From: Ranitomeya imitator
Lineage: Eukaryota
Assembly: GCF_032444005.1 (NCBI RefSeq)
Contig: NC_091290.1
Span: forward strand, 113,584,001 to 113,648,000
Direction of reading: 5' to 3'
DNA length: 64,000 nucleotides
The number at the start of each line of letters is the position of its first letter. Position 1 is the stretch's first letter. This document shows positions 1-64,000 of this stretch, piece after piece. The translations under genes were made by a program, and so were the position numbers. The notes beneath the pieces are model-generated. The model saw only the letters and a program-made list of their open reading frames with translations, did no database searches and had not been told where the DNA came from.

Positions 1-12
1 GACAGAGGCCAC

Positions 13-407
13 ACAGCAGAGCCCACCAGCTGCAGCCCCCATGTTACACCCTGACAGAGCCCACCAGCTGCAGCCCCCATGTTACACCCTGACAGAGCCC
101 ACCGGCTGCAGCCCCCCATGTTACACCCTGACAGAGCCCACCGGCTGCAGCCCCCCCATGTTACACCCTGACAGAGCCCACCAGCTGCAGCCCCCCATGT
201 TACACCCTGACAGAGCCCACCAGCTGCAGCCCCCCATGTTACACCCTGACAGAGCCCACCAGCTGCAGCCCCCCATGTTACACCCTGACAGAGCCCACCA
301 GCTGCAGCCCCCATGTTACACCCTGACAGAGCCCACCAGCTGCAGCCCCCATGTTACACCCTGACAGAGCCCACCAGCTGCAGCCCCCCATGTTACACCC
401 TGACAGC
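13..407. repeat. 39-41 bp minisatellite (CATGTTACACCCTGACAGAGCCCACCAGCTGCAGCCCCC), about 10 copies, in HEATR3 intron 1
   Basis: Direct tandem copies differing mainly in the length of the C-run. Confidence 0.95.
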
Positions 408-555
408 TCCTCCCACTTCTGTTTTTTTTGCCCCTTAAACTTTATCTGTAGAAGACAAGCGCTGTCCCCTGGTGACCCTATGTACATGTACACAGCACGG
501 GGCAGCGCCATGCTGCACATGGACCGTGGCTGACAGCCGCCCGGGCGCCGCTCAC

Positions 556-681
556 CTTCTGCAGCAGGTCCTCGGCATGGAAGGAGCCCGCGCTCCCCTC
601 GTCCCCGGCCGCTGCGGCTTTCACGGCTGCAGTAGGAGTAAACCCTACCGGCTTGAACCTACGAGCCCGGCTCTTCCCCAT
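556..681 (-). CDS. HEATR3: HEAT repeat-containing protein 3, coding exon 1 (gene continues left of the window)
   Basis: 126 nt encode MGKSRARRFKPVGFTPTAAVKAAAAGDEGSAGSFHAEDLLQK, matching the recalled HEATR3 N-terminus (MGKSRTKRFK...ELLEK). Followed by a phase-0 donor AAG|GTGAGC. Same strand as and downstream of CNEP1R1, as in human. Confidence 0.9.
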
Positions 682-973
682 GATCGTTCAACAAGGGGTT
701 AATTCAATGAACTTTATTGACAACGCACCACATTCTACTTTTTCTCCCCTTCAACAAACTTTATTAACATCTACCACCGCGCACAACGCACTGACTGAAA
801 ATATATATATTTGTGAAGCATAAGTCAGTGTTTTGTCACTGCCAGAAGTCTGACCTCCTCCACACAAGTTTTTGTTTGTTTTTCACCTTTTTTAAAGTCT
901 TGAGGACTTATTATAATATTAAACATTTTTTCAACACACACAGTCACACACACATATATATATTTATGTTATA

Positions 974-3910
974 CAAGATGGTGGCCTGATTCTAACGTAT
1001 CGGGTATTCTAGACTATGCATTTCCTCATAGTATATTGCCCAGCCACGTAGTATACAGCACAGAGCCACATAGTATATTGCCCAGTCACGTAGTATATTG
1101 CCCAGTCACGTAGTATATAGCCCAGCCACGTAGTATATTGCCCAGCCACGTAGTATACAGCACAGAGCCACATAGTATATTGCCCAGTCACGTAGTATAT
1201 TGCCCAGTCACGTAGTATATAGCCCAGCCACGTAGTATATTGCCCAGCCACGTAGTATACAGCACAGAGCCACATAGTATATTGCCCAGTCACGTAGTAT
1301 ATTGCCCAGTCACGTAGTATATAGCCCAGCCACGTAGTATATTGCCCAGCCACGTAGTATACAGCACAGAGCCACATAGTATATTGCCCAGTCACGTAGT
1401 ATATTGCCCAGTCACGTAGTATATAGCCCAGCCACGTAGTATATTGCCCAGCCACGTAGTATATTGCCCAGCCACGTAGTATATTGCCCAGTCACGTAGT
1501 ATATTGCCCAGTCACGTAGTATATTGCCCAGCCACGTAGTATATTGCCCAGTCACGTAGTATATTGCACAGCCATGTAGTATATTGCCCAGTCACGTAGT
1601 ATATGGCCCAGTCACGTAGTATATTGCCCAGTCACGTAGTATATTGTCCAGCCACGTAGTATATTGCCCAGTCACGTAGTATATTGCCCAGTCACGTAGT
1701 ATATTGCCCAGTCACGTAGTATATTGCCCAGTCACGTAGTATATGGCCCAGTCACGTAGTATATTGCCCAGTCACGTAGTATATTGCCCAGCCACGTAGT
1801 ATATTGCCCAGTCACGTAGTATATTGCCCAGTCACGTAGTATATTGCCCAGTCACGTAGTATATTGCCCAGCCATGTAGTATATTGCCCAGCCACGTAGT
1901 ATATTGCCCAGTCACGTAGTATATTGCCCAGTCACGTAGTATATTGCCCAGTCACGTAGTATATTGCCCAGTCACGTAGTATATTGCCCAGTCACGTAGT
2001 ATATGGCCCAGTCACGTAGTATATTGCCCAGCCACGTAGTATATTGCCCAGCCACGTAGTATATTGCCCAGTCACGTAGTATATTGCCCAGTCACGTAGT
2101 ATATTGCCCAGTCACGTAGTATATTGCCCAGCCACGTAGTATATTGCCCAGTCACGTAGTATATTGCCCAGCCACGTAGTATATTGCCCAGCCACGTAGT
2201 ATATTGCCCAGCCATGTAGTATATTGCCCAGCCACGTAGTATATTGCCCAGCCATGTAGTATATTGCCCAGTCACGTAGTATATTGCCCAGCCACGTAGT
2301 ATATGGCCCAGTCACGTAGTATATTGCCCAGCCACGTAGTATATTGCCCAGTCACGTAGTATATTGCCCAGTCACGTAGTATATTGCCCAGTCACGTAGT
2401 ATATTGCCCAGCCACGTAGTATATTGCCCAGTCACGTAGTATATTGCCCAGTCACGTAGTATATTGCCCAGTCACGTAGTATATTGCCCAGCCACGTAGT
2501 ATATTGCCCAGTCACGTAGTATATTGCCCAGCCACGTAGTATATTGCCCAGCCACGTAGTATATTGCCCAGCCATGTAGTATATTGCCCAGCCACGTAGT
2601 ATATTGCCCAGCCATGTAGTATATTGCCCAGTCACGTAGTATATTGCCCAGCCACGTAGTATATGGCCCAGTCACGTAGTATATTGCCCAGCCACGTAGT
2701 ATATTGCCCAGTCACGTAGTATATTGCCCAGTCACGTAGTATATTGCCCAGTCACGTAGTATATTGCCCAGCCATGTAGTATATTGCCCAGCCACGTAGT
2801 ATATTGCCCAGCCACGTAGTATATTGCCCAGTCACGTAGTATATTGCCCAGTCACGTAGTATATTGCCCAGTCACGTAGTATATTGCCCAGCCATGTAGT
2901 ATATTGCCCAGCCACGTAGTATATTGCCCAGTCACGTAGTATATTGCCCAGTCACGTAGTATATTGCCCAGTCACGTAGTATATTGCCCAGCCACATAGT
3001 ATATGGCCCAGTCACGTAGTATATTGCCCAGCCACGTAGTATATTGCCCAGCCACGTAGTATATTGCCCAGTCACGTAGTATATTGCCCAGTCACGTAGT
3101 ATATTGCCCAGTCACGTAGTATATTGCCCAGCCACGTAGTATATTGCCCAGTCACGTAGTATATTGCCCAGCCACGTAGTATATTGCCCAGCCACGTAGT
3201 ATATTGCCCAGCCATGTAGTATATTGCCCAGCCACGTAGTATATTGCCCAGCCATGTAGTATATTGCCCAGTCACATAGTATATTGCCCAGCCATGTAGT
3301 ATATTGCCCAGCCACGTAGTATATTGCCCAGTCACGTAGTATATTGCCCAGTCACGTAGTATATTGCCCAGTCACGTAGTATATTGCCCAGCCACGTAGT
3401 ATATTGCCCAGTCACGTAGTATATTGCCCAGCCACGTAGTATATTGCCCAGCCACGTAGTATATTGCCCAGCCATGTAGTATATTGCCCAGCCACGTAGT
3501 ATATTGCCCAGCCATGTAGTATATTGCCCAGTCACATAGTATATTGCCCAGCCATGTAGTATATTGCCCAGCCACGTAGTATATTGCCCAGCCATGTAGT
3601 ATATTGCCCAGTCACGTAGTATATTGCCCAGCCACGTAGTATATGGCCCAGTCACGTAGTATATTGCCCAGCGACATAGTATATTACCCAGTCACATAGT
3701 ATATTGCCCAGTCACGTAGTATATTGCCCAGTCACGTGGTATATTGCCCAGTCACGTGGTATATTGCCCAGTCACGTAGTATATGGCCCAGCCACGTAGT
3801 ATATGGCCCAGCCACGTAGTATATGGCCCAGCCACGTAGTATATGGCCCAGTTACGTAGTATATGGCCCAGTCACGTAGTATATTGCCCAGCCACGTAGT
3901 ATATTGCACA
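974..3910 (+). mobile_element. Helitron/Helentron-like non-autonomous element head followed by a greatly expanded internal 20-bp array
   Basis: Head (C)AAGATGGTGGCCTGATTCTAACGTATCGGGTATTCTAGA is shared with copies at 35544 and 36749. The element tail is absent. Family assignment is inference from structure. Confidence 0.6.
1028..3910. repeat. 20-bp satellite (CACGTAGTATATTGCCCAG[C/T]), about 140 copies
   Basis: Continuous tandem array with 102-, 260- and 360-bp higher-order blocks. Confidence 0.97.
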
Positions 3911-4545
3911 CTTGGTGTGGACACAGACACTGTTATGCCCTCCAATTTACATATCGAGCACTATCCCATTTCTTGATTGACAGCGTTCACTTGCACAGAG
4001 CGAACGTTGCGTAAACTCAAATCTCTGTTCCACTGGAGGAGACCATATGCCCATCTGCCCATAGTGGGCAGTCTATAGATATCACTCACTACATCCGTAT
4101 GTGTAGCGGGCACCTTCAGAAAGGAGCCAGAGATCATAGCATGCTGGTACCCACACTGAGTGCGCACTCATTCTGAAACTGGCAGCTGAGCTCCTCCAGT
4201 GTCAGTGCGCACTCGCAGGAATACAGATTTGCTCTGAGTCCTTGGCCACACCAAGGGTGCACCAAAACACCTTTATTTTCAAAAGAAATACAATTTTATT
4301 CAAGTCCAACACTAACATTTATAATAATAACATAACTTTTTAAAGGGGCTATGTCCCCTAAATACATTTTTACGAGGCTGAATCTACACATTACTAGAGC
4401 AGTGTGTGAAGGAGACTGGCTGACTGTCATCTTAATAGCTAAACCACCACCTTGTCTTTCTGTACAAAGGAGAACGCTGTCTTATAATGGTTGCATTTTA
4501 CTGGGCAACCTCTTCTTATCTGCTGAAGTGCCCCAGATAAAATGA

Positions 4546-4739
4546 GGCTGCCATCACACTATCAGTATTTGGTCAGTATTTTACATCAGTATTTGTAGCC
4601 AAAACCAGGAGTGGAACAATCAGAGGAAAAGTATAACAGAAACATATGCACCACTTCTGTATTTATCACCCACTCCTGGTTTTGGCTTACAAATACTGAT
4701 GTAAAATACTGACCAAATACTGGTAGTGTGACGGCAGCC
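4546..4739. mobile_element. Palindromic MITE, PIF/Harbinger-like
   Basis: Arms GGCTGCCATCACACTATCAGTATTTGGTCAG... and ...CTGACCAAATACTGGTAGTGTGACGGCAGCC, about 70 bp each, with TGA/TAA flanks. Confidence 0.8.
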
Positions 4740-4794
4740 TAAGAAAACATATACCTCCCTGACCGTCACCGTTCCAGGACAGACATCTTCTTTA

Positions 4795-4994
4795 GGCCGG
4801 GATCACACATAGCATAGCGAGATATGGCTGAGTCTCGCAGGTGAAAACCCAGCTCTGACGCCGGCACTCTGGAGCCGAGCGTGCAGCTCCATGTATTGCT
4901 GTGCGGCTGCACACTCCGTTCCGGAGTGCCGGCGCCAGAGCTGGGTTTTCACCTGCAAGACTCGGCCGTATCTCGTGTATGTGTGATCCCGGCC
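4795..4994. mobile_element. Palindromic MITE, PIF/Harbinger-like
   Basis: Termini GGCCGGGATCACACAT...ATGTGTGATCCCGGCC; most of the element folds back on itself. Similar internal layout to 30893-31083. Confidence 0.75.
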
Positions 4995-5108
4995 TCATAG
5001 GAATAGTGGAGGCACCGGGAGAGAAAATGCCAACATCTCTGCTATCACTCAAGCCCGGGAGATATTTTATTTTTCTTTTATCTGGGGTACATTAGCTGAT
5101 AAGAAGGG

Positions 5109-5751
5109 TGTCTCAGGTTTACCGCAACAGAGAGGAGCCAGAAGACCACAGCACCTGATTTTTCCTACTCCTGCAATGATTAGAAGCACTTCACGTTCCT
5201 ATTAAACAGTGTGAATTTAAGGAGAAAGCTCTCAGCTGTGCACTGTTAGACACTCCAGTTACCTATATAATCTGGGCCCTGGCTAGCACTCATTGTCAGA
5301 GCTAGCTTATGCTGCATGGCTGGAGGTTGATGGTGGTTATTGGGGAAGGCATTTGGTGGATTTATTTGTGACTGTTGCTGGGTTTTGAGTGTGTGATAAT
5401 TCCCTTCCTTCTCCTACTTTGGTAATAACCCCCATCCTCCACTCCTCGGTACGTCCCTCTGTTATATGTGAGTGTATGGTTGGTATTTTTCATTACCCCT
5501 GTTCGTAGTATTACCTTGTTAGTCTGGTGGGTGTATTACGGTACACTACAACTTCCCTCTTCCCTAGGTGGGGAAGGGTACAGACTGAGGGCGGATTCAG
5601 GAGCTAAGGCAAGGTACGTGGCCCCGGCATCTTCACCTTCAGAATTAACCCAGGGAACAGGGCGAGCTAGGGCGCGCCTAGTGCTCGCCCTAGTGTTAGG
5701 GACAGGGAAGGAGCCCTTGGTCCCAGGACACCCGACAACAGAGTCGTGACA
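5109..5751 (+). mobile_element. Probable solo LTR
   Basis: TGTCTCAGG...GTCGTGACA termini; flanking 5-mers AAGGG/AATGG are a possible degenerate TSD. No internal retroelement ORF. Confidence 0.5.
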
Positions 5752-7285
5752 AATGGGTTGTCTGTCCAATAGTAAACAACCTTTTATAGGGAATCTGTTG
5801 ACCAAGTAGCAGCCTGAATCAGACACTGCCTGCATAATCCAGTTGACTGACAGGAGTATACAGAGAAAGACCTGTCAGTCATGGGGCATGGGGAAGGAAT
5901 AAGCCATACAAGGATCACATCAGACTAGTCATCCAATACACATTTGGCTGACTTTTCCAGAAAAAAAAAATGCTGCAAGGTTTCAGAGTAAAACTTACCT
6001 GTTCTAATTATGCAGGCAGGCTCTTATTCATACTGGTCATCCAGCATGAATTTTCTAACGGGTAACCATTAAACTTTTTGAGACAATCATCCCCCACCGA
6101 AGAATAGGTCATCAACGTTATATGGCTGGTCAACCCCTTTATTACTCCGTAATAATAGGACTGCAGAATAGAATAGTCATTAGGAATGAGAAGACCATGG
6201 CAGCAATACCTCAAGATCAGTGGTGTCCACCGCTACAGCAATCAAAATGGAAATTCATGCCCCAGCTTCTCCTGATCTTAAACCTCGGAGGGCTTTCCAC
6301 TCTTCCCTCCGTCGCAAGGTGCCCCTTGCTTGACCAACGCCACATGGAGGCATGGAAATCTATTTTCACATTCTGTGCTGAAGAACATTACTCTCTTACT
6401 GGAGATGTGGATACACTCATTTATATTCCTTATGGCGCCCGGAGAATTGATCTGAACAATTCTCTGGAGTTAACCGTTGCATGTGGGACTAGCACCTCAA
6501 TTGTCGAAGCATTCACCACTGCTTCTTGTGGTTCACACCTCATATCACAGCACAGCGAGACCCTCGGCCGCAAAGATCCCACAATATAACACACTGTCGC
6601 CGACGAGAAAAGCCAGAATTATCCAGGGAAGGTAATGGTGTCGGCTGATAGCCCAGTGGAGATTTAGGAACTCACAAAAGTGATGGGCTGCGAGAACCGT
6701 ACGCTGCCTACATTCGGAGAAATGGAAAAATACAGAGGGGATCCGAACTGATATTCAACACCAGAAAAAGAGATCTGATTCATGTTTATTGGTGTCCTGA
6801 TTAAATTAATAATAAACTCTCATCCATTGTCCCAAGTTGGACTCACAGTCTTAACGCCAAGCTTGTGCCGACAGAGACACTCGCCCCATAAATTATCCGT
6901 TTTCAGCGTGCACATTAGCAGGCCTTTTGGCACACTGCATATCTCAGAAGGAAAGCAGCACCATTTTATTTCTGGGGTGCTGGATCATTTTTCAGACCCC
7001 CTTCTACCTTTTGATAAATCTTTGAGGAACCGGTAGAGGGAATAACGTGTAAGCATTACATAGTGCCGCCTGTACGAGGTGTGCAGACAGCTTCTTGTAG
7101 AGTTTTTTTTTCATCTATTTTTATTTGACTTTATATTTTTTCTGAATGAACATCAGTAATAAAACATTATGTCCATAACTAACTGATGTTACCAAACTAT
7201 TCCTTAGACTCTATCTGTACAAGAGAGAAAAAAGTAGTATGAACGGACCAATCCATTACAGTAAATGGCTGCCCACTCTCCCCAG

Positions 7286-10200
7286 TGTTGTGAGTTCTGT
7301 TTTTGGGCTCCCTCTGGTGGTTACTGATGGTACTGGGTGATTTGTGTTCTGCTGTCTCTGGTGTCCACCTGTTCTATTAGGATTTGGGAGTTTCCTATTT
7401 AACCGGGCTTTCTTGTCATTTCCCTGCCGGCTATCAAGGTTATCAGAGTGTTTTGTTACCTCAGCTTCTGGCTTCAGTAATCTTCAGGACAAGCTAAGTT
7501 TTGATTTTCTTGTTCCACGTTTTGCTTTATTTTTGTCTTGTCCAGCTTGCATATAATTGTCTCTTTGCTGCTGGTTGCTTTAGTGGGCTGTAATTGCTCC
7601 TCATGTTCCATGAGTTGGAACATGAGTTCAAGTAATTACAGGATGGTTTTTTGAAGGGTTTTTTGCTGACCGCGCAGTTTACTTTTGTATCCTCTGCTAT
7701 CTAGTTTTAGCGGGCCTCATTTTGCTGAATCTGTTTTCATACTGTGTATGTGCCTTCCTCTCATTTCACCGTCATTATATGTGGGGGGCTGCTATTTCTG
7801 TGGGGTGTTTCTCTGGAGGCAAGAGAGGTCTGTGTTTCTTCTAATAGGGGAAGTTAGATCTTCGGCTGGTGCGAGACGTCTAGGATCAACGTAGGCACGT
7901 TCCCCGGCTATTGTTATTTGTGTGTTCAGGTTTAGGGTCGCGGTCAGCTCAGGTTCCATCACCCTAGAGCTCGTTGGTGCTTGTCCTTTTGTGATTCCCT
8001 GCCATTGGAATCATGACAGTATAGCCGGCCAAAATGTTTGGGCTGAAGTAGGAGGAAAAGTAGTCTGAGGAAGTTTTTTTTTTTTTTTTTCTCTCCTCTG
8101 AGGTTGCTGCCTAGCCTTAATTGCAGCCAGGCTGATTTTTTTTTTTTTTTTTTTTTTTCCTCCTCTTGATCCTTGAATGGCTCTGACCTCAGCTGTTTAT
8201 CATGGACGTCCAGAGTTTGGCTTCCAGCCTGAATAATCTTGCTGCTAAGGTTCAAAATATACAAGATTTTGTTGTACATGCTCCTATGTCTGAACCTAGA
8301 ATTCCTATTCCAGAGTTCTTTGCTGGAGATAGATCTAGTTTTCTGAATTTTAGGAACAATTGCAAGCTGTTCCTTTCTTTGAAATCTCGCTCTTCTGGAG
8401 ACCCTGCTCAGCAGGTTAAGATTATTATATCTTTCCTGCGGGGTGACCCTCAAAATTGGGCATTTGCATTGGCACCAGGGGATCCTGCGTTGCTTAATGT
8501 GGATGCGTTTTTTCTGGCATTGGGTTTGCTCTATGAGGAACCTAACCAGGAGATTCAGGCTGAAAAAGCTTTATTAGCTCTCTCTCAGGGGCAAGATGAA
8601 GCAGAAATATATTGTCAAAAATTTCGGAAATGGTCAGTGCTTACTCAGTGGAATGAGTGCGCCCTGGCTGCAAAGTTCAGAGATGGCCTTTCTGAGGCCA
8701 TTAAAGATGTTATGGTGGGGTTCCCTGCGCCTACGGGTCTGAATGAGTCTATGACTATGGCTATTCAGATTGATCGGCGTTTACGGGAGCGCAAACCTGT
8801 GCACCATTTGGCGGTGTCTTCTGAACAGGCACCTGAGATAATGCAATGTGATAGAGTTCAGTCTAGAAGTGAACGGCAAAACTATAGGCGGAAAAATGGG
8901 TTGTGCTTTTATTGTGGTGATTCAGCTCATGTTATATCAGCATGCTCTAAACGCACAAAAAAGGTTGATAAGTCTGTTGCCATTAGTACGTTACAGTCTA
9001 AGTTCATTCTGTCTGTGACTCTGATTTGCTCATTATCATCCATTTCCGTCGATACCTATGTGGATTCAGGCGCTGCCCTGAGTCTTATGGATTGGTCATT
9101 TGCCAATCGCTGTGGGTTTAGTCTTGAGCCTCTGGAAGTCCCTATTCCTTTGAAGGGAATTGACTCTACACCTTTAGCTATGAATAAACCTCAGTACTGG
9201 ACACAAGTGACCATGTGTATGACTCCCGTTTATCAGGAGGTGATTCGCTTCCTGGTATTGTATAATTTACATGATGTTCTAGTACTTGGTCTGCCATGGT
9301 TACAAACTCATAATCCAGTCCTTGACTGGAAAACGATGTCTGTGTTAAGCTGGGGATGTCAGGGGGTTCATGATGATGCACCTCCGATTTCTATCGCTTC
9401 ATCTACTCCTTCTGAGATTCCTGTGTTTTTGTCTGACTATCGGGATGTTTTTGAGGAGCCTAAGCTCAGTTCGCTTCCTCCTCACAGGGATTGCGATTGT
9501 GCTATAAATTTAATTCCAGGCAGTAAATTTCCTAAAGGTCGTTTGTTCAATCTGTCAGTGCCAGAGCATACTGCTATGCGGGATTATGTTAAGGAGTCCT
9601 TGGAAAAGGGACATCTCCGTCCATCTTCGTCCCCTTTGGGAGCAGGTTTTTTTTTCGTGGCCAAAAAAGATGGGTCCTTGAGGCCTTGTATAGATTATCG
9701 TCTTTTGAATAAGATTACCGTAAAATATCAGTATCCTTTGCCTTTGTTGACTGATTTGTTTGCTCGCATTAAGGGGGCTAAATGGTTCACTAAGATTGAT
9801 CTTCGGGGTGCGTATAATCTTATACGAATAAAGCAAGGTGATGAGTGGAAAACCGCATTTAATACGCCTGAGGGCCATTTTGAGTATTTGGTAATGCCTT
9901 TCGGACTTTCTAATGCTCCTTCAGTCTTCCAGTCCTTTATGCACGATATTTTTCGTGAATATCTGGATAAATTTATTATCGTGTATTTGGATGATGTTTT
10001 GTTTTTTTCTGATGACTGGGAGTCTCATGTTCAGCAGGTCAGGAAGGTGTTTCAGGTCCTGCGGGCTAATTCCTTGTTTGTAAAGGGCTCAAAGTGTCTC
10101 TTTGGAGTCCAGAAGATTTCTTTCTTGGGGTATATTTTTTCCCCTTCTACTATTGAGATGGATCCCGTCAAGGTTCGGGCTATTTGTGACTGGACGCAGC

Positions 10201-12995
10201 CTGCATCTCTTAAGAGTCTGCAGAAGTTCTTAGGCTTTGCTAATTTCTATCGTCGCTTTATAACTAATTTTTCTAGTGTTGTTAAGCCTTTGACGGATTT
10301 GACTAAGAAGGGTGCTGATGTTGCTGATTGGTCTCCTGCGGCTGTGGAGGCCTTTCGGGAACTTAAACGCCGGTTTTCTTCTGCTCCTGTGTTGCGTCAA
10401 CCTGATGTTTCGCTTCCTTTCCAAGTTGAGGTTGATGCTTCCGAGATTGGAGCGGGGGCGGTTTTGTCACAGAGAAGCTCCGATTGCTCGGTGATGAAGC
10501 CATGTGCGTTCTTTTCTAGAAAATTTTCGCCCGCTGAGCGGAATTATGATGTGGGTAATCGGGAACTTTTGGCCATGAAGTGGGCATTTGAGGAGTGGCG
10601 TCATTGGCTGGAGGGTGCTAGACATCGTGTGGTGGTCTTGACTGATCACAAAAATCTGATTTACCTTGAGTCTGCCAGGCGTCTGAATCCTAGACAGGCT
10701 CGTTGGTCACTGTTTTTCTCTCGTTTCAATTTTGTGGTTTCATACCTGCTAGGTTCAAAGAATGTGAAGGCGGATGCTCTTTCTAGGAGTTTTGTGCCTC
10801 ACTCCCCTGGAAATTCTGAGCCCACTGGTATCCTTAGGGATGGGGTGATTTTGTCGGCCGTCTTCCCAGACTTGCGACGTGCTTTGCAGGAGTTTCAGGC
10901 GGGTAAACCTGATCGTTGTCCGCCTGAGAGACTGTTTGTTCCGGATAGTTGGACCAGTAGAGTCATCTCCGAGGTCCATTCTTCTGCGTTGGCAGGTCAT
11001 CCTGGAATATTTGGTACTAGAGACTTGGTGGCCAGGTCTTTTTGGTGGCCTTCCTTGTCGAGGGATGTGCGTTCTTTTGTGCAGTCTTGTGAGGTTTGTG
11101 CTCGGGCTAAGCCTTGCTGTTCTCGAGCCAGTGGATTGTTGTCACCTTTGCCTATCCCGAAGAGGCCTTGGACGCACATTTCCATGGACTTTATTTCGGA
11201 TCTCCCTGTCTCTCAAAAAATGTCTGTCATCTGGGTTGTGTGTGACCGCTTTTCTAAAATGGTTCATCTTGTACCCTTGCCTAAGTTGCCTTCCTCCTCT
11301 GAGTTGGTCCCTCTGTTTTTCCAGAACGTGGTTCGTTTGCATGGGATTCCGGAGAACATCGTTTCTGACAGGGGATCCCAGTTTGTGTCTAGATTTTGGC
11401 GGACGTTCTGTGCTAAGATGGGCATTGATTTGTCCTTTTCGTCTGCATTCCATCCTCAGACGAATGGCCAGACGGAGCGAACTAATCAGACCTTGGAAAC
11501 TTATTTGAGGTGTTTTGTTTCTGCTGATCAGGATGACTGGGTTACCTTTTTGCCGCTGGCTGAGTTTGCCCTTAATAATCGGGCTAGTTCTGCTACCTTG
11601 GTTTCTCCTTTCTTTTGTAATTCGGGGTTTCATCCTCGTTTTTCCTCTGGTCAGGTGGAGCCTTCTGATTATCCTGGAGTGGACATGGTGGTGGATGGGT
11701 TGCATCGGATTTGGAGTCATGTGGTGGACAATTTGAAGTTGTCCCAGGAGAAGGCTCAGCAGTTTGCTAATCGCCGTCGCCGCGTGGGTCCTCGACTTCG
11801 TGTTTGGGACTTGGTGTGGTTGTCTTCTCGTTTTGTTCCTATGAGAGTCTCTTCTCCTAAGTTCAAGCCTCGGTTCATCGGTCCTTATAGGATCTTGGAA
11901 ATTCTTAACCCTGTGTCGTTTCGTTTGGATCTCCCGGCATCGTTTGCTATTCATAATGTGTTCCATCGGTCGTTGTTGCGGAGGTATGAGGTACCTGTTG
12001 TTCCTTCGCTTGAGCCTCCTGCTCCGGTGCTGGTGGAGGGAGAATTGGAGTATGTTGTGGAGAAGATCTTGGATTCTCGTGTTTCCAGACGGAAACTCCA
12101 ATATTTGGTCAAGTGGAAGGGTTATGGTCAGGAGGATAATTCTTGGGTGGTTGCCTCTGATGTTCATGCTGATGATTTGGTCCGCGCTTTTCATAGGGCT
12201 CATCCTGGTCGCCCTGGTGGTTCTCGTGAGGGTTCGGTGACCCCTCCTCAAGGGGGGGGTACTGTTGTGAGTTCTGTTTTTGGGCTCCCTCTGGTGGTTA
12301 CTGATGGTACTGGGTGATTTGTGTTCTGCTGTCTCTGGTGTGCACCTGTTCTATTAGGATTTGGGAGTTTCCTATTTAACCGGGCTTTCTTGTCATTTCC
12401 CTGCCGGCTATCAAGGTTATCAGAGTGTTTTGTTACCTCAGCTTCTGGCTTCAGTAATCTTCAGGACAAGCTAAGTTTTGATTTTCTTGTTCCACGTTTT
12501 GCTTTATTTTTGTCTTGTCCAGCTTGCATATAATTGTCTCTTTGCTGCTGGTTGCTTTAGTGGGCTGTAATTGCTCCTCATGTTCCATGAGTTGGAACAT
12601 GAGTTCAAGTAATTACAGGATGGTTTTTTGAAGGGTTTTTTGCTGACCGCGCAGTTTACTTTTGTATCCTCTGCTATCTAGTTTTAGCGGGCCTCATTTT
12701 GCTGAATCTGTTTTCATACTGTGTATGTGCCTTCTTCTCATTTCACCGTCATTATATGTGGGGGGCTGCTATTTCTGTGGGGTGTTTCTCTGGAGGCAAG
12801 AGAGGTCTGTGTTTCTTCTAATAGGGGAAGTTAGATCTTCGGCTGGTGCGAGACGTCTAGGATCAACGTAGGCACGTTCCCCGGCTATTGTTATTTGTGT
12901 GTTCAGGTTTAGGGTCGCGGTCAGCTCAGGTTCCATCACCCTAGAGCTCGTTGGTGCTTGTCCTTTTGTGATTCCCTGCCATTGGAATCATGACA
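7286..12995 (+). mobile_element. Full-length Ty3/Gypsy chromovirus-type LTR retrotransposon
   Basis: 733-bp LTRs at 7286-8018 and 12263-12995 (TG...CA); I find only 2 differences (7365/12342, 7758/12735). Polypurine tract AAGGGGGGGG before the 3' LTR; CCCCAG on both flanks. Confidence 0.97.
8202..12317 (+). CDS. Gag-Pol polyprotein (1371 aa): gag with CCHC knuckle, protease, RT, RNase H, integrase, chromodomain
   Basis: CFYCGDSAHVISAC; YVDSGA; LRPCIDYR and YLDD; VEVDASEIG and TDHKNL; HSSALAGHPG...CEVC; SMDF, SDRG, QTNGQTERTNQ; YVVEKILDSR...YLVKWKGY. Confidence 0.97.
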   Translation: MDVQSLASSLNNLAAKVQNIQDFVVHAPMSEPRIPIPEFFAGDRSSFLNFRNNCKLFLSLKSRSSGDPAQQVKIIISFLRGDPQNWAFALAPGDPALLNVDAFFLALGLLYEEPNQEIQAEKALLALSQGQDEAEIYCQKFRKWSVLTQWNECALAAKFRDGLSEAIKDVMVGFPAPTGLNESMTMAIQIDRRLRERKPVHHLAVSSEQAPEIMQCDRVQSRSERQNYRRKNGLCFYCGDSAHVISACSKRTKKVDKSVAISTLQSKFILSVTLICSLSSISVDTYVDSGAALSLMDWSFANRCGFSLEPLEVPIPLKGIDSTPLAMNKPQYWTQVTMCMTPVYQEVIRFLVLYNLHDVLVLGLPWLQTHNPVLDWKTMSVLSWGCQGVHDDAPPISIASSTPSEIPVFLSDYRDVFEEPKLSSLPPHRDCDCAINLIPGSKFPKGRLFNLSVPEHTAMRDYVKESLEKGHLRPSSSPLGAGFFFVAKKDGSLRPCIDYRLLNKITVKYQYPLPLLTDLFARIKGAKWFTKIDLRGAYNLIRIKQGDEWKTAFNTPEGHFEYLVMPFGLSNAPSVFQSFMHDIFREYLDKFIIVYLDDVLFFSDDWESHVQQVRKVFQVLRANSLFVKGSKCLFGVQKISFLGYIFSPSTIEMDPVKVRAICDWTQPASLKSLQKFLGFANFYRRFITNFSSVVKPLTDLTKKGADVADWSPAAVEAFRELKRRFSSAPVLRQPDVSLPFQVEVDASEIGAGAVLSQRSSDCSVMKPCAFFSRKFSPAERNYDVGNRELLAMKWAFEEWRHWLEGARHRVVVLTDHKNLIYLESARRLNPRQARWSLFFSRFNFVVSYLLGSKNVKADALSRSFVPHSPGNSEPTGILRDGVILSAVFPDLRRALQEFQAGKPDRCPPERLFVPDSWTSRVISEVHSSALAGHPGIFGTRDLVARSFWWPSLSRDVRSFVQSCEVCARAKPCCSRASGLLSPLPIPKRPWTHISMDFISDLPVSQKMSVIWVVCDRFSKMVHLVPLPKLPSSSELVPLFFQNVVRLHGIPENIVSDRGSQFVSRFWRTFCAKMGIDLSFSSAFHPQTNGQTERTNQTLETYLRCFVSADQDDWVTFLPLAEFALNNRASSATLVSPFFCNSGFHPRFSSGQVEPSDYPGVDMVVDGLHRIWSHVVDNLKLSQEKAQQFANRRRRVGPRLRVWDLVWLSSRFVPMRVSSPKFKPRFIGPYRILEILNPVSFRLDLPASFAIHNVFHRSLLRRYEVPVVPSLEPPAPVLVEGELEYVVEKILDSRVSRRKLQYLVKWKGYGQEDNSWVVASDVHADDLVRAFHRAHPGRPGGSREGSVTPPQGGGTVVSSVFGLPLVVTDGTG

Positions 12996-13444
12996 CCCCA
13001 GTCCCGCAAGCTCGCTGCCTCGGGGAAATCCTTGACGCTGATCTCTCCTTCAAACCACACATCCAAGCCTTTTCCACGTCTTGCTGACTTCAACTTAAAT
13101 ATATTTCCCAGATATGTACGTTCTTCTACTAAGAATTTGCAAAAACCCTAGTCCACGCCCTCATCATTTCCCGCCTCGACTACCGCAACCTCCTGCTCTG
13201 TGGCCTCCCCTCTAACACTCTCGCACCCTCCAGTCTATTCTAAACTCAGCTGCCCGACTAATCCACCTGTCCCCCCACTATTCCCCAGCCTCTCCCCTCT
13301 GTCAATACCTTCACTGGTTCCCCATTGCTCAGAGACTCCAGTACAAAACCCTAACCATGACGTACAAAGCCATCCACAACCTGTCTCCTCCATACATCTG
13401 TGGCCTCGTCTCCTGGTACTTACCTGCACGCAACCTCCGAACTT

Positions 13445-14796
13445 CAGTGGAAATGCCCAAAGACAAGGAAATGATGCTCAGTAGTGTGTGGCCTCCACTT
13501 GCCTGTATGACCTCCCTACAACACCTGAGCATGGTCCTGATGAGGCAGCGGATGTTCTCCTGAGGGATCTCCTCTCAGACCTGGATAAAAGCATCTGCCT
13601 ACTCCTGGACAGTCTGTGGTGCAGCGTAGCATTGGTGGATGGTGGGACACACGATGTCCCAGATGTGTTCAATCGGATTCAGGTCTGGGGAACAGGCGGC
13701 CAGTCCATAGCTTCAATGCCTTCATCTTGCAGGAACTGCTGACACACTCCAGCCACATGAGGTCTGGCATTGTCCTGCATTAGGAGGAACCCAGGGCCAA
13801 CCGCACCAGCATATGGTCTCACAAGGGTCTGAGGATCTCATCCCTGTACCTAATCGCAGTCAGGCTACCTCTGGCGAGCACATGGGGGGCTGTGCGGTCC
13901 CACAAAGAAATGCCACCCCACACCATTACTGACCCACTGCCAAACTGGTCATGCTGGAGGATGTTGTAGGCAGTAGAACGTTCTCCACTGTGTCTCCAGA
14001 CTCTGTCACGTCTGTCACATGTGCTCAGTGTGAACCTATTCTCATCCGTGAAGACCACAGAGCGCCAATGTCAAATCTGCCAATCTGGATGTTCTCTGAC
14101 AAATGCCAATCACGATGCACGGTGTTGGGCTGTAAGCACAACACTCAATTGTGGACATCGGGCCCATACCACCCTCATGGAGTCTGTTTATGAGAGTTTG
14201 AGCAGACACATGGATGTTAGTGGCCTGCTGGAGGTCATTTTTCAGCACGGCTCTGGCACTGCTCCTCCTGTTCCTCTTTGCACAAACTACGAGATAGCGT
14301 TCTTGCTGCTGGATTGTTGCCCTCCTACGGCTCCCTCCACATCTCCTGGTGTACGGACCTGTCTTATGGTATCTGATCCATGCTCTGGACACTGTGTAGA
14401 CTGACACAGCTACCCTTCTTCCCACAGCTCGCATTGATGTGCCATCCTGGATGAGCTGCACTACCTGAGCAACTTCTGTGGGTTGTAGACACCGCCTCAT
14501 GCTACCGTACCTCAAGGGGTGACAGCAATGACAAACTGCAAAAGTGACCAAAACAGCCAAAAAGGATGAGAAAATAAAAATGGTCTGTGGTCACCCCCTG
14601 CAGAACCACTCCTTTACAGGGGTTGTCTTGATAACTGCCTATCATTTCTACCTGTTGTCTGTTCCATTTGCACAACACCAGGAGAAATGTATTCACAATC
14701 AGTGATGCTTCATAACTGGACAGGTTAATTTCACAGAAGTGTGATTGACTTGGAGTTATTTTGTGTTGTTTAAGTGTTCTCTTTATTTTTTGAGCA

Positions 14797-14799
<3 letters not shown>
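13445..14799 (-). mobile_element. Degenerate Tc1-like DNA transposon, one end truncated
   Basis: Right terminus ...TTTTTTGAGCAGTG|TA. Broken transposase pieces on minus: [28 protein letters not shown], and PDLNPIEHIWD-like sequence. Confidence 0.85.
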
Positions 14800-14831
<32 letters not shown>

Positions 14832-15179
14832 CATACATATGCACACACATTTTTTCTGAGCGCTGAGGCTGATATCAGCTAATCTAAATGTTCAGTACCC
14901 TAATGTCCTACCTATGGAGGTACTAGAACACCTAACTATGATGCATTAGGTGGAGCACTGCATTGAGTGAATGGTGCAGACAAGAATTGGAAATGTTGAC
15001 AACAGCAATCTGATCAGTACTTTCAGTCTGCCTTAACACCATCAAAGCTGACTTCTGGTGACTAAGGGTATGTGCAAACATCTTTTTCAAGGCGGTCAGC
15101 TCCTGAAAAAGTGCTAAACGCTAACAAGAAGACAGACCTGCACTGCAACGTAAAAACGACTTGTTGTTCTCATGCTCAG

Positions 15180-15730
15180 TGTCACGGTTTCATAACTGAC
15201 TGTCGCCTAAGGACGCTGTGAGTGACAGCCCAGCCGCTCTATAGAATTTGGAGAGTGCCGAACTGTCAGTTTTGTAACAGTCCAATCATCCATGCTGATT
15301 CTGGGGTATGCTGGGTTGTCAGCATTTTGATTGACAGCTCTGCTGCTCAATCTGGTCTGCGTGCGTTTTCTCAGGTGCCTCCCATCCTCTGATTTGCTAG
15401 GTATTTAGCTGGCTTGCTGTGAGCAGCAGATTGTCAGTTGTAGCTCTGCTTCAGTTAGATGTGTGTGCTTCGTCTGTGTCTTACTTCTGCTCTTGTGACA
15501 ACTCTCGTGGATTATCCCTTCTGCCTTTGACGTTCTCTGACTTCAGGTATCTGACGCCGGACTTGACTTCTGACTATCCGTTTGTTGTACTCCCTGCTTT
15601 TGACGTACCCTTCTGATATTTGCCAACCGGACTGCTTCCTGGACACGCCTTTGACATAGCCCTCTGTACTAGGAGTCCTCCTGACTTCCCTGTCTCACGG
15701 CTTGCCTATGAGTAGTGACTCAGCGTCATA
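15180..15730 (+). mobile_element. Solo LTR with 5-bp TSD
   Basis: TGTCACGG...GCGTCATA flanked by exact CTCAG at 15175-15179 and 15731-15735. Confidence 0.8.
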
Positions 15731-17173
15731 CTCAGTCTATTTTGGCTTCTTTCAACCACTTCTGGTTTCCAAAGTCATCAAACGGTGAAAAGAAGTGACC
15801 TGAGCATTCTCCTGGGGCCTTGCAATTTGAAAGCCACTGACTGCTGTAGTCAATGCACCGACATACAAAGACATCTCAAAAAATGCCTACAAAGTCACCA
15901 AAAATATGCTGCAAGGCTAAAGATGCTAACGTGTCCTGAAAAACTCACCGGGTTTGTAGATGACGTGTGCACATACCCTGGGGGGGGGGTTCACCTATCT
16001 GTGAATTAAACCAGTCTCACACATCTGACAGTCGCAGCGTGAGTATGGACCACAATGCCAAGGCTGGCCTTGGGTCCACTGACCCGGGCTCTCCTCATAG
16101 GTATACATGACGTTGATGAGTTCAGTTAGGGAGACCTGCGGCTGCTCCAGACAACATGGCCCGTCACTGTCAAACATATGAAATGGCCTTATACTTATTT
16201 TTCTACATGTGATGAAACATTGATAGTCAACACTGATCACCGCTTTTTGCTCACGTGAAGGATCGATGATGTCTGAATGAGGCCTAAGAAACAAATAATG
16301 CAAAACATTATATACCAAATTTTGGTGCATTTTAAACCACTGGCATAGGTACGAGGATATTTACTAAATCTGCTCCGCTGGTTTTCTAAAGGAAAAGGCT
16401 GACCCCAAAAAAGAACAGCAGCCATATAAAATTCAGGTTTCATAGTTTTAATAGCGTCATGCCTGGCGCAGCCGTCAGAAGAGTATTAATGACATAAAAG
16501 GAGGTTATTTCAGTATGAAACAAAATGACATTTTATTGAAATGTACAAAAAAACATTGGAGAGTTTTTTGGAAACCCGTGTAATATACAATGATTGGGGT
16601 TGTGCGCTCAGTCCTAACATTTAGGAACCCAAGATCTGGGGGTGCCGATACTTTTTAACAAGCCTTTAAAGTAGCAAATAAAAAGGTTACTCTGTATATA
16701 ATGAAAATACTTTTGTATCAATTCTTTATAGTTTTAAGATTTTTTTTTACTTCCATACAGATTTGTAACCAATGGAAGTAAATAATTAATCTTCACTATC
16801 CCTTTAAGACACAATTGCATACAATGCAAAATTAACAATAAAGTCAACTCCGAGTGCAGCTCCGTATAGGGCGGAGACAGAAGAAGACATTTTATCTTAT
16901 TTATACTACCTAAGGCTGCAGAATATCAGAGGCATAGTCACTGACCATCATTTTTCATCATTAAAGGGGTTATCCAGGGGGAAAAAAAAATCTAGTTTGT
17001 TGCCTGAAGGATTCCTTCCCCAGTCCTCTGTGTTGTCACGTGACCAGAAGTGTATGTGCGAAGGGGGCTGGCCGACTGTTCATTTCATATTATCTATGCA
17101 TTGACTGCGATTGAGGAACCTCTCGGACATCAAGTATAATAGTAAGGTCCCAAACTTACTAGTGTAAACACAT

Positions 17174-17179
17174 TTTATT
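17174..17179 (-). terminator. Candidate polyadenylation signal of CNEP1R1 (AATAAA); a second lies at 17195-17200
   Basis: TTTATT on the plus strand about 330 nt past the stop codon. Confidence 0.45.
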
Positions 17180-17511
17180 CAGCTGGACAACCCCTTTATT
17201 ATCTTTAATTTGGACAAAGGAGCTCCAGCAAACACACAAATGACCCATTGAAGTTGAGGGAAGTATTGCAGATGGCGGCCAAACACTAAGAAGAACTGCA
17301 CGTGTAATGCTGGTGTGTGCAAACCATCCTAGATACACAGATCCAGGCCGGGGCGCACCAACGCCACTCCGGATAAGTTTCCCTGTACAATGATCGCCTG
17401 TCCTCTCGGTGAATGATCCAAGGACTCGGGAGATTGAGCGTCCTTTATAAATAACCATCTCCAAAGGAGAGAACGTATCGCAGGAAGAGACTGGGGTCGC
17501 GGCAGAAGATC

Positions 17512-17553
17512 TCACTGGACGTGGGGTCGCGGCTTTAGAATTAATTTGCCCGT
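17512..17553 (-). CDS. CNEP1R1: CNEP1R1 coding exon 6 (TGKLILKPRPHVQ*)
   Basis: Acceptor TTTTTCTTTTGCAG; matches the recalled CNEP1R1/TMEM188 C-terminus. The six exons total 378 nt = 125 aa plus stop. Confidence 0.97.
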   Translation of the reverse strand, partial: TGKLILKPRPHVQ

Positions 17554-17620
17554 CTGCAAAAGAAAAACCACAATAGTGAAGGGCACATTTACAGATGCCG
17601 CTCTGTACTCCCAGAGCGGT

Positions 17621-18242
17621 GACTGAGCCCGCACCGGCGCTGCCCCCAAGACTGAGCCCGCATCGGCGCTGCCCCCGAGACTGAGCCCGCAGCGGCGCTG
17701 CCCCCCCAAGACTGAGCCCGCAGCGGCGCTACCCCCGAGACTGAGCCCGCACCGGCGCTGCCCCCGAGACTGAGCCCGCAGTGGCGCTGCCCCCCCCGAG
17801 ACTGAGCCCGCAGCGGCGCTACCCCCGAGACTGAGCCCGCACCGGCGCTGCCCCCGAGACTGAGCCCGCAGTGGCGCTGCCCCCCCGAGACTGAGCCCGC
17901 AGCGGCGCTACCCCCGAGACTGAGCCCGCACTGGCGCTGCCCCCGAGACTGAGCCCGCAGCGGCGCTGCCCCCGAGACTGAGCCCGCAGCGGCGCTGCCC
18001 CCGAGACTGAGCCCGCAGCGGCGCTGCCCCCGAGACTGAGCCCGCAGCGTCGCTGCCCCCGAGACTGAGACCGCACCGGCGCTGCCCCCGAGACTGAGCC
18101 CACACCGGCGCTGCCCCCGTCACTGAGCCCGCACCGGCATTGCCCCCGTCACTGAGCCCACACCGGCGCTGCCCCCGAGACTGAGCCCGCACCGGTGCTG
18201 CTCCCGTGACTGAGCCCGCACTGGCGCTGCCCCGTGACTGAA
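17621..18242. repeat. 29-bp GC-rich minisatellite (GACTGAGCCCGCAGCGGCGCTGCCCCCGA), about 21 copies, CNEP1R1 intron 5
   Basis: Direct tandem copies. Confidence 0.95.
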
Positions 18243-18481
18243 ACGGGAACACCAGCATTATAACCTGCAGATTAACCCCATATATGCAGGATAACAGCGC
18301 TTTTTAGGAGACAGGTTCTCTTTAACGGTGAATCCGTCAGTGACCTCAGGCTGATGGATGACTCTGTAACTTCCTTGATCTTTCACATAATCTGATTTAT
18401 GACCTTTCCTGTGCTCATAAGTCAGTTTAGAAGAAAGTGCAGAAGACCCTGTGCCCATGCCGTCAGAATGAGCCCATTTAA

Positions 18482-19035
18482 AGGGAACCTGACACCCCCA
18501 AAATGGAAGTTGAGCTAAGCCCACCGCCATCAGGGTCTTATCTACAGTATTCTGTAATGCTGTAGATAAGCCCCCAATGTATCCTGAAAGATGAGAAAAA
18601 GAGGTTAGATTATACTCACCCAGGGGCAGTCCCGATTCTGTTCTGGTCCGAGGGGCGTCGCGGTCCGGAGCCTCCCATCTTCTTACGATGACGTCCTCTT
18701 CTTGTCTTCACGCTGCGGCTCCGGCGCAGGTGTACTTTGTCTGCCCTGTTGAGGGCAGAGCAAAGTACTGCAGTGTGCAGGCGTCGGGAAAGGTCAGAGA
18801 GGGCCAGCAGCGTGAAGACAAGAAGAGGACGTCATCGTAAGAAGATGGGAGGCCCCAGACCGGACCGCGACACCCATCGTACCGGGACCACCCCTGGGTG
18901 AGTATAATCTAACCTCTTTTTCTCATCTTTCAGGATACATCGGGGCCTTATCTACAGCATTACAGAATGCTGTAGATAAGCCCCTGATGCTGGTGGGCTT
19001 AGCTCAACTACCATTTTGGGGGTGTCAGGTTCCCT
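18482..19035. mobile_element. TTAA-target MITE (T2/Kolobok-like)
   Basis: TTAA|AGGGAACCTGACACCCCCAAAATGG...CCATTTTGGGGGTGTCAGGTTCCCT|TTAA, with long fold-back arms. Confidence 0.88.
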
Positions 19036-19447
19036 TTAATGTTAAAGGGAACATGTCAGAAACATCTGATTGATGGGTTAGTGTCTGTGTGCCAGAGCAA
19101 AGGACCTGTCAATCAGACAGAGGAGGGTGCTGAGACAGAGGAAATGGAAGTGCATCATCACTCCCCAATGCACCTCCAGAGTGATGCCCAATACTGTCCA
19201 GCCCTTTATTACTGGCACCAGAGTGGTGCAGAAATAATAATAATAAAAAAAAAGTATACTTACCTTCTGGACTGGTGCCACTCCTCCACTCTCGGCCCCG
19301 TGTCCTGGCTTTGATTGGAGGAGCAGCGCTGGTCCTGGAGGCGAGTATTCATATTTTTTTTTATGTATGCAGCCCCCTGGGGCGACTATTATAAATGGAC
19401 AATTTTGTTAACCTCTACTTAGAACGTTATCAGAGTATAATACGTAC

Positions 19448-19502
19448 ATCGTCACATGACATGTTGTATTCTGCTAGGACCGTCCGACATCGGGCTGCTA
19501 TT
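19448..19502 (-). CDS. CNEP1R1: CNEP1R1 coding exon 5 ((I)[18 protein letters not shown])
   Basis: 55 nt, AG/GT boundaries, phase-consistent. Confidence 0.97.
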
Positions 19503-19714
19503 CTGAGGATTTGGTTAAGAAAGTGAGCGAGTTACAAGTTCAATTAATCTGAGACCAAGGTCCAGATTCTGCACATGGATTTCCTCACTACATAGGTTGC
19601 ACGGATACCCATTTACGGACTCCATCTTGTTCTACATCTCGTCTTTCCTACAGTTTACAGTGATCATCAGATGCAAGAAGCAATCCAGCTCAGTGACAGA
19701 CCATTAAAGGATAC

Positions 19715-19824
19715 ATCGACGGCGCCACCACCCGCTTGTGGATCCCAGCGAAAAACAGCCCTATTAGCGTTATGCAGCTAATTGTGAAGAAGGGATGATT
19801 CCATAATGAGGTGAAGAAGGAAAC
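19715..19824 (-). CDS. CNEP1R1: CNEP1R1 coding exon 4 ([36 protein letters not shown])
   Basis: 110 nt, AG/GT boundaries; hydrophobic segment matches the recalled protein. Confidence 0.97.
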
Positions 19825-19910
19825 CTGGAAAAGAAGAACAGATCAAGGACAGGAATCATACATCCCATGAGTGTACTTAATAGGAAATCCCTTTAAGAAA
19901 AAAGAATTAC

Positions 19911-19984
19911 CTTTTGCGTCTCCGGATCTATGAGCCAGTTCCAGGCCCCGGTAGCAGTACAGACAGACACTACGATGAGAATCA
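19911..19984 (-). CDS. CNEP1R1: CNEP1R1 coding exon 3 ([25 protein letters not shown])
   Basis: 74 nt, AG/GT boundaries, phase-consistent. Confidence 0.97.
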
Positions 19985-20695
19985 CTATTGGGAGAAGACA
20001 GAAGGTGCAGATTATACTACTACAACTTCTCCACCGGATTCACATGTCCTTTATTTAGAGACCAAGCACGGAATGAAGTGTCCGGGTCTCCTAACCTGAA
20101 CTCCTATGAGACTGCTGCGCCCAGGTCAGGTCTGAAGGCAGCCTGTGCTCAGATACTCAGATCGTGACTGTCCAATGTGCGGACGCAGCCTTAGGATATT
20201 ACATGTCCAGCTCAGCCGCAGATTGACACTGACTGTAGTTTGCAAGTATGGCAAAAAGGTTTGCTAAGTATTAGTGTGACTCTCTAATGCACCTTTCTTT
20301 ATAAATAAAAAAAAAAAGTTTTAATTTTTCCTTAAATGGTTATTCCCCAAAAATAAGACCACTCATGGTCTACGGGACTAGCTGAATTGCTGAGCGCAGT
20401 CCCATAGACAATGAATGGAGAGGAGGTCGCGCATGGGTACTTCTCTATTCAGGATGGTCCTAAAGCCTTGATCTCGGTATCGCCGGTGGCCCCAGGAATC
20501 AGCAAGTTATCTTGGGGCTAGGAAATAGCCCCGCAAAAACAAGTTGTAAACCTTTCAGGCTAAAAATCTGCTTGTTTAAATGAGGAGTAAAATTAATTAG
20601 ATTGGGGGCAGGAAATCTGACTTGTGATGTATTTCTCTCCATCTTTGAATGGCACGGAATCTCCTTCCAGAAGCGCCATCATCCTTGTGACTTAC

Positions 20696-20767
20696 TTCTC
20701 CAACGTCCAGTCGCAGGTTGTAAACACGAGACATATTCCGTGAGCCGTCGCTCGAAAGCCTTTAGAT
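20696..20767 (-). CDS. CNEP1R1: CNEP1R1 coding exon 2 ([24 protein letters not shown])
   Basis: 72 nt, acceptor TCTTTCCGTCTAG, donor GTAAGT. Confidence 0.97.
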
Positions 20768-21409
20768 CTAGACGGAAAGACAGATCTGTAAGAGCATAAG
20801 CGCCAAATAGACTACTGTGCGCAACGGGCGATATTACTGGTAAAGACGCTAGGGGACAGATTGCCTATTGCATCCATTCAGATTCCAGTACCGCTGCAGC
20901 CAATCACTGCGGCCATGTGACGTCACCGCTGCAGCCTGTAAATAATCACCAGGAGCAGCGGTGCTGGAGCAGGGTTTGGGAAGCAGAGCTCCATTTGTTA
21001 TTTTTAATCTTATTTTTTAATAGATTTTTTTTTAGACTTCCACATGCAGAATTTTCCAGACTATTATTACATGGTAAACAACAAAAAAAGAGAATGCCTG
21101 AATTGTCGTTTTCAGTTACTGCATGTCCCTCAACAAAAGGGCGATCATGTACCCCAGACTGGTATCATTAGGAACTACAACTCAGCACACATTAAATAAG
21201 CCCTTCCAAAAAATAATAAAGTTAGGAGTCTCGGTATTTCACCGCACGTCAAATGACATGAAAACAAATCCCAAAAATATTATTGCTTGGAATAATAAAA
21301 AAGTTATGGCTCATGTAAGAAGAGGAGGAAGAAAATAATGATAAATTGCCAGAAACATTAACTAGTGGAAGCAGCTGGCGTGTGGCACTGTGTGACGGCA
21401 AAACGTGGA

Positions 21410-22558
21410 GCTTGATGGCCGCATACAGTCTGATGGCCGCACACAGTGCCCGATGGCCGCACATGGTGTCTGATAGCCCCACACGGTGTCAGATGGCCGC
21501 ACACAGTGACTGACGGCCCCACACGGTGACTGACGGCCCCACACGGTGACTGACAGCCACACACGGTGTCAGATGGCCGCACACAGTGACTGACGGCCCC
21601 ACACGGTGTCAGATGGCTGCACACAGTGACTGACGGCCACACACACACGGTGACTGACGGCCACACAGGATGACTGACAGCCCCACACGGTGTCAGATGG
21701 CCGCACACAGTGTCTGACGGCCCCACACAGTGACTGACAGCACCACACGGTGTCAGATGGCCCCACACAGTGACTGACGGACACACAAGGAGTCAGACAG
21801 CCCCACACGGTGTCAGATGGCCCCACACGGTGATTGACGGCCACACACGGTGACTGACGGCCGCATACAGTGATTGATGGCCACAAAGGGTGACTGACGG
21901 CTACACACACAGGGTGACTGATGGCCACACAGTGATTGATGGCCACACAGGGTGACTGACGGCCACACACACACGGTGACTGATGGCCACACACACACGG
22001 TGACTGACGGCCACACACACACGGTGACTGACAGCCACACAGAGTGACTAGATGGCCGCATACAGTGATTGATGGCCACACACACACGGTGACTGACAGC
22101 CACACACGGAGACTGACGGCCACACACGGAGACTGACGGCTACACACGGTGACTGACGGCCACACACGGAGACTGACGGCCACACACGGAGACTGACGGC
22201 CACACACGGTGACTGACGGCCACACACGGAGACTGACGGCCACACACGGAGACTGACGGCCACACACGGAGACTGACGGCCACACACGGAGACTGACGGC
22301 CACACACGGAGACTGACGGCCACACACGGAGACTGACGGCCACACACGGTGACTGACGGCCACACACGGTGACTGACGGCCACACACGGAGACTGACGGC
22401 CACACACGGAGACTGACGGCCACACACGGAGACTGACGGCCACACACGGAGACTGACGGCCACACACGGAGACTGACGGCCACACACGGAGACTGCCGGT
22501 CACACACGGAGACTGACGGTCACACACGGTGACTGACGGCCACACACGGAGACTGACA
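21410..22558. repeat. About 20-bp minisatellite (CACACACGG[A/T]GACTGACGGC) in CNEP1R1 intron 1
   Basis: Degenerate variants at 21410-22080 and a homogeneous block at 22090-22558. Confidence 0.93.
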
Positions 22559-22814
22559 AACACCCTTTAGTTAGTTTATTATATAGATTTAGCAGAATGT
22601 CACAGACTGACACGTTTATTTTGCAGGATAACTAGTTTTAATAACCGCAAATTAAGCAGAAAATCCAAAGAAGTGAAAGCAGCAGTGCCCCACACTAAGC
22701 TTCCACCTCCACAGGTTTCCATGGTAACAGTCACACTCGCAGCGCTCCCCTGGGTGCACTACAAATACACGGCCGCCCCAGTCTCCACACACCCTGCGCC
22801 CCGCTAGTCCGCAC

Positions 22815-22839
22815 CTTCTGCCTGTTCCAGGGAATTCAT
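22815..22839 (-). CDS. CNEP1R1: CNEP1R1 coding exon 1 (MNSLEQAE)
   Basis: ATG AAT TCC CTG GAA CAG GCA GAA G|GTGCGG; matches the recalled N-terminus. Confidence 0.95.
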
Positions 22840-22844
22840 GTCTG

Positions 22845-23095
22845 CCTCACTTCCCGTATTCTTGCCCCTTCATGAAACCCTCATGTAACCGCCTCAGTGA
22901 TTGGTCTACGCTCACCAGCCCATTCATCTGATTGGCTGCAGCTGCTCCGCCCAGCTAGAGCCTCCCGTACGTGTTGTCACGATGACGTCATACGTGCGCT
23001 GCCTTTTACTCAAACGTGTCGAACATCCTTCGCGCCTGTGATTGGACAAGACGGCTGCCCGTCTTTCCCGGAGGAGACTCGTGATTGGCTGCAAT
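22845..23095. promoter_or_regulatory. Probable bidirectional promoter between CNEP1R1 and TIPRL
   Basis: Four co-oriented ATTGG (CCAAT) boxes at 22900, 22931, 23041 and 23084; palindromic CRE TGACGTCA at 22983-22990; ETS-like ACTTCC near 22849; CpG-rich. Confidence 0.75.
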
Positions 23096-23258
23096 GTATG
23101 GAGGCGGGATATCGTGCAGGAAAGGAGGACAGCGGTGCTGATGGTCAGTATGGAGATGTTGTGGCAGGCCGTAACCGGGGCGCGCCGGGAATGTCTCCGC
23201 GTGGCGCCTGCGTGCGGTTCATGAGGCCCTGTGTTCACACTGCGCTTATACAGCCGCG
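23096..23258 (+). other. TIPRL: Putative first (leader) exon of TIPRL; start approximate
   Basis: Lies just downstream of the CCAAT cluster and ends at CG|GTATGT. A matching acceptor lies at 26367/26368. Inferred, no transcript evidence. Confidence 0.5.
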
Positions 23259-23493
23259 GTATGTGTGCGGTACGGCTGCTCTGTGACGGTACAGCGTCCC
23301 TCTGTCTCTGTGCAGCACACTCTCCTGTACTTGGCTTAGATTCTGCCTTCCCTTATTTAAAGGGACAGGACCCCATATTGCTGCATTGGTGTGATCCCTT
23401 AAAGGGATATCCACAGATTGTGACCACATTCTGCCCCTGCAGTCAGCGCAGAGTTTCTAGTCGGACCCCACTACTATCATTGGCTTATCTTAA

Positions 23494-25680
23494 AGTGCAT
23501 CCCGGGGGCGAGGGTGCGAGAGTGCATCCCGGGGGCGAGGGTGCCAGAGTGCATCCCGGGGGCGAGGGTGCCGGAGTGCATCCCGGTGGCGGAGTGCATC
23601 CCGGGGCGAGGGTGCCGGAGTGCATCCCGGTGGCGGAGTGCATCCCGGGGGCGAGGGTGCCGGAGTGCATCCCGGTGGCGGAGTGCATCCCGGGGGCGAG
23701 GGTGCCGGAGTGCATCCCGGGGGCGAGGGTGCCGGAGTGCATCCCGGGGGCGAGGGTGCCGGAGTGCATCCCGGGGGCGAGGATGCCGGAGTGCATCCCG
23801 GTGGCGGAGTGCATCCCGGGGGCGAGGGTGCCGGAGTGCATCCCGGTGGCGGAGTGCATCCCGGGGGCGAGGGTGCCGGAGGGCATCCCGGGGGCGAGGG
23901 TGCCGGAGCGCATCCCGGGGGCGAGGGTGCCGGAGCGCATCCCGGGGGCGAGGATGCCGGAGCGCATCCCGGGGGCGAGGGTGCCGGAGCGCATCCCGGG
24001 GCGAGGGTGCCGGAGCGCATCCCGGGGGCGAGGGTGCCGGAGTGCATCCCGGGGGCGACGGTGCCAGAGTGCATCCCGGGGGCGAGGGTGCCGGAGTGCA
24101 TCCCGGGGCGAGGGTGCCGGAGTGCATCCCGGTGGCGGAGTGCATCCCGGGGGCGAGGGTGCCGGAGTGCATCCCGGTGGCGGAGTGCATCCCGGGGGCG
24201 AGGGTGCCGGAGTGCATCCCGGTGGCGGAGTGCATCCCGGGGGCGAGGGTGCCGGAGTGCATCCCGGTGGCGGAGTGCATCCCGGGGGCGAGGGTGCCGG
24301 AGTGCATCCCGGTGGCGGAGTGCATCCCGGGGGCGAGGGTGCCGGAGTGCATCCCGGTGGCGGAGTGCATCCCGGGGGCGAGGGTGCCGGAGCGCATCCC
24401 GGGGGCGAGGGTGCCGGAGCGCATCCCGGGGCGAGGGTGCCGGAGCGCATCCCGGGGGCGAGGGTGCCGGAGCGCATCCCGGGGGCGACGGTGCCAGAGT
24501 GCATCCCGGGGGCGAGGGTGCCGGAGTGCATCCCGGTGGCGGAGTGCATCCCGGGGCGAGGGTGCCGGAGTGCATCCCGGGGGCGAGGGTGCCGGAGTGC
24601 ATCCCGGTGGCGGAGTGCATCCCGGGGGCGAGGGTGCCGGAGTGCATCCCGGTGGCGGAGTGCATCCCGGGGGCGAGGGTGCCGGAGTGCATCCCGGTGG
24701 CGGAGTGCATCCCGGGGGCGAGGGTGCCGGAGTGCATCCCGGTGGCGGAGTGCATCCCGGGGGCGAGGGTGCCGGAGTGCATCCCGGTGGCGGAGTGCAT
24801 CCCGGGGGCGAGGGTGCCGGAGCGCATCCCGGGGGCGAGGGTGCCGGAGTGCATCCCGGGGGCGACGGTGCCAGAGTGCATCCCGGGGGCGAGGGTGCCG
24901 GAGTGCATCCCGGTGGCGGAGTGCATCCCGGGGCGACGGTGCCAGAGTGCATCCCGGGGGCGAGGGTGCCGGAGTGCATCCCGGTGGCGGAGTGCATCCC
25001 GGGGGCGAGGGTGCCGGAGTGCATCCCGGTGGCGGAGTGCATCCCGGGGCGACGGTGCCAGAGTGCATCCCGGGGGCGAGGGTGCCGGAGTGCATCCCGG
25101 TGGCGGAGTGCATCCCGGGGGCGAGGGTGCCGGAGTGCATCCCGGTGCCGGAGTGCATCCCGGGGGCGAGGGTGCCGGAGTGCATCCCGGGGGCGAGGGT
25201 GCCGGAGTGCATCCCGGGGGCGAGGGTGCCGGAGTGCATCCCGGGGGCGAGGGTGCCGGAGTGCATCCCGGGGGCGAGGGTGCCGGAGTGCATCCCGGGG
25301 GCGAGGGTGCCGGAGTGCATCCCGGGGGCGAGGGTGCCGGAGTGCATCCCGGGGGCGAGGGTCCCGGAGTGCATCCCGGGGGCGAGGGTCCCGGAGTGCA
25401 ACCCGGGGGCGAGGGTCCCGGAGTGCATCCCGGGGGCGAGGGTGCCGGAGTGCATCCCGGGGGCGAGGGTGCCGGAGTGCATCCCGGGGGCGAGGGTGCC
25501 GGAGTGCATCCCGGGGGCGAGGGTGCCGGAGTGCATCCCGGGGGCGAGGGTGCCGGAGTGCATCTCGGGGGCGAGGGTGCCGGAGTGCATCCCGGGGCGA
25601 GGGTGCCAAAGTGCAGCCTAGAACGAGCGTGCCAAAGTGCATCCCGGGGCGAGGGTGCCAGAGTCCAGCCCGGGGCGAGC
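23494..25680. repeat. GC/CpG-rich compound satellite of 27-bp (GAGTGCATCCCGGGGGCGAGGGTGCCG) and 18-bp (GAGTGCATCCCGGTGGCG) units
   Basis: About 2.2 kb of interleaved units; fills most of the putative TIPRL leader intron. Confidence 0.97.
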
Positions 25681-26386
25681 CGCAGGGTTTTACGGTCATG
25701 TGTGGATGTACGTTATTCCCATGTTTGTAGATAGGTATTGTTGAATACTTATTTTCAGAACAAGCACTTTTCCAATTTACAGTGTATTAAACTTTTAGCC
25801 ATTCATGAGAAAACACAACTGTTTACGGCTTGTTGCCTAGGTGACTGACCACTGCTGCTAGTCACAGAATATGCTCAGTGCTTCCAGGCTTTTCTCTATT
25901 GAGACTGTAAGCGCTGGCAGGATCACAGGCTTGCGCTGGTATCTCGTAACCCCAGCCAGCTTCAGAGCGGTTCTTAAAAACAAAACAGCAGTGGTGGTCG
26001 GTCTCCTAGGCAACAAGATGTAAGCAAAAGAAAAGCATTAATTTCTCCGGAACGGCTGCACCTTTTAATAAGCAGTAAATTGCAGAAGTGCTTGTTTTTA
26101 GAAGCAATATCCATCAATGAAGTTGGTAATAATCCTTTTAAGGGAAAAATTAAGGCCGCTCCATTCATCAGATGCGAGTCCACATCGCTGATCATTACTG
26201 CCCGTCTTAGGGCACAGTATACAGTGTCTTGTGGATTTTAGCTCCTTCATGTGGTGCCTTGGTCTCCTACAAAGGTGCATTTTATGTCTATTTATTTTAC
26301 CCCTGATCTTGTTGATGCATTGTCCAGCTGCACGTCTTCTAACAGAACCTCCTTTCTCTGTCTTCAGACCCTGACCGGTTCCAGCT

Positions 26387-27211
26387 ATGATGATTCACGG
26401 ATTCAAAAGTAGCAATCAAGACTTCAGTTTTGGACCATGGAAAGTCACGGCCATCAAAACGCATATTATGAAGTCGGCCGATGTGGAGAAACTAGCTGAA
26501 GAAATGAACATGCCCTGTCTTCCCGAAATGATGTTTGGGGACAACGTCTTAAGGATCCAACACTCCTCCGGCTTTGGGATTGAGTTCACGGCTAAGGATG
26601 GACTGAGAAGGGTGAATAAGAACAAGGGAATGGTCAAAGTCGCCTGTGCTGAGGAATGGCAGGAAAGTCGGTCAGACAGCGAGCACAGCAAAGAAATCGT
26701 GAAGCCCTATGACTGGACATATACCACCGATTACAAGGGCACCTTGCTGGGTCACGACCTGACATTTAATACCGTTCCTACCACCGAACGGATTAATACG
26801 GAAAAACTGAAGGCAAGGGAGCAGATCATGTTTTTCGAGGAAGTGCTGCTGTTTGAAGACGAACTCCACGACCACGGGGTGTCTAGCCTGAGTGTGAAGA
26901 TCAGAGTCATGCCTTCCGGCTTTTTTCTCCTCCTGAGGTTCTTCCTCAGGGTGGACGGCGTCCTCATCCGAATGAACGACACTCGTCTTTACCACGAGTC
27001 TGACAAGACGTTCATGCTGAGAGAATACACGTCGAGGGAAAGTAAAATCAGCAACCTAAGTCACGTCCCCCCGCCGCTCTACACCGAGCCTAATGAAATC
27101 TCTCAGTACTTGCCCATTACGGAAACCATTTACGAAAAGTTAGAATTTCCATCGTTGCAACAGACAGAATTGGGTGACTCTCCCGGTCCCGTAAGCCAAG
27201 CGGCATCATAA
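26387..27211 (+). CDS. TIPRL: TIP41-like protein (PP2A/PP4/PP6 regulator), single coding exon, 274 aa
   Basis: MMIHGF...FGPWK...LPEMMFGDN...[13 protein letters not shown]...[16 protein letters not shown]...[20 protein letters not shown] is the TIP41 family signature. ORF uninterrupted; acceptor CCTTTCTCTGTCTTCAG 19 nt upstream of the ATG; AATAAA at 27758. Confidence 0.97.
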
Positions 27212-28028
27212 GATGGTCTTCAGCAGAAGATACAGACGTAGAAATCCGGAAATGAACCATCGGCGTGCCACGAACCGTCGTCATATGGAAACTGCACGGC
27301 GCACCCTTGCTACGTATGTCGTGTAGGCGTGAAACAATAACCCTCGTAAGATGCCGATGCGGTAACGTTGCCGTATGCTACATCTGTATGCGATCACAAT
27401 CGTTCACTGTGAATATTCTCGCCCCACAAAACATTACACACGGGTGATGCGTGTCTTACATGGGTTTCACCAACACGAGATGCCTTAGTTTGTCTCTGTA
27501 TTTTCATGAGCCGTCCACTCATGATGGAAATATTCTGTGGGTTTGCTGTCCCGTTCCATGATCGACTCCAAGCCGGTCATATAGAAGGCCTCAGAAAACG
27601 GCGTGAGCGAGCGTACCTGTCTCCACTTATTACATATCTGCGGACTTGTACTCAGGAGCTAAGTCCTCCCCCCAAAATCCATCGGGCGCTCACTCCGAAC
27701 CATCATAAAGTATCACACGTAGCCCTTATGCCCCTCTAGAGTTCGTAAAGGTAATTTAATAAAAAAAATTGTGAAAATTGTTGGTATGTGTCTAGGTTTT
27801 TGGTATGTGTCCTATGCCCACTATATTTCCCGATCTATTTCCCTACATGTGCATGTATTTCGGGCTAAAAATCATTTTTGCAATTAGTTTTCATTGAAAA
27901 TGTTGCACCATTTTGCTTTCACGGGCTCTTTGTTTCTCTACGTAATCAACTTTAATATGTTCTGTGGTCATAAATCAGCAGAGAGGAGCTCAGAAAAGAC
28001 AGATAAGAGTGTTGTAGCAAGAATTTAC

Positions 28029-28311
28029 TAGAGATGAGCAGATCGTTTTGTAGGACTTTGATCCAGCGTTCAGGTCTGTGGTATCTGGCGGCTATACAGG
28101 AGACCCCCAAATCACGTACCTTCTGGTTTGATTTGTTGGGGCTGATACAGCATCATCAGTATAACGTGACGCACGGATGACGTCACACCAGCCCTGGCTA
28201 ATCAAACGCCTAGCTGGAAAGTAAGAGATCCGCGGGTCTCCAGTCTAGCCGCCATGGACCACTGACCTGGACGCTGGAGCAGAGTCTTGCAAATCGATCC
28301 GCTCATCTCTA
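28029..28311. mobile_element. hAT-type MITE
   Basis: TIRs TAGAGATGAGCAGATCG / CGATCCGCTCATCTCTA; exact 8-bp TSD GAATTTAC. Confidence 0.9.
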
Positions 28312-29279
28312 GAATTTACCACTTTTAGTAAAACCTTGATGGGTAATACGTGGTAAATTGGTGGAGTTGCCACAACAAATCGTTCTGAATCCACTGAATG
28401 AATGAAGTAACGAGGAATGTGGCCACCATACTTTTTACGGTCTGTGGTGCCAAGTACAGTGCTACTTCACGCGTGGGTCAGACCCTCAGTGGACCCATGA
28501 AGGTCTATAACAAATCTTCACTACACCTATGTGGGCCTTGAGCCCCACATTTATGCATTCAGGAAGAAATGAAGACGAATAGAATGAGTGTACATGATCA
28601 AAGTCTACGAGGCTGATGGAAACGCCACTTAAAATGCCTCTACTCTGCAGATAATGAGGAGGAACCGGGCGGCTTAGAACCCCTCCTAAGTGACTGATGA
28701 CATTTATCACTGTCTTTTGGGTACGTAATAAATGTACACTTTAAAAGGGTTTCTAGGTTGGAAAGCAATCCGGTAGTAACCACGGAATACCGAATCATGA
28801 CAGTGTGCAATGCAATCACTGTCACGATCCCCAAGTACTTGCAGAGCTAGTGGGTGGTTACTTTACCACTTGTATGTGATATGATATGGTCATGTGTCGA
28901 CCAGACTCTCCTCTGCTTCTCACCGTGTTGTATCGAGAATACTGGGTAAGAATATAGTCGGCAAGTGAACAAAGTATGCAATTTACAGACACGGTCACAT
29001 GATGCAAACACAGGGGAATCATGTCAGTGTGCACATTCTGCACTTTCGCAATTTGCAGTCACATTGAGTGATTGCAGAACATTTAGTCCAGAAATACTCT
29101 GTAAAAGTGTCCATAGGGCTGTACTGACTTGTCCTTTTGGCATATGTCCGGCCAGTATAGGTTAGTATACGACTGATCAAAATGGTATGCAGTTGCGTCT
29201 GAGACTTTACTATTTTATCCTGTGGAGTCTATTAAAAAATAAAGTCTACCATAAGAAAAAAAAAAAAGTAAGTGTGTGT

Positions 29280-32200
29280 ATATAGATATGCTCAGTCAGC
29301 TGCTCAAAGAGGTAGTCACAGGGACGCTTTCAGATTACGCTTTCCACTGATTTATTAAAAAATGTGCTGCATAAACCAGTCCAACATTAGCTAAAATATA
29401 CACGGCGTAATGGAAAAACAAGAAAACAAAATGGCGTTTAGTACAGTGTGTGTGGCTGTGGGGTGCACCAGCTCAGGAACTAAAAAAACAAGGTTCAGCT
29501 CTCTTTATCATGAGCACAGCTCTGGCGATCTCTATAGACATGGAGTCCAAAGGATTCACATATACATTCACCCTGGGGTGGAGATATGGTGAACAGCCTC
29601 CCACCCACTCTTCAGATGTTCACCAATACCTAGCCCTATTATGGCCGATTAACCCCTCTCAGCACATAACATGCTAGAGCATACTTCTGGGTTCATATGA
29701 CTGAGGTTAACATCCTCAGTGATACATCTCTCTTCCAGTATTTTACCAGTGAAGTTCACACGCCCCTCTGTCCAAAGCCGCGGGTTTTGGCACTATCAGT
29801 CACTAGATCGGGAAGGCTTCACAGGTCATCTGCGTTATCGTGTAGTTTCCCGGGCCTATGAGCCACTTAGTAGCTGAAGTACTGGAGCGCTAGGGCCCTC
29901 TAGACACCCCGGCATTCTTCCTCTTACTTCAACAGTCAGTGTAGAGAAAGCTGTCTTCTCCTTGGCACTTTGGGACATGAGAATTTGCCAGTATCCTTTT
30001 GTTAGGTCATGGGTGATGTATCTGACTGACCCGGGGCATCGGATATGCATCAAACTTGGACACCTTATTCAGCTTCCTATAACCATTACAAAAACAACCA
30101 TCCTCCACTGGGTTTTAGGGAAAGGACAATGGGGCTGGACCAGCTGCGTCCTGATTCCTCAATGATGCCCAACCTCAACATTTTTCTCACCTCTTTCTAA
30201 ATCGCCTTGCGATGGGCTTCGTGGATTCGATATGGCTTTAGGTTTACCTGCACATGCGGTTCTTGCTCCACAACCTGCGTACATCCCGGCAACTCTGAAA
30301 ACAGGTCTGGATTCCGCTGAAGTAGTTCTTGGCATTGTTGTTTCTGGGTTGGTGATAACGCCTCTGCCACTGTGACATCCATTGTTCCAGCGATTTACAA
30401 TGTGATAAGCTTTCAAAACCTCCCTCTCCCTCATCCCCACCACTATTGCGCTACTGTGACATCCTGACCCTGGCTTCAGGATTGGCCCACATGCACGTAG
30501 CTTCCACCGCTTTCATGTCTCGCCAAGGCTTAAGAAGGTGATGTGGTAATTTATGTTATGGTGATGTGGTAGATGGAGATGTGTTCTCCCATAATAGGCC
30601 AGCCCCTCTTGTTCAAACCACACTTGGACGCTGAAGCATAAGAAGTGCACAAAATGGCCGTTGTACACCGCAGAACCCACTCCCCTGCATCCATGTTTTT
30701 TTACCAGACCATAGAGTGCTTATCTCTTCATCGCTCCACTTGAATTCTTCAGGTTGACGTGGTACACCTGGTAGGGCTTTCTTCTTCCTCTCTGGTGGAA
30801 CTTGTAGTTAACATCACCCAGCTTTTCAACCACTTCATATCACTCCTGTCACTTGGCTGCAAATTTACGTTTGACACTGAGAATCGGTCTAAGGGCTCAT
30901 ACTTGCGAGAAACTCGGATGAGTCTCGCATGGCAATACCCGGAACTGCACCCGACACTCAGGAGCGGAGCGTGCGGGTGCATGTATTGCTATGCGGCCGC
31001 ACACTCTGATCTGAGTGCCGTCAGCAGCGCCAGGTATAAACATGCGAGACTCATCCGAGTTTCTCGCAAGTGAGTATGAACCCTATCATCTACTTTCCAG
31101 GTCTCCTTTGCAGTATCCAGAAGTCCCCAAGGGTGCTTGTTGGAGCCAACATGGACGGTTGATGTATTATAAGAGCAATGAACATTCCTTGAACTCTACA
31201 TAACAGCTAAAATCTACATCAAAGCAATAGACCATTAGCTGTAAATTGTGGTCACACAAGTTCCTGGGGTGTGAAGTCCTGTGTTATTTTAATAGAATAA
31301 AGAGAATCTACATTGTAGATGGACATTGTGTCTCCAACCTCTTGGAGGATGCATAACAGCAGAGACGGGAGTAGGCAATCCCAGTCTCGGCCATCCTTCT
31401 CCCACTACCTTCTTGAGCATTGAAATTGTGGTTTTGTTGAACCTCTCCACCAAGCCTTCCATCTGCGGATAGTACATGGATGTCCTGAGTTGTGTAATCT
31501 GGAGGGCCTTTCACAACTCTCTCATCACTTTAGACATGAAAGGAATTCCTTTGTCCATCAGGATCTCCTTTGGCAGGCCCGTCCATGAAAAAATATAGAC
31601 TAGCTCTTGGGCTATACACCTGGCAGGTGAGTTTCTCAGTAGTATCACCTTCGGGTACAGTGTTGTGTAGTCCATGACCACCATGATATAGTGGTACCCT
31701 CTGAAGGAATTAATCAGGAGTCCGACAAGATCCATGGAAATGCAGTCAAATGGGACCTCTATAATGGGTATTGACACAAAGGGGACTACAAAAGTGAGAG
31801 ACTGGAGCAGTTAGCTGGGAGATGGGACATGACCTGCAAAAGTTAACAATCTCTCCGTGACATTCAGGCCAGTAGAACCTCTGAAGGATCTGCTCTAGGA
31901 TGTTGCCGATACCCACTCAGGACAAGAGAATTGGCCAGGTCGACCACCCTATGCCTATAGGGCCCCAGTACTAACAGTTGCTTTACCTACCCCATCAATT
32001 TAGTAACTCGCTATAGCAAGTCCTCATTTACCGCAAAGTATAGAAACCTGGTTTCGGACCCCGACTTTTGAGCAATCCCATTTAGAATAGTAACATCAAA
32101 CATCCCTTTTAATGTAAGATCCTTCATTTGAGGAGTCCCAAAATCCCGACACCGCCAATTCAGGAATGTTGGCCTCATGGGTCTCTGTCTCCTCATCATC

Positions 32201-34115
32201 AGCAAGGACACACAGGGAACTCATCCGTCTCTGACTGATGGAAACTCTTTTTGGTGGAATCTGCTCTTATCTGAGTAACTTAGCGCCACTTCCTTTCGCC
32301 ATAAGTTTGAGAATAAGGTAAAGTCCCGCTTTATTACAACTGGGTGTAGCCTCAAGGGACTAAGTGCTACAGTTTGTAATTATGGTCACTGTGGCAATAG
32401 GCTAGTCCTTGGTGTCCCTGTGAATACAGCTGACGGGCACAAGTTTCCAGGATCAACTGGTAGGGGAATGTGGCCCTTACCAGAGTCACCAAACTTCCTG
32501 AGTCCAAGAGTTCAGACACCAGTACCCAATTTATGGTCACAGGACATACCTGCAACCTCTCGTTGGGCTGATGGTCTACACTGTAGGCCGAGTAGACATA
32601 ATACGAACAGGCCAGCGCCTCCCTACGCTGCAGTCCATCTGTTCGGTGGATATGGGCCAACGGACGACTATGTGCCCAGTACCGTGACACCTCCAACAAA
32701 TTAAGTCCTTCCCAGTGGCCTTCGACAATCCCTCAGCAGCCCCTTGGGCTCCTACCCACTCACACAGTTGTGGCTCTATTACCCTTCTTATCAGAGTCAG
32801 GCTCCTTTTGAGTACCCCAGTACAGGGATGAGACAACGCCTGGTTTCGTTAATGACTTCTCAACCACCTGGTACCTTTCCACTAGGCCAACAAGGTAGTT
32901 TGCATTCTGGGGGTCTCCCTGGGTAACCCAGGTGTCCACCGGCCTAGGAAGGGAGTGATTAAACCTGTCCATAACAATGCGCTCGACCATCTGGGCTGGG
33001 GTGGAGGACTCCGGCTACAACACCTTCTGTACAAGATGTAGCAGGTTGAACATTTTGGAGCAAGGGGGTTTGTCACTGCAATACGCTCAGTGGTGGACCC
33101 TTTGTGCTCTGACCGTCAGTCACTCCTGAGCATGCCAATATTTCAGTTTTCAGTTAGGCATACTCCTGCGCATCCTATAAAGCAAGGTCACAATCCTTTT
33201 GAGGCTTACTAGTTAGGAGGTCAACACCTCCGCCCACTGCTCCGTCGGAAGCCACTCCAACTCTGCTACTCTTTCAAATATGGTTAAAAATGTTTCAACA
33301 TCACCGGGGGTCATGTTTTACATGGCACGCCTTACGGCCTTCCAGATGTTTGAGTTATCACCTGGACTTGTTGGAAGAGCTGTTCCCTTGCCACGGATCG
33401 CCAACTGCTGATGGAATTGTTTCTGCTGATACTGCTGCTGTTCTTGTTGCTGCTGCGTTTGCTGCTGTTGCTGGAGATGAGCCTGCAGTAGCTGTTTCAA
33501 CATCTCCTCCATGTTGTTTGCTTTTAATCCTGCAGCCACCTTCACCCAAGCCATGCAGTTTGTCCATAGCCATCACCAATACTTCCTGGGTAAGTTGCCC
33601 ACACTTCTAGCATCAACTGTGGTAGATTGGCTCACTCAACTGCTCAAAGAGGCAGTCACAGAAACGCTTTCACTTTTCCACTGGTTTATTAACACACATG
33701 CTGCATAAACCAGTCCAATCTTAGGTAAAACACACGACCCTTCTAGCATAACGGGAAAACAAAATAGTATACAGTACAGTCTGTGTGGCTGTGGGGTGTA
33801 CCCGTTCAAGAAAAAAAGAACAATATTCAGCTTTCTTTAACACGAGCACAGCTCTGGAGATCTCATCTCCAGACAAACGGAACACAGAATGAGTCCAAAG
33901 GCTTCGCAGTTACCATCTGGACCACACCCTGGGGTGGAGATATGGTGAACAGCCTCCCACTCTTCAAATGTTCACCAAAGGCCAACCCTATTATGCAGAT
34001 AAACCCCTCTCTGCACATAACACGATGGAGCAAACTTCTTGGTTAATATCACTGAGGCCAACATCCTCAGTGACACATATCTCCCCACCAGTATTTTACC
34101 AGTGTCCTTCTCACA
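29280..34115 (-). mobile_element. Decayed Gmr1-type Ty3/Gypsy LTR retrotransposon
   Basis: Diverged LTRs at 33618-34115 (5') and about 29280-29760 (3'). Degenerate tRNA-Leu-type PBS (TGATGCTAGAAGTG) and PPT GGACAGAGGGGCG. Broken domains in the order gag/SCAN-like, CCHC, protease (LLDSGS), integrase (ISMDLVG, EILMDKG, GLVERFNKT), RT (LKPYRI, DLTKGYWQI), RNase H tail. Confidence 0.85.
30893..31083. mobile_element. Palindromic MITE inserted in the Gmr1-type element
   Basis: Arms CTTGCGAGAAACTCGGATGAGTCTCGCATG / CATGCGAGACTCATCCGAGTTTCTCGCAAG. Confidence 0.8.
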
Positions 34116-34142
34116 AATTATACATACATACATACATACATA

Positions 34143-34800
34143 CAGTGTGTTTATTTCAACTTAGAAAAAGCTTAATCCTCCTAATTGCATTTATTTCCAT
34201 GTACACAGCGATGGAAACATGAACAAAATATTTTTAAACTGAAAATGCAGAGAGAGGTATCAGCACAGAAAAAAAAAGTCTGCATTTTCATTTGCAAACT
34301 GATATACTGACAGTATAAACTGAAATTTGCTTATAGACTTAACTTTTCTGTTAATCAGTGAACTAATATTTAGTTATATAACGTTTCTTTCTGACTGTAC
34401 TCCATTCCACAGTTCTTTTGCATTCTTAAGTTTTATATCAAAAACGGTATTTTTGATGTCACTCCACAAATGCTCCATAGGATTGAGGTCTGGGGACTGG
34501 GCCGGCCACTTCATTACATCAATCTTGTTGGTCTGGATCCAGGATGTTTCCCGCTTGCTGGTGTTTTTTGGGGTAATTGTCCTGCTGAAACATCCATTTC
34601 AGGGGCATTTCTTCTTCAGCATGAGGCATCACCACATCTTCCAGTATTTCGGTATATTCATACTGGTCCATGGTTCCTGATATATGATAATGGGATTAAC
34701 TCCATGGTATGAGAACTATCCCCAAACCAGTATGCTAGCACCTCCATATTTTACAGTCTTCACGGGGTACTGTGGCTTAAATTCAGTGTTTATGGGTCAT
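34143..34800 (-). mobile_element. Tc1-like transposon fragment (transposase C-terminal half and one end)
   Basis: TA|CAGTG terminus; minus strand reads WPAQSPDLNPMEHLWSDIK. Confidence 0.7.
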
Positions 34801-35543
34801 CTCACAATGTCCCGCTGTGACGGTAGGAAAGCTGGTGAGGAGGGACCGTATCCGATCCCTTAATCTAGGGCAGCCCTAGTTTATCCCTCATCCACGGGTG
34901 AGGCCCGGATCTCGTACCGCTCTGTGCTCCTACCAAATCCAGACGGCCGGTTTCTGCCCAGGATATCTTATCTAAAATATTACAGGACAGTCTAAGAGTG
35001 ATCGTAGTTACTTTCATCTGAAACAAAACCTGACTTTATAAAGCTGGCCTATAAGAAGTAATATTATATCATGGCAAATTAGAGATGATAATCCCCGCAA
35101 ATGGTAAGCCGGGGACAAGGGGGTTGTCGGGTGCGGCTCCCTCGCACATGGCGGGCTGATGATTTGGCTTTTGATCCGCCCCGGTGCGCGGACGGCGGGC
35201 ATTATGCACGTGTCAGGAATAGAGTTGGCGGCAACTGATTTGCAGGACCCGGGCCAGTGGCCACATCGGACGGGAGCGGGAGAACTGCCTTACGCATTCG
35301 TGGCCGTTCTTCTGATTAGCCAGCCTGGCACAACATCATGGTTGTGGCATAACACGCGCGTGACATGGCGCCAGGCCGGCCAATCAAAAGAGCCGTGTAT
35401 GACATTAGGTAAGAAGCGGTTCTTCTGCCCGGCGGCCACGGATTACTGACAGGGCCGACAGTCCGGGTCACATGCAGCTACAGCAGCCCGCCATCCGCTA
35501 ATGAAATGAATACGTCATGGCAGGACACGCTGCTTATATTATA

Positions 35544-35668
35544 CTAGATTGTGGCCCGATTCTAACGTATCGGGTATTCTAGAATATGCATGTCCCCGTA
35601 GTATATGGACAATGACGATTCCAGAATTTGCTGCAGACTGTGCCCGTTGCTGATTGGTCGAGGCAACC
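35544..35668 (+). mobile_element. Short copy of the Helitron-like non-autonomous family
   Basis: Same head as 974 and 36749, one degenerate 20-mer, then a TGTGCCCGTTGCTGATTGGTCG segment shared with the 36749 copy. Confidence 0.6.
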
Positions 35669-35809
35669 TTTAGGACAAAAGCCCCAATACTTTTACAAAA
35701 AGGGGTTTCTCTTGGGCAGACCATTGTCTCCAGTTTGTGAGGTAAATTCTTCTGATTATCGCCCCAGAGGGTGTCATTTCCCATGATACACCTCGCCATA
35801 CAGAGGAGC

Positions 35810-35994
35810 CATTTTCTAGGCTGAGAGCGCCACTCCCCTCCCCGCCGCTAGGGGTCAGTGTCTATCCGGCGCTCGCTTGCTTTCTTCCCCGCCGCTCTCT
35901 CGTTGTCCCGCGCGGCTGCTCTCTGGCTCTTTTCTGTGTCCGTTGCTTGTCGTGCTCGTTCACTCCTTTGAGCTGCGGAAGGGAGACCGGAGAG
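35810..35994 (+). promoter_or_regulatory. CpG-island promoter and non-coding exon 1 of the unidentified plus-strand gene (start approximate)
   Basis: CpG-rich unique sequence ending in a consensus donor GAG|GTGAGT at 35994/35995. Confidence 0.6.
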
Positions 35995-36748
35995 GTGAGT
36001 GTGTCCGGGCCGGGAGGGGGCAGCGTCCTGCGGCTACAGGCAGGCCCGGGGGTCGCATGGACGGGGACAATGCGGAGTGCGCGGCTCTGTACCGGGACAT
36101 GGGGGCCATGCATGGGGATTACTGGGCCTGTAACCCCTCAGTGGGTCCGTTACTAACCCCCTCCCCCCCAACAACAGAAAATGCAATAGAAAGTTATCAA
36201 AATGGTATCAATAAGCGTCATCTCCGCAAGAAAATAACCCCCCACACAAACCTATGGGGCAAATACAACCCCAATATATGCAGACGGGGGCGGTCAGATA
36301 AAATGGCCAGTCTCGCCCCATGGGTGTCAATAGGAGCAGCAGGCGGCAATGTTCGTCCTGCAGGGCCTGTCATAGGGCCACGGTGTCACTTGGCTGCAAG
36401 ACACATTTACTAAAGGTCTTGTAGGGGATCCTGGCGCTACACGACCCTTTTATTTTTCTCTTTGCCCACCCTAAAGGTACCCTCCCCTGAACAGCGTGTT
36501 CACACCGGAGGGTTAGATAAGGGGATTCTCCCGTACACAGGGCCGTGCTGTTACATGGCAACATTGCTTATGGATTCATGTCTTTACACCGCTCACTGAA
36601 GGGGTTAACTAGTGAGCGTTTATAGATTCTGGCGTTCTGGAGGCGGCCATTCCAAATGTGAATTTTATTTTAGTTTTACATAAGTATACAAATTTATTGA
36701 TATTTTTTCCTCCTGTTTATTTTGTGATTGAAATATATATATATATAT

Positions 36749-37440
36749 CTAGATGGTGGCCCGATTCTAACGCATCTGGTATTCTAGAATATGCATGTCC
36801 ACATAGTATATTGCCCAGCCACGTAGTATATTGCCCAGCCAGGTTTGTCACAGGTTAAAAAATAAAAAATAAACATATACTCACCTTTCCGAGGGCCCCT
36901 TGTAGTCCACGGTAGCTTCAGGTCCCAGGGTTGGTATGAGCGCAGGACCTGTGATGATGTCGCGGTCACATGACCGTGAAGTCATGGCAGGTCCTTCTCC
37001 CATACCATCTTTGCCACCAGAACCTGCAATGGAAGATGGCGGCCAGCGCGAGTGGCTGGGCGGACAACGGAGGGTGAGTATAGCAGTTTTTTTTTTTATT
37101 ATTATTATTTTTAACATTACATTTTTTTACTATTGATGCCGCATAGGCAGCATCAATAGTAAAAAGTTGGGGACACACAGGGTTAATAGCGGCGGTAACG
37201 GAGTGCGTTACCCGCGGCATAACGCGGTCCGTTACCGCCGGCATTAACCCTATGTTAGCGGTGACCGGAGGGGAGTATGTGGGCGCCGGGCACTGACTGC
37301 GGGGAGTAAGGAGCGGCCGTTTTCTTCCGGATTGTGCCCGTAGCTGATTGGTCGCGGCAGCCATGACAGGCAGCTGGCGACACCAATCAGCAAATGAATA
37401 TCCGTGACAGACAGAAGGACAGACGGAAGTGACCCTAGAT
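36749..37440 (+). mobile_element. Apparently complete Helitron/Helentron-like non-autonomous element
   Basis: Head CTAGATGGTGGCCCGATTCTAACGCATC(T)GG (hairpin-like), two 20-mers, GACA-type simple repeat near the end, terminal CTAG(AT); inserted in an AT run. Confidence 0.6.
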
Positions 37441-37594
37441 GGTTGGTGATATCAACTTCCTGTTTGTGGCACATTAGTATATGGGACGGGGGAAACTTTT
37501 CAAGATGGGTGGTGACCATGGCGGCCATCTTGGATCCAGCTTTAATTTTTACAATGGGAAGAGGATCATGTGACACATCAAACTTAGGCAAGTT

Positions 37595-37944
37595 TCACAC
37601 TAGCGTTTCCCTGATGTGCGGAGGGCTGCAGACTTCCTCCGTGAAGCCCCGCCCTCAGCCGCACCTCCGCTTGTAGCTCCGCCTACATCTGCATGCAGCC
37701 TGTGTACCTATATTTAACATTAGGTACGCAGGTCGTGGCTGCGTCTCCGCTGGTCGCCACATCGTCAAAACGACGCATGCGGCACCATCCGCATACAGCC
37801 GCACGACCTGCGTACCTAATGTTAAATATAGGTACACAGGCTGCATGCAGATGTAGGCGGAGCTACAAGCGGAGGTGCGGCTGAGGGCGGGGCTTCACGG
37901 AGGAAGTCTGCAGCCCTCCGCACATCAGGGAAACGCTAGTGTGA
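37595..37944. mobile_element. Fold-back MITE with two 143-bp inverted arms, cut by an assembly gap
   Basis: 37595-37737 is the reverse complement of 37802-37944. Confidence 0.85.
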
Positions 37945-38103
37945 NNNNNNNNNNNNNNNNNNNNNNNNNNNNNNNNNNNNNNNNNNNNNNNNNNNNNNNN
38001 NNNNNNNNNNNNNNNNNNNNNNNNNNNNNNNNNNNNNNNNNNNNNNNNNNNNNNNNNNNNNNNNNNNNNNNNNNNNNNNNNNNNNNNNNNNNNNNNNNNN
38101 NNN
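37945..38103. other. Assembly gap (159 N)
   Basis: Run of N. Confidence 1.
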
Positions 38104-40226
38104 TCTATGAGACTTGCGCTATTTTCACTCTGATCGCTGGTATAACGCAGTGCCATGCACCAGCCCTGCAACACATTATACCTGTGAGTTTTGCACAGAC
38201 AGAAACCTCTTAGCCCATACTCAGGGCCTCCATAGCTGACAGATCAGGAGGTTGTCACGTGACCTCCTGCCATGGCAAGTATCGGGTCTCCATAATGACG
38301 TCACAAGGGTACAAATCGGGCGGGACAGGGAGCCTCTTTTTTTGTGTACTCTTTTCTGAGTACACAGTTTTATATGCAGGTTTTACCCATTGCTCCTGGC
38401 ACCTACTGATAAGCGAGTCACCCCTACCTCCTCTAATTAGGGTTTTTTTTTTTACTTGTCTTGGAAATTACCGTAGCCAAATTTTTTTTTGTTTTTCTTT
38501 TTTCACCATTTGCGGAGTCCCTTAACTTCTATTTTTTTTTATTCTTCCGCCGATAGAAGCTGTGAGTGCTGACACTCTTATCATTTTGAGAAACAGTTAT
38601 GAAAATAAAATGATAAAAATTAGCACATTTCAAACTTTGATGGCACGGTCCCACCATGAGCTTTTGACGTTGCAGAATTTGTGCACCTATAAAGTAAATT
38701 AGGTTACTTTTTTTTTCATTGCATTTTTATCACTTTTTTTTTTTTTTTTTGTCTTTTTCATGTATCATGCTTTAAATAAAGCTGCTTTATTTTTTATACT
38801 TTCTGGTATTAGCCTTTGACAAATTTACTGCTATACTTGGCAGTGGATTACATGTGATTCGGATGCATTTTTAGTGCGTGTCTGATGTGGAAACGCATGT
38901 GCGAATTTTACCTGTGGCTTTTTTGCATCTAATGTAAGTCTGTGGGGAAATTACGCACAGAAAACTCAGGGTACACGCCAAGGCTGTGGAGTCGGTGTTC
39001 ATTTTAGTGGAGTCGGAGTCAGTGTCAAATGGACCAACTCCTAAAATATATAATAAATTGGGTGCAGAAGTACAATGCAGGATGGGGTGCATATGTTTTT
39101 ATAATTTGGGAAAGTTTTGAAATGTCCTTTAAATGTTCTGTTCCTGATCTAAGGATCTTGGCTTTTAGTTGTGATGAATCTGTGCTGCACTTTTATGCAC
39201 ATGCTCATTAGTGATGGGGCTGTGGAGACGAATCTGTGCTGCACTTTATGCACATGCTCAGTAGTGAGGCAGTGCTGTGGAGATGACTCTGCTGCACTTT
39301 ATGTACATGCTCAGTAGTGAGGCAGTACTGTGGAGATGAATCTGTGCTGCACCTTATGCACATGCTCAGTAGTGAGGCAGGACTGTGGAGATGAATCTGT
39401 GCTGCACTTTATGTACATGCTCAGTAGTGAGACAGGGCTGTGGAGATGAATCTGTGCTGCACCTTATGCACATGCTCAGTAGTGAGGCAGGACTGTGGAG
39501 ATGAATCTGTGCTGCACTTTATGTACATGCTCAGTAGTGACCGGGGCTGTGGAGACGAATCTGTGCTGCACTTTATGCACATGCTCAGTAGTGAGGCAGT
39601 GCTGTGGAGATGACTCTGCTGCACTTTATGTACATGCTCAGTAGTGAGGCAGTGCTGTGGAGATGACTCTGCTGCACTTTATGTACATGCTCAGTAGTGA
39701 GGCAGTGCTGTGGAGATGACTCTGCTGCACTTTATGTACATGCTCAGTAGTGAGGCAGTGCTGTGGAGATGACTCTGCTGCACTTTATGTACATGCTCAG
39801 TAGTGAGGCAGTACTGTGGAGATGAATCTGTGCTGCACCTTATACACATGCTCAGTAGTGAGGCAGGGCTGTGGAGATGAATCTGTGCTGCACTTTATGT
39901 ACATGCTCAGTAGTGACCGGGGCTGTGGAGACGAATCTGTGCTGCACCTTATGTACATGCTCAGTAGTGAAGCAGGGCTGTGGAGATGACTCTGCTGCAC
40001 TTTATGCTCGTGCTCAGTAGTGAGGCAGTGCTGTGGAGCTGAATCTGTGCTGCACTTTATGCTCGTGCTCAGTAGTGAGGCAGTGCTGTGGAGCTGAATC
40101 TACTGTTCTTTATGTACATGCTCAGTAATGAGGCAGTGCTGTGGAGCTGAATCTGTGCTGCACTTTATGTACATGCTCAGTAGTGAGGCAGTGCTGTGGA
40201 GCTGAATCTGTGCTGTTCTTTATGTA

Positions 40227-41784
40227 CAGGTCCTTCTCAAAAAATTAGCATATAGTGTTAAATTTCATTATTTACCATAATGTAATGATTACAATTAAAC
40301 TTTCATATATTATAGATTCATTATCCACCAACTGAAATTTGTCAGGTCTTTTATTGTTTTAATACTGATGATTTTGGCATACAACTCCTGATAACCCAAA
40401 AAACCTGTCTCAATAAATTAGCATATTTCACCCATCCAATCAAATAAAAGTGTTTTTTAATAACAAACAAAAAAACCAACAAATAATAATGTTCAGTTAT
40501 GCACTCAATACTTGGTCGGGAATCCTTTGGCAGAAATGACTGCTTCAATGCGGCGTGGCATGGAGGCAATCAGCCTGTGACACTGCTGAGATGTTATGGA
40601 GGCCCAGGATGCTTCAATAGCGGCCTTAAGCTCATCCAGAGTGTTGAGTCTTGCGTCTCTCAACTTTCTCTTCACAATATCCCACAGATTCTCTATGGGG
40701 TTCAGGTCAGGAGAGTTGGCAGGCCAATTGAGCGCAGTAATACCATGGTCAACAAACCATTTACCAGTGGTTTTGGCACTGTGAGCAGGTGCCAGGTCGT
40801 GCTGAAAAATGAAATCTTCATCTCCATAAAGCATTTCAGCCGATGGAAGCATGAAGTGCTCCAAAATCTCCTGATAGCTAGCTGCATTGACCCTGCCCTT
40901 GATGAAACACAGTGGACCAACACCAGCAGCTGACATGGCACCCCACACCATCACTGACTGTGGGTACTTGACACTGGACTTCAGGCATTTTGGCATTTCC
41001 TTCTCCCCAGTCTTCCTCCAGACTCTGGCACCTTGATTTCTGAATGACATGCAAAATTTGCTTTCATCAGAAAAAAGTACTTGGGACCACTTAGCAACAG
41101 TCCAGTGCTGCTTCTCTGTAGCCCAGGTCAGGCGCCTCTGCCGCTGTTTATGGTTCAAAAGTGGCTTTACCTGGTGAATGCGGCACCTGTAGCCCATTTA
41201 CTGCTTCCTCAGGTTCCCCAAGGTCTGGAATCGGTCCTTCTCCACAATCTTCCTCAGGGTCCGGTCTCCTCTTCTCGTTGTACAGCGTTTTCTGCCACAT
41301 TGTTTCCTTCCAACAGACTTACCATTGAGGTGCCTTGATACAGCACTCTGGGAACAGCCTATTTGTTGATAAATTTCTTTCTGGGTCTTACCCTCTTGCT
41401 TGAGGGTGTCAATGATGGCCTTCTTGACATCTGTCAGGTCGCTAGTCTTACCCATGATGGGGGTTTTGAGTAATGAACCAGGCAGGGAGTTTATAAAAGC
41501 CTCAGGTATCTTTTGCATGTGTTTAGAGTTAATTAGTTGATTCAGAAGATTAGGGTAATAGGTCGTTTAGAGAACCTTTTCTTGATATGCTAATTTTTTG
41601 AGACAGGTTTTTTGGGTTATCAGGAGTTGTATGCCAAAATCATCAGTATTAAAACAATAAAAGACCTGACAAATTTCAGTTGGTGGATAATGAATCTATA
41701 ATATATGAAAGTTTAATTGTAATCATTACATTATGGTAAATAATGAAATTTAACACTATATGCTAATTTTTTGAGAAGGACCTG
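40227..41784 (-). mobile_element. Tc1-family (DD34E) transposon with about 200-bp IR/DR-type TIRs and TA TSD
   Basis: TA|CAGGTCCTTCTCAAAAAATTAGCATA...TATGCTAATTTTTTGAGAAGGACCTG|TA, with an inner direct repeat of the terminal motif. Confidence 0.97.
40505..41461 (-). pseudogene. Tc1 transposase split into two ORFs by an internal deletion that creates a stop
   Basis: MGKTSDLTDVKK...LRKQ* directly followed by MGYRCR...FSDESKF...FQHDLAPAH...SPDLNPIE (34 residues between D and E). Confidence 0.9.
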
Positions 41785-44700
41785 TACATGCTCAGTAGTG
41801 AGGCAGTGCTGTGGAGCTGAATCTGTGCTGCTCTTTATGTACATGCTCAGTAGTGAGGCAGTGCTGTGGAGCTGAATCTGTGCTGCACTTTATGCTCGTG
41901 CTCAGTAGTGAGGCAGTGCTGTGGAGATGAATCTGTGCTGTACTTTATGCTCGTGCTCAGTAGTGAGGCGGTGCTGTGGAAATGACTCTGCTGCACTTTA
42001 TGCACATGCTCAGTAGTGAGGCAGTACTGTGGAGATGACTCTGCTGCACTTTATGTACATGCTCAGTAGTAAGGCAGTACTGTGGAGATGACTCTGCTGC
42101 ACTTTATGCTCGTGCTCAGTAGTGAGGCGGTGCTGTGGAGCTAAATCTGTGCTGCACTTTATGCTCGTGCTCAGTAGTGAGGCAGTGCTGTGGAGCTGAA
42201 TCTGTGCTGCTCTTTATGTATATGCTCAGTAGTGAGGCAGTGCTGTGGAGCTGAATCTGTGCTGCTCTTTATGTACATGCTCAGTAGTGAGGCAGTGCTG
42301 TGGAGCTGAATCTGTGCTGCACTTTATGCTCGTGCTCAGTAGTGAGGCAGTGCTGTGGAGCTGAATCTGTGCTGCACTTTATGCTCGTGCTCAGTAGTGA
42401 GGCGGTGCTGTGGAGCTGAATCTGTGCTGCTCTTTATGTACATGCTCAGTAGTGAGGCAGTGCTGTGGAGCTGAATCTTTGCTGCTCTTTATGTACATGC
42501 TCAGTAATGAGGCAGTGCTGTGGAGCTGAATCCTTGCTGCACTTTATGCTCGTGCTCAGTAATGAGGCAGTGCTGTGGAGCTGAATCTGTGCTGCACTTT
42601 ATGCTCGTGCTCAGTAGTGAGGCAGTGCTGTGGAGCTGAATCTGCTGTTCTTTATGTACATGCTCAGTAATGAGGCAGTGCTGTGGAGCTGAATCTGTGC
42701 TGCACTTTATGCACATGCTCACTAGTGAGGCAGGGCTGTGGAGATGACTCTGCTGCACTTTATGTACATGCTCAGTAGTGAGGCAGTACTGTGGAGATGA
42801 CTCTGCTGCACTTTATGTACATGCTCAGTAGTGAGGCAGTACTGTGGAGATGACTCTGCTGCACTTTATGCTCGTGCTCAGTAGTGAGGCGGTGCTGTGG
42901 AGCTAAATCTGTGCTGCACTTTATGCTCGTGCTCAGTAGTGAGGCAGTGGTGTGGAGCTGAATCTGTGCTGCTCTTTATGTACATGCTCAGCAGTGAGGC
43001 AGTGCTGTGGAGCTGAATCTGTGCTGCACTTTATGCACATGCTCAGTAGTGAGGCAGTGCTGTGGAGATGAATCTGTGCTGCACTTTATGCACATGCTCA
43101 GTAGTGAGGCAGTGCTGTGGAGCTGAATCTGTGCTGCTCTTTATGTACATGCTCAGTAGTGAGGCAGTGCTGTGGAGTTGAATCTGTGCTGCTCTTTATG
43201 TACATGCTCAGTAGTGAGGCAGTGCTGTGGAGCTGAATCTGTGCTGCTCTTTATGTACATGCTCAGTAGTGAGGCAGTGCTGTGGAGCTGAATCTGTGCT
43301 GCACTTTATGCACATGCTCAGTAGTGAGGCAGTGCTGTGGAGCTGAATCTGCTGCTCTTTATGTACATGCTCAGTAATGAGGCAGTGCTGTGGAGCTGAA
43401 TCTGTGCTGCACTTTATGCTCGTGCTCAGTAGTGAGGCAGTGCTGTGGAGATGAATCTGTGCTGCACTTTATGAACATGCTCAGTAGTGAGGCAGTACTG
43501 TGGAGATGAATCTGTGCTGCACTTTATGCTCGTGCTCAGTAGTGAGGCAGTACTGTGGAGATGAATCTGTGCTGCACTTTATGAACATGCTCAGTAGTGA
43601 GGCAGTACTGTGGAGATGAATCTGTGCTGCACTTTATGAACATGCTCAGTAGTGAGGCAGTACTGTGGAGATGAATCTGTGCTGCACTTTATGCTCGTGC
43701 TCAGTAGTGAGGCAGTACTGTGGAGATGAATCTGTGCTGCACTTTATGCTCGTGCTCAGTAGTGAGGCAGTACTGTGGAGATGAATCTGTGCTGCACTTT
43801 ATGAACATGCTCAGTAGTGAGGCAGTACTGTGGAGATGAATCTGTGCTGCACTTTATGTACATGCTCAGTAGTGAGGCAGTACTGTGGAGATGACTCTGC
43901 TGCACTTTATGTACATGCTCAGTAGTGAGGCAGTACTGTGGAGATGACTCTGCTGCACTTTATGCACGTGCTGAGTAGTGAGGCAGTACTGTGGAGATGA
44001 CTCTGCCGCACTTTATGCACATGCTCAGTAGTGAGGCAGTGCTGTGGAGATGACTCTGCTGCACTTTATGCACGTGCTGAGTAGTGAGGCAATGCTGTGG
44101 AGATGACTCTGCTGCACTTTATGCTCGTGCTCAGTAGTGAGGCAGTGCTGTGGAGATGACTCTGCTGCACTTTATGCACGTGCTCAGTAGTGAGGCAGTG
44201 CTGTGGAGATGACTCTGCTGCACTTTATGCTCGTGCTCAGTAGTGAGGCAGTGCTGTGGAGCTAAATCTGTGCTGCACTTTATGTACATGCTCAGTAGTG
44301 AGGCAGTGCTGTGGAGATGACTCTGCTGCACTTTATGCTCGTGCTCAGTAGTGAGGCAGTACTGTGGAGATGAATCTGTGCTGCTCTTTATGCTCGTGCT
44401 CAGTAGTGAGGCAGTGCTGTGGAGATGACTCTGCTGCACTTTATGCACGTGCTCAGTAGTGAGGCAGTGCTGTGGAGATGACTCTGCTGCACTTTATGCT
44501 CGTGCTCAGTAGTGAGGCAGTGTTGGGGAGTCTGAGTCAGGGACATTGAGGAGTCTGAGGTTTGGCTTACCGACCCCACAGTCCTGGTACCTGCAAGAGA
44601 AATTGACCTTCTATGGATTTGAAACACGCACCCCAGGTCATCTTACGCTGAGTAAAATGAAAGCATAGTGGGCAGGAGATTTCTATAAACCCCATCCACT

Positions 44701-45301
44701 TTACTTGAACTGTAAGACGGTGCGTTTTTGATGCCAAAATATGTAACCTGGATGTTTTTGCCTTTTTATGATCCACATGATCATGACACAGTGGCAGTTC
44801 TGTAACAGGAGAGTTATACAGTATGTTAGATATTACTGGCAGATGTAGTGTGACTACTGTTAGACCTCTTTCACACAGCCACATTTTTTTTTTTATATAA
44901 AAATAAAAAAAATCCAGACTTCTGTCCATTTTTTTTTTTTACTGTTGAATGAGAAGTCTGATTATACATAGATGGCATCCAAGTGTTTCCCGCAGCGTTT
45001 TGGATCAGATTTACATCAGTGAGCTGGTGGACTTCTTCTTGGGGCCTCATCTATACAACCTCGTGCTAAAGGCTTCAGATTGGGCTTCGTTAGCTCTGAA
45101 ATTAGACTTAAGTGTAAGTGCTGACATTTTGTAACTAAATACACACTGCGTTTATAGTCAGCGCTGGATGTATATTCTCAAGAAGTAGATGCTCGATGGC
45201 AGTCCTCTTTCATGAGGACCTTTTATAAAAAAAAAAACGTGTTAAAAAAATATGCGCTGACTTCATACACCCCTGACCCCCCATGACTTCTGCACATACA
45301 G

Positions 45302-45470
45302 TACAGACCAAAGGTTTGGACACACCTTCTCATTTAAAGATTTTTCTGTATTTTCATGACTATGAAAATTGTACATTCACACTGAAGGCATCAAAACTAT
45401 GAATTAACACATGTGGAATTATATAATTAACAAAAAAGTGTGAAACAACTGAAATTATGTCTTATATTTG
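45302..45470. mobile_element. Tc1-like terminal fragment
   Basis: TA|CAGTACAGACCAAAGGTTTGGACACACC start; no matching other end found. Confidence 0.55.
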
Positions 45471-45609
45471 CACCGCACACTACACTTTCCTATACAATAA
45501 AAACCCGATATGTCGAGAATTTACCAGCATAAAGTGACAATGGCTGATTAACAATAACATGCTTTTGCTTATATATCTAATAACGTTTCACTTTTTCAGG
45601 CCGATCAAT

Positions 45610-45668
45610 ATGTCGTCTTGGGTGAAAGTCACAAGGGATCAGCCGCAGAAACCCGCCGCTGGCACAAA
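45610..45668 (+). CDS. Unidentified gene, first coding exon (MSSWVKVTRDQPQKPAAGT); exon starts at 45600
   Basis: Acceptor CTTTTTCAG|G, donor AA|GTAAGT; phase 2 matches the next exon. Confidence 0.7.
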
Positions 45669-46291
45669 GTAAGTGCTGGATGTGCCGTGTATACAGAGAT
45701 GTGTCCGTTCCAGGCATCTGATGGGGGTGATTGTCTCCCAGAACATGGAGACCCTTTCAGATGAATGGAACAGTGTCAGAAATGTGCAAAAATTGTGAAT
45801 GAGTGAATCCAGCAGTAGGTGTTATTTACTGTCTGTCTTTGATTTTTTTTTTTTAGTTACTTTTAGTTAAAAAGTTTCTTTGAGACTATTGAAAATGACT
45901 TGTTTGTGTGACCTCCATACAAGGCAATAAAATTTTATGACGCCGTATTAATAAGATGCTTGGAGTCCCAGACCTGAGGGCTAAGAAGGCTGCCACTGGG
46001 GAAGACGGTGCTAAAATAAGACGGTCATGACACACATACTGGATTCCCATAGGGCCACGCAGCTTTTCTTCAGGGGCCTCCGCTGAGAAAGTTTCACATT
46101 TACTTCCTTTTCAAAGGGGATCTGAGTTTTTCTTCTTTTTTATATCAATAAGCCCAAGGTAGCTTTCAGTTTTTATTTTACACTTTGCCACCAGTGTGTT
46201 GCGTAAAATACGGAAAAATAAAACACATTTTTTACTTGCTCTCAGCTCTAGGAGTCTGTATGTATAATCACTTTGTTTCCATAATTTATAA

Positions 46292-47320
46292 CCGTATATG
46301 CTCGAGTATAAATCAACCCGAGTATAAGCCGCCCCCCCCCCCCTAATTTTGCCACAAAAAACTGGGAAAACTTAATGACTCGAGTATAAGCCTAGGGTGG
46401 GAAATGCAGCAGCTACTGGTAAATGTCAAAAATAAAAATAGATACCAATAAAAGTAAAATTAATTGAGACATCAGTAGGTTAAGTGTTTTTGAATATCCA
46501 TATTGAATCAGGAGCCCCATATAATGCTCCATACAGTTTATGATGGCCCCATAAGATGCTCCATATTAAAATATGCCCCATATAATCCTGTATAAAGGTT
46601 AATAATGGCCCCATAAGATGCTCCATAGAGATATTTGCCCAATATAATGCTGCACAAATGTTGATTATGGCCCCATAAGATGCTCCATAAAGATATTTGC
46701 CCCATATAGTGCTGCACAAACCTTGATTATGGCCCCATAAGATGCTCCATACAGACACTTGCCCCATATACCGTAGTGCTCCACAAACGTTTATTATGGC
46801 CCCATAAAATGCTCCATAAAGATATTTGCCCCATATAATCCTGCACAAATGCTGATTATGGCCCCATAAGATGCTACATACAGACACTTGCCCCATATAG
46901 TGCTGTACAAACGTTATGGCCCCAGAAGATGCTCCATACAGACACTTGCCCCATATACCGTAGTGCTCCACAAACGTTGATTATGGCCCCATAAAATGCT
47001 CCATACAGACACTTGCCCCATTTGCTGTTGCTGCGATAAAAAAAAAAAAAAAATAATCACATACTCACCTCTCTGTCGCTCAGGCCCCCGGCACTTTCAA
47101 TTTTCACCTGACTTCGTTCCGGCGCCGCTCCATCTTCTGCACTGACGTTCAGCAGAAGGCGCGCACTAACCACGTCACCGCGCCCTGTGACCTGAGCGTT
47201 ACTGCAGAAGACGCTGAAGACGGAGCGGCGCACGGAACGGGGAGCGTAGCGCTCCCCTCCCCGTTATACTCACCTGTTCCTGGCGCGGTCCCTGCTTCCC
47301 GGCGCTGCCGCTTCCTGTAC
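46292..47320 (+). mobile_element. Tc1/mariner-superfamily (Tc2/Kanga-like) non-autonomous element with an internal ~60-65 bp tandem repeat, truncated
   Basis: Start CCGTATATGCTCGAGTATAA with repeated CTCGAGTATAAGCC motifs; about 8 GGCCCCATAAGATGCTCCATA units at 46515-47020. Confidence 0.6.
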
Positions 47321-47454
47321 TGAGCGTCATAACTATGGTGAGTCAAAAGACGTGAGCACAGCTACTAGGGTGCACGGGTAGGTTCCCAAACCATATGCAT
47401 ATAGATATAAAGAACCCGGCACTCAACTTGAATTAAACTTGAGGTTTTTTATTC

Positions 47455-47502
47455 CGTAGTACGAAAAAACGTTTCGGTCTAGTGTGGCCTTCGTCAGTTA
47501 CG
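47455..47502 (-). ncRNA. Minimal type I hammerhead ribozyme motif (antisense copy)
   Basis: Reverse complement reads CGTAA CTGACGA A GGCC ACACTA GACC GAAACG TTTTTT CGTA CTACG; one mismatch in stem II. Confidence 0.6.
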
Positions 47503-47677
47503 TACTGAAGGATGACTGAGAATAACCGGCTTTCACGCCGACAGCGGTGGACACCGCGTCAGGACCCAGCCACTCTCAGCTCACAGCTGCGCTATATCTA
47601 TTTAAGCGGACCACCATTAAGTGATAACCCACGGATCTATCACACATACTGAGGTTATTCTCAGTCATCCTTCAGTA

Positions 47678-47727
47678 CGTAACTGACGAAGGCCACACTA
47701 GGCCGAAACGTTTTTTTTCGTACTATG
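47678..47727 (+). ncRNA. Minimal type I hammerhead ribozyme motif
   Basis: CTGACGA (47683-89), extra A, stem II GGCC/GGCC with loop ACACTA, GAAA (47705-08), stem III ACG/CGT, GUA cleavage triplet (47720-22), short stem I CGTAA/CTATG with one mismatch and one wobble. Confidence 0.65.
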
Positions 47728-49330
47728 GAATAAAAAACCTCAAGTTTAATTCAAGTTGAGCGTCATAAGTAGTCGTGCCAAAAACAAACAAGCCGTAACA
47801 CGGCCATGTCGACAGGATGATGTGCAATGTGTGTCTTGGGAGAGGTGGAGGAAATAACGAGAGCGTTTTTAATCTGCAGACTTTCCCAATGTATCCATCA
47901 GATCTCTCCCCACCACGTCTTCCTCTGTCATCCAGGCCTCCTACATTAGTTTTCCTCCCTTGCTGTGGTCTATCTGTGCACGACGTCCTGGGAAAAAAAC
48001 AATTGTACTTCTCCAGGGGGGGAATCTTCTTGAATAGAAGCTCCCCAGAGATGTTACTATGGCAACCACAATGCCTATGGCGGTCCTCTCTTGTGACACC
48101 ATGGCAACATACCCTCCGACCGAACCAATTTATCTAGTGCGAAGCGGTTGTGTGACATTTACCCCCAGTATCGCAGCCATAATAATCCCTCTCCTGCCAA
48201 ACCAGATTCTACATTTGAACAATTTGAAGTGTCATTCCTAGGCATTCATCCTTACACACAACGTATGCGATTGCAATATATAGATCACAGCTTACACAAT
48301 GCAGAATACAGTTGCTCAGATTTTCATGGATTTCTGTACCTGACGCAATCTATTCTCTTGGAGGAGCACTCCTTTTTGCTCTTGCCATAACAGATGGTGA
48401 TCTGCGTGGCCAGATCCTCTTCAAAATCAAAAAACGTGTTTTAAATTTACTGCAAATCGGTCAAAAAAGAACAACAAAGGGGAAAACAAAATCGAGAATT
48501 GTTACTACTTTTTTATTTTTCGGTCTCCGCAGCATTGCCAAAAGCGCTGTCCCTGTTTGTATTAGGATTGCATAAAAGTGTCGTCGGCTACAGTTTTCTG
48601 CACCTCTGGGGGAAAAATATGGGATACTACTGAGCCGAGGCCAGACGGAGTCCAGAGTATAGGGAATGGATCCATAGGGGGTTTCATCTAAATTAGCCAC
48701 TCTAAGATTGTAAAGGCAAACCACAAAGTATGTGCTCAGCTTAGAGTGCCGGATAAATGTGATCCAAATTATGTAAAATGCTCCCAATAAGTTTCAACTC
48801 AATCCACAAAAAAAAAAAGCAAGACCCTACTCAGATCTGTCATCTGTTAGCGGAAAAATAGGGAGCTTCCACGTTAGTAGTAGCACAAAGGCTCCTCGCC
48901 CCCCAAAAGAAATTTAGCAAATTTTGTTGTCCCAAATCCAAATGCCACAGTGTGTCTAAACCGCAGTTAGCGTCCACATGTTTGGCATTTCTGTAGCGAT
49001 GAGGGCCCACCTAATTTCCAAGTGGATGAGCTGAGCACAATGTACGGTCACTACAATGTACTGGTCACTACAACGTACTGGTCACTACAAAGGCAGGTTG
49101 CAATTTTCGCTCAGTAACATCCACTGCTGCTTGTTTCTGGAAAACACCCATGGAGTCAAAATCGTCACAACACCTGTAGATAAATTTCCCAAGTGGTATA
49201 ATTTCCAAAATCGGGTCATTTGAGGGGGGATTCTGCTCTCCTACCAATTGGGGCCTCTGTATCTGGAGTTCTCAATCTGTTCTAGGAAAAACTGCACCCC
49301 AGGACGCCTCTTATATAACATTACTACTTA

Positions 49331-50097
49331 GGGTACCGTCACACAGTGCCATTTCGATCGCTACGACGGTACGATTCGTGACGTTCCAGCGATATCGTTA
49401 CGATATCGCTGTGTCTGACACCCAGCAGCGATCAGGGATCCTGCTGAGAATCGTTCGTCGTAGCAGATCGTATGGAACTTTCTTTCGTCGCTGGATCTCC
49501 CGCTGTCATCGCTAGATCGGTGTGTGTGACACCGATCTAGCGATGCGATCCAGCGATGCGTTCGCTTGTAACCAGGGTAAACATCGGGTTCGTAAGCGCA
49601 GGACCGCGCTTAGTAACCCGATGTTTACCCTGGTTACCAGCGTAAATGTAAAAAAAAAAAAACAGTACATGCTTACATTCCGGTGTCCGTCAGGTCCCTT
49701 GCCGTCTGCTTCCCGCACTCAGTGACTGCCGGCCGTAAAGTGAAAGCAGAGCACAGCGGTACAGCGGTGACGTCACCGCTGTGCTGTGCTTTCACTTTAC
49801 GGCCGGCAGTCACTGAGTGCGGGAAGCAGACGGCAAGGGACAGACACCGGAATGTAAGTATGTGCTGTTTGTTTTTTTTTACGCTGGTAACCAGGGTAAA
49901 CATCGGGTTACTAAGCGCGGTCCTGCGCTTAGTAACCCGATGTTTACCCTGGTTACCGGGGACTTCGGCATCGTTGGTCGCTGGAGAGCTGTCTGTGTGA
50001 CAGCTCCCCAGCGACCACACTACGATTTACCTACGATCACGGCCAGGTCGTATCGCTGGTCGTGATCTTAGGTAAATCGTATAGTGTGACGGTACCC
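49331..50097. mobile_element. PIF/Harbinger-like MITE with nested hairpins
   Basis: TTA|GGGTACCGTCACAC...GTGTGACGGTACCC|TTA; two internal GGTAACCAGGGTAAACATCGGG...CCCGATGTTTACCCTGGTTACC hairpins. Confidence 0.85.
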
Positions 50098-51013
50098 TTA
50101 GTCATTTGGCGAGACTTGGGAGTGACGAAGTGCTATTTCCCGATAGCGCTCCGTCCCTCCTGAGACTTTTCATATGACTAAGCAGTGCAGTACAGCCACA
50201 TAAGGGGTATTTCTACATAAAGCAGAAATTGTGGGACAAATTTGGTGCCATTATACCCATTCCCCAGGGTGAAAATGTAAAATCTAGGGGTAAAACTAAA
50301 TTTTGGTGGTAAAAATGTAATTCTCTTTTTCTTCACTGCCCAATAGTATAAAAATGTGACTCACCTGTGATGTCAATACGATCATTGCACTCTTATAAGA
50401 ATTCATTGAGAGGTGTAGTCTGTAAAAAGTGGTCACTTATGGAGGGTTCTGCTGTTCTGGCACCTCAGGGGCTCTGCCTATGTGACATGGCACCCTTAAG
50501 CCAGTCCAGCAAAATCTGAACTCCCAATATGGTTCTCTTTCCCTTCTGAGCTTTGCACTGTGCCTCAAAAGTAGTTTTCGACCACATATGGGGTATCGGC
50601 GTACTCTTGAGAAATTGCACAACAATTTTTGGTGTCTATTTTCTCCTGCTATCCTTGTGAAAATAAATAAAAAATTGGCACTAAAATAGCATTTTTGTGG
50701 GAATATTTAGATTTTTATTTTTAATTTCACGGCTCTACAGTGTAAACTTCTGTGAATCACCTGGTCTTTCAAGGTGCTCACCGCACAACTAGATACATTC
50801 CATGAGGGGTCTAGCTTCCAAAGTGGTGTCACATTTGTGGGATTTCCAATGTTTAGGCACATCAGGGGCTTTCCAAACGGGACATGACACAGGCAGACTA
50901 TTCCATCAAAGTCTGCCTTCCGAAACGTCTCTCCTTCTTTTCTGAGCCTCCCGTGAGCCTAAATAGTAGTTTACCCCCACATATGCAAAATTTGTGGCTA
51001 AAATAAAAAAGCA

Positions 51014-54000
51014 TTTTCTCTTGACGCCCATGACTGCACCACGGAGAGAGGGGATCCGCCCACCAAGGACAGGAAACCTACAGATAAAAAGGCGGTACCT
51101 CTCTCTCGCATCAGTTGGTTTCCTGTCCTTGATGGGAGACCTACAGAAAGCGAATGTCGTTGTGGGAGTCCGGGGCCAATCAGTCCAATTCAGACAGTGG
51201 GGGTCCCCCTGCCTCGGCTGGTGTGGTGACCCGAGGCGCTACTGCTGGGGCTAGTGAGCCTCTAGGGTGCGCGAGGAGATGTGGCAAGGAGATCGCGGCC
51301 ACCTCTCCAGGGAAGAAGCAGCAGCATCCAAGGGGGTTCCCTCTGTGGATGGGAGTTAGCGCACTGCTTCCCCCAAGCGTCAGTCTGTCAGCTGAAGCCC
51401 GGGGGTTCCGGGAACCAGCGTACACGCGCGATGATGCGCGGCACCTTCTTGTGGGCAGTGTTGTTCGTCTGCGCATGCGCGAGATCAGGAACGCGATTTC
51501 GCGCTGTGCATGATGGATATTCGGTCACTGCGCATTCGCGGGATTGGATGCGGTGCAGGCGGCATTTACTGCGCATGCACTGATATAAATAGTGCGGGCG
51601 GGAATCACCGCTATTAAAGGGAAGCATAACTTAGGTCATTGCTTCTCATGAAGCTTGACCAGCGTTCCCCTGCCATGAGCGACCTGGAACAGGCATCACC
51701 CCTATCCAGATCATCACAGCAGCAGCAGCAGCAGAAGCGACGGCCGCAGAAAGGACACCAGGATGTTGCCGGTAAAGGACGCTCGGGATCTCTTCATAGC
51801 AAGGAGTACAGTACAGCGTCCGGCAAGAGGGATAAGCTGATGACAGACGCAGATCATCCCCAACCGGTATTTATGGGTCCGTAAGGTGGTAAGTGATCTC
51901 CGTGATAAGCTCAGGCAAGACTAAGCATAAAGTATGCGCCCTCTGTAGAGAGGATCTTCCTTCTACTTGGGAGAAGAGGCTTTGTAGCGCATGCATACAA
52001 CATAGTGTCTGAAGGGCTTCCCGGGTTCACAGCAGACTGCAAAACCCTGATAGAAAATCAGGTGGAAGATACTTTTAAATCCCTAAAGGGGGGGGGGGGG
52101 TAAGCGAAGAAAGACTAGGCACAGATCCCCAACTCCTGAGTCCAGTGATACGGATAGTGAAGAGGTGGACTCGGATACATCTAATTCTTCTTCATCTTCC
52201 TCTAGGGGTCGTAGCTGTTTTCCTCTAGAAGAGACTGACAGCCTCGTTAAAGCAGTTAGCACTATGGGGCTATCGGACCCTCACCCCAAAAGATCGGTAC
52301 AGGACTAGATGTTGCCATCGCTAAGGCATCTAAAAAATATGCCCTTCCATTCTAGGACATGGGGGTCCTGAAAGATCCCATGGACAAAAAGGCAGATGCT
52401 TTCCTAAAAAGTTCATGGGAGGCAGCCGGGGGAGGGTTAAAACCAGCGGTTGCCGCCGCATGCACATCCCGTTCCCTAATGGTATGGTTAGGCCAATTAG
52501 AAATCCGCCAGAAAGCACTACCAAGAACCACCAGACGTTGGTGGAACTCGGATACCCAGAAGGAGGCACCTAAACCAAAGGCTCTGCCTAGAAACAGCTG
52601 ATGGTACTGGAGCCAGGATGGGGAGCAGCTTAAAAACGAAGTCCTCTCGGGACTCAATATTAAACACCTTACCGGTAATGCGAGGAGCTGCCGCTTTTAG
52701 CAGATGCCTCCGCTGATTCTATCAGACTGTCTGCTAGGTCAGCAGCTTTTTCAAACGCGTCCAGCTGAGCCCTTTGGCTTAAATGTTGGCCAGGGGATCT
52801 CCAAACAAAATCTAAGTTGTGTACAATCCCCTGTGAAGGAGAATTCTTATTCGGACACAGTTTAAACGACATCTTAGAGAAGGCAGATGACAAAAAGAAA
52901 TCACTCCCCTCCCTTGGTTTTCCTTCCTACAGGAGGCTCTTTCGGAGCAAGAGGTTCTTCCGAAGGAAGCCGGAAAAAAACCAAAATAAGAAAAACAAGA
53001 ACAAGGGATTTATGTTTAATAAGAGCCCCACTGACAACAAAAAACCCACCCAATGAATGTTTGCCCCAGGTGGGGGTATGACTGTCCCTCTTTCTCTTTG
53101 CCTGGGAGAAAATTACTAACAGTCCATGGATTTTGGACATAATAAAGTCGGGACTAAAGTTAGGATTTCCCAAACTTCCTCGACCCTCCTTCATGATGAC
53201 ATCCCTGAGATCATCAGAAGAACAACTAGCATTAGAACAAGAAATTAAGGGGCAAGGGGGTTCTCCTGGAAGTCCCCCCTCAAGAAAGAGGAAAAGGATA
53301 TTACTCCCCTCTGTTCCTGAGGAAAAAACCAGATGGGTCCTACTGGACAATTATGAACTTGAAAAGCCTAAACAAATATCTGAATGTTCAGCCGTTCAAA
53401 ATGGAGACAATAAAAACATCAATAAAAATGCTGTTTCCACTTTGTTTTATGGCAGTCCTGGACCTGAAAGACGCTTACTATCACGTCCCTATCCACAAAG
53501 ACCACCAACAATTCCTCAGGATAGCAGTCCTCATCAGAGGGGTGACATGTCATTTCCAATTCTGAGCTCTTCCCTTTGGACTAGCCATAGCTCTGCGAGT
53601 CTTTACCAAACTAGTTGCAGAGGTAATGGCCCACCTGAGGGAACAAGACACCCTGATAGTGCCATACCTTGACAACTTCCTGGTAATAGGCAACTCTCCC
53701 CAACATTGCGAAAGTCGGCTAGAAAGAATCATGCGCTCATTAAAAAGCCTGGGCTGGTTAGTTAACTTAACAAAATCCAGATTGTTGCCGTGCCAAATCC
53801 AGGAATATCTGTGTCTTACTTTGGACTCTGTATGGCAGGAATGCCGCCTTCCATCAGAAAAAGTGCAAAAGATGGTGGGGCTAGTGTCCAGAATGAGGGA
53901 TTTCACCTCCATAACTCTCTGGTAGCGTACCTGAATCACCAGGGGGGTACCTTCTCTGAGTCTGATGGAAGTAACTAAATCAATCTTCCACATAGCCGAA

Positions 54001-55918
54001 GGCAATCTTCAGTTTGTCAGGCCTTCATATAAATGGGGTAGACCATTACAGAGCGGATTTTTCTGAGTCGTTCCCGTCTAAAACAAGGGGAATGAGAATT
54101 GAACCAGGCAGTGTTCATCCAGATCTCACAAAGGTGGGGTGTACCGAGCATAGACCTCTTCGCGAACAACCTAAACAAAAAGGTAGACACCTTTTGCTCC
54201 ATAACACCATTAGGGAGCCCCGTATCACTAGATGCTTTTCTGATTCCTTGGCACCATCAACTAGCGTATGCCTTTCCCCCAATTGCTCTAATTCCAGCAA
54301 TTCTGAGGAAGATTCGGGAAGAACAGAGCTCATGTAATCTTAATAGCTCCGTTCTGGCCGAGGAGGGCATGGTTCTGTTGGATGACGAGGATGTCTATCT
54401 CTGATCCCTGGGTACTCCCGGACCTCCCAAACCTCCTTTCCCAGGGTCCAGTTCAACATCCGCAGGTTGCAAGTTTACACTTGACAGCCTGGCATTTGAG
54501 AGGGAGCTATTAGAAAATAGCGGGTTTTCTCCGGGGCTGGTATCTACCCTTCTACAAAGTAGGAAACCAATTACGACCAGACAGTACGGGAAAATATGGA
54601 AAAAATTCCTGTCATCCTCGGGCGCCAAAATAGGTGAGGAAGTCCCTCTTAATGCCATACTAGAATTCCTACAAAAAGGGTTAGAAATTGGTCTGGCCAC
54701 AAGAACCCTAAAAGTCCATGTAGCAGCGTTGGGGGCTCTATTCAACTACGATTTGGCGAGAAATCGGTGGATTTCAAGGTTCATCAGAGCAGCCGGGAGA
54801 TCAAGACCTCTTCCTGTGCGAAACACACCTCAGTGGGATTTAAATTTAGTCCTGAAAGCCGTGACTAAACCTCCATTTGAACCATTGGCGGATGTCCCAT
54901 TAAAATTTTTATCCCTCAAAACATCTTTGCTGGTCGCTCTCACTTCCGCAAGTAGAGTTAGCGACATTCAGGCTCTGTATGTATGTATCTGCTACCCCCC
55001 CCCCCCCCTTTTTACTCAATTCCTGGATGATAGGGTTGTTCTTAAAACAGACCCAGCCTACCTCCCAAAAGTAGCATCCCGATTTCATAGGACACAAGAG
55101 ATATCTCTCCCCTCCTTTTGTCCTAACCCCAAAAACAAGGAGGAAGAGTCCTTACACACATTGGATGTTAGGAGATGCCTGATGCATTACATAGAAGCCA
55201 CCAGAGAGAGTAGGGAGGATGGCTCTCTTTTTGTGTGCTTTCAGGGTCCCCGGAAGGGGAAGAAAGCCTCCAAGGGCACCCTGGCAAGATGGATCACGGA
55301 CGCCATCAGCCTCTCATACTCATCAAGTGGGGTACCCGTCCCGGGAAATGTGAAAGCGCACTCAACGAGAGCAGTAGCAACCTCTTGGGCGGAGAAGGCT
55401 TCAATTGATCAGATATGTAGAGCTGCTACCTGGTCCTCAGCATCTACATTCTATAAGCACTATAGATTGGACCTTATCTCCTCTTCGGACCTTACCTTCG
55501 GTAAAAGGGTTCTGGAAGCGGTGGTCCCTCCCTAAATGTAGAATCTCTGCAATTCTCTCCGTAGTGCCGTCATGGGCGTCAGAAAAAAATATAGTTCTTA
55601 CCGATAACTGTATTTCTCTGAGCCCATGACTGCACCCGTACATTCCTTCTCTTCACATATGGGTGTACACATTAATATAATGTCTATGCTAAATACCTAA
55701 ATAAATAGCCACGCGGTATCTTGGTTAAAACTTCAAGTAATGATAGACTTAGATTTTATTCTTTAAGCTCCCATCATGCTCTAGTAAAGAACTGATGCGG
55801 GAGAGAGGTACCGCCTTTTTATCTGTAGGTTTCCTGTCCTTGGTGTGCGGATCACCTCTCTCTGTGGTGCCGTCATGGGCTCAGAGAAATACCGTTATCG
55901 GTAAGAACTTTATTTTTT
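51014..55918 (+). mobile_element. DIRS1-type tyrosine-recombinase retrotransposon, structurally complete but with frameshifted ORFs
   Basis: Inverted terminal repeats 51014-51116 and 55790-55918; internal complementary region 55553-55638 matches both termini. Gag-like (LKDPMDKKAD), RT (LDLKDAYYHVP, LPFGL, YLDN), RNase H, MT-like (IDLFAN...AYAFPP) and YR pieces. T-rich junctions, no TSD. Confidence 0.95.
54729..55535 (+). pseudogene. DIRS tyrosine recombinase, C-terminal catalytic portion
   Basis: LTSASRVSD, LDVRRCL, KAHSTRAVATSWA, ATWSSASTFYKHYRLD; the upstream part is in another frame. Confidence 0.88.
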
Positions 55919-56550
55919 GTGAAAGTGTGATTTTTTTTATTTTTATTTTTTTCCCTTTATTTATTTTTTTTTTTCTTCACAGCTCAACGTTATTAACTTC
56001 TGTGAAGCACCTGGGGGTTCAAGGTGCTCACCATGCATCTAAATACATTCCTTGAGGGGTCTAGTTTCCAAAATGGTGTCACTTGTGGGTGGTTTCCACT
56101 GTTTAGGCACATCAGGGGCTCTCCAAATGCAACATGGCGTTAATCCAGAAAATGTTACTTTCAAAAAGTCAAAAGGCGCCCCTTACCTTCCGAGCCTTGT
56201 TGTGCACCCAAACAGTGGTTTTCCCCCATATATGGGGTATCTGCATGCTCCGGAGAAATTGTACAATTCAATTTTACTGTCCATTTTTTTTTTCCTGTTA
56301 TCCTTGTGAAAATAAAGTTGTAAGTCTAAAGTAAAATTTTTGTGTAAAGTTAAATGTTCATTTTTTTTTTCTTTCCTTCCACAATCCAAAAATTCCTGTG
56401 AAGCACCTGAAGGGTTAATAAACTTCTTCAATGTGGTTTTGAGTTTTTAGAATGTTGTCACTTTTCGGTAGACCCTTCAAAGACACTTGTAAATGTAATG
56501 TGGTCCCTAATATAAAATAAATGGTTTTGTAAATTTTGTTGGAAACTTGA

Positions 56551-56690
56551 AAAATATTTAGAATTGAGAGTCCTCAGTGGTTGATACCTTTTAATGGCTA
56601 ACTGAAAAGATGGTAATAAATTGCAAGCTAACTATTCTAAATTCTAAATATTTTTCTATCTACTGGCTAACACGGTACCAATATATATTT
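56551..56690. mobile_element. Short insert related to the repeat at 63901-64000 (probable Penelope-like terminus)
   Basis: Shared TAGAATTGAGAGTCCTC..GTGGTTGAT..CTTTTAATGGCTAACTGAAAAGATGGTAA.AAATTGCAA. Confidence 0.5.
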
Positions 56691-56944
56691 CTTTCCTGTT
56701 GGAAACTTGAGAATTTATTTTGCTGGTCAACTTTTAACCCTTAGAATTTCCTAACAAAGAAAAAAATTTCAAAAATTGTGCAATTTCAAGGGTACGAACA
56801 CTTTCGGCCATGACTGTATTTATGGGGACAGGCTCACGATTAAATAGTAACTGTATTTACTGCCCTTGTCTGCTCACACAATTCATTCATTGTGCGATAA
56901 CATCTATGTCCGCCAAGTCATTAATTGCACTTTTGTTTCCTCAG

Positions 56945-56974
56945 GAAGCCAAGCTGGATTCCTCGACTCCTAGA
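56945..56974 (+). CDS. Unidentified gene, 30-nt coding exon (KPSWIPRLL)
   Basis: Acceptor CTTTTGTTTCCTCAG, donor GTAAGT, phase 2-2. Confidence 0.65.
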
Positions 56975-57872
56975 GTAAGTTTTCATCCTCTTGTCTTTGG
57001 AAGAGATTCATGAGTCTGGAACTTGTGGCCAATTAACCCTAATAGTAGGAAACTAACAAAATTCTCTGGTAATAGGCAAAATATTGTAGACTTAAAGGGG
57101 TTACCCAGGACTTTATGTATTTAATTGTTAGTTTCATTACTATGGGTCTAGGAAAACCCCTAATTAAAAACATTAGCCTTTATTAATAATTGTAAAGACT
57201 AACAACATAAGACACACATTTTACAATGCTAAAATGCAAAGCTGGTGTAGATACCTACTGGATTCACCCTATTTTATACCCTTTCCTGACCACCTGGCTA
57301 CACAGCGGAGGTTGGCACTCCTGCTCCTCAGCGGCTCTTATTTCCCTAGTGCGCTCTCAACAGCGCTAGCTTGGATATCAATGTGTGGTAGCCACAAATA
57401 AAACATAACACCCTATAAATTGTTACCAGAGCTATGCACCACTAATTCCAAATCCACAAATAAACAAGTGGGAGACAAAGGGGAATAAATAGAAAGGGGA
57501 AGAAGAATCAGTCCAGGTATCAGACCCCACAAAACAGAATGGTATAGCTGGAAAAAAAAAACAAATTACCCTGTTATTGGGAGAATGGTGCCCGTGCTCC
57601 ATGGCGGCTGTCCCTTGGATGCCCTACACTGCCCTTAATAGTGTATGCTGTATGGACACACGGTAAAAGAGGCATGTCATTGATTACAGATACATTCAAA
57701 TACCAGTTTCAGAGTATAGCTAAGGAACAGGAGATCAAAGTATAGAAATTAGATTGGGGAAAAACTTGGTACTTATGCAGACACTTCTAGACTGATCTGC
57801 GTCGAAGTGTTTCACCTATACGGAGGCCTGATAAATTGATACCAAGTCATGATGTCCAGCTTCATGACTTAA

Positions 57873-58571
57873 GGTACCTTCACACATAACGATATCGTTG
57901 CTTTTTGTGATGTAGCAACGATATTGTTAAGGAAATCGTTATGTGTGACAGCGACCAACGATCAGGCCCCTGCTGTGATGTCGTTGGTCGCTGAGGAAAG
58001 TCCAGAACTTTATTTTGTCGCTGGACTTCCCGCTGACATCGCTGGATCGGCGTGTGTGACGCCGATTCAGCGATGTCTTCACTGGTAACCAGGGTAAACA
58101 TCGGGTTACTAAGCGCAGGGCCACGCTTAGTAACGCAATGTTTACCCTGGATACCATGCTAAAAGTAAAAAAAACAAACAAACACTACATACTTACCTTC
58201 AGCTGTCTGTCCCCGGCGCTCTGCTTCCCTGCACTCCTCCTGCATCCTGTGTCGGCGCCGGCCAGCCGGAAAGCACAGCGGTGACGTCACCGCTCTGCTT
58301 TCCGGCTGACCGGCGCTGACAGTGCAGAGGAAAGCAGAGCGCCGGAGGACAGACAGCTGAAGGTAAGTATGTAGTGTTTTTTTTTTTTACTTTTACGATG
58401 GCCCTGCGCTTAGTAACCTGATGTTTACCCTGGTTACAAGGGGACCTCGGGATCGTTGGTCGCTGGAGAGCTGTCTGTGTGACAGCTCTCCAGCGACCAA
58501 ACAGCGACGCTGCAGCGATCGACATCGTTGTCGGTATCGCTGCAGCGTCGCTCAGTGTGAAGGTAGGTACC
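57873..58571. mobile_element. Harbinger-like MITE of the same family type as 49331-50097
   Basis: TAA|GGTACCTTCACAC start; same GGTAACCAGGGTAAACATCGGG hairpin and GCGGTGACGTCACCGC centre. Confidence 0.8.
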
Positions 58572-59228
58572 TTTAGTGTCAGCATTACCAGGCCTCCTGA
58601 TGAGCCGTATTTGAATGTATCTGTAATCGATGACATGCTTTGTCTGCTGACATCTTTTGTTGTGTGTCTACATGGCATACACTGTTTTGCGGAGTCCGAT
58701 ACCTGGACTGATTCTTCTTCCCCTTTCTATTTATTCCTATTTGTCTCCCACTTGTTCTTGTGGATTTGGAATTAGTGGTACATACCTCTGTTTACAACCT
58801 ATATTTTTTTTTTCTGGCGACCACACATTGATATCCAAGTTAGCGCTGTTGAAGGGCGCACTAGGGAAATAAGCGAGAGGAGCGGGGGCTCCATTTTCGC
58901 AATATTGGGGTGGAAACATCCCCTGTTGGCAGGGGCTCAGGAAAGGGTTTAAAATAGGGTGCATCCAATAGTGCCTACACCAGCTTTGCATTTTAGCCTT
59001 AAGTGTGTGTCATTTATGTTGTTAGTCCTGTTAAAAATTATTAATAAATGTTAATTATAGGGGTTTATAAATGTGAGTTACTTCGAGACCTCTTTTTCCC
59101 CTTACCATTTATTCTACGGGCCTAACAGGCATGTAGTTGCTATCTACCTGACTGTTCTACCCAGTGCTGGCACAGAGCGATCACTAACTCCTCATTGTCC
59201 TTCTTCCGTGTAGCTCTGTTGATGGAGC

Positions 59229-59400
59229 GTGACTGCCGACATCATGCTTATTGACAGAGGGTGGCTGCCGACGTCATGCTGATTGACAGAGGGTGACTGC
59301 CGACGTCATGCTGATTGACAGAAGGTGACTGCCGACGTCATGCTGATTGACGCAGCTCTGTTGACGGAGCGTGACTGCTGACTTCATGCTGATTGACAGC
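59229..59400. repeat. 32-bp tandem repeat (GTGACTGCCGACGTCATGCTGATTGACAGAGG), about 5 copies
   Basis: Direct repeats. Confidence 0.8.
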
Positions 59401-60424
59401 TGCCACCCTGCAGTTTATACATTGGGCTGTTGGCTGATGACATCAGCATTGACCCCCCATCAACATAGCACTGCAGAAAAGAAGCTGCTCTGTGGACTGA
59501 CTATAGCGGAGACCCCAGAACCGTCAGGAGGAGCGGTCTGTGCCAGCAAATGTAGCAACTACCTGCCTTGTTAGTTCCTAGGCACATTGTAAAGAGAAAA
59601 AAGTCCCAGAAAAACTCCTGTAAAAAAAAACAGGGAGTCTGGCCAAGAGCCAAATTTTTTTTATTTATTATTTTTTTCCGGCCCCATCCATTATCTTCAT
59701 ACTACAATTTTGGTGAAGAAGTTTGAGAGTTGTAAGTTGTGCACATATTTCCTGTTTGGACCAATCAATTCAGCCCTGAGTATCACTCAGAATTTATTTC
59801 AGAAATTGCTCCAATTTCAGCTGTGAATCTGTTAGGATTAGATCTATTCCTGTTGATCTGATCTGACTAGTCCACTGGCTTTTTTTTTTTTTACATTGGA
59901 ATAAGTAACATTCTATTTATTGTAGATCTCCCTCCTCTCCCCAATTGCAAACTTTTTTTAGATGCATGTGACTAAGGAATTCCAATGTTGGAGCAAAATC
60001 CGTAACATAAATTCTGATGTGTAATGATGCCACCTTTTTTAAATGTGGTCGTTGTTTTTTTATGAAAGGAAGATTAAGAAGCCGGAGTGCAAAGGAGTTA
60101 TCCAATGCCAGTCACTTCTGGTTTTGGAGGTGAGAGGAGCTTGTTGCCAAAAGTTGTCAGGTATCATGAATTCATCCTATTCTAATTAATAGGACATAAG
60201 AAGTGACAAGCAGCTGGCTTGGTGCAAGGCTCTCAATAACCCCTTCACGTTTCCGAAAAGCTATTAGGATTATCAGAGATGGGTTATCAAAGATTATTAG
60301 GTTAATCAGAGATAAAATTATAGGTCTACCATTACAGTGATGCAAACAGCTTTTTATAGAAGCCATTTCACTACTCAAATTCTGAATTGCAATTTTTCAT
60401 AAAATATATAATCTCATTTTTTAG

Positions 60425-60499
60425 CATTAATCCGTACAAGCCAAGCCAGAAAGCCTCATTCTCGGAGCAGTACAGCAGAGACTTGGAGGAGCAGAACAG
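60425..60499 (+). CDS. Unidentified gene, coding exon (INPYKPSQKASFSEQYSRDLEEQN)
   Basis: 75 nt, TTTTTTAG / GTAAGA, phase 2-2. Confidence 0.8.
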
Positions 60500-60678
60500 G
60501 TAAGAGCTTATTCTGTTGGCATCCTCCTACACGGTAAGATGTTGTCTTCCTTTGGGTCCAGCTAGATTTTGCAGCAAATTCATTGATAATATTAATAATA
60601 TTATGCCACTAGATGTGAACGTTTCTGAGTAATGCGTATGTGTACTGTGATATATACGGATGCATTGTGTATTTACAG

Positions 60679-60761
60679 CATTGAGGAACTCTTTGGGAAG
60701 AAGCATAACTTTACTTCTGGAACAGAGGAATATTGCGAGCGGTATCAGTACTCACAAGACA
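60679..60761 (+). CDS. Unidentified gene, coding exon (IEELFGKKHNFTSGTEEYCERYQYSQD)
   Basis: 83 nt, TTTACAG / GTAAGT, phase 2-1. Confidence 0.8.
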
Positions 60762-61224
60762 GTAAGTCGGGGCACTTCTTATTTCTACGGTTAGAGCAGT
60801 TTATGGTGCATTTTATGTTTCGCCGTTGCCTGGAATAGATGATTCACATTAGTGGTTCCTCTGTAACCAATGGCCATTATGCCCCTATAGTGAAACGTCA
60901 CAAAATGTAAATGTGTATACCATAGTTTTCAGACTGTTACACATCCCAGGTTTGAACATCAGAAAATGGTAAAAACATATTTGTCACGGTTTAAAACTTC
61001 TCTGTTGATATAAATGTAAGAAAAGGTCAATTCCACAAGTTTTTTGATTGTTGGGTGGTAAGACTATAGCGTGCACATTATATTACATGCAGCTCTATAG
61101 CATCCACATTATTACCCAACCTTGCTCAGTAGGCAGCACTGCTGTACATACAGATACACACAACGCTAATGCAGGAACAGTGCATGCATACACACCTCTT
61201 CAGTATGTACATATGTACAAACAA

Positions 61225-61712
61225 CTCTGCTGCGCCCACTGTACGCACGCCTCTGCTGCGCCCACTGTACGCACGCCTCTGCTGCGCCCACTGTACGCAC
61301 GCCTCTGCTGCGCCCACTGTACGCACGCCTCTGCTGCGCCCACTGTACGCACGCCTCTGCTGCGCCCACTGTACGCACGCCTCTGCTGCGCCCACTGTAC
61401 GCACGCCTCTGCTGCGCCCACTGTACGCACGCCTCTGCTGCGCCCACTGTACGCACGCCTCTGCTGCGCCCACTGTACGCACGCCTCTGCTGCGCCCACT
61501 GTACGCACGCCTCTGCTGCGCCCACTGTACGCACGCCTCTGCTGCGCCCACTGTACGCACGCCTCTGCTGCGCCCACTGTACGCACGCCTCTGCTGCCGC
61601 CACTGTACGCACGCCTCTGCTGCGGCCACTGTACGCACGCCTCTGCTGTGCTCACTGTACGCACGCCTCTGCTGTGCCCACTGTACGCACGCCTCTGCTG
61701 CGGCCACTGTAT
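61225..61712. repeat. 26-bp minisatellite (CTCTGCTGCGCCCACTGTACGCACGC), about 18 copies, intronic
   Basis: Highly homogeneous tandem copies. Confidence 0.97.
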
Positions 61713-62045
61713 GCGCATATGAACTGAAACAGTTATTTAGCACGAGATGTCAAGTCTTGTTGTTCTCCAACTTTTTCCTCGCTTTTTGATTATTACATTA
61801 TGATGGATCCTCCAGCTAATTAGGGCACTTGATCTTGTATGACGAATATATTTTCAGATTTTATCATGCATCTCCATTCCTTTGCCATGGTTTCCAATTC
61901 TATTCTGAGTCAGGATAGTGGTAAATGACTGCACTGGTTATGAGCTCTACAAGGTCTATCATTATTTGTGGTACTGTATGGGTGCGTGTTCAAACATTGG
62001 CAAAAAATTGCACTAATTCAAACTTTTTTTTTTCTTTTTACATAG

Positions 62046-62172
62046 CCAAGCAGTACAACTCTGACGATCGCAGAGAGAAGCTTTATCTGAAGTTTTATCA
62101 GCAGATACAAGATGAATACCACAAGGAGAGACCTTCAGACTGTGTGATTGTTGCCATCAGCAAGGATCAGAT
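62046..62172 (+). CDS. Unidentified gene, coding exon (KQYNSDDRREKLYLKFYQQIQDEYHKERPSDCVIVAISKDQ); gene continues
   Basis: 127 nt, long polypyrimidine tract ...TTTTTACATAG / GTAAGT, phase 1-2. Confidence 0.82.
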
Positions 62173-63850
62173 GTAAGTGTATAAGACTATAGCATGTACA
62201 TAGGCCAGGCTGCCTCCCAGGGCATGTAATGTCATGGCAGGATGCTTTGCTATGCTATATTAGGTGTGTATTAGAAGATGGATAGTCCTCCTTATGCTGC
62301 TCTCTAAGGTAAGCTTTATATTTTCCATCTGTGCATTAGAGGCTCATTTTCTCTCGTTAAATAAGATACAGTACAACAGTATTAATAGCGATCGAGGTGT
62401 CATTTTTTTATTATTCTTATTACTTTGGCTGTACAGTTAGTTTGCAGTATAAAACCTCAAAGAGAAAGAAGTGGTATACCACAAAGGGATCAACTAACAC
62501 AATACAATAAAAACATTAAAAAAGCCTAAAATAACGGTGGGAAAAATGCCAACAATAAAGGCTTTTTAAATGTCTTTATAATCTTGTGGCTTATTACTGT
62601 TAGGTGATCCCTTTGCGGTATACGTCGTTCTCTTTGCGGTTTGTCTTTATTTGGTGTGCCTACGTTGACCCCCCTAGCCGTTTTTGTTTTTCTTGGTTTG
62701 CAGTCGATTTACAAAAAGTATTAAAACTAGGGATCAAATCCATTACTGGGAAATATTATGCTGCAAAATGTAAGTGTTGCATATAGATGCATCAGTTTAG
62801 GAAAGGGGATTAAAAAAAAATTGTTAGACGTCTATGATCCATTATTTACTCCGTCATATTTGCATCTCGTGGCGTTCAACACATTTCACTTTAAACTTGA
62901 TAAACTGCATGTCCCCCCCCCGATATTGTCCACAACACAGACCTAAAACCGTATAATAAACGGTAACGTGAAAGTGCAGCGTCTCAACAGCAGAAAAATA
63001 GTGGTTAATTATTGCACAAAAAAACACCAAAGCTTTTATTACCAGCGGACTGATATGCATCAAATTGTCACTATCATAACTCATTGTGGGTTGTTTTTTT
63101 TCCCTTTTATATTTGAACTATTTTTCATTTATCTCCCAAGATTCGTTCTATTCGCACTCGATTCCGCATTCTGCTTAAGCAATATAGAAACTGCACACCA
63201 CACAGGGATGTAATCCTTCACACATGAGCGATATTAACATTTGGGCAGGAGAAAGGGCTGGGAAAATGATGAATGAACGTGCTGGGGGTAAGGTGTTATC
63301 TGAGCATGCTCGTGTGCTAACATTGTGTCTTTGGCGTGCTCAAATAATGGAATTGCCTAACAAACAGGCAATCCTTGCATTGTGCTGCAGCTGTCGAATA
63401 ACCATGGGGACTTGAGCATATTCAAGCACGGCGAAGACACTGGTTTAACACCTGAGCATGCTCAGATAACACCTTCTCCCCAGCTATCCCCTTAAGTGGG
63501 GGTCTTTCTGCAGTCATCCTCTACCTATTGACCTGTATGCACTTGCTTTCTGCTTCTAAAGTGACCCAGCTACTGCATGCCCAAATCATTTAATAGTCTG
63601 GGCTTTTGTTTCCAGGAGGAGGCTTTAAAGGAAATCTGTTCTAAATCCGGTTTTTAGGTGAAATGTTCTCGTCTAGACTCGCACTTCCAGTTGTTTTGGG
63701 AAATGTTCATGCACATTAGCAGCAATAGACTGACTCAGACCCCATGTTTTGCGTTAAGGCACCTAATGAGCGTGTGTGAAGGAAAGGGAGCAGGGTCATT
63801 TCTGACATCGCATATTGTGATTAGTGTATCCTGTGTTTTCAGCTAGGTAT

Positions 63851-63898
63851 ACAGTGGCATGTAAAAGTTTGAGCACCCTTGGTCAAAATTACTGTTGT
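63851..63898. mobile_element. Tc1-like left terminus, interrupted
   Basis: TA|CAGTGGCATGTAAAAGTTTGAGCACCC. Confidence 0.55.
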
Positions 63899-63900
63899 GA

Positions 63901-64000
63901 AAAATACTTAGAATTGAGAGTCCTCGGTGGTTGATCCCTTTTAATGGCTAACTGAAAAGATGGTAACAAATTGCAAACTTTCCAGACTACTCAGGTCCCT
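63901..64000 (-). mobile_element. Probable Penelope-like terminus running off the window
   Basis: Minus strand reads AGGGAC CTGAGTA GTCT GGAAAG..., resembling the 3' half of a hammerhead-type core; related to 56551-56690. Confidence 0.45.

What the first reader, a model, noticed from the sequence alone, without database searches (positions are those of the whole stretch)
26368..27765. Intact, intronless TIPRL: probable retrogene relocated next to CNEP1R1
Seen: a full-length 274-aa TIPRL ORF with no introns, stops or frameshifts, and a strong splice acceptor 19 nt before the ATG. Known: mammalian TIPRL is multi-exon and lies on a different chromosome from CNEP1R1/HEATR3 in human. Inference: a retrocopy that acquired a new spliced leader and stayed under selection, possibly replacing the parental gene.
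Basis: partly seen in the sequence, partly recalled or inferred. Interest (0 to 1): 0.75.

Follow-up and report, generated by a model that had tools for sequence, protein, structure and literature searches.

The report
Ancient TIPRL retrogene beside CNEP1R1
In this frog the gene for the phosphatase regulator TIPRL is an intron-free copy made long ago from its own mRNA; it now runs off the neighbouring CNEP1R1 gene's two-way promoter, is shared by all sampled frogs and probably by salamanders, and seems to have replaced the original seven-exon gene.

Summary
Window 26387-27211 (+) is an uninterrupted 274-aa TIP41/TIPRL ORF, and a used splice acceptor lies 19 nt before the ATG.

cDNA-type contigs of this species from four studies cover only 26368-27777. 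They carry a poly(A) tail, and their leader matches window 23114-23143. The real junction is therefore 23143|26368, not 23258|26368.

The non-coding exon 1 lies about 250-300 bp from the start codon of CNEP1R1 on the opposite strand. Four CCAAT boxes sit between them, which fits a bidirectional promoter.

- **Shared architecture:** Mixophyes, Xenopus tropicalis and Ascaphus have the same layout. The CDS is also single-exon in axolotl and Pleurodeles.
- **Ancestral state:** a caecilian and chicken keep a 7-coding-exon TIPRL with identical intron positions at a different locus (GPR161-like / SFT2D2- or TBX19-like neighbours).
- **Selection:** dN/dS among frogs is 0.04-0.07, and the PP2Ac-binding residues are kept.

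So this is a very old (frog-wide, probably Batrachia-wide) functional retrogene, most likely an "orphan" that replaced its parent.

It is a new example of a known kind. The scan has noted other parent-replacing retrogenes in this genome (MARCHF6, LZTFL1, SRPK1). I could not test loss of the parent or the position of the salamander gene.

The parts
22815..22839 (-). CNEP1R1 coding exon 1 (MNSLEQAE plus one base, followed by a GT donor); the annotated gene spans about 17512-22839 on the minus strand
   Evidence: Translation. The gene with Pfam PF09771 (Tmemb_18A) lies at L005 1126-6453(-), which is window 17512-22839 (offset checked).
22840..23069 (.). Shared head-to-head (bidirectional) promoter region. 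It holds inverted CCAAT boxes (GATTGG) at 22899, 22930 and 23040; a fourth at 23083 lies in exon 1. A TGACGTCA motif sits near 22983. The region has CpG-island-like composition.
   Evidence: Four GATTGG on one strand within 190 bp, against 30 in the whole 64 kb. GC 0.57 and CpG o/e 0.87-0.89. Sequence. The block aligns to the Mixophyes and Ascaphus loci at the same spacing from the CNEP1R1 ATG.
23070..23143 (+). TIPRL non-coding exon 1 (5' end approximate; supported from at least 23094 in this species and from 23070 by a relative's transcripts)
   Evidence: Transcript contigs of a related frog align to 23070-23143 and then jump to 26367/8. Own-species contigs carry up to 50 leader letters that match the sequence ending at 23143.
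23144..26367 (+). 5'-UTR intron (GTCAGT donor, AG acceptor). It contains a 2.2-kb minisatellite at 23494-25679 (27/45-bp units, 76-78% GC).
   Evidence: No contig of the four runs covers the intron apart from 30-40-nt repeat-like scraps (table 8).
26368..27777 (+). TIPRL exon 2, the retroposed body: 5'UTR 26368-26386, CDS 26387-27211 (274 aa plus stop), 3'UTR 27212 to about 27777, poly(A) signal 27758-27763
   Evidence: Contigs of 1436-1474 nt from four studies span 26367-27777 and end in 12-22 untemplated A.

Best explanation
This is the working TIPRL (TIP41-like, PP2A-family phosphatase regulator) gene of this frog, and it began as a processed mRNA copy. The copy landed about 3 kb from the CNEP1R1 start, in head-to-head orientation. 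Divergent transcription from the CCAAT-box, CpG-rich CNEP1R1 promoter supplies a short non-coding exon 1. That exon is spliced (23143|26368) onto an acceptor 19 nt before the retrocopy's ATG. The mRNA is polyadenylated about 12 nt after AATAAA at 27758. Shown here: the intronless CDS, the splice, the poly(A) end, the conserved head-to-head layout in four frog lineages including Ascaphus, the multi-exon gene at another locus in caecilian and chicken, and strong purifying selection. Inferred: that retroposition rather than stepwise intron loss made it; that promoter sharing drives its expression; that one event before the frog-salamander split produced both the frog and the salamander genes; and that the parental gene was then lost.
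For: Intact TIP41 ORF. The residues whose mutation impairs PP2Ac binding (D71, I136, T138, F180, M196, D198, R200; PMC4973239) are all kept. A single-exon CDS next to a minus-strand CNEP1R1 (PF09771) occurs in this species' two assemblies, Mixophyes, X. tropicalis and Ascaphus. The CDS range equals the ORF length in axolotl and Pleurodeles. The caecilian gene spans 20 kb and the chicken gene 7.4 kb; each has 7 coding exons with matching boundaries and is flanked by 7tm_1 and T-box or Got1 genes. The acceptor 15-19 nt before the ATG is conserved in all four frog lineages. Exon 1 and the promoter are alignable in Mixophyes and Ascaphus, about 300 bp from the CNEP1R1 ATG. Spliced, polyadenylated cDNA contigs come from four studies and from a related species. 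dN/dS is 0.04-0.07. The protein tree follows the species tree with ordinary branch lengths. Transcription of head-to-head retrocopies from a neighbour's bidirectional promoter, and replacement of parents by retrocopies, are both documented routes (PMC5470649).
Against: No poly(A)-tail remnant or target-site duplication can be shown, as expected after roughly 300 My. There is no detectable 3'UTR homology to the caecilian or chicken gene. No salamander DNA was available, and no CNEP1R1 is called within 10 kb of the salamander CDS, so a shared insertion site is unproven. Absence of a parental copy or its remnant in this genome was not tested at the DNA level. Promoter sharing rests on geometry and motifs, not on a transcription assay. 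The CNEP1R1 transcription start was not mapped.
Confidence: 0.85

Rival explanations
1. Two independent retropositions. Frogs and salamanders each replaced TIPRL by a separate retrocopy, and only the frog copy lies beside CNEP1R1.
For: No CNEP1R1 is called within 10 kb of the axolotl or Pleurodeles CDS. The tree leaves frogs, salamanders and caecilians as an unresolved three-way split. The scan notes several other parent-replacing retrogenes in this genome, so the process recurs in amphibians.
Against: A single event is more parsimonious. Salamander introns and intergenic spacers are roughly ten times longer, so a 10-kb view says nothing about position.
Confidence: 0.12
2. The retrogene coexists with a surviving parental TIPRL elsewhere in this genome, so it is an extra copy and not a replacement.
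For: The genome itself could not be searched. Only annotated proteins were seen.
Against: About 17 frog and 2 salamander entries among the strong hits each give one TIP41-like protein, and every one examined is the intronless form. The very low dN/dS and ordinary branch lengths fit a sole essential copy.
Confidence: 0.08
3. There was no retroposition. The ancestral gene moved by a DNA rearrangement and lost all its coding introns by recombination with cDNA. Alternatively the copy is an assembly or cDNA-contamination artefact.
For: No poly(A) remnant or target-site duplication is visible. Complete intron loss is a known process.
Against: Loss of all six CDS introns together with a change of locus is the classic signature of retroposition. 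An artefact is excluded, because the same structure with the same neighbours occurs in two assemblies of this species and in three other frog genera, and genomic flanks run continuously into the ORF.
Confidence: 0.04

Closest known systems
Human 'orphan' retrogenes (Ciomborowska et al. 2013, PMC3548309; Carelli et al. 2016 as summarised in PMC5470649)
   Same: An intronless, mRNA-derived copy under strong purifying selection stands in for a multi-exon parent that survives only in outgroup lineages.
   Different: The lineage (frogs, probably all Batrachia) and the gene (TIPRL) differ. I found no paper linking TIPRL with retrogene or intronless structure in amphibians. Loss of the parent is not yet shown at the DNA level.
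Retrocopies transcribed from a neighbour's bidirectional promoter (Carelli et al. 2016: about 11% of expressed mouse/human retrocopies; PMC5470649 fig. 3D)
   Same: Head-to-head orientation, a gap of a few hundred bp, a CpG- and CCAAT-rich promoter, and a newly evolved non-coding first exon with a 5'UTR intron.
   Different: Here the arrangement has held since the frog common ancestor, and it serves what appears to be the only copy of a housekeeping gene.
HAP40 (F8A) single-exon gene of amniotes (PMC7725122)
   Same: A clade-wide switch from a multi-exon to a single-exon gene.
   Different: A different clade and gene. I saw only that paper's abstract, not its details.
Canonical vertebrate TIPRL (structures 5D9G and 5W0W)
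   Same: 85% identical and gap-free over residues 10-256, with a full TIP41 domain and the PP2Ac-contact residues kept.
   Different: Only gene structure and location differ: 1 coding exon instead of 7, and a CNEP1R1 neighbourhood instead of GPR161/SFT2D2.

Membership tests
TIP41/TIPRL protein family | Full-length TIP41 domain (PF04176) above the curated threshold | tested here: met
   228.6 bits against a cut-off of 25, profile positions 1-173 of 174.
TIP41/TIPRL protein family | Residues whose mutation impairs PP2Ac binding are conserved (D71, I136, T138, F180, M196, D198, R200) | tested here: met
   All seven are identical. The list comes from PMC4973239. N68 is T in the frog.
Processed retrogene | All parental introns are absent from the coding region | tested here: met
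   Six CDS introns at shared positions in caecilian and chicken (after about aa 35, 95, 128, 172, 204, 225). None is present in the window ORF.
Processed retrogene | Genomic location differs from the parental locus | tested here: met
   Parent: 7tm_1 - TIPRL - Got1 or T-box. Frogs: CNEP1R1 head-to-head with TIPRL.
Processed retrogene | Poly(A)-tail remnant and flanking target-site duplications | tested here: inconclusive
   Only a short A8 run overlaps the live AATAAA signal. No target-site duplication search is meaningful at this age. There is no 3'UTR homology to the parent.
Orphan (parent-replacing) retrogene | No parental copy remains in the same genome | not testable with these tools
   No whole-genome search of this assembly is offered. 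Indirectly, there is one TIP41-like protein per batrachian species among the strong hits.
Functional gene (as opposed to a retropseudogene) | Transcribed, processed and under purifying selection | tested here: met
   Spliced, polyadenylated contigs from four studies. dN/dS 0.04-0.07.
Bidirectional promoter pair | Head-to-head genes less than 1 kb apart, with CpG-rich, CCAAT-rich intervening DNA | tested here: met
   CNEP1R1 ATG at 22839 (-) and TIPRL exon 1 from about 23070-23094 (+). CCAAT cluster. CpG o/e 0.87-0.89.
Bidirectional promoter pair | Both transcripts depend on the shared element or are co-expressed | not tested
The CNEP1R1 transcription start was not mapped.

The most novel reading that the evidence does not exclude
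A single retroposition in the common ancestor of frogs and salamanders, after caecilians split off, placed TIPRL beside CNEP1R1, and the seven-exon parent was then lost. That would be a rare genomic change marking Batrachia, and the oldest layer of a recurrent amphibian habit of replacing essential multi-exon genes with their retrocopies. The scan's notes on this genome list MARCHF6, LZTFL1 and SRPK1 as younger cases.
Probability: 0.5. Interest if true: 0.55.

Novelty: new member of a known kind. Interest (0 to 1): 0.45.

Why it matters
TIPRL controls the disassembly and recycling of PP2A-family phosphatases and is a conserved single-copy gene. In this case its retrocopy has apparently served as the only copy for some 300 My (the date is from memory of published timetrees, not tested here). 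It has done so on a borrowed promoter, which gives a clean natural experiment in how retrogenes acquire regulation. If the salamander gene sits at the same site, the insertion is a discrete character that supports the frog-plus-salamander grouping. For annotation, it warns that single-exon TIPRL models in amphibians are genuine and not processed pseudogenes. It also shows that pipelines which require a parent in the same genome, such as the X. tropicalis screen in PMC3136929, will miss such genes.

Tried and rejected
- The coelacanth protein lookup returned nothing on record.
- The axolotl and Pleurodeles loci came without DNA and with no neighbour within 10 kb, so salamander position stays open.
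- A BLASTN comparison of the frog 3'UTR with the caecilian and chicken 3' flanks found nothing.
- Rfam found nothing in 20000-30000.
- The scan's notes hold nothing on TIPRL, GPR161, TBX19 or SFT2D2.
- I wanted to inspect the ancestral GPR161-SFT2D2 interval in a frog. The longest GPR161 exon ORFs (263 and 241 aa) are too short for the word search's length window to reach full-length frog GPR161, so I ran no further search on it.
- I did not run the large representative search. Clusters at 50% identity would merge any conserved paralogue, and it cannot see pseudogenes.
No clear exon was recognised in a quick look.
The junction was read from loose ends instead.
- No human contig was fetched or compared.

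Full report
**Observation**

The window holds one long ORF at 26387..27211 on the + strand: 274 codons with no stop or frameshift.
- It matches the Pfam TIP41 family over the whole profile, at E 4.5e-68 and 228.6 bits against a cut-off of 25.
- It aligns without a gap to residues 2-248 of the solved human TIPRL chain 5W0W_B at E 4.7e-138.
- A polypyrimidine tract and an AG at 26366-26367 put an exon start at 26368, 19 nt before the ATG.

**Which genome**

The window is identical, base for base over 20.8 kb, to record CM064367.1 of assembly GCA_032444005.1. Earlier scan notes call this genome a poison frog. A second assembly, GCA_958301615.1, encodes exactly the same protein in the same setting.

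**Expression and transcript structure**

Transcript contigs from a related frog (94% protein identity) align to window 23070-23143, then jump to 26367/26368, and run through the ORF into the 3'UTR.

In this species, contigs of 1436-1474 nt from four runs of four different studies cover only 26367/26368-27777.
- The letters before 26367 read as the sequence ending at window 23143.
- The letters after 27777 are 12-22 untemplated A.
- Nothing but 30-40-nt scraps lies on the intron side (table 8), so these runs are cDNA.

The mRNA is therefore:
- exon 1, from about 23070 or 23094 to 23143, non-coding;
- an intron at 23144-26367 with a GTCAGT donor;
- exon 2 at 26368 to about 27777, cleaved 11-14 nt after AATAAA at 27758-27763.

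The intron contains a 2.2-kb minisatellite at 23494-25679, with 27/45-bp units and 76-78% GC.

**Neighbourhood**

CNEP1R1 (Pfam PF09771) lies on the minus strand at about 17512-22839. Its first coding exon reads MNSLEQAE from 22839 downward and ends in a GT donor.

Only about 230-255 bp separate that ATG from TIPRL exon 1.
- The gap holds four inverted CCAAT boxes on one strand within 190 bp. The window-wide density of 30 in 64 kb predicts about 0.09.
- The region has GC 0.57 and CpG o/e 0.87-0.89.

This is the layout of a bidirectional promoter.

**How old, and what it came from**

| Lineage | TIPRL coding structure | Neighbours |
|---|---|---|
| Mixophyes | single exon | CNEP1R1, head-to-head |
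| Xenopus tropicalis | single exon | CNEP1R1, head-to-head |
| Ascaphus (basal frog) | single exon | CNEP1R1, head-to-head |
| Axolotl, Pleurodeles | annotated CDS range is exactly ORF length (831 bp for 276 aa plus stop), so single-exon | no DNA returned; no neighbour within 10 kb |
| Caecilian Rhinatrema | 20 kb, 7 coding exons | 7tm_1 receptor gene and a T-box gene |
| Chicken | 7.4 kb, 7 coding exons | 7tm_1 gene and a Got1/Sft2 gene |

- In the frogs, the acceptor 15-19 nt before the ATG is conserved.
- The exon 1 and promoter block aligns in Mixophyes and Ascaphus at the same distance of about 300 bp from the CNEP1R1 ATG.
- The caecilian and chicken genes share their intron positions, after about residues 35, 95, 128, 172, 204 and 225. 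From general knowledge, their neighbourhood matches the GPR161-TIPRL-SFT2D2-TBX19 order of human 1q24.
- The multi-exon gene at the GPR161 locus is therefore ancestral for tetrapods. The intronless gene beside CNEP1R1 is derived.
- Loss of all six introns together with a change of locus is the signature of retroposition.
- A protein tree of 34 vertebrate TIPRLs follows the species tree. Amphibians are monophyletic (support 90/84), branch lengths are ordinary, and frogs, salamanders and caecilians form an unresolved three-way split.

This fits a retrocopy arising from the amphibian gene around the base of Batrachia. It does not fit an old paralogue.

**Function**

- Pairwise dN/dS among the intronless genes of this frog, its relative, Mixophyes, Xenopus and Ascaphus is 0.04-0.07 where dS is not saturated.
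- The residues whose mutation impairs PP2Ac binding are D71, I136, T138, F180, M196, D198 and R200 (PMC4973239). All are unchanged.

The gene is thus the functional TIPRL, a regulator of PP2A-type phosphatase catalytic subunits.

**Replacement of the parent**

Among the strong hits of the protein search, every frog (about 17 species) and both salamanders contribute one TIP41-like protein. Every one whose locus I examined is the intronless form. That makes replacement likely but does not prove it, because I could not search the genome DNA for a second locus or for decayed exons.

**Mechanism proposed**

A processed TIPRL mRNA copy inserted a few kb upstream of CNEP1R1, in the opposite orientation. 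Divergent transcription from the CNEP1R1 promoter provided a start site and a donor. A cryptic acceptor just before the retrocopy's ATG completed a spliced 5'UTR.

The copy then took over, and the parent was lost. Use of a neighbour's bidirectional promoter and parent replacement are both described classes (PMC5470649; PMC3548309).

**Literature**

No paper in the library links TIPRL with retrogenes or intronless structure, or discusses frog tiprl gene structure. The X. tropicalis retrocopy survey defined retrocopies against parents in the same genome (PMC3136929). It could not have found an orphan.

**Limits**

- No poly(A) remnant, target-site duplication or 3'UTR homology to the parent can be shown.
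- Salamander position is unknown.
- Parental loss is untested at the DNA level.
- Promoter sharing is inferred from geometry and motifs.
- HEATR3 was not verified.
No retrogene-versus-parent dN/dS was therefore computed.

**Verdict**

It is a frog-wide, probably Batrachia-wide, functional retrogene. It is a new example of a known kind and of moderate interest.

Noticed in passing
window 26387-27777: The TIPRL exon shows strongly GC-biased change in this species' lineage. Polarised with a related frog and Mixophyes, the CDS has 40 AT-to-GC against 8 GC-to-AT changes. It has 43 CpGs against 12 and 15 in the relatives, and GC3 of 0.62 against 0.42 and 0.50. The 3'UTR has CpG o/e 1.17 against a window mean of 0.60. 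This suggests biased gene conversion or a germline-unmethylated domain. An earlier scan note reports GC-enriched silent sites in this genome's MARCHF6 retrogene too.
   Followed up: partly
window 23494-25679: A 2.2-kb minisatellite (27/45-bp units, about 44-85 copies, 76-78% GC, CpG o/e about 0.85) fills two thirds of the TIPRL 5'UTR intron. It creates 700-800-aa pseudo-ORFs in several frames on both strands.
   Followed up: partly
window 22016-22557: A tandem array of a 20-bp unit (CACACACGGAGACTGACGGC), 27 copies at 92% match, inside what should be CNEP1R1 intron 1.
   Followed up: no
window 27300, 27714, 27760: Differences between cDNA contigs and the assembly: C>T at 27300 in one study, an extra G after 27714 in two studies, and an extra A in the A-run at 27760 in one. 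These are probably polymorphisms.
   Followed up: no
window 52000-55600: Long stop-free stretches with a reverse-transcriptase or recombinase-like look (for example a 376-aa stretch at 54405-55532) suggest a retroelement downstream.
   Followed up: no
window 37945-38103: A run of N (assembly gap or mask).
   Followed up: no
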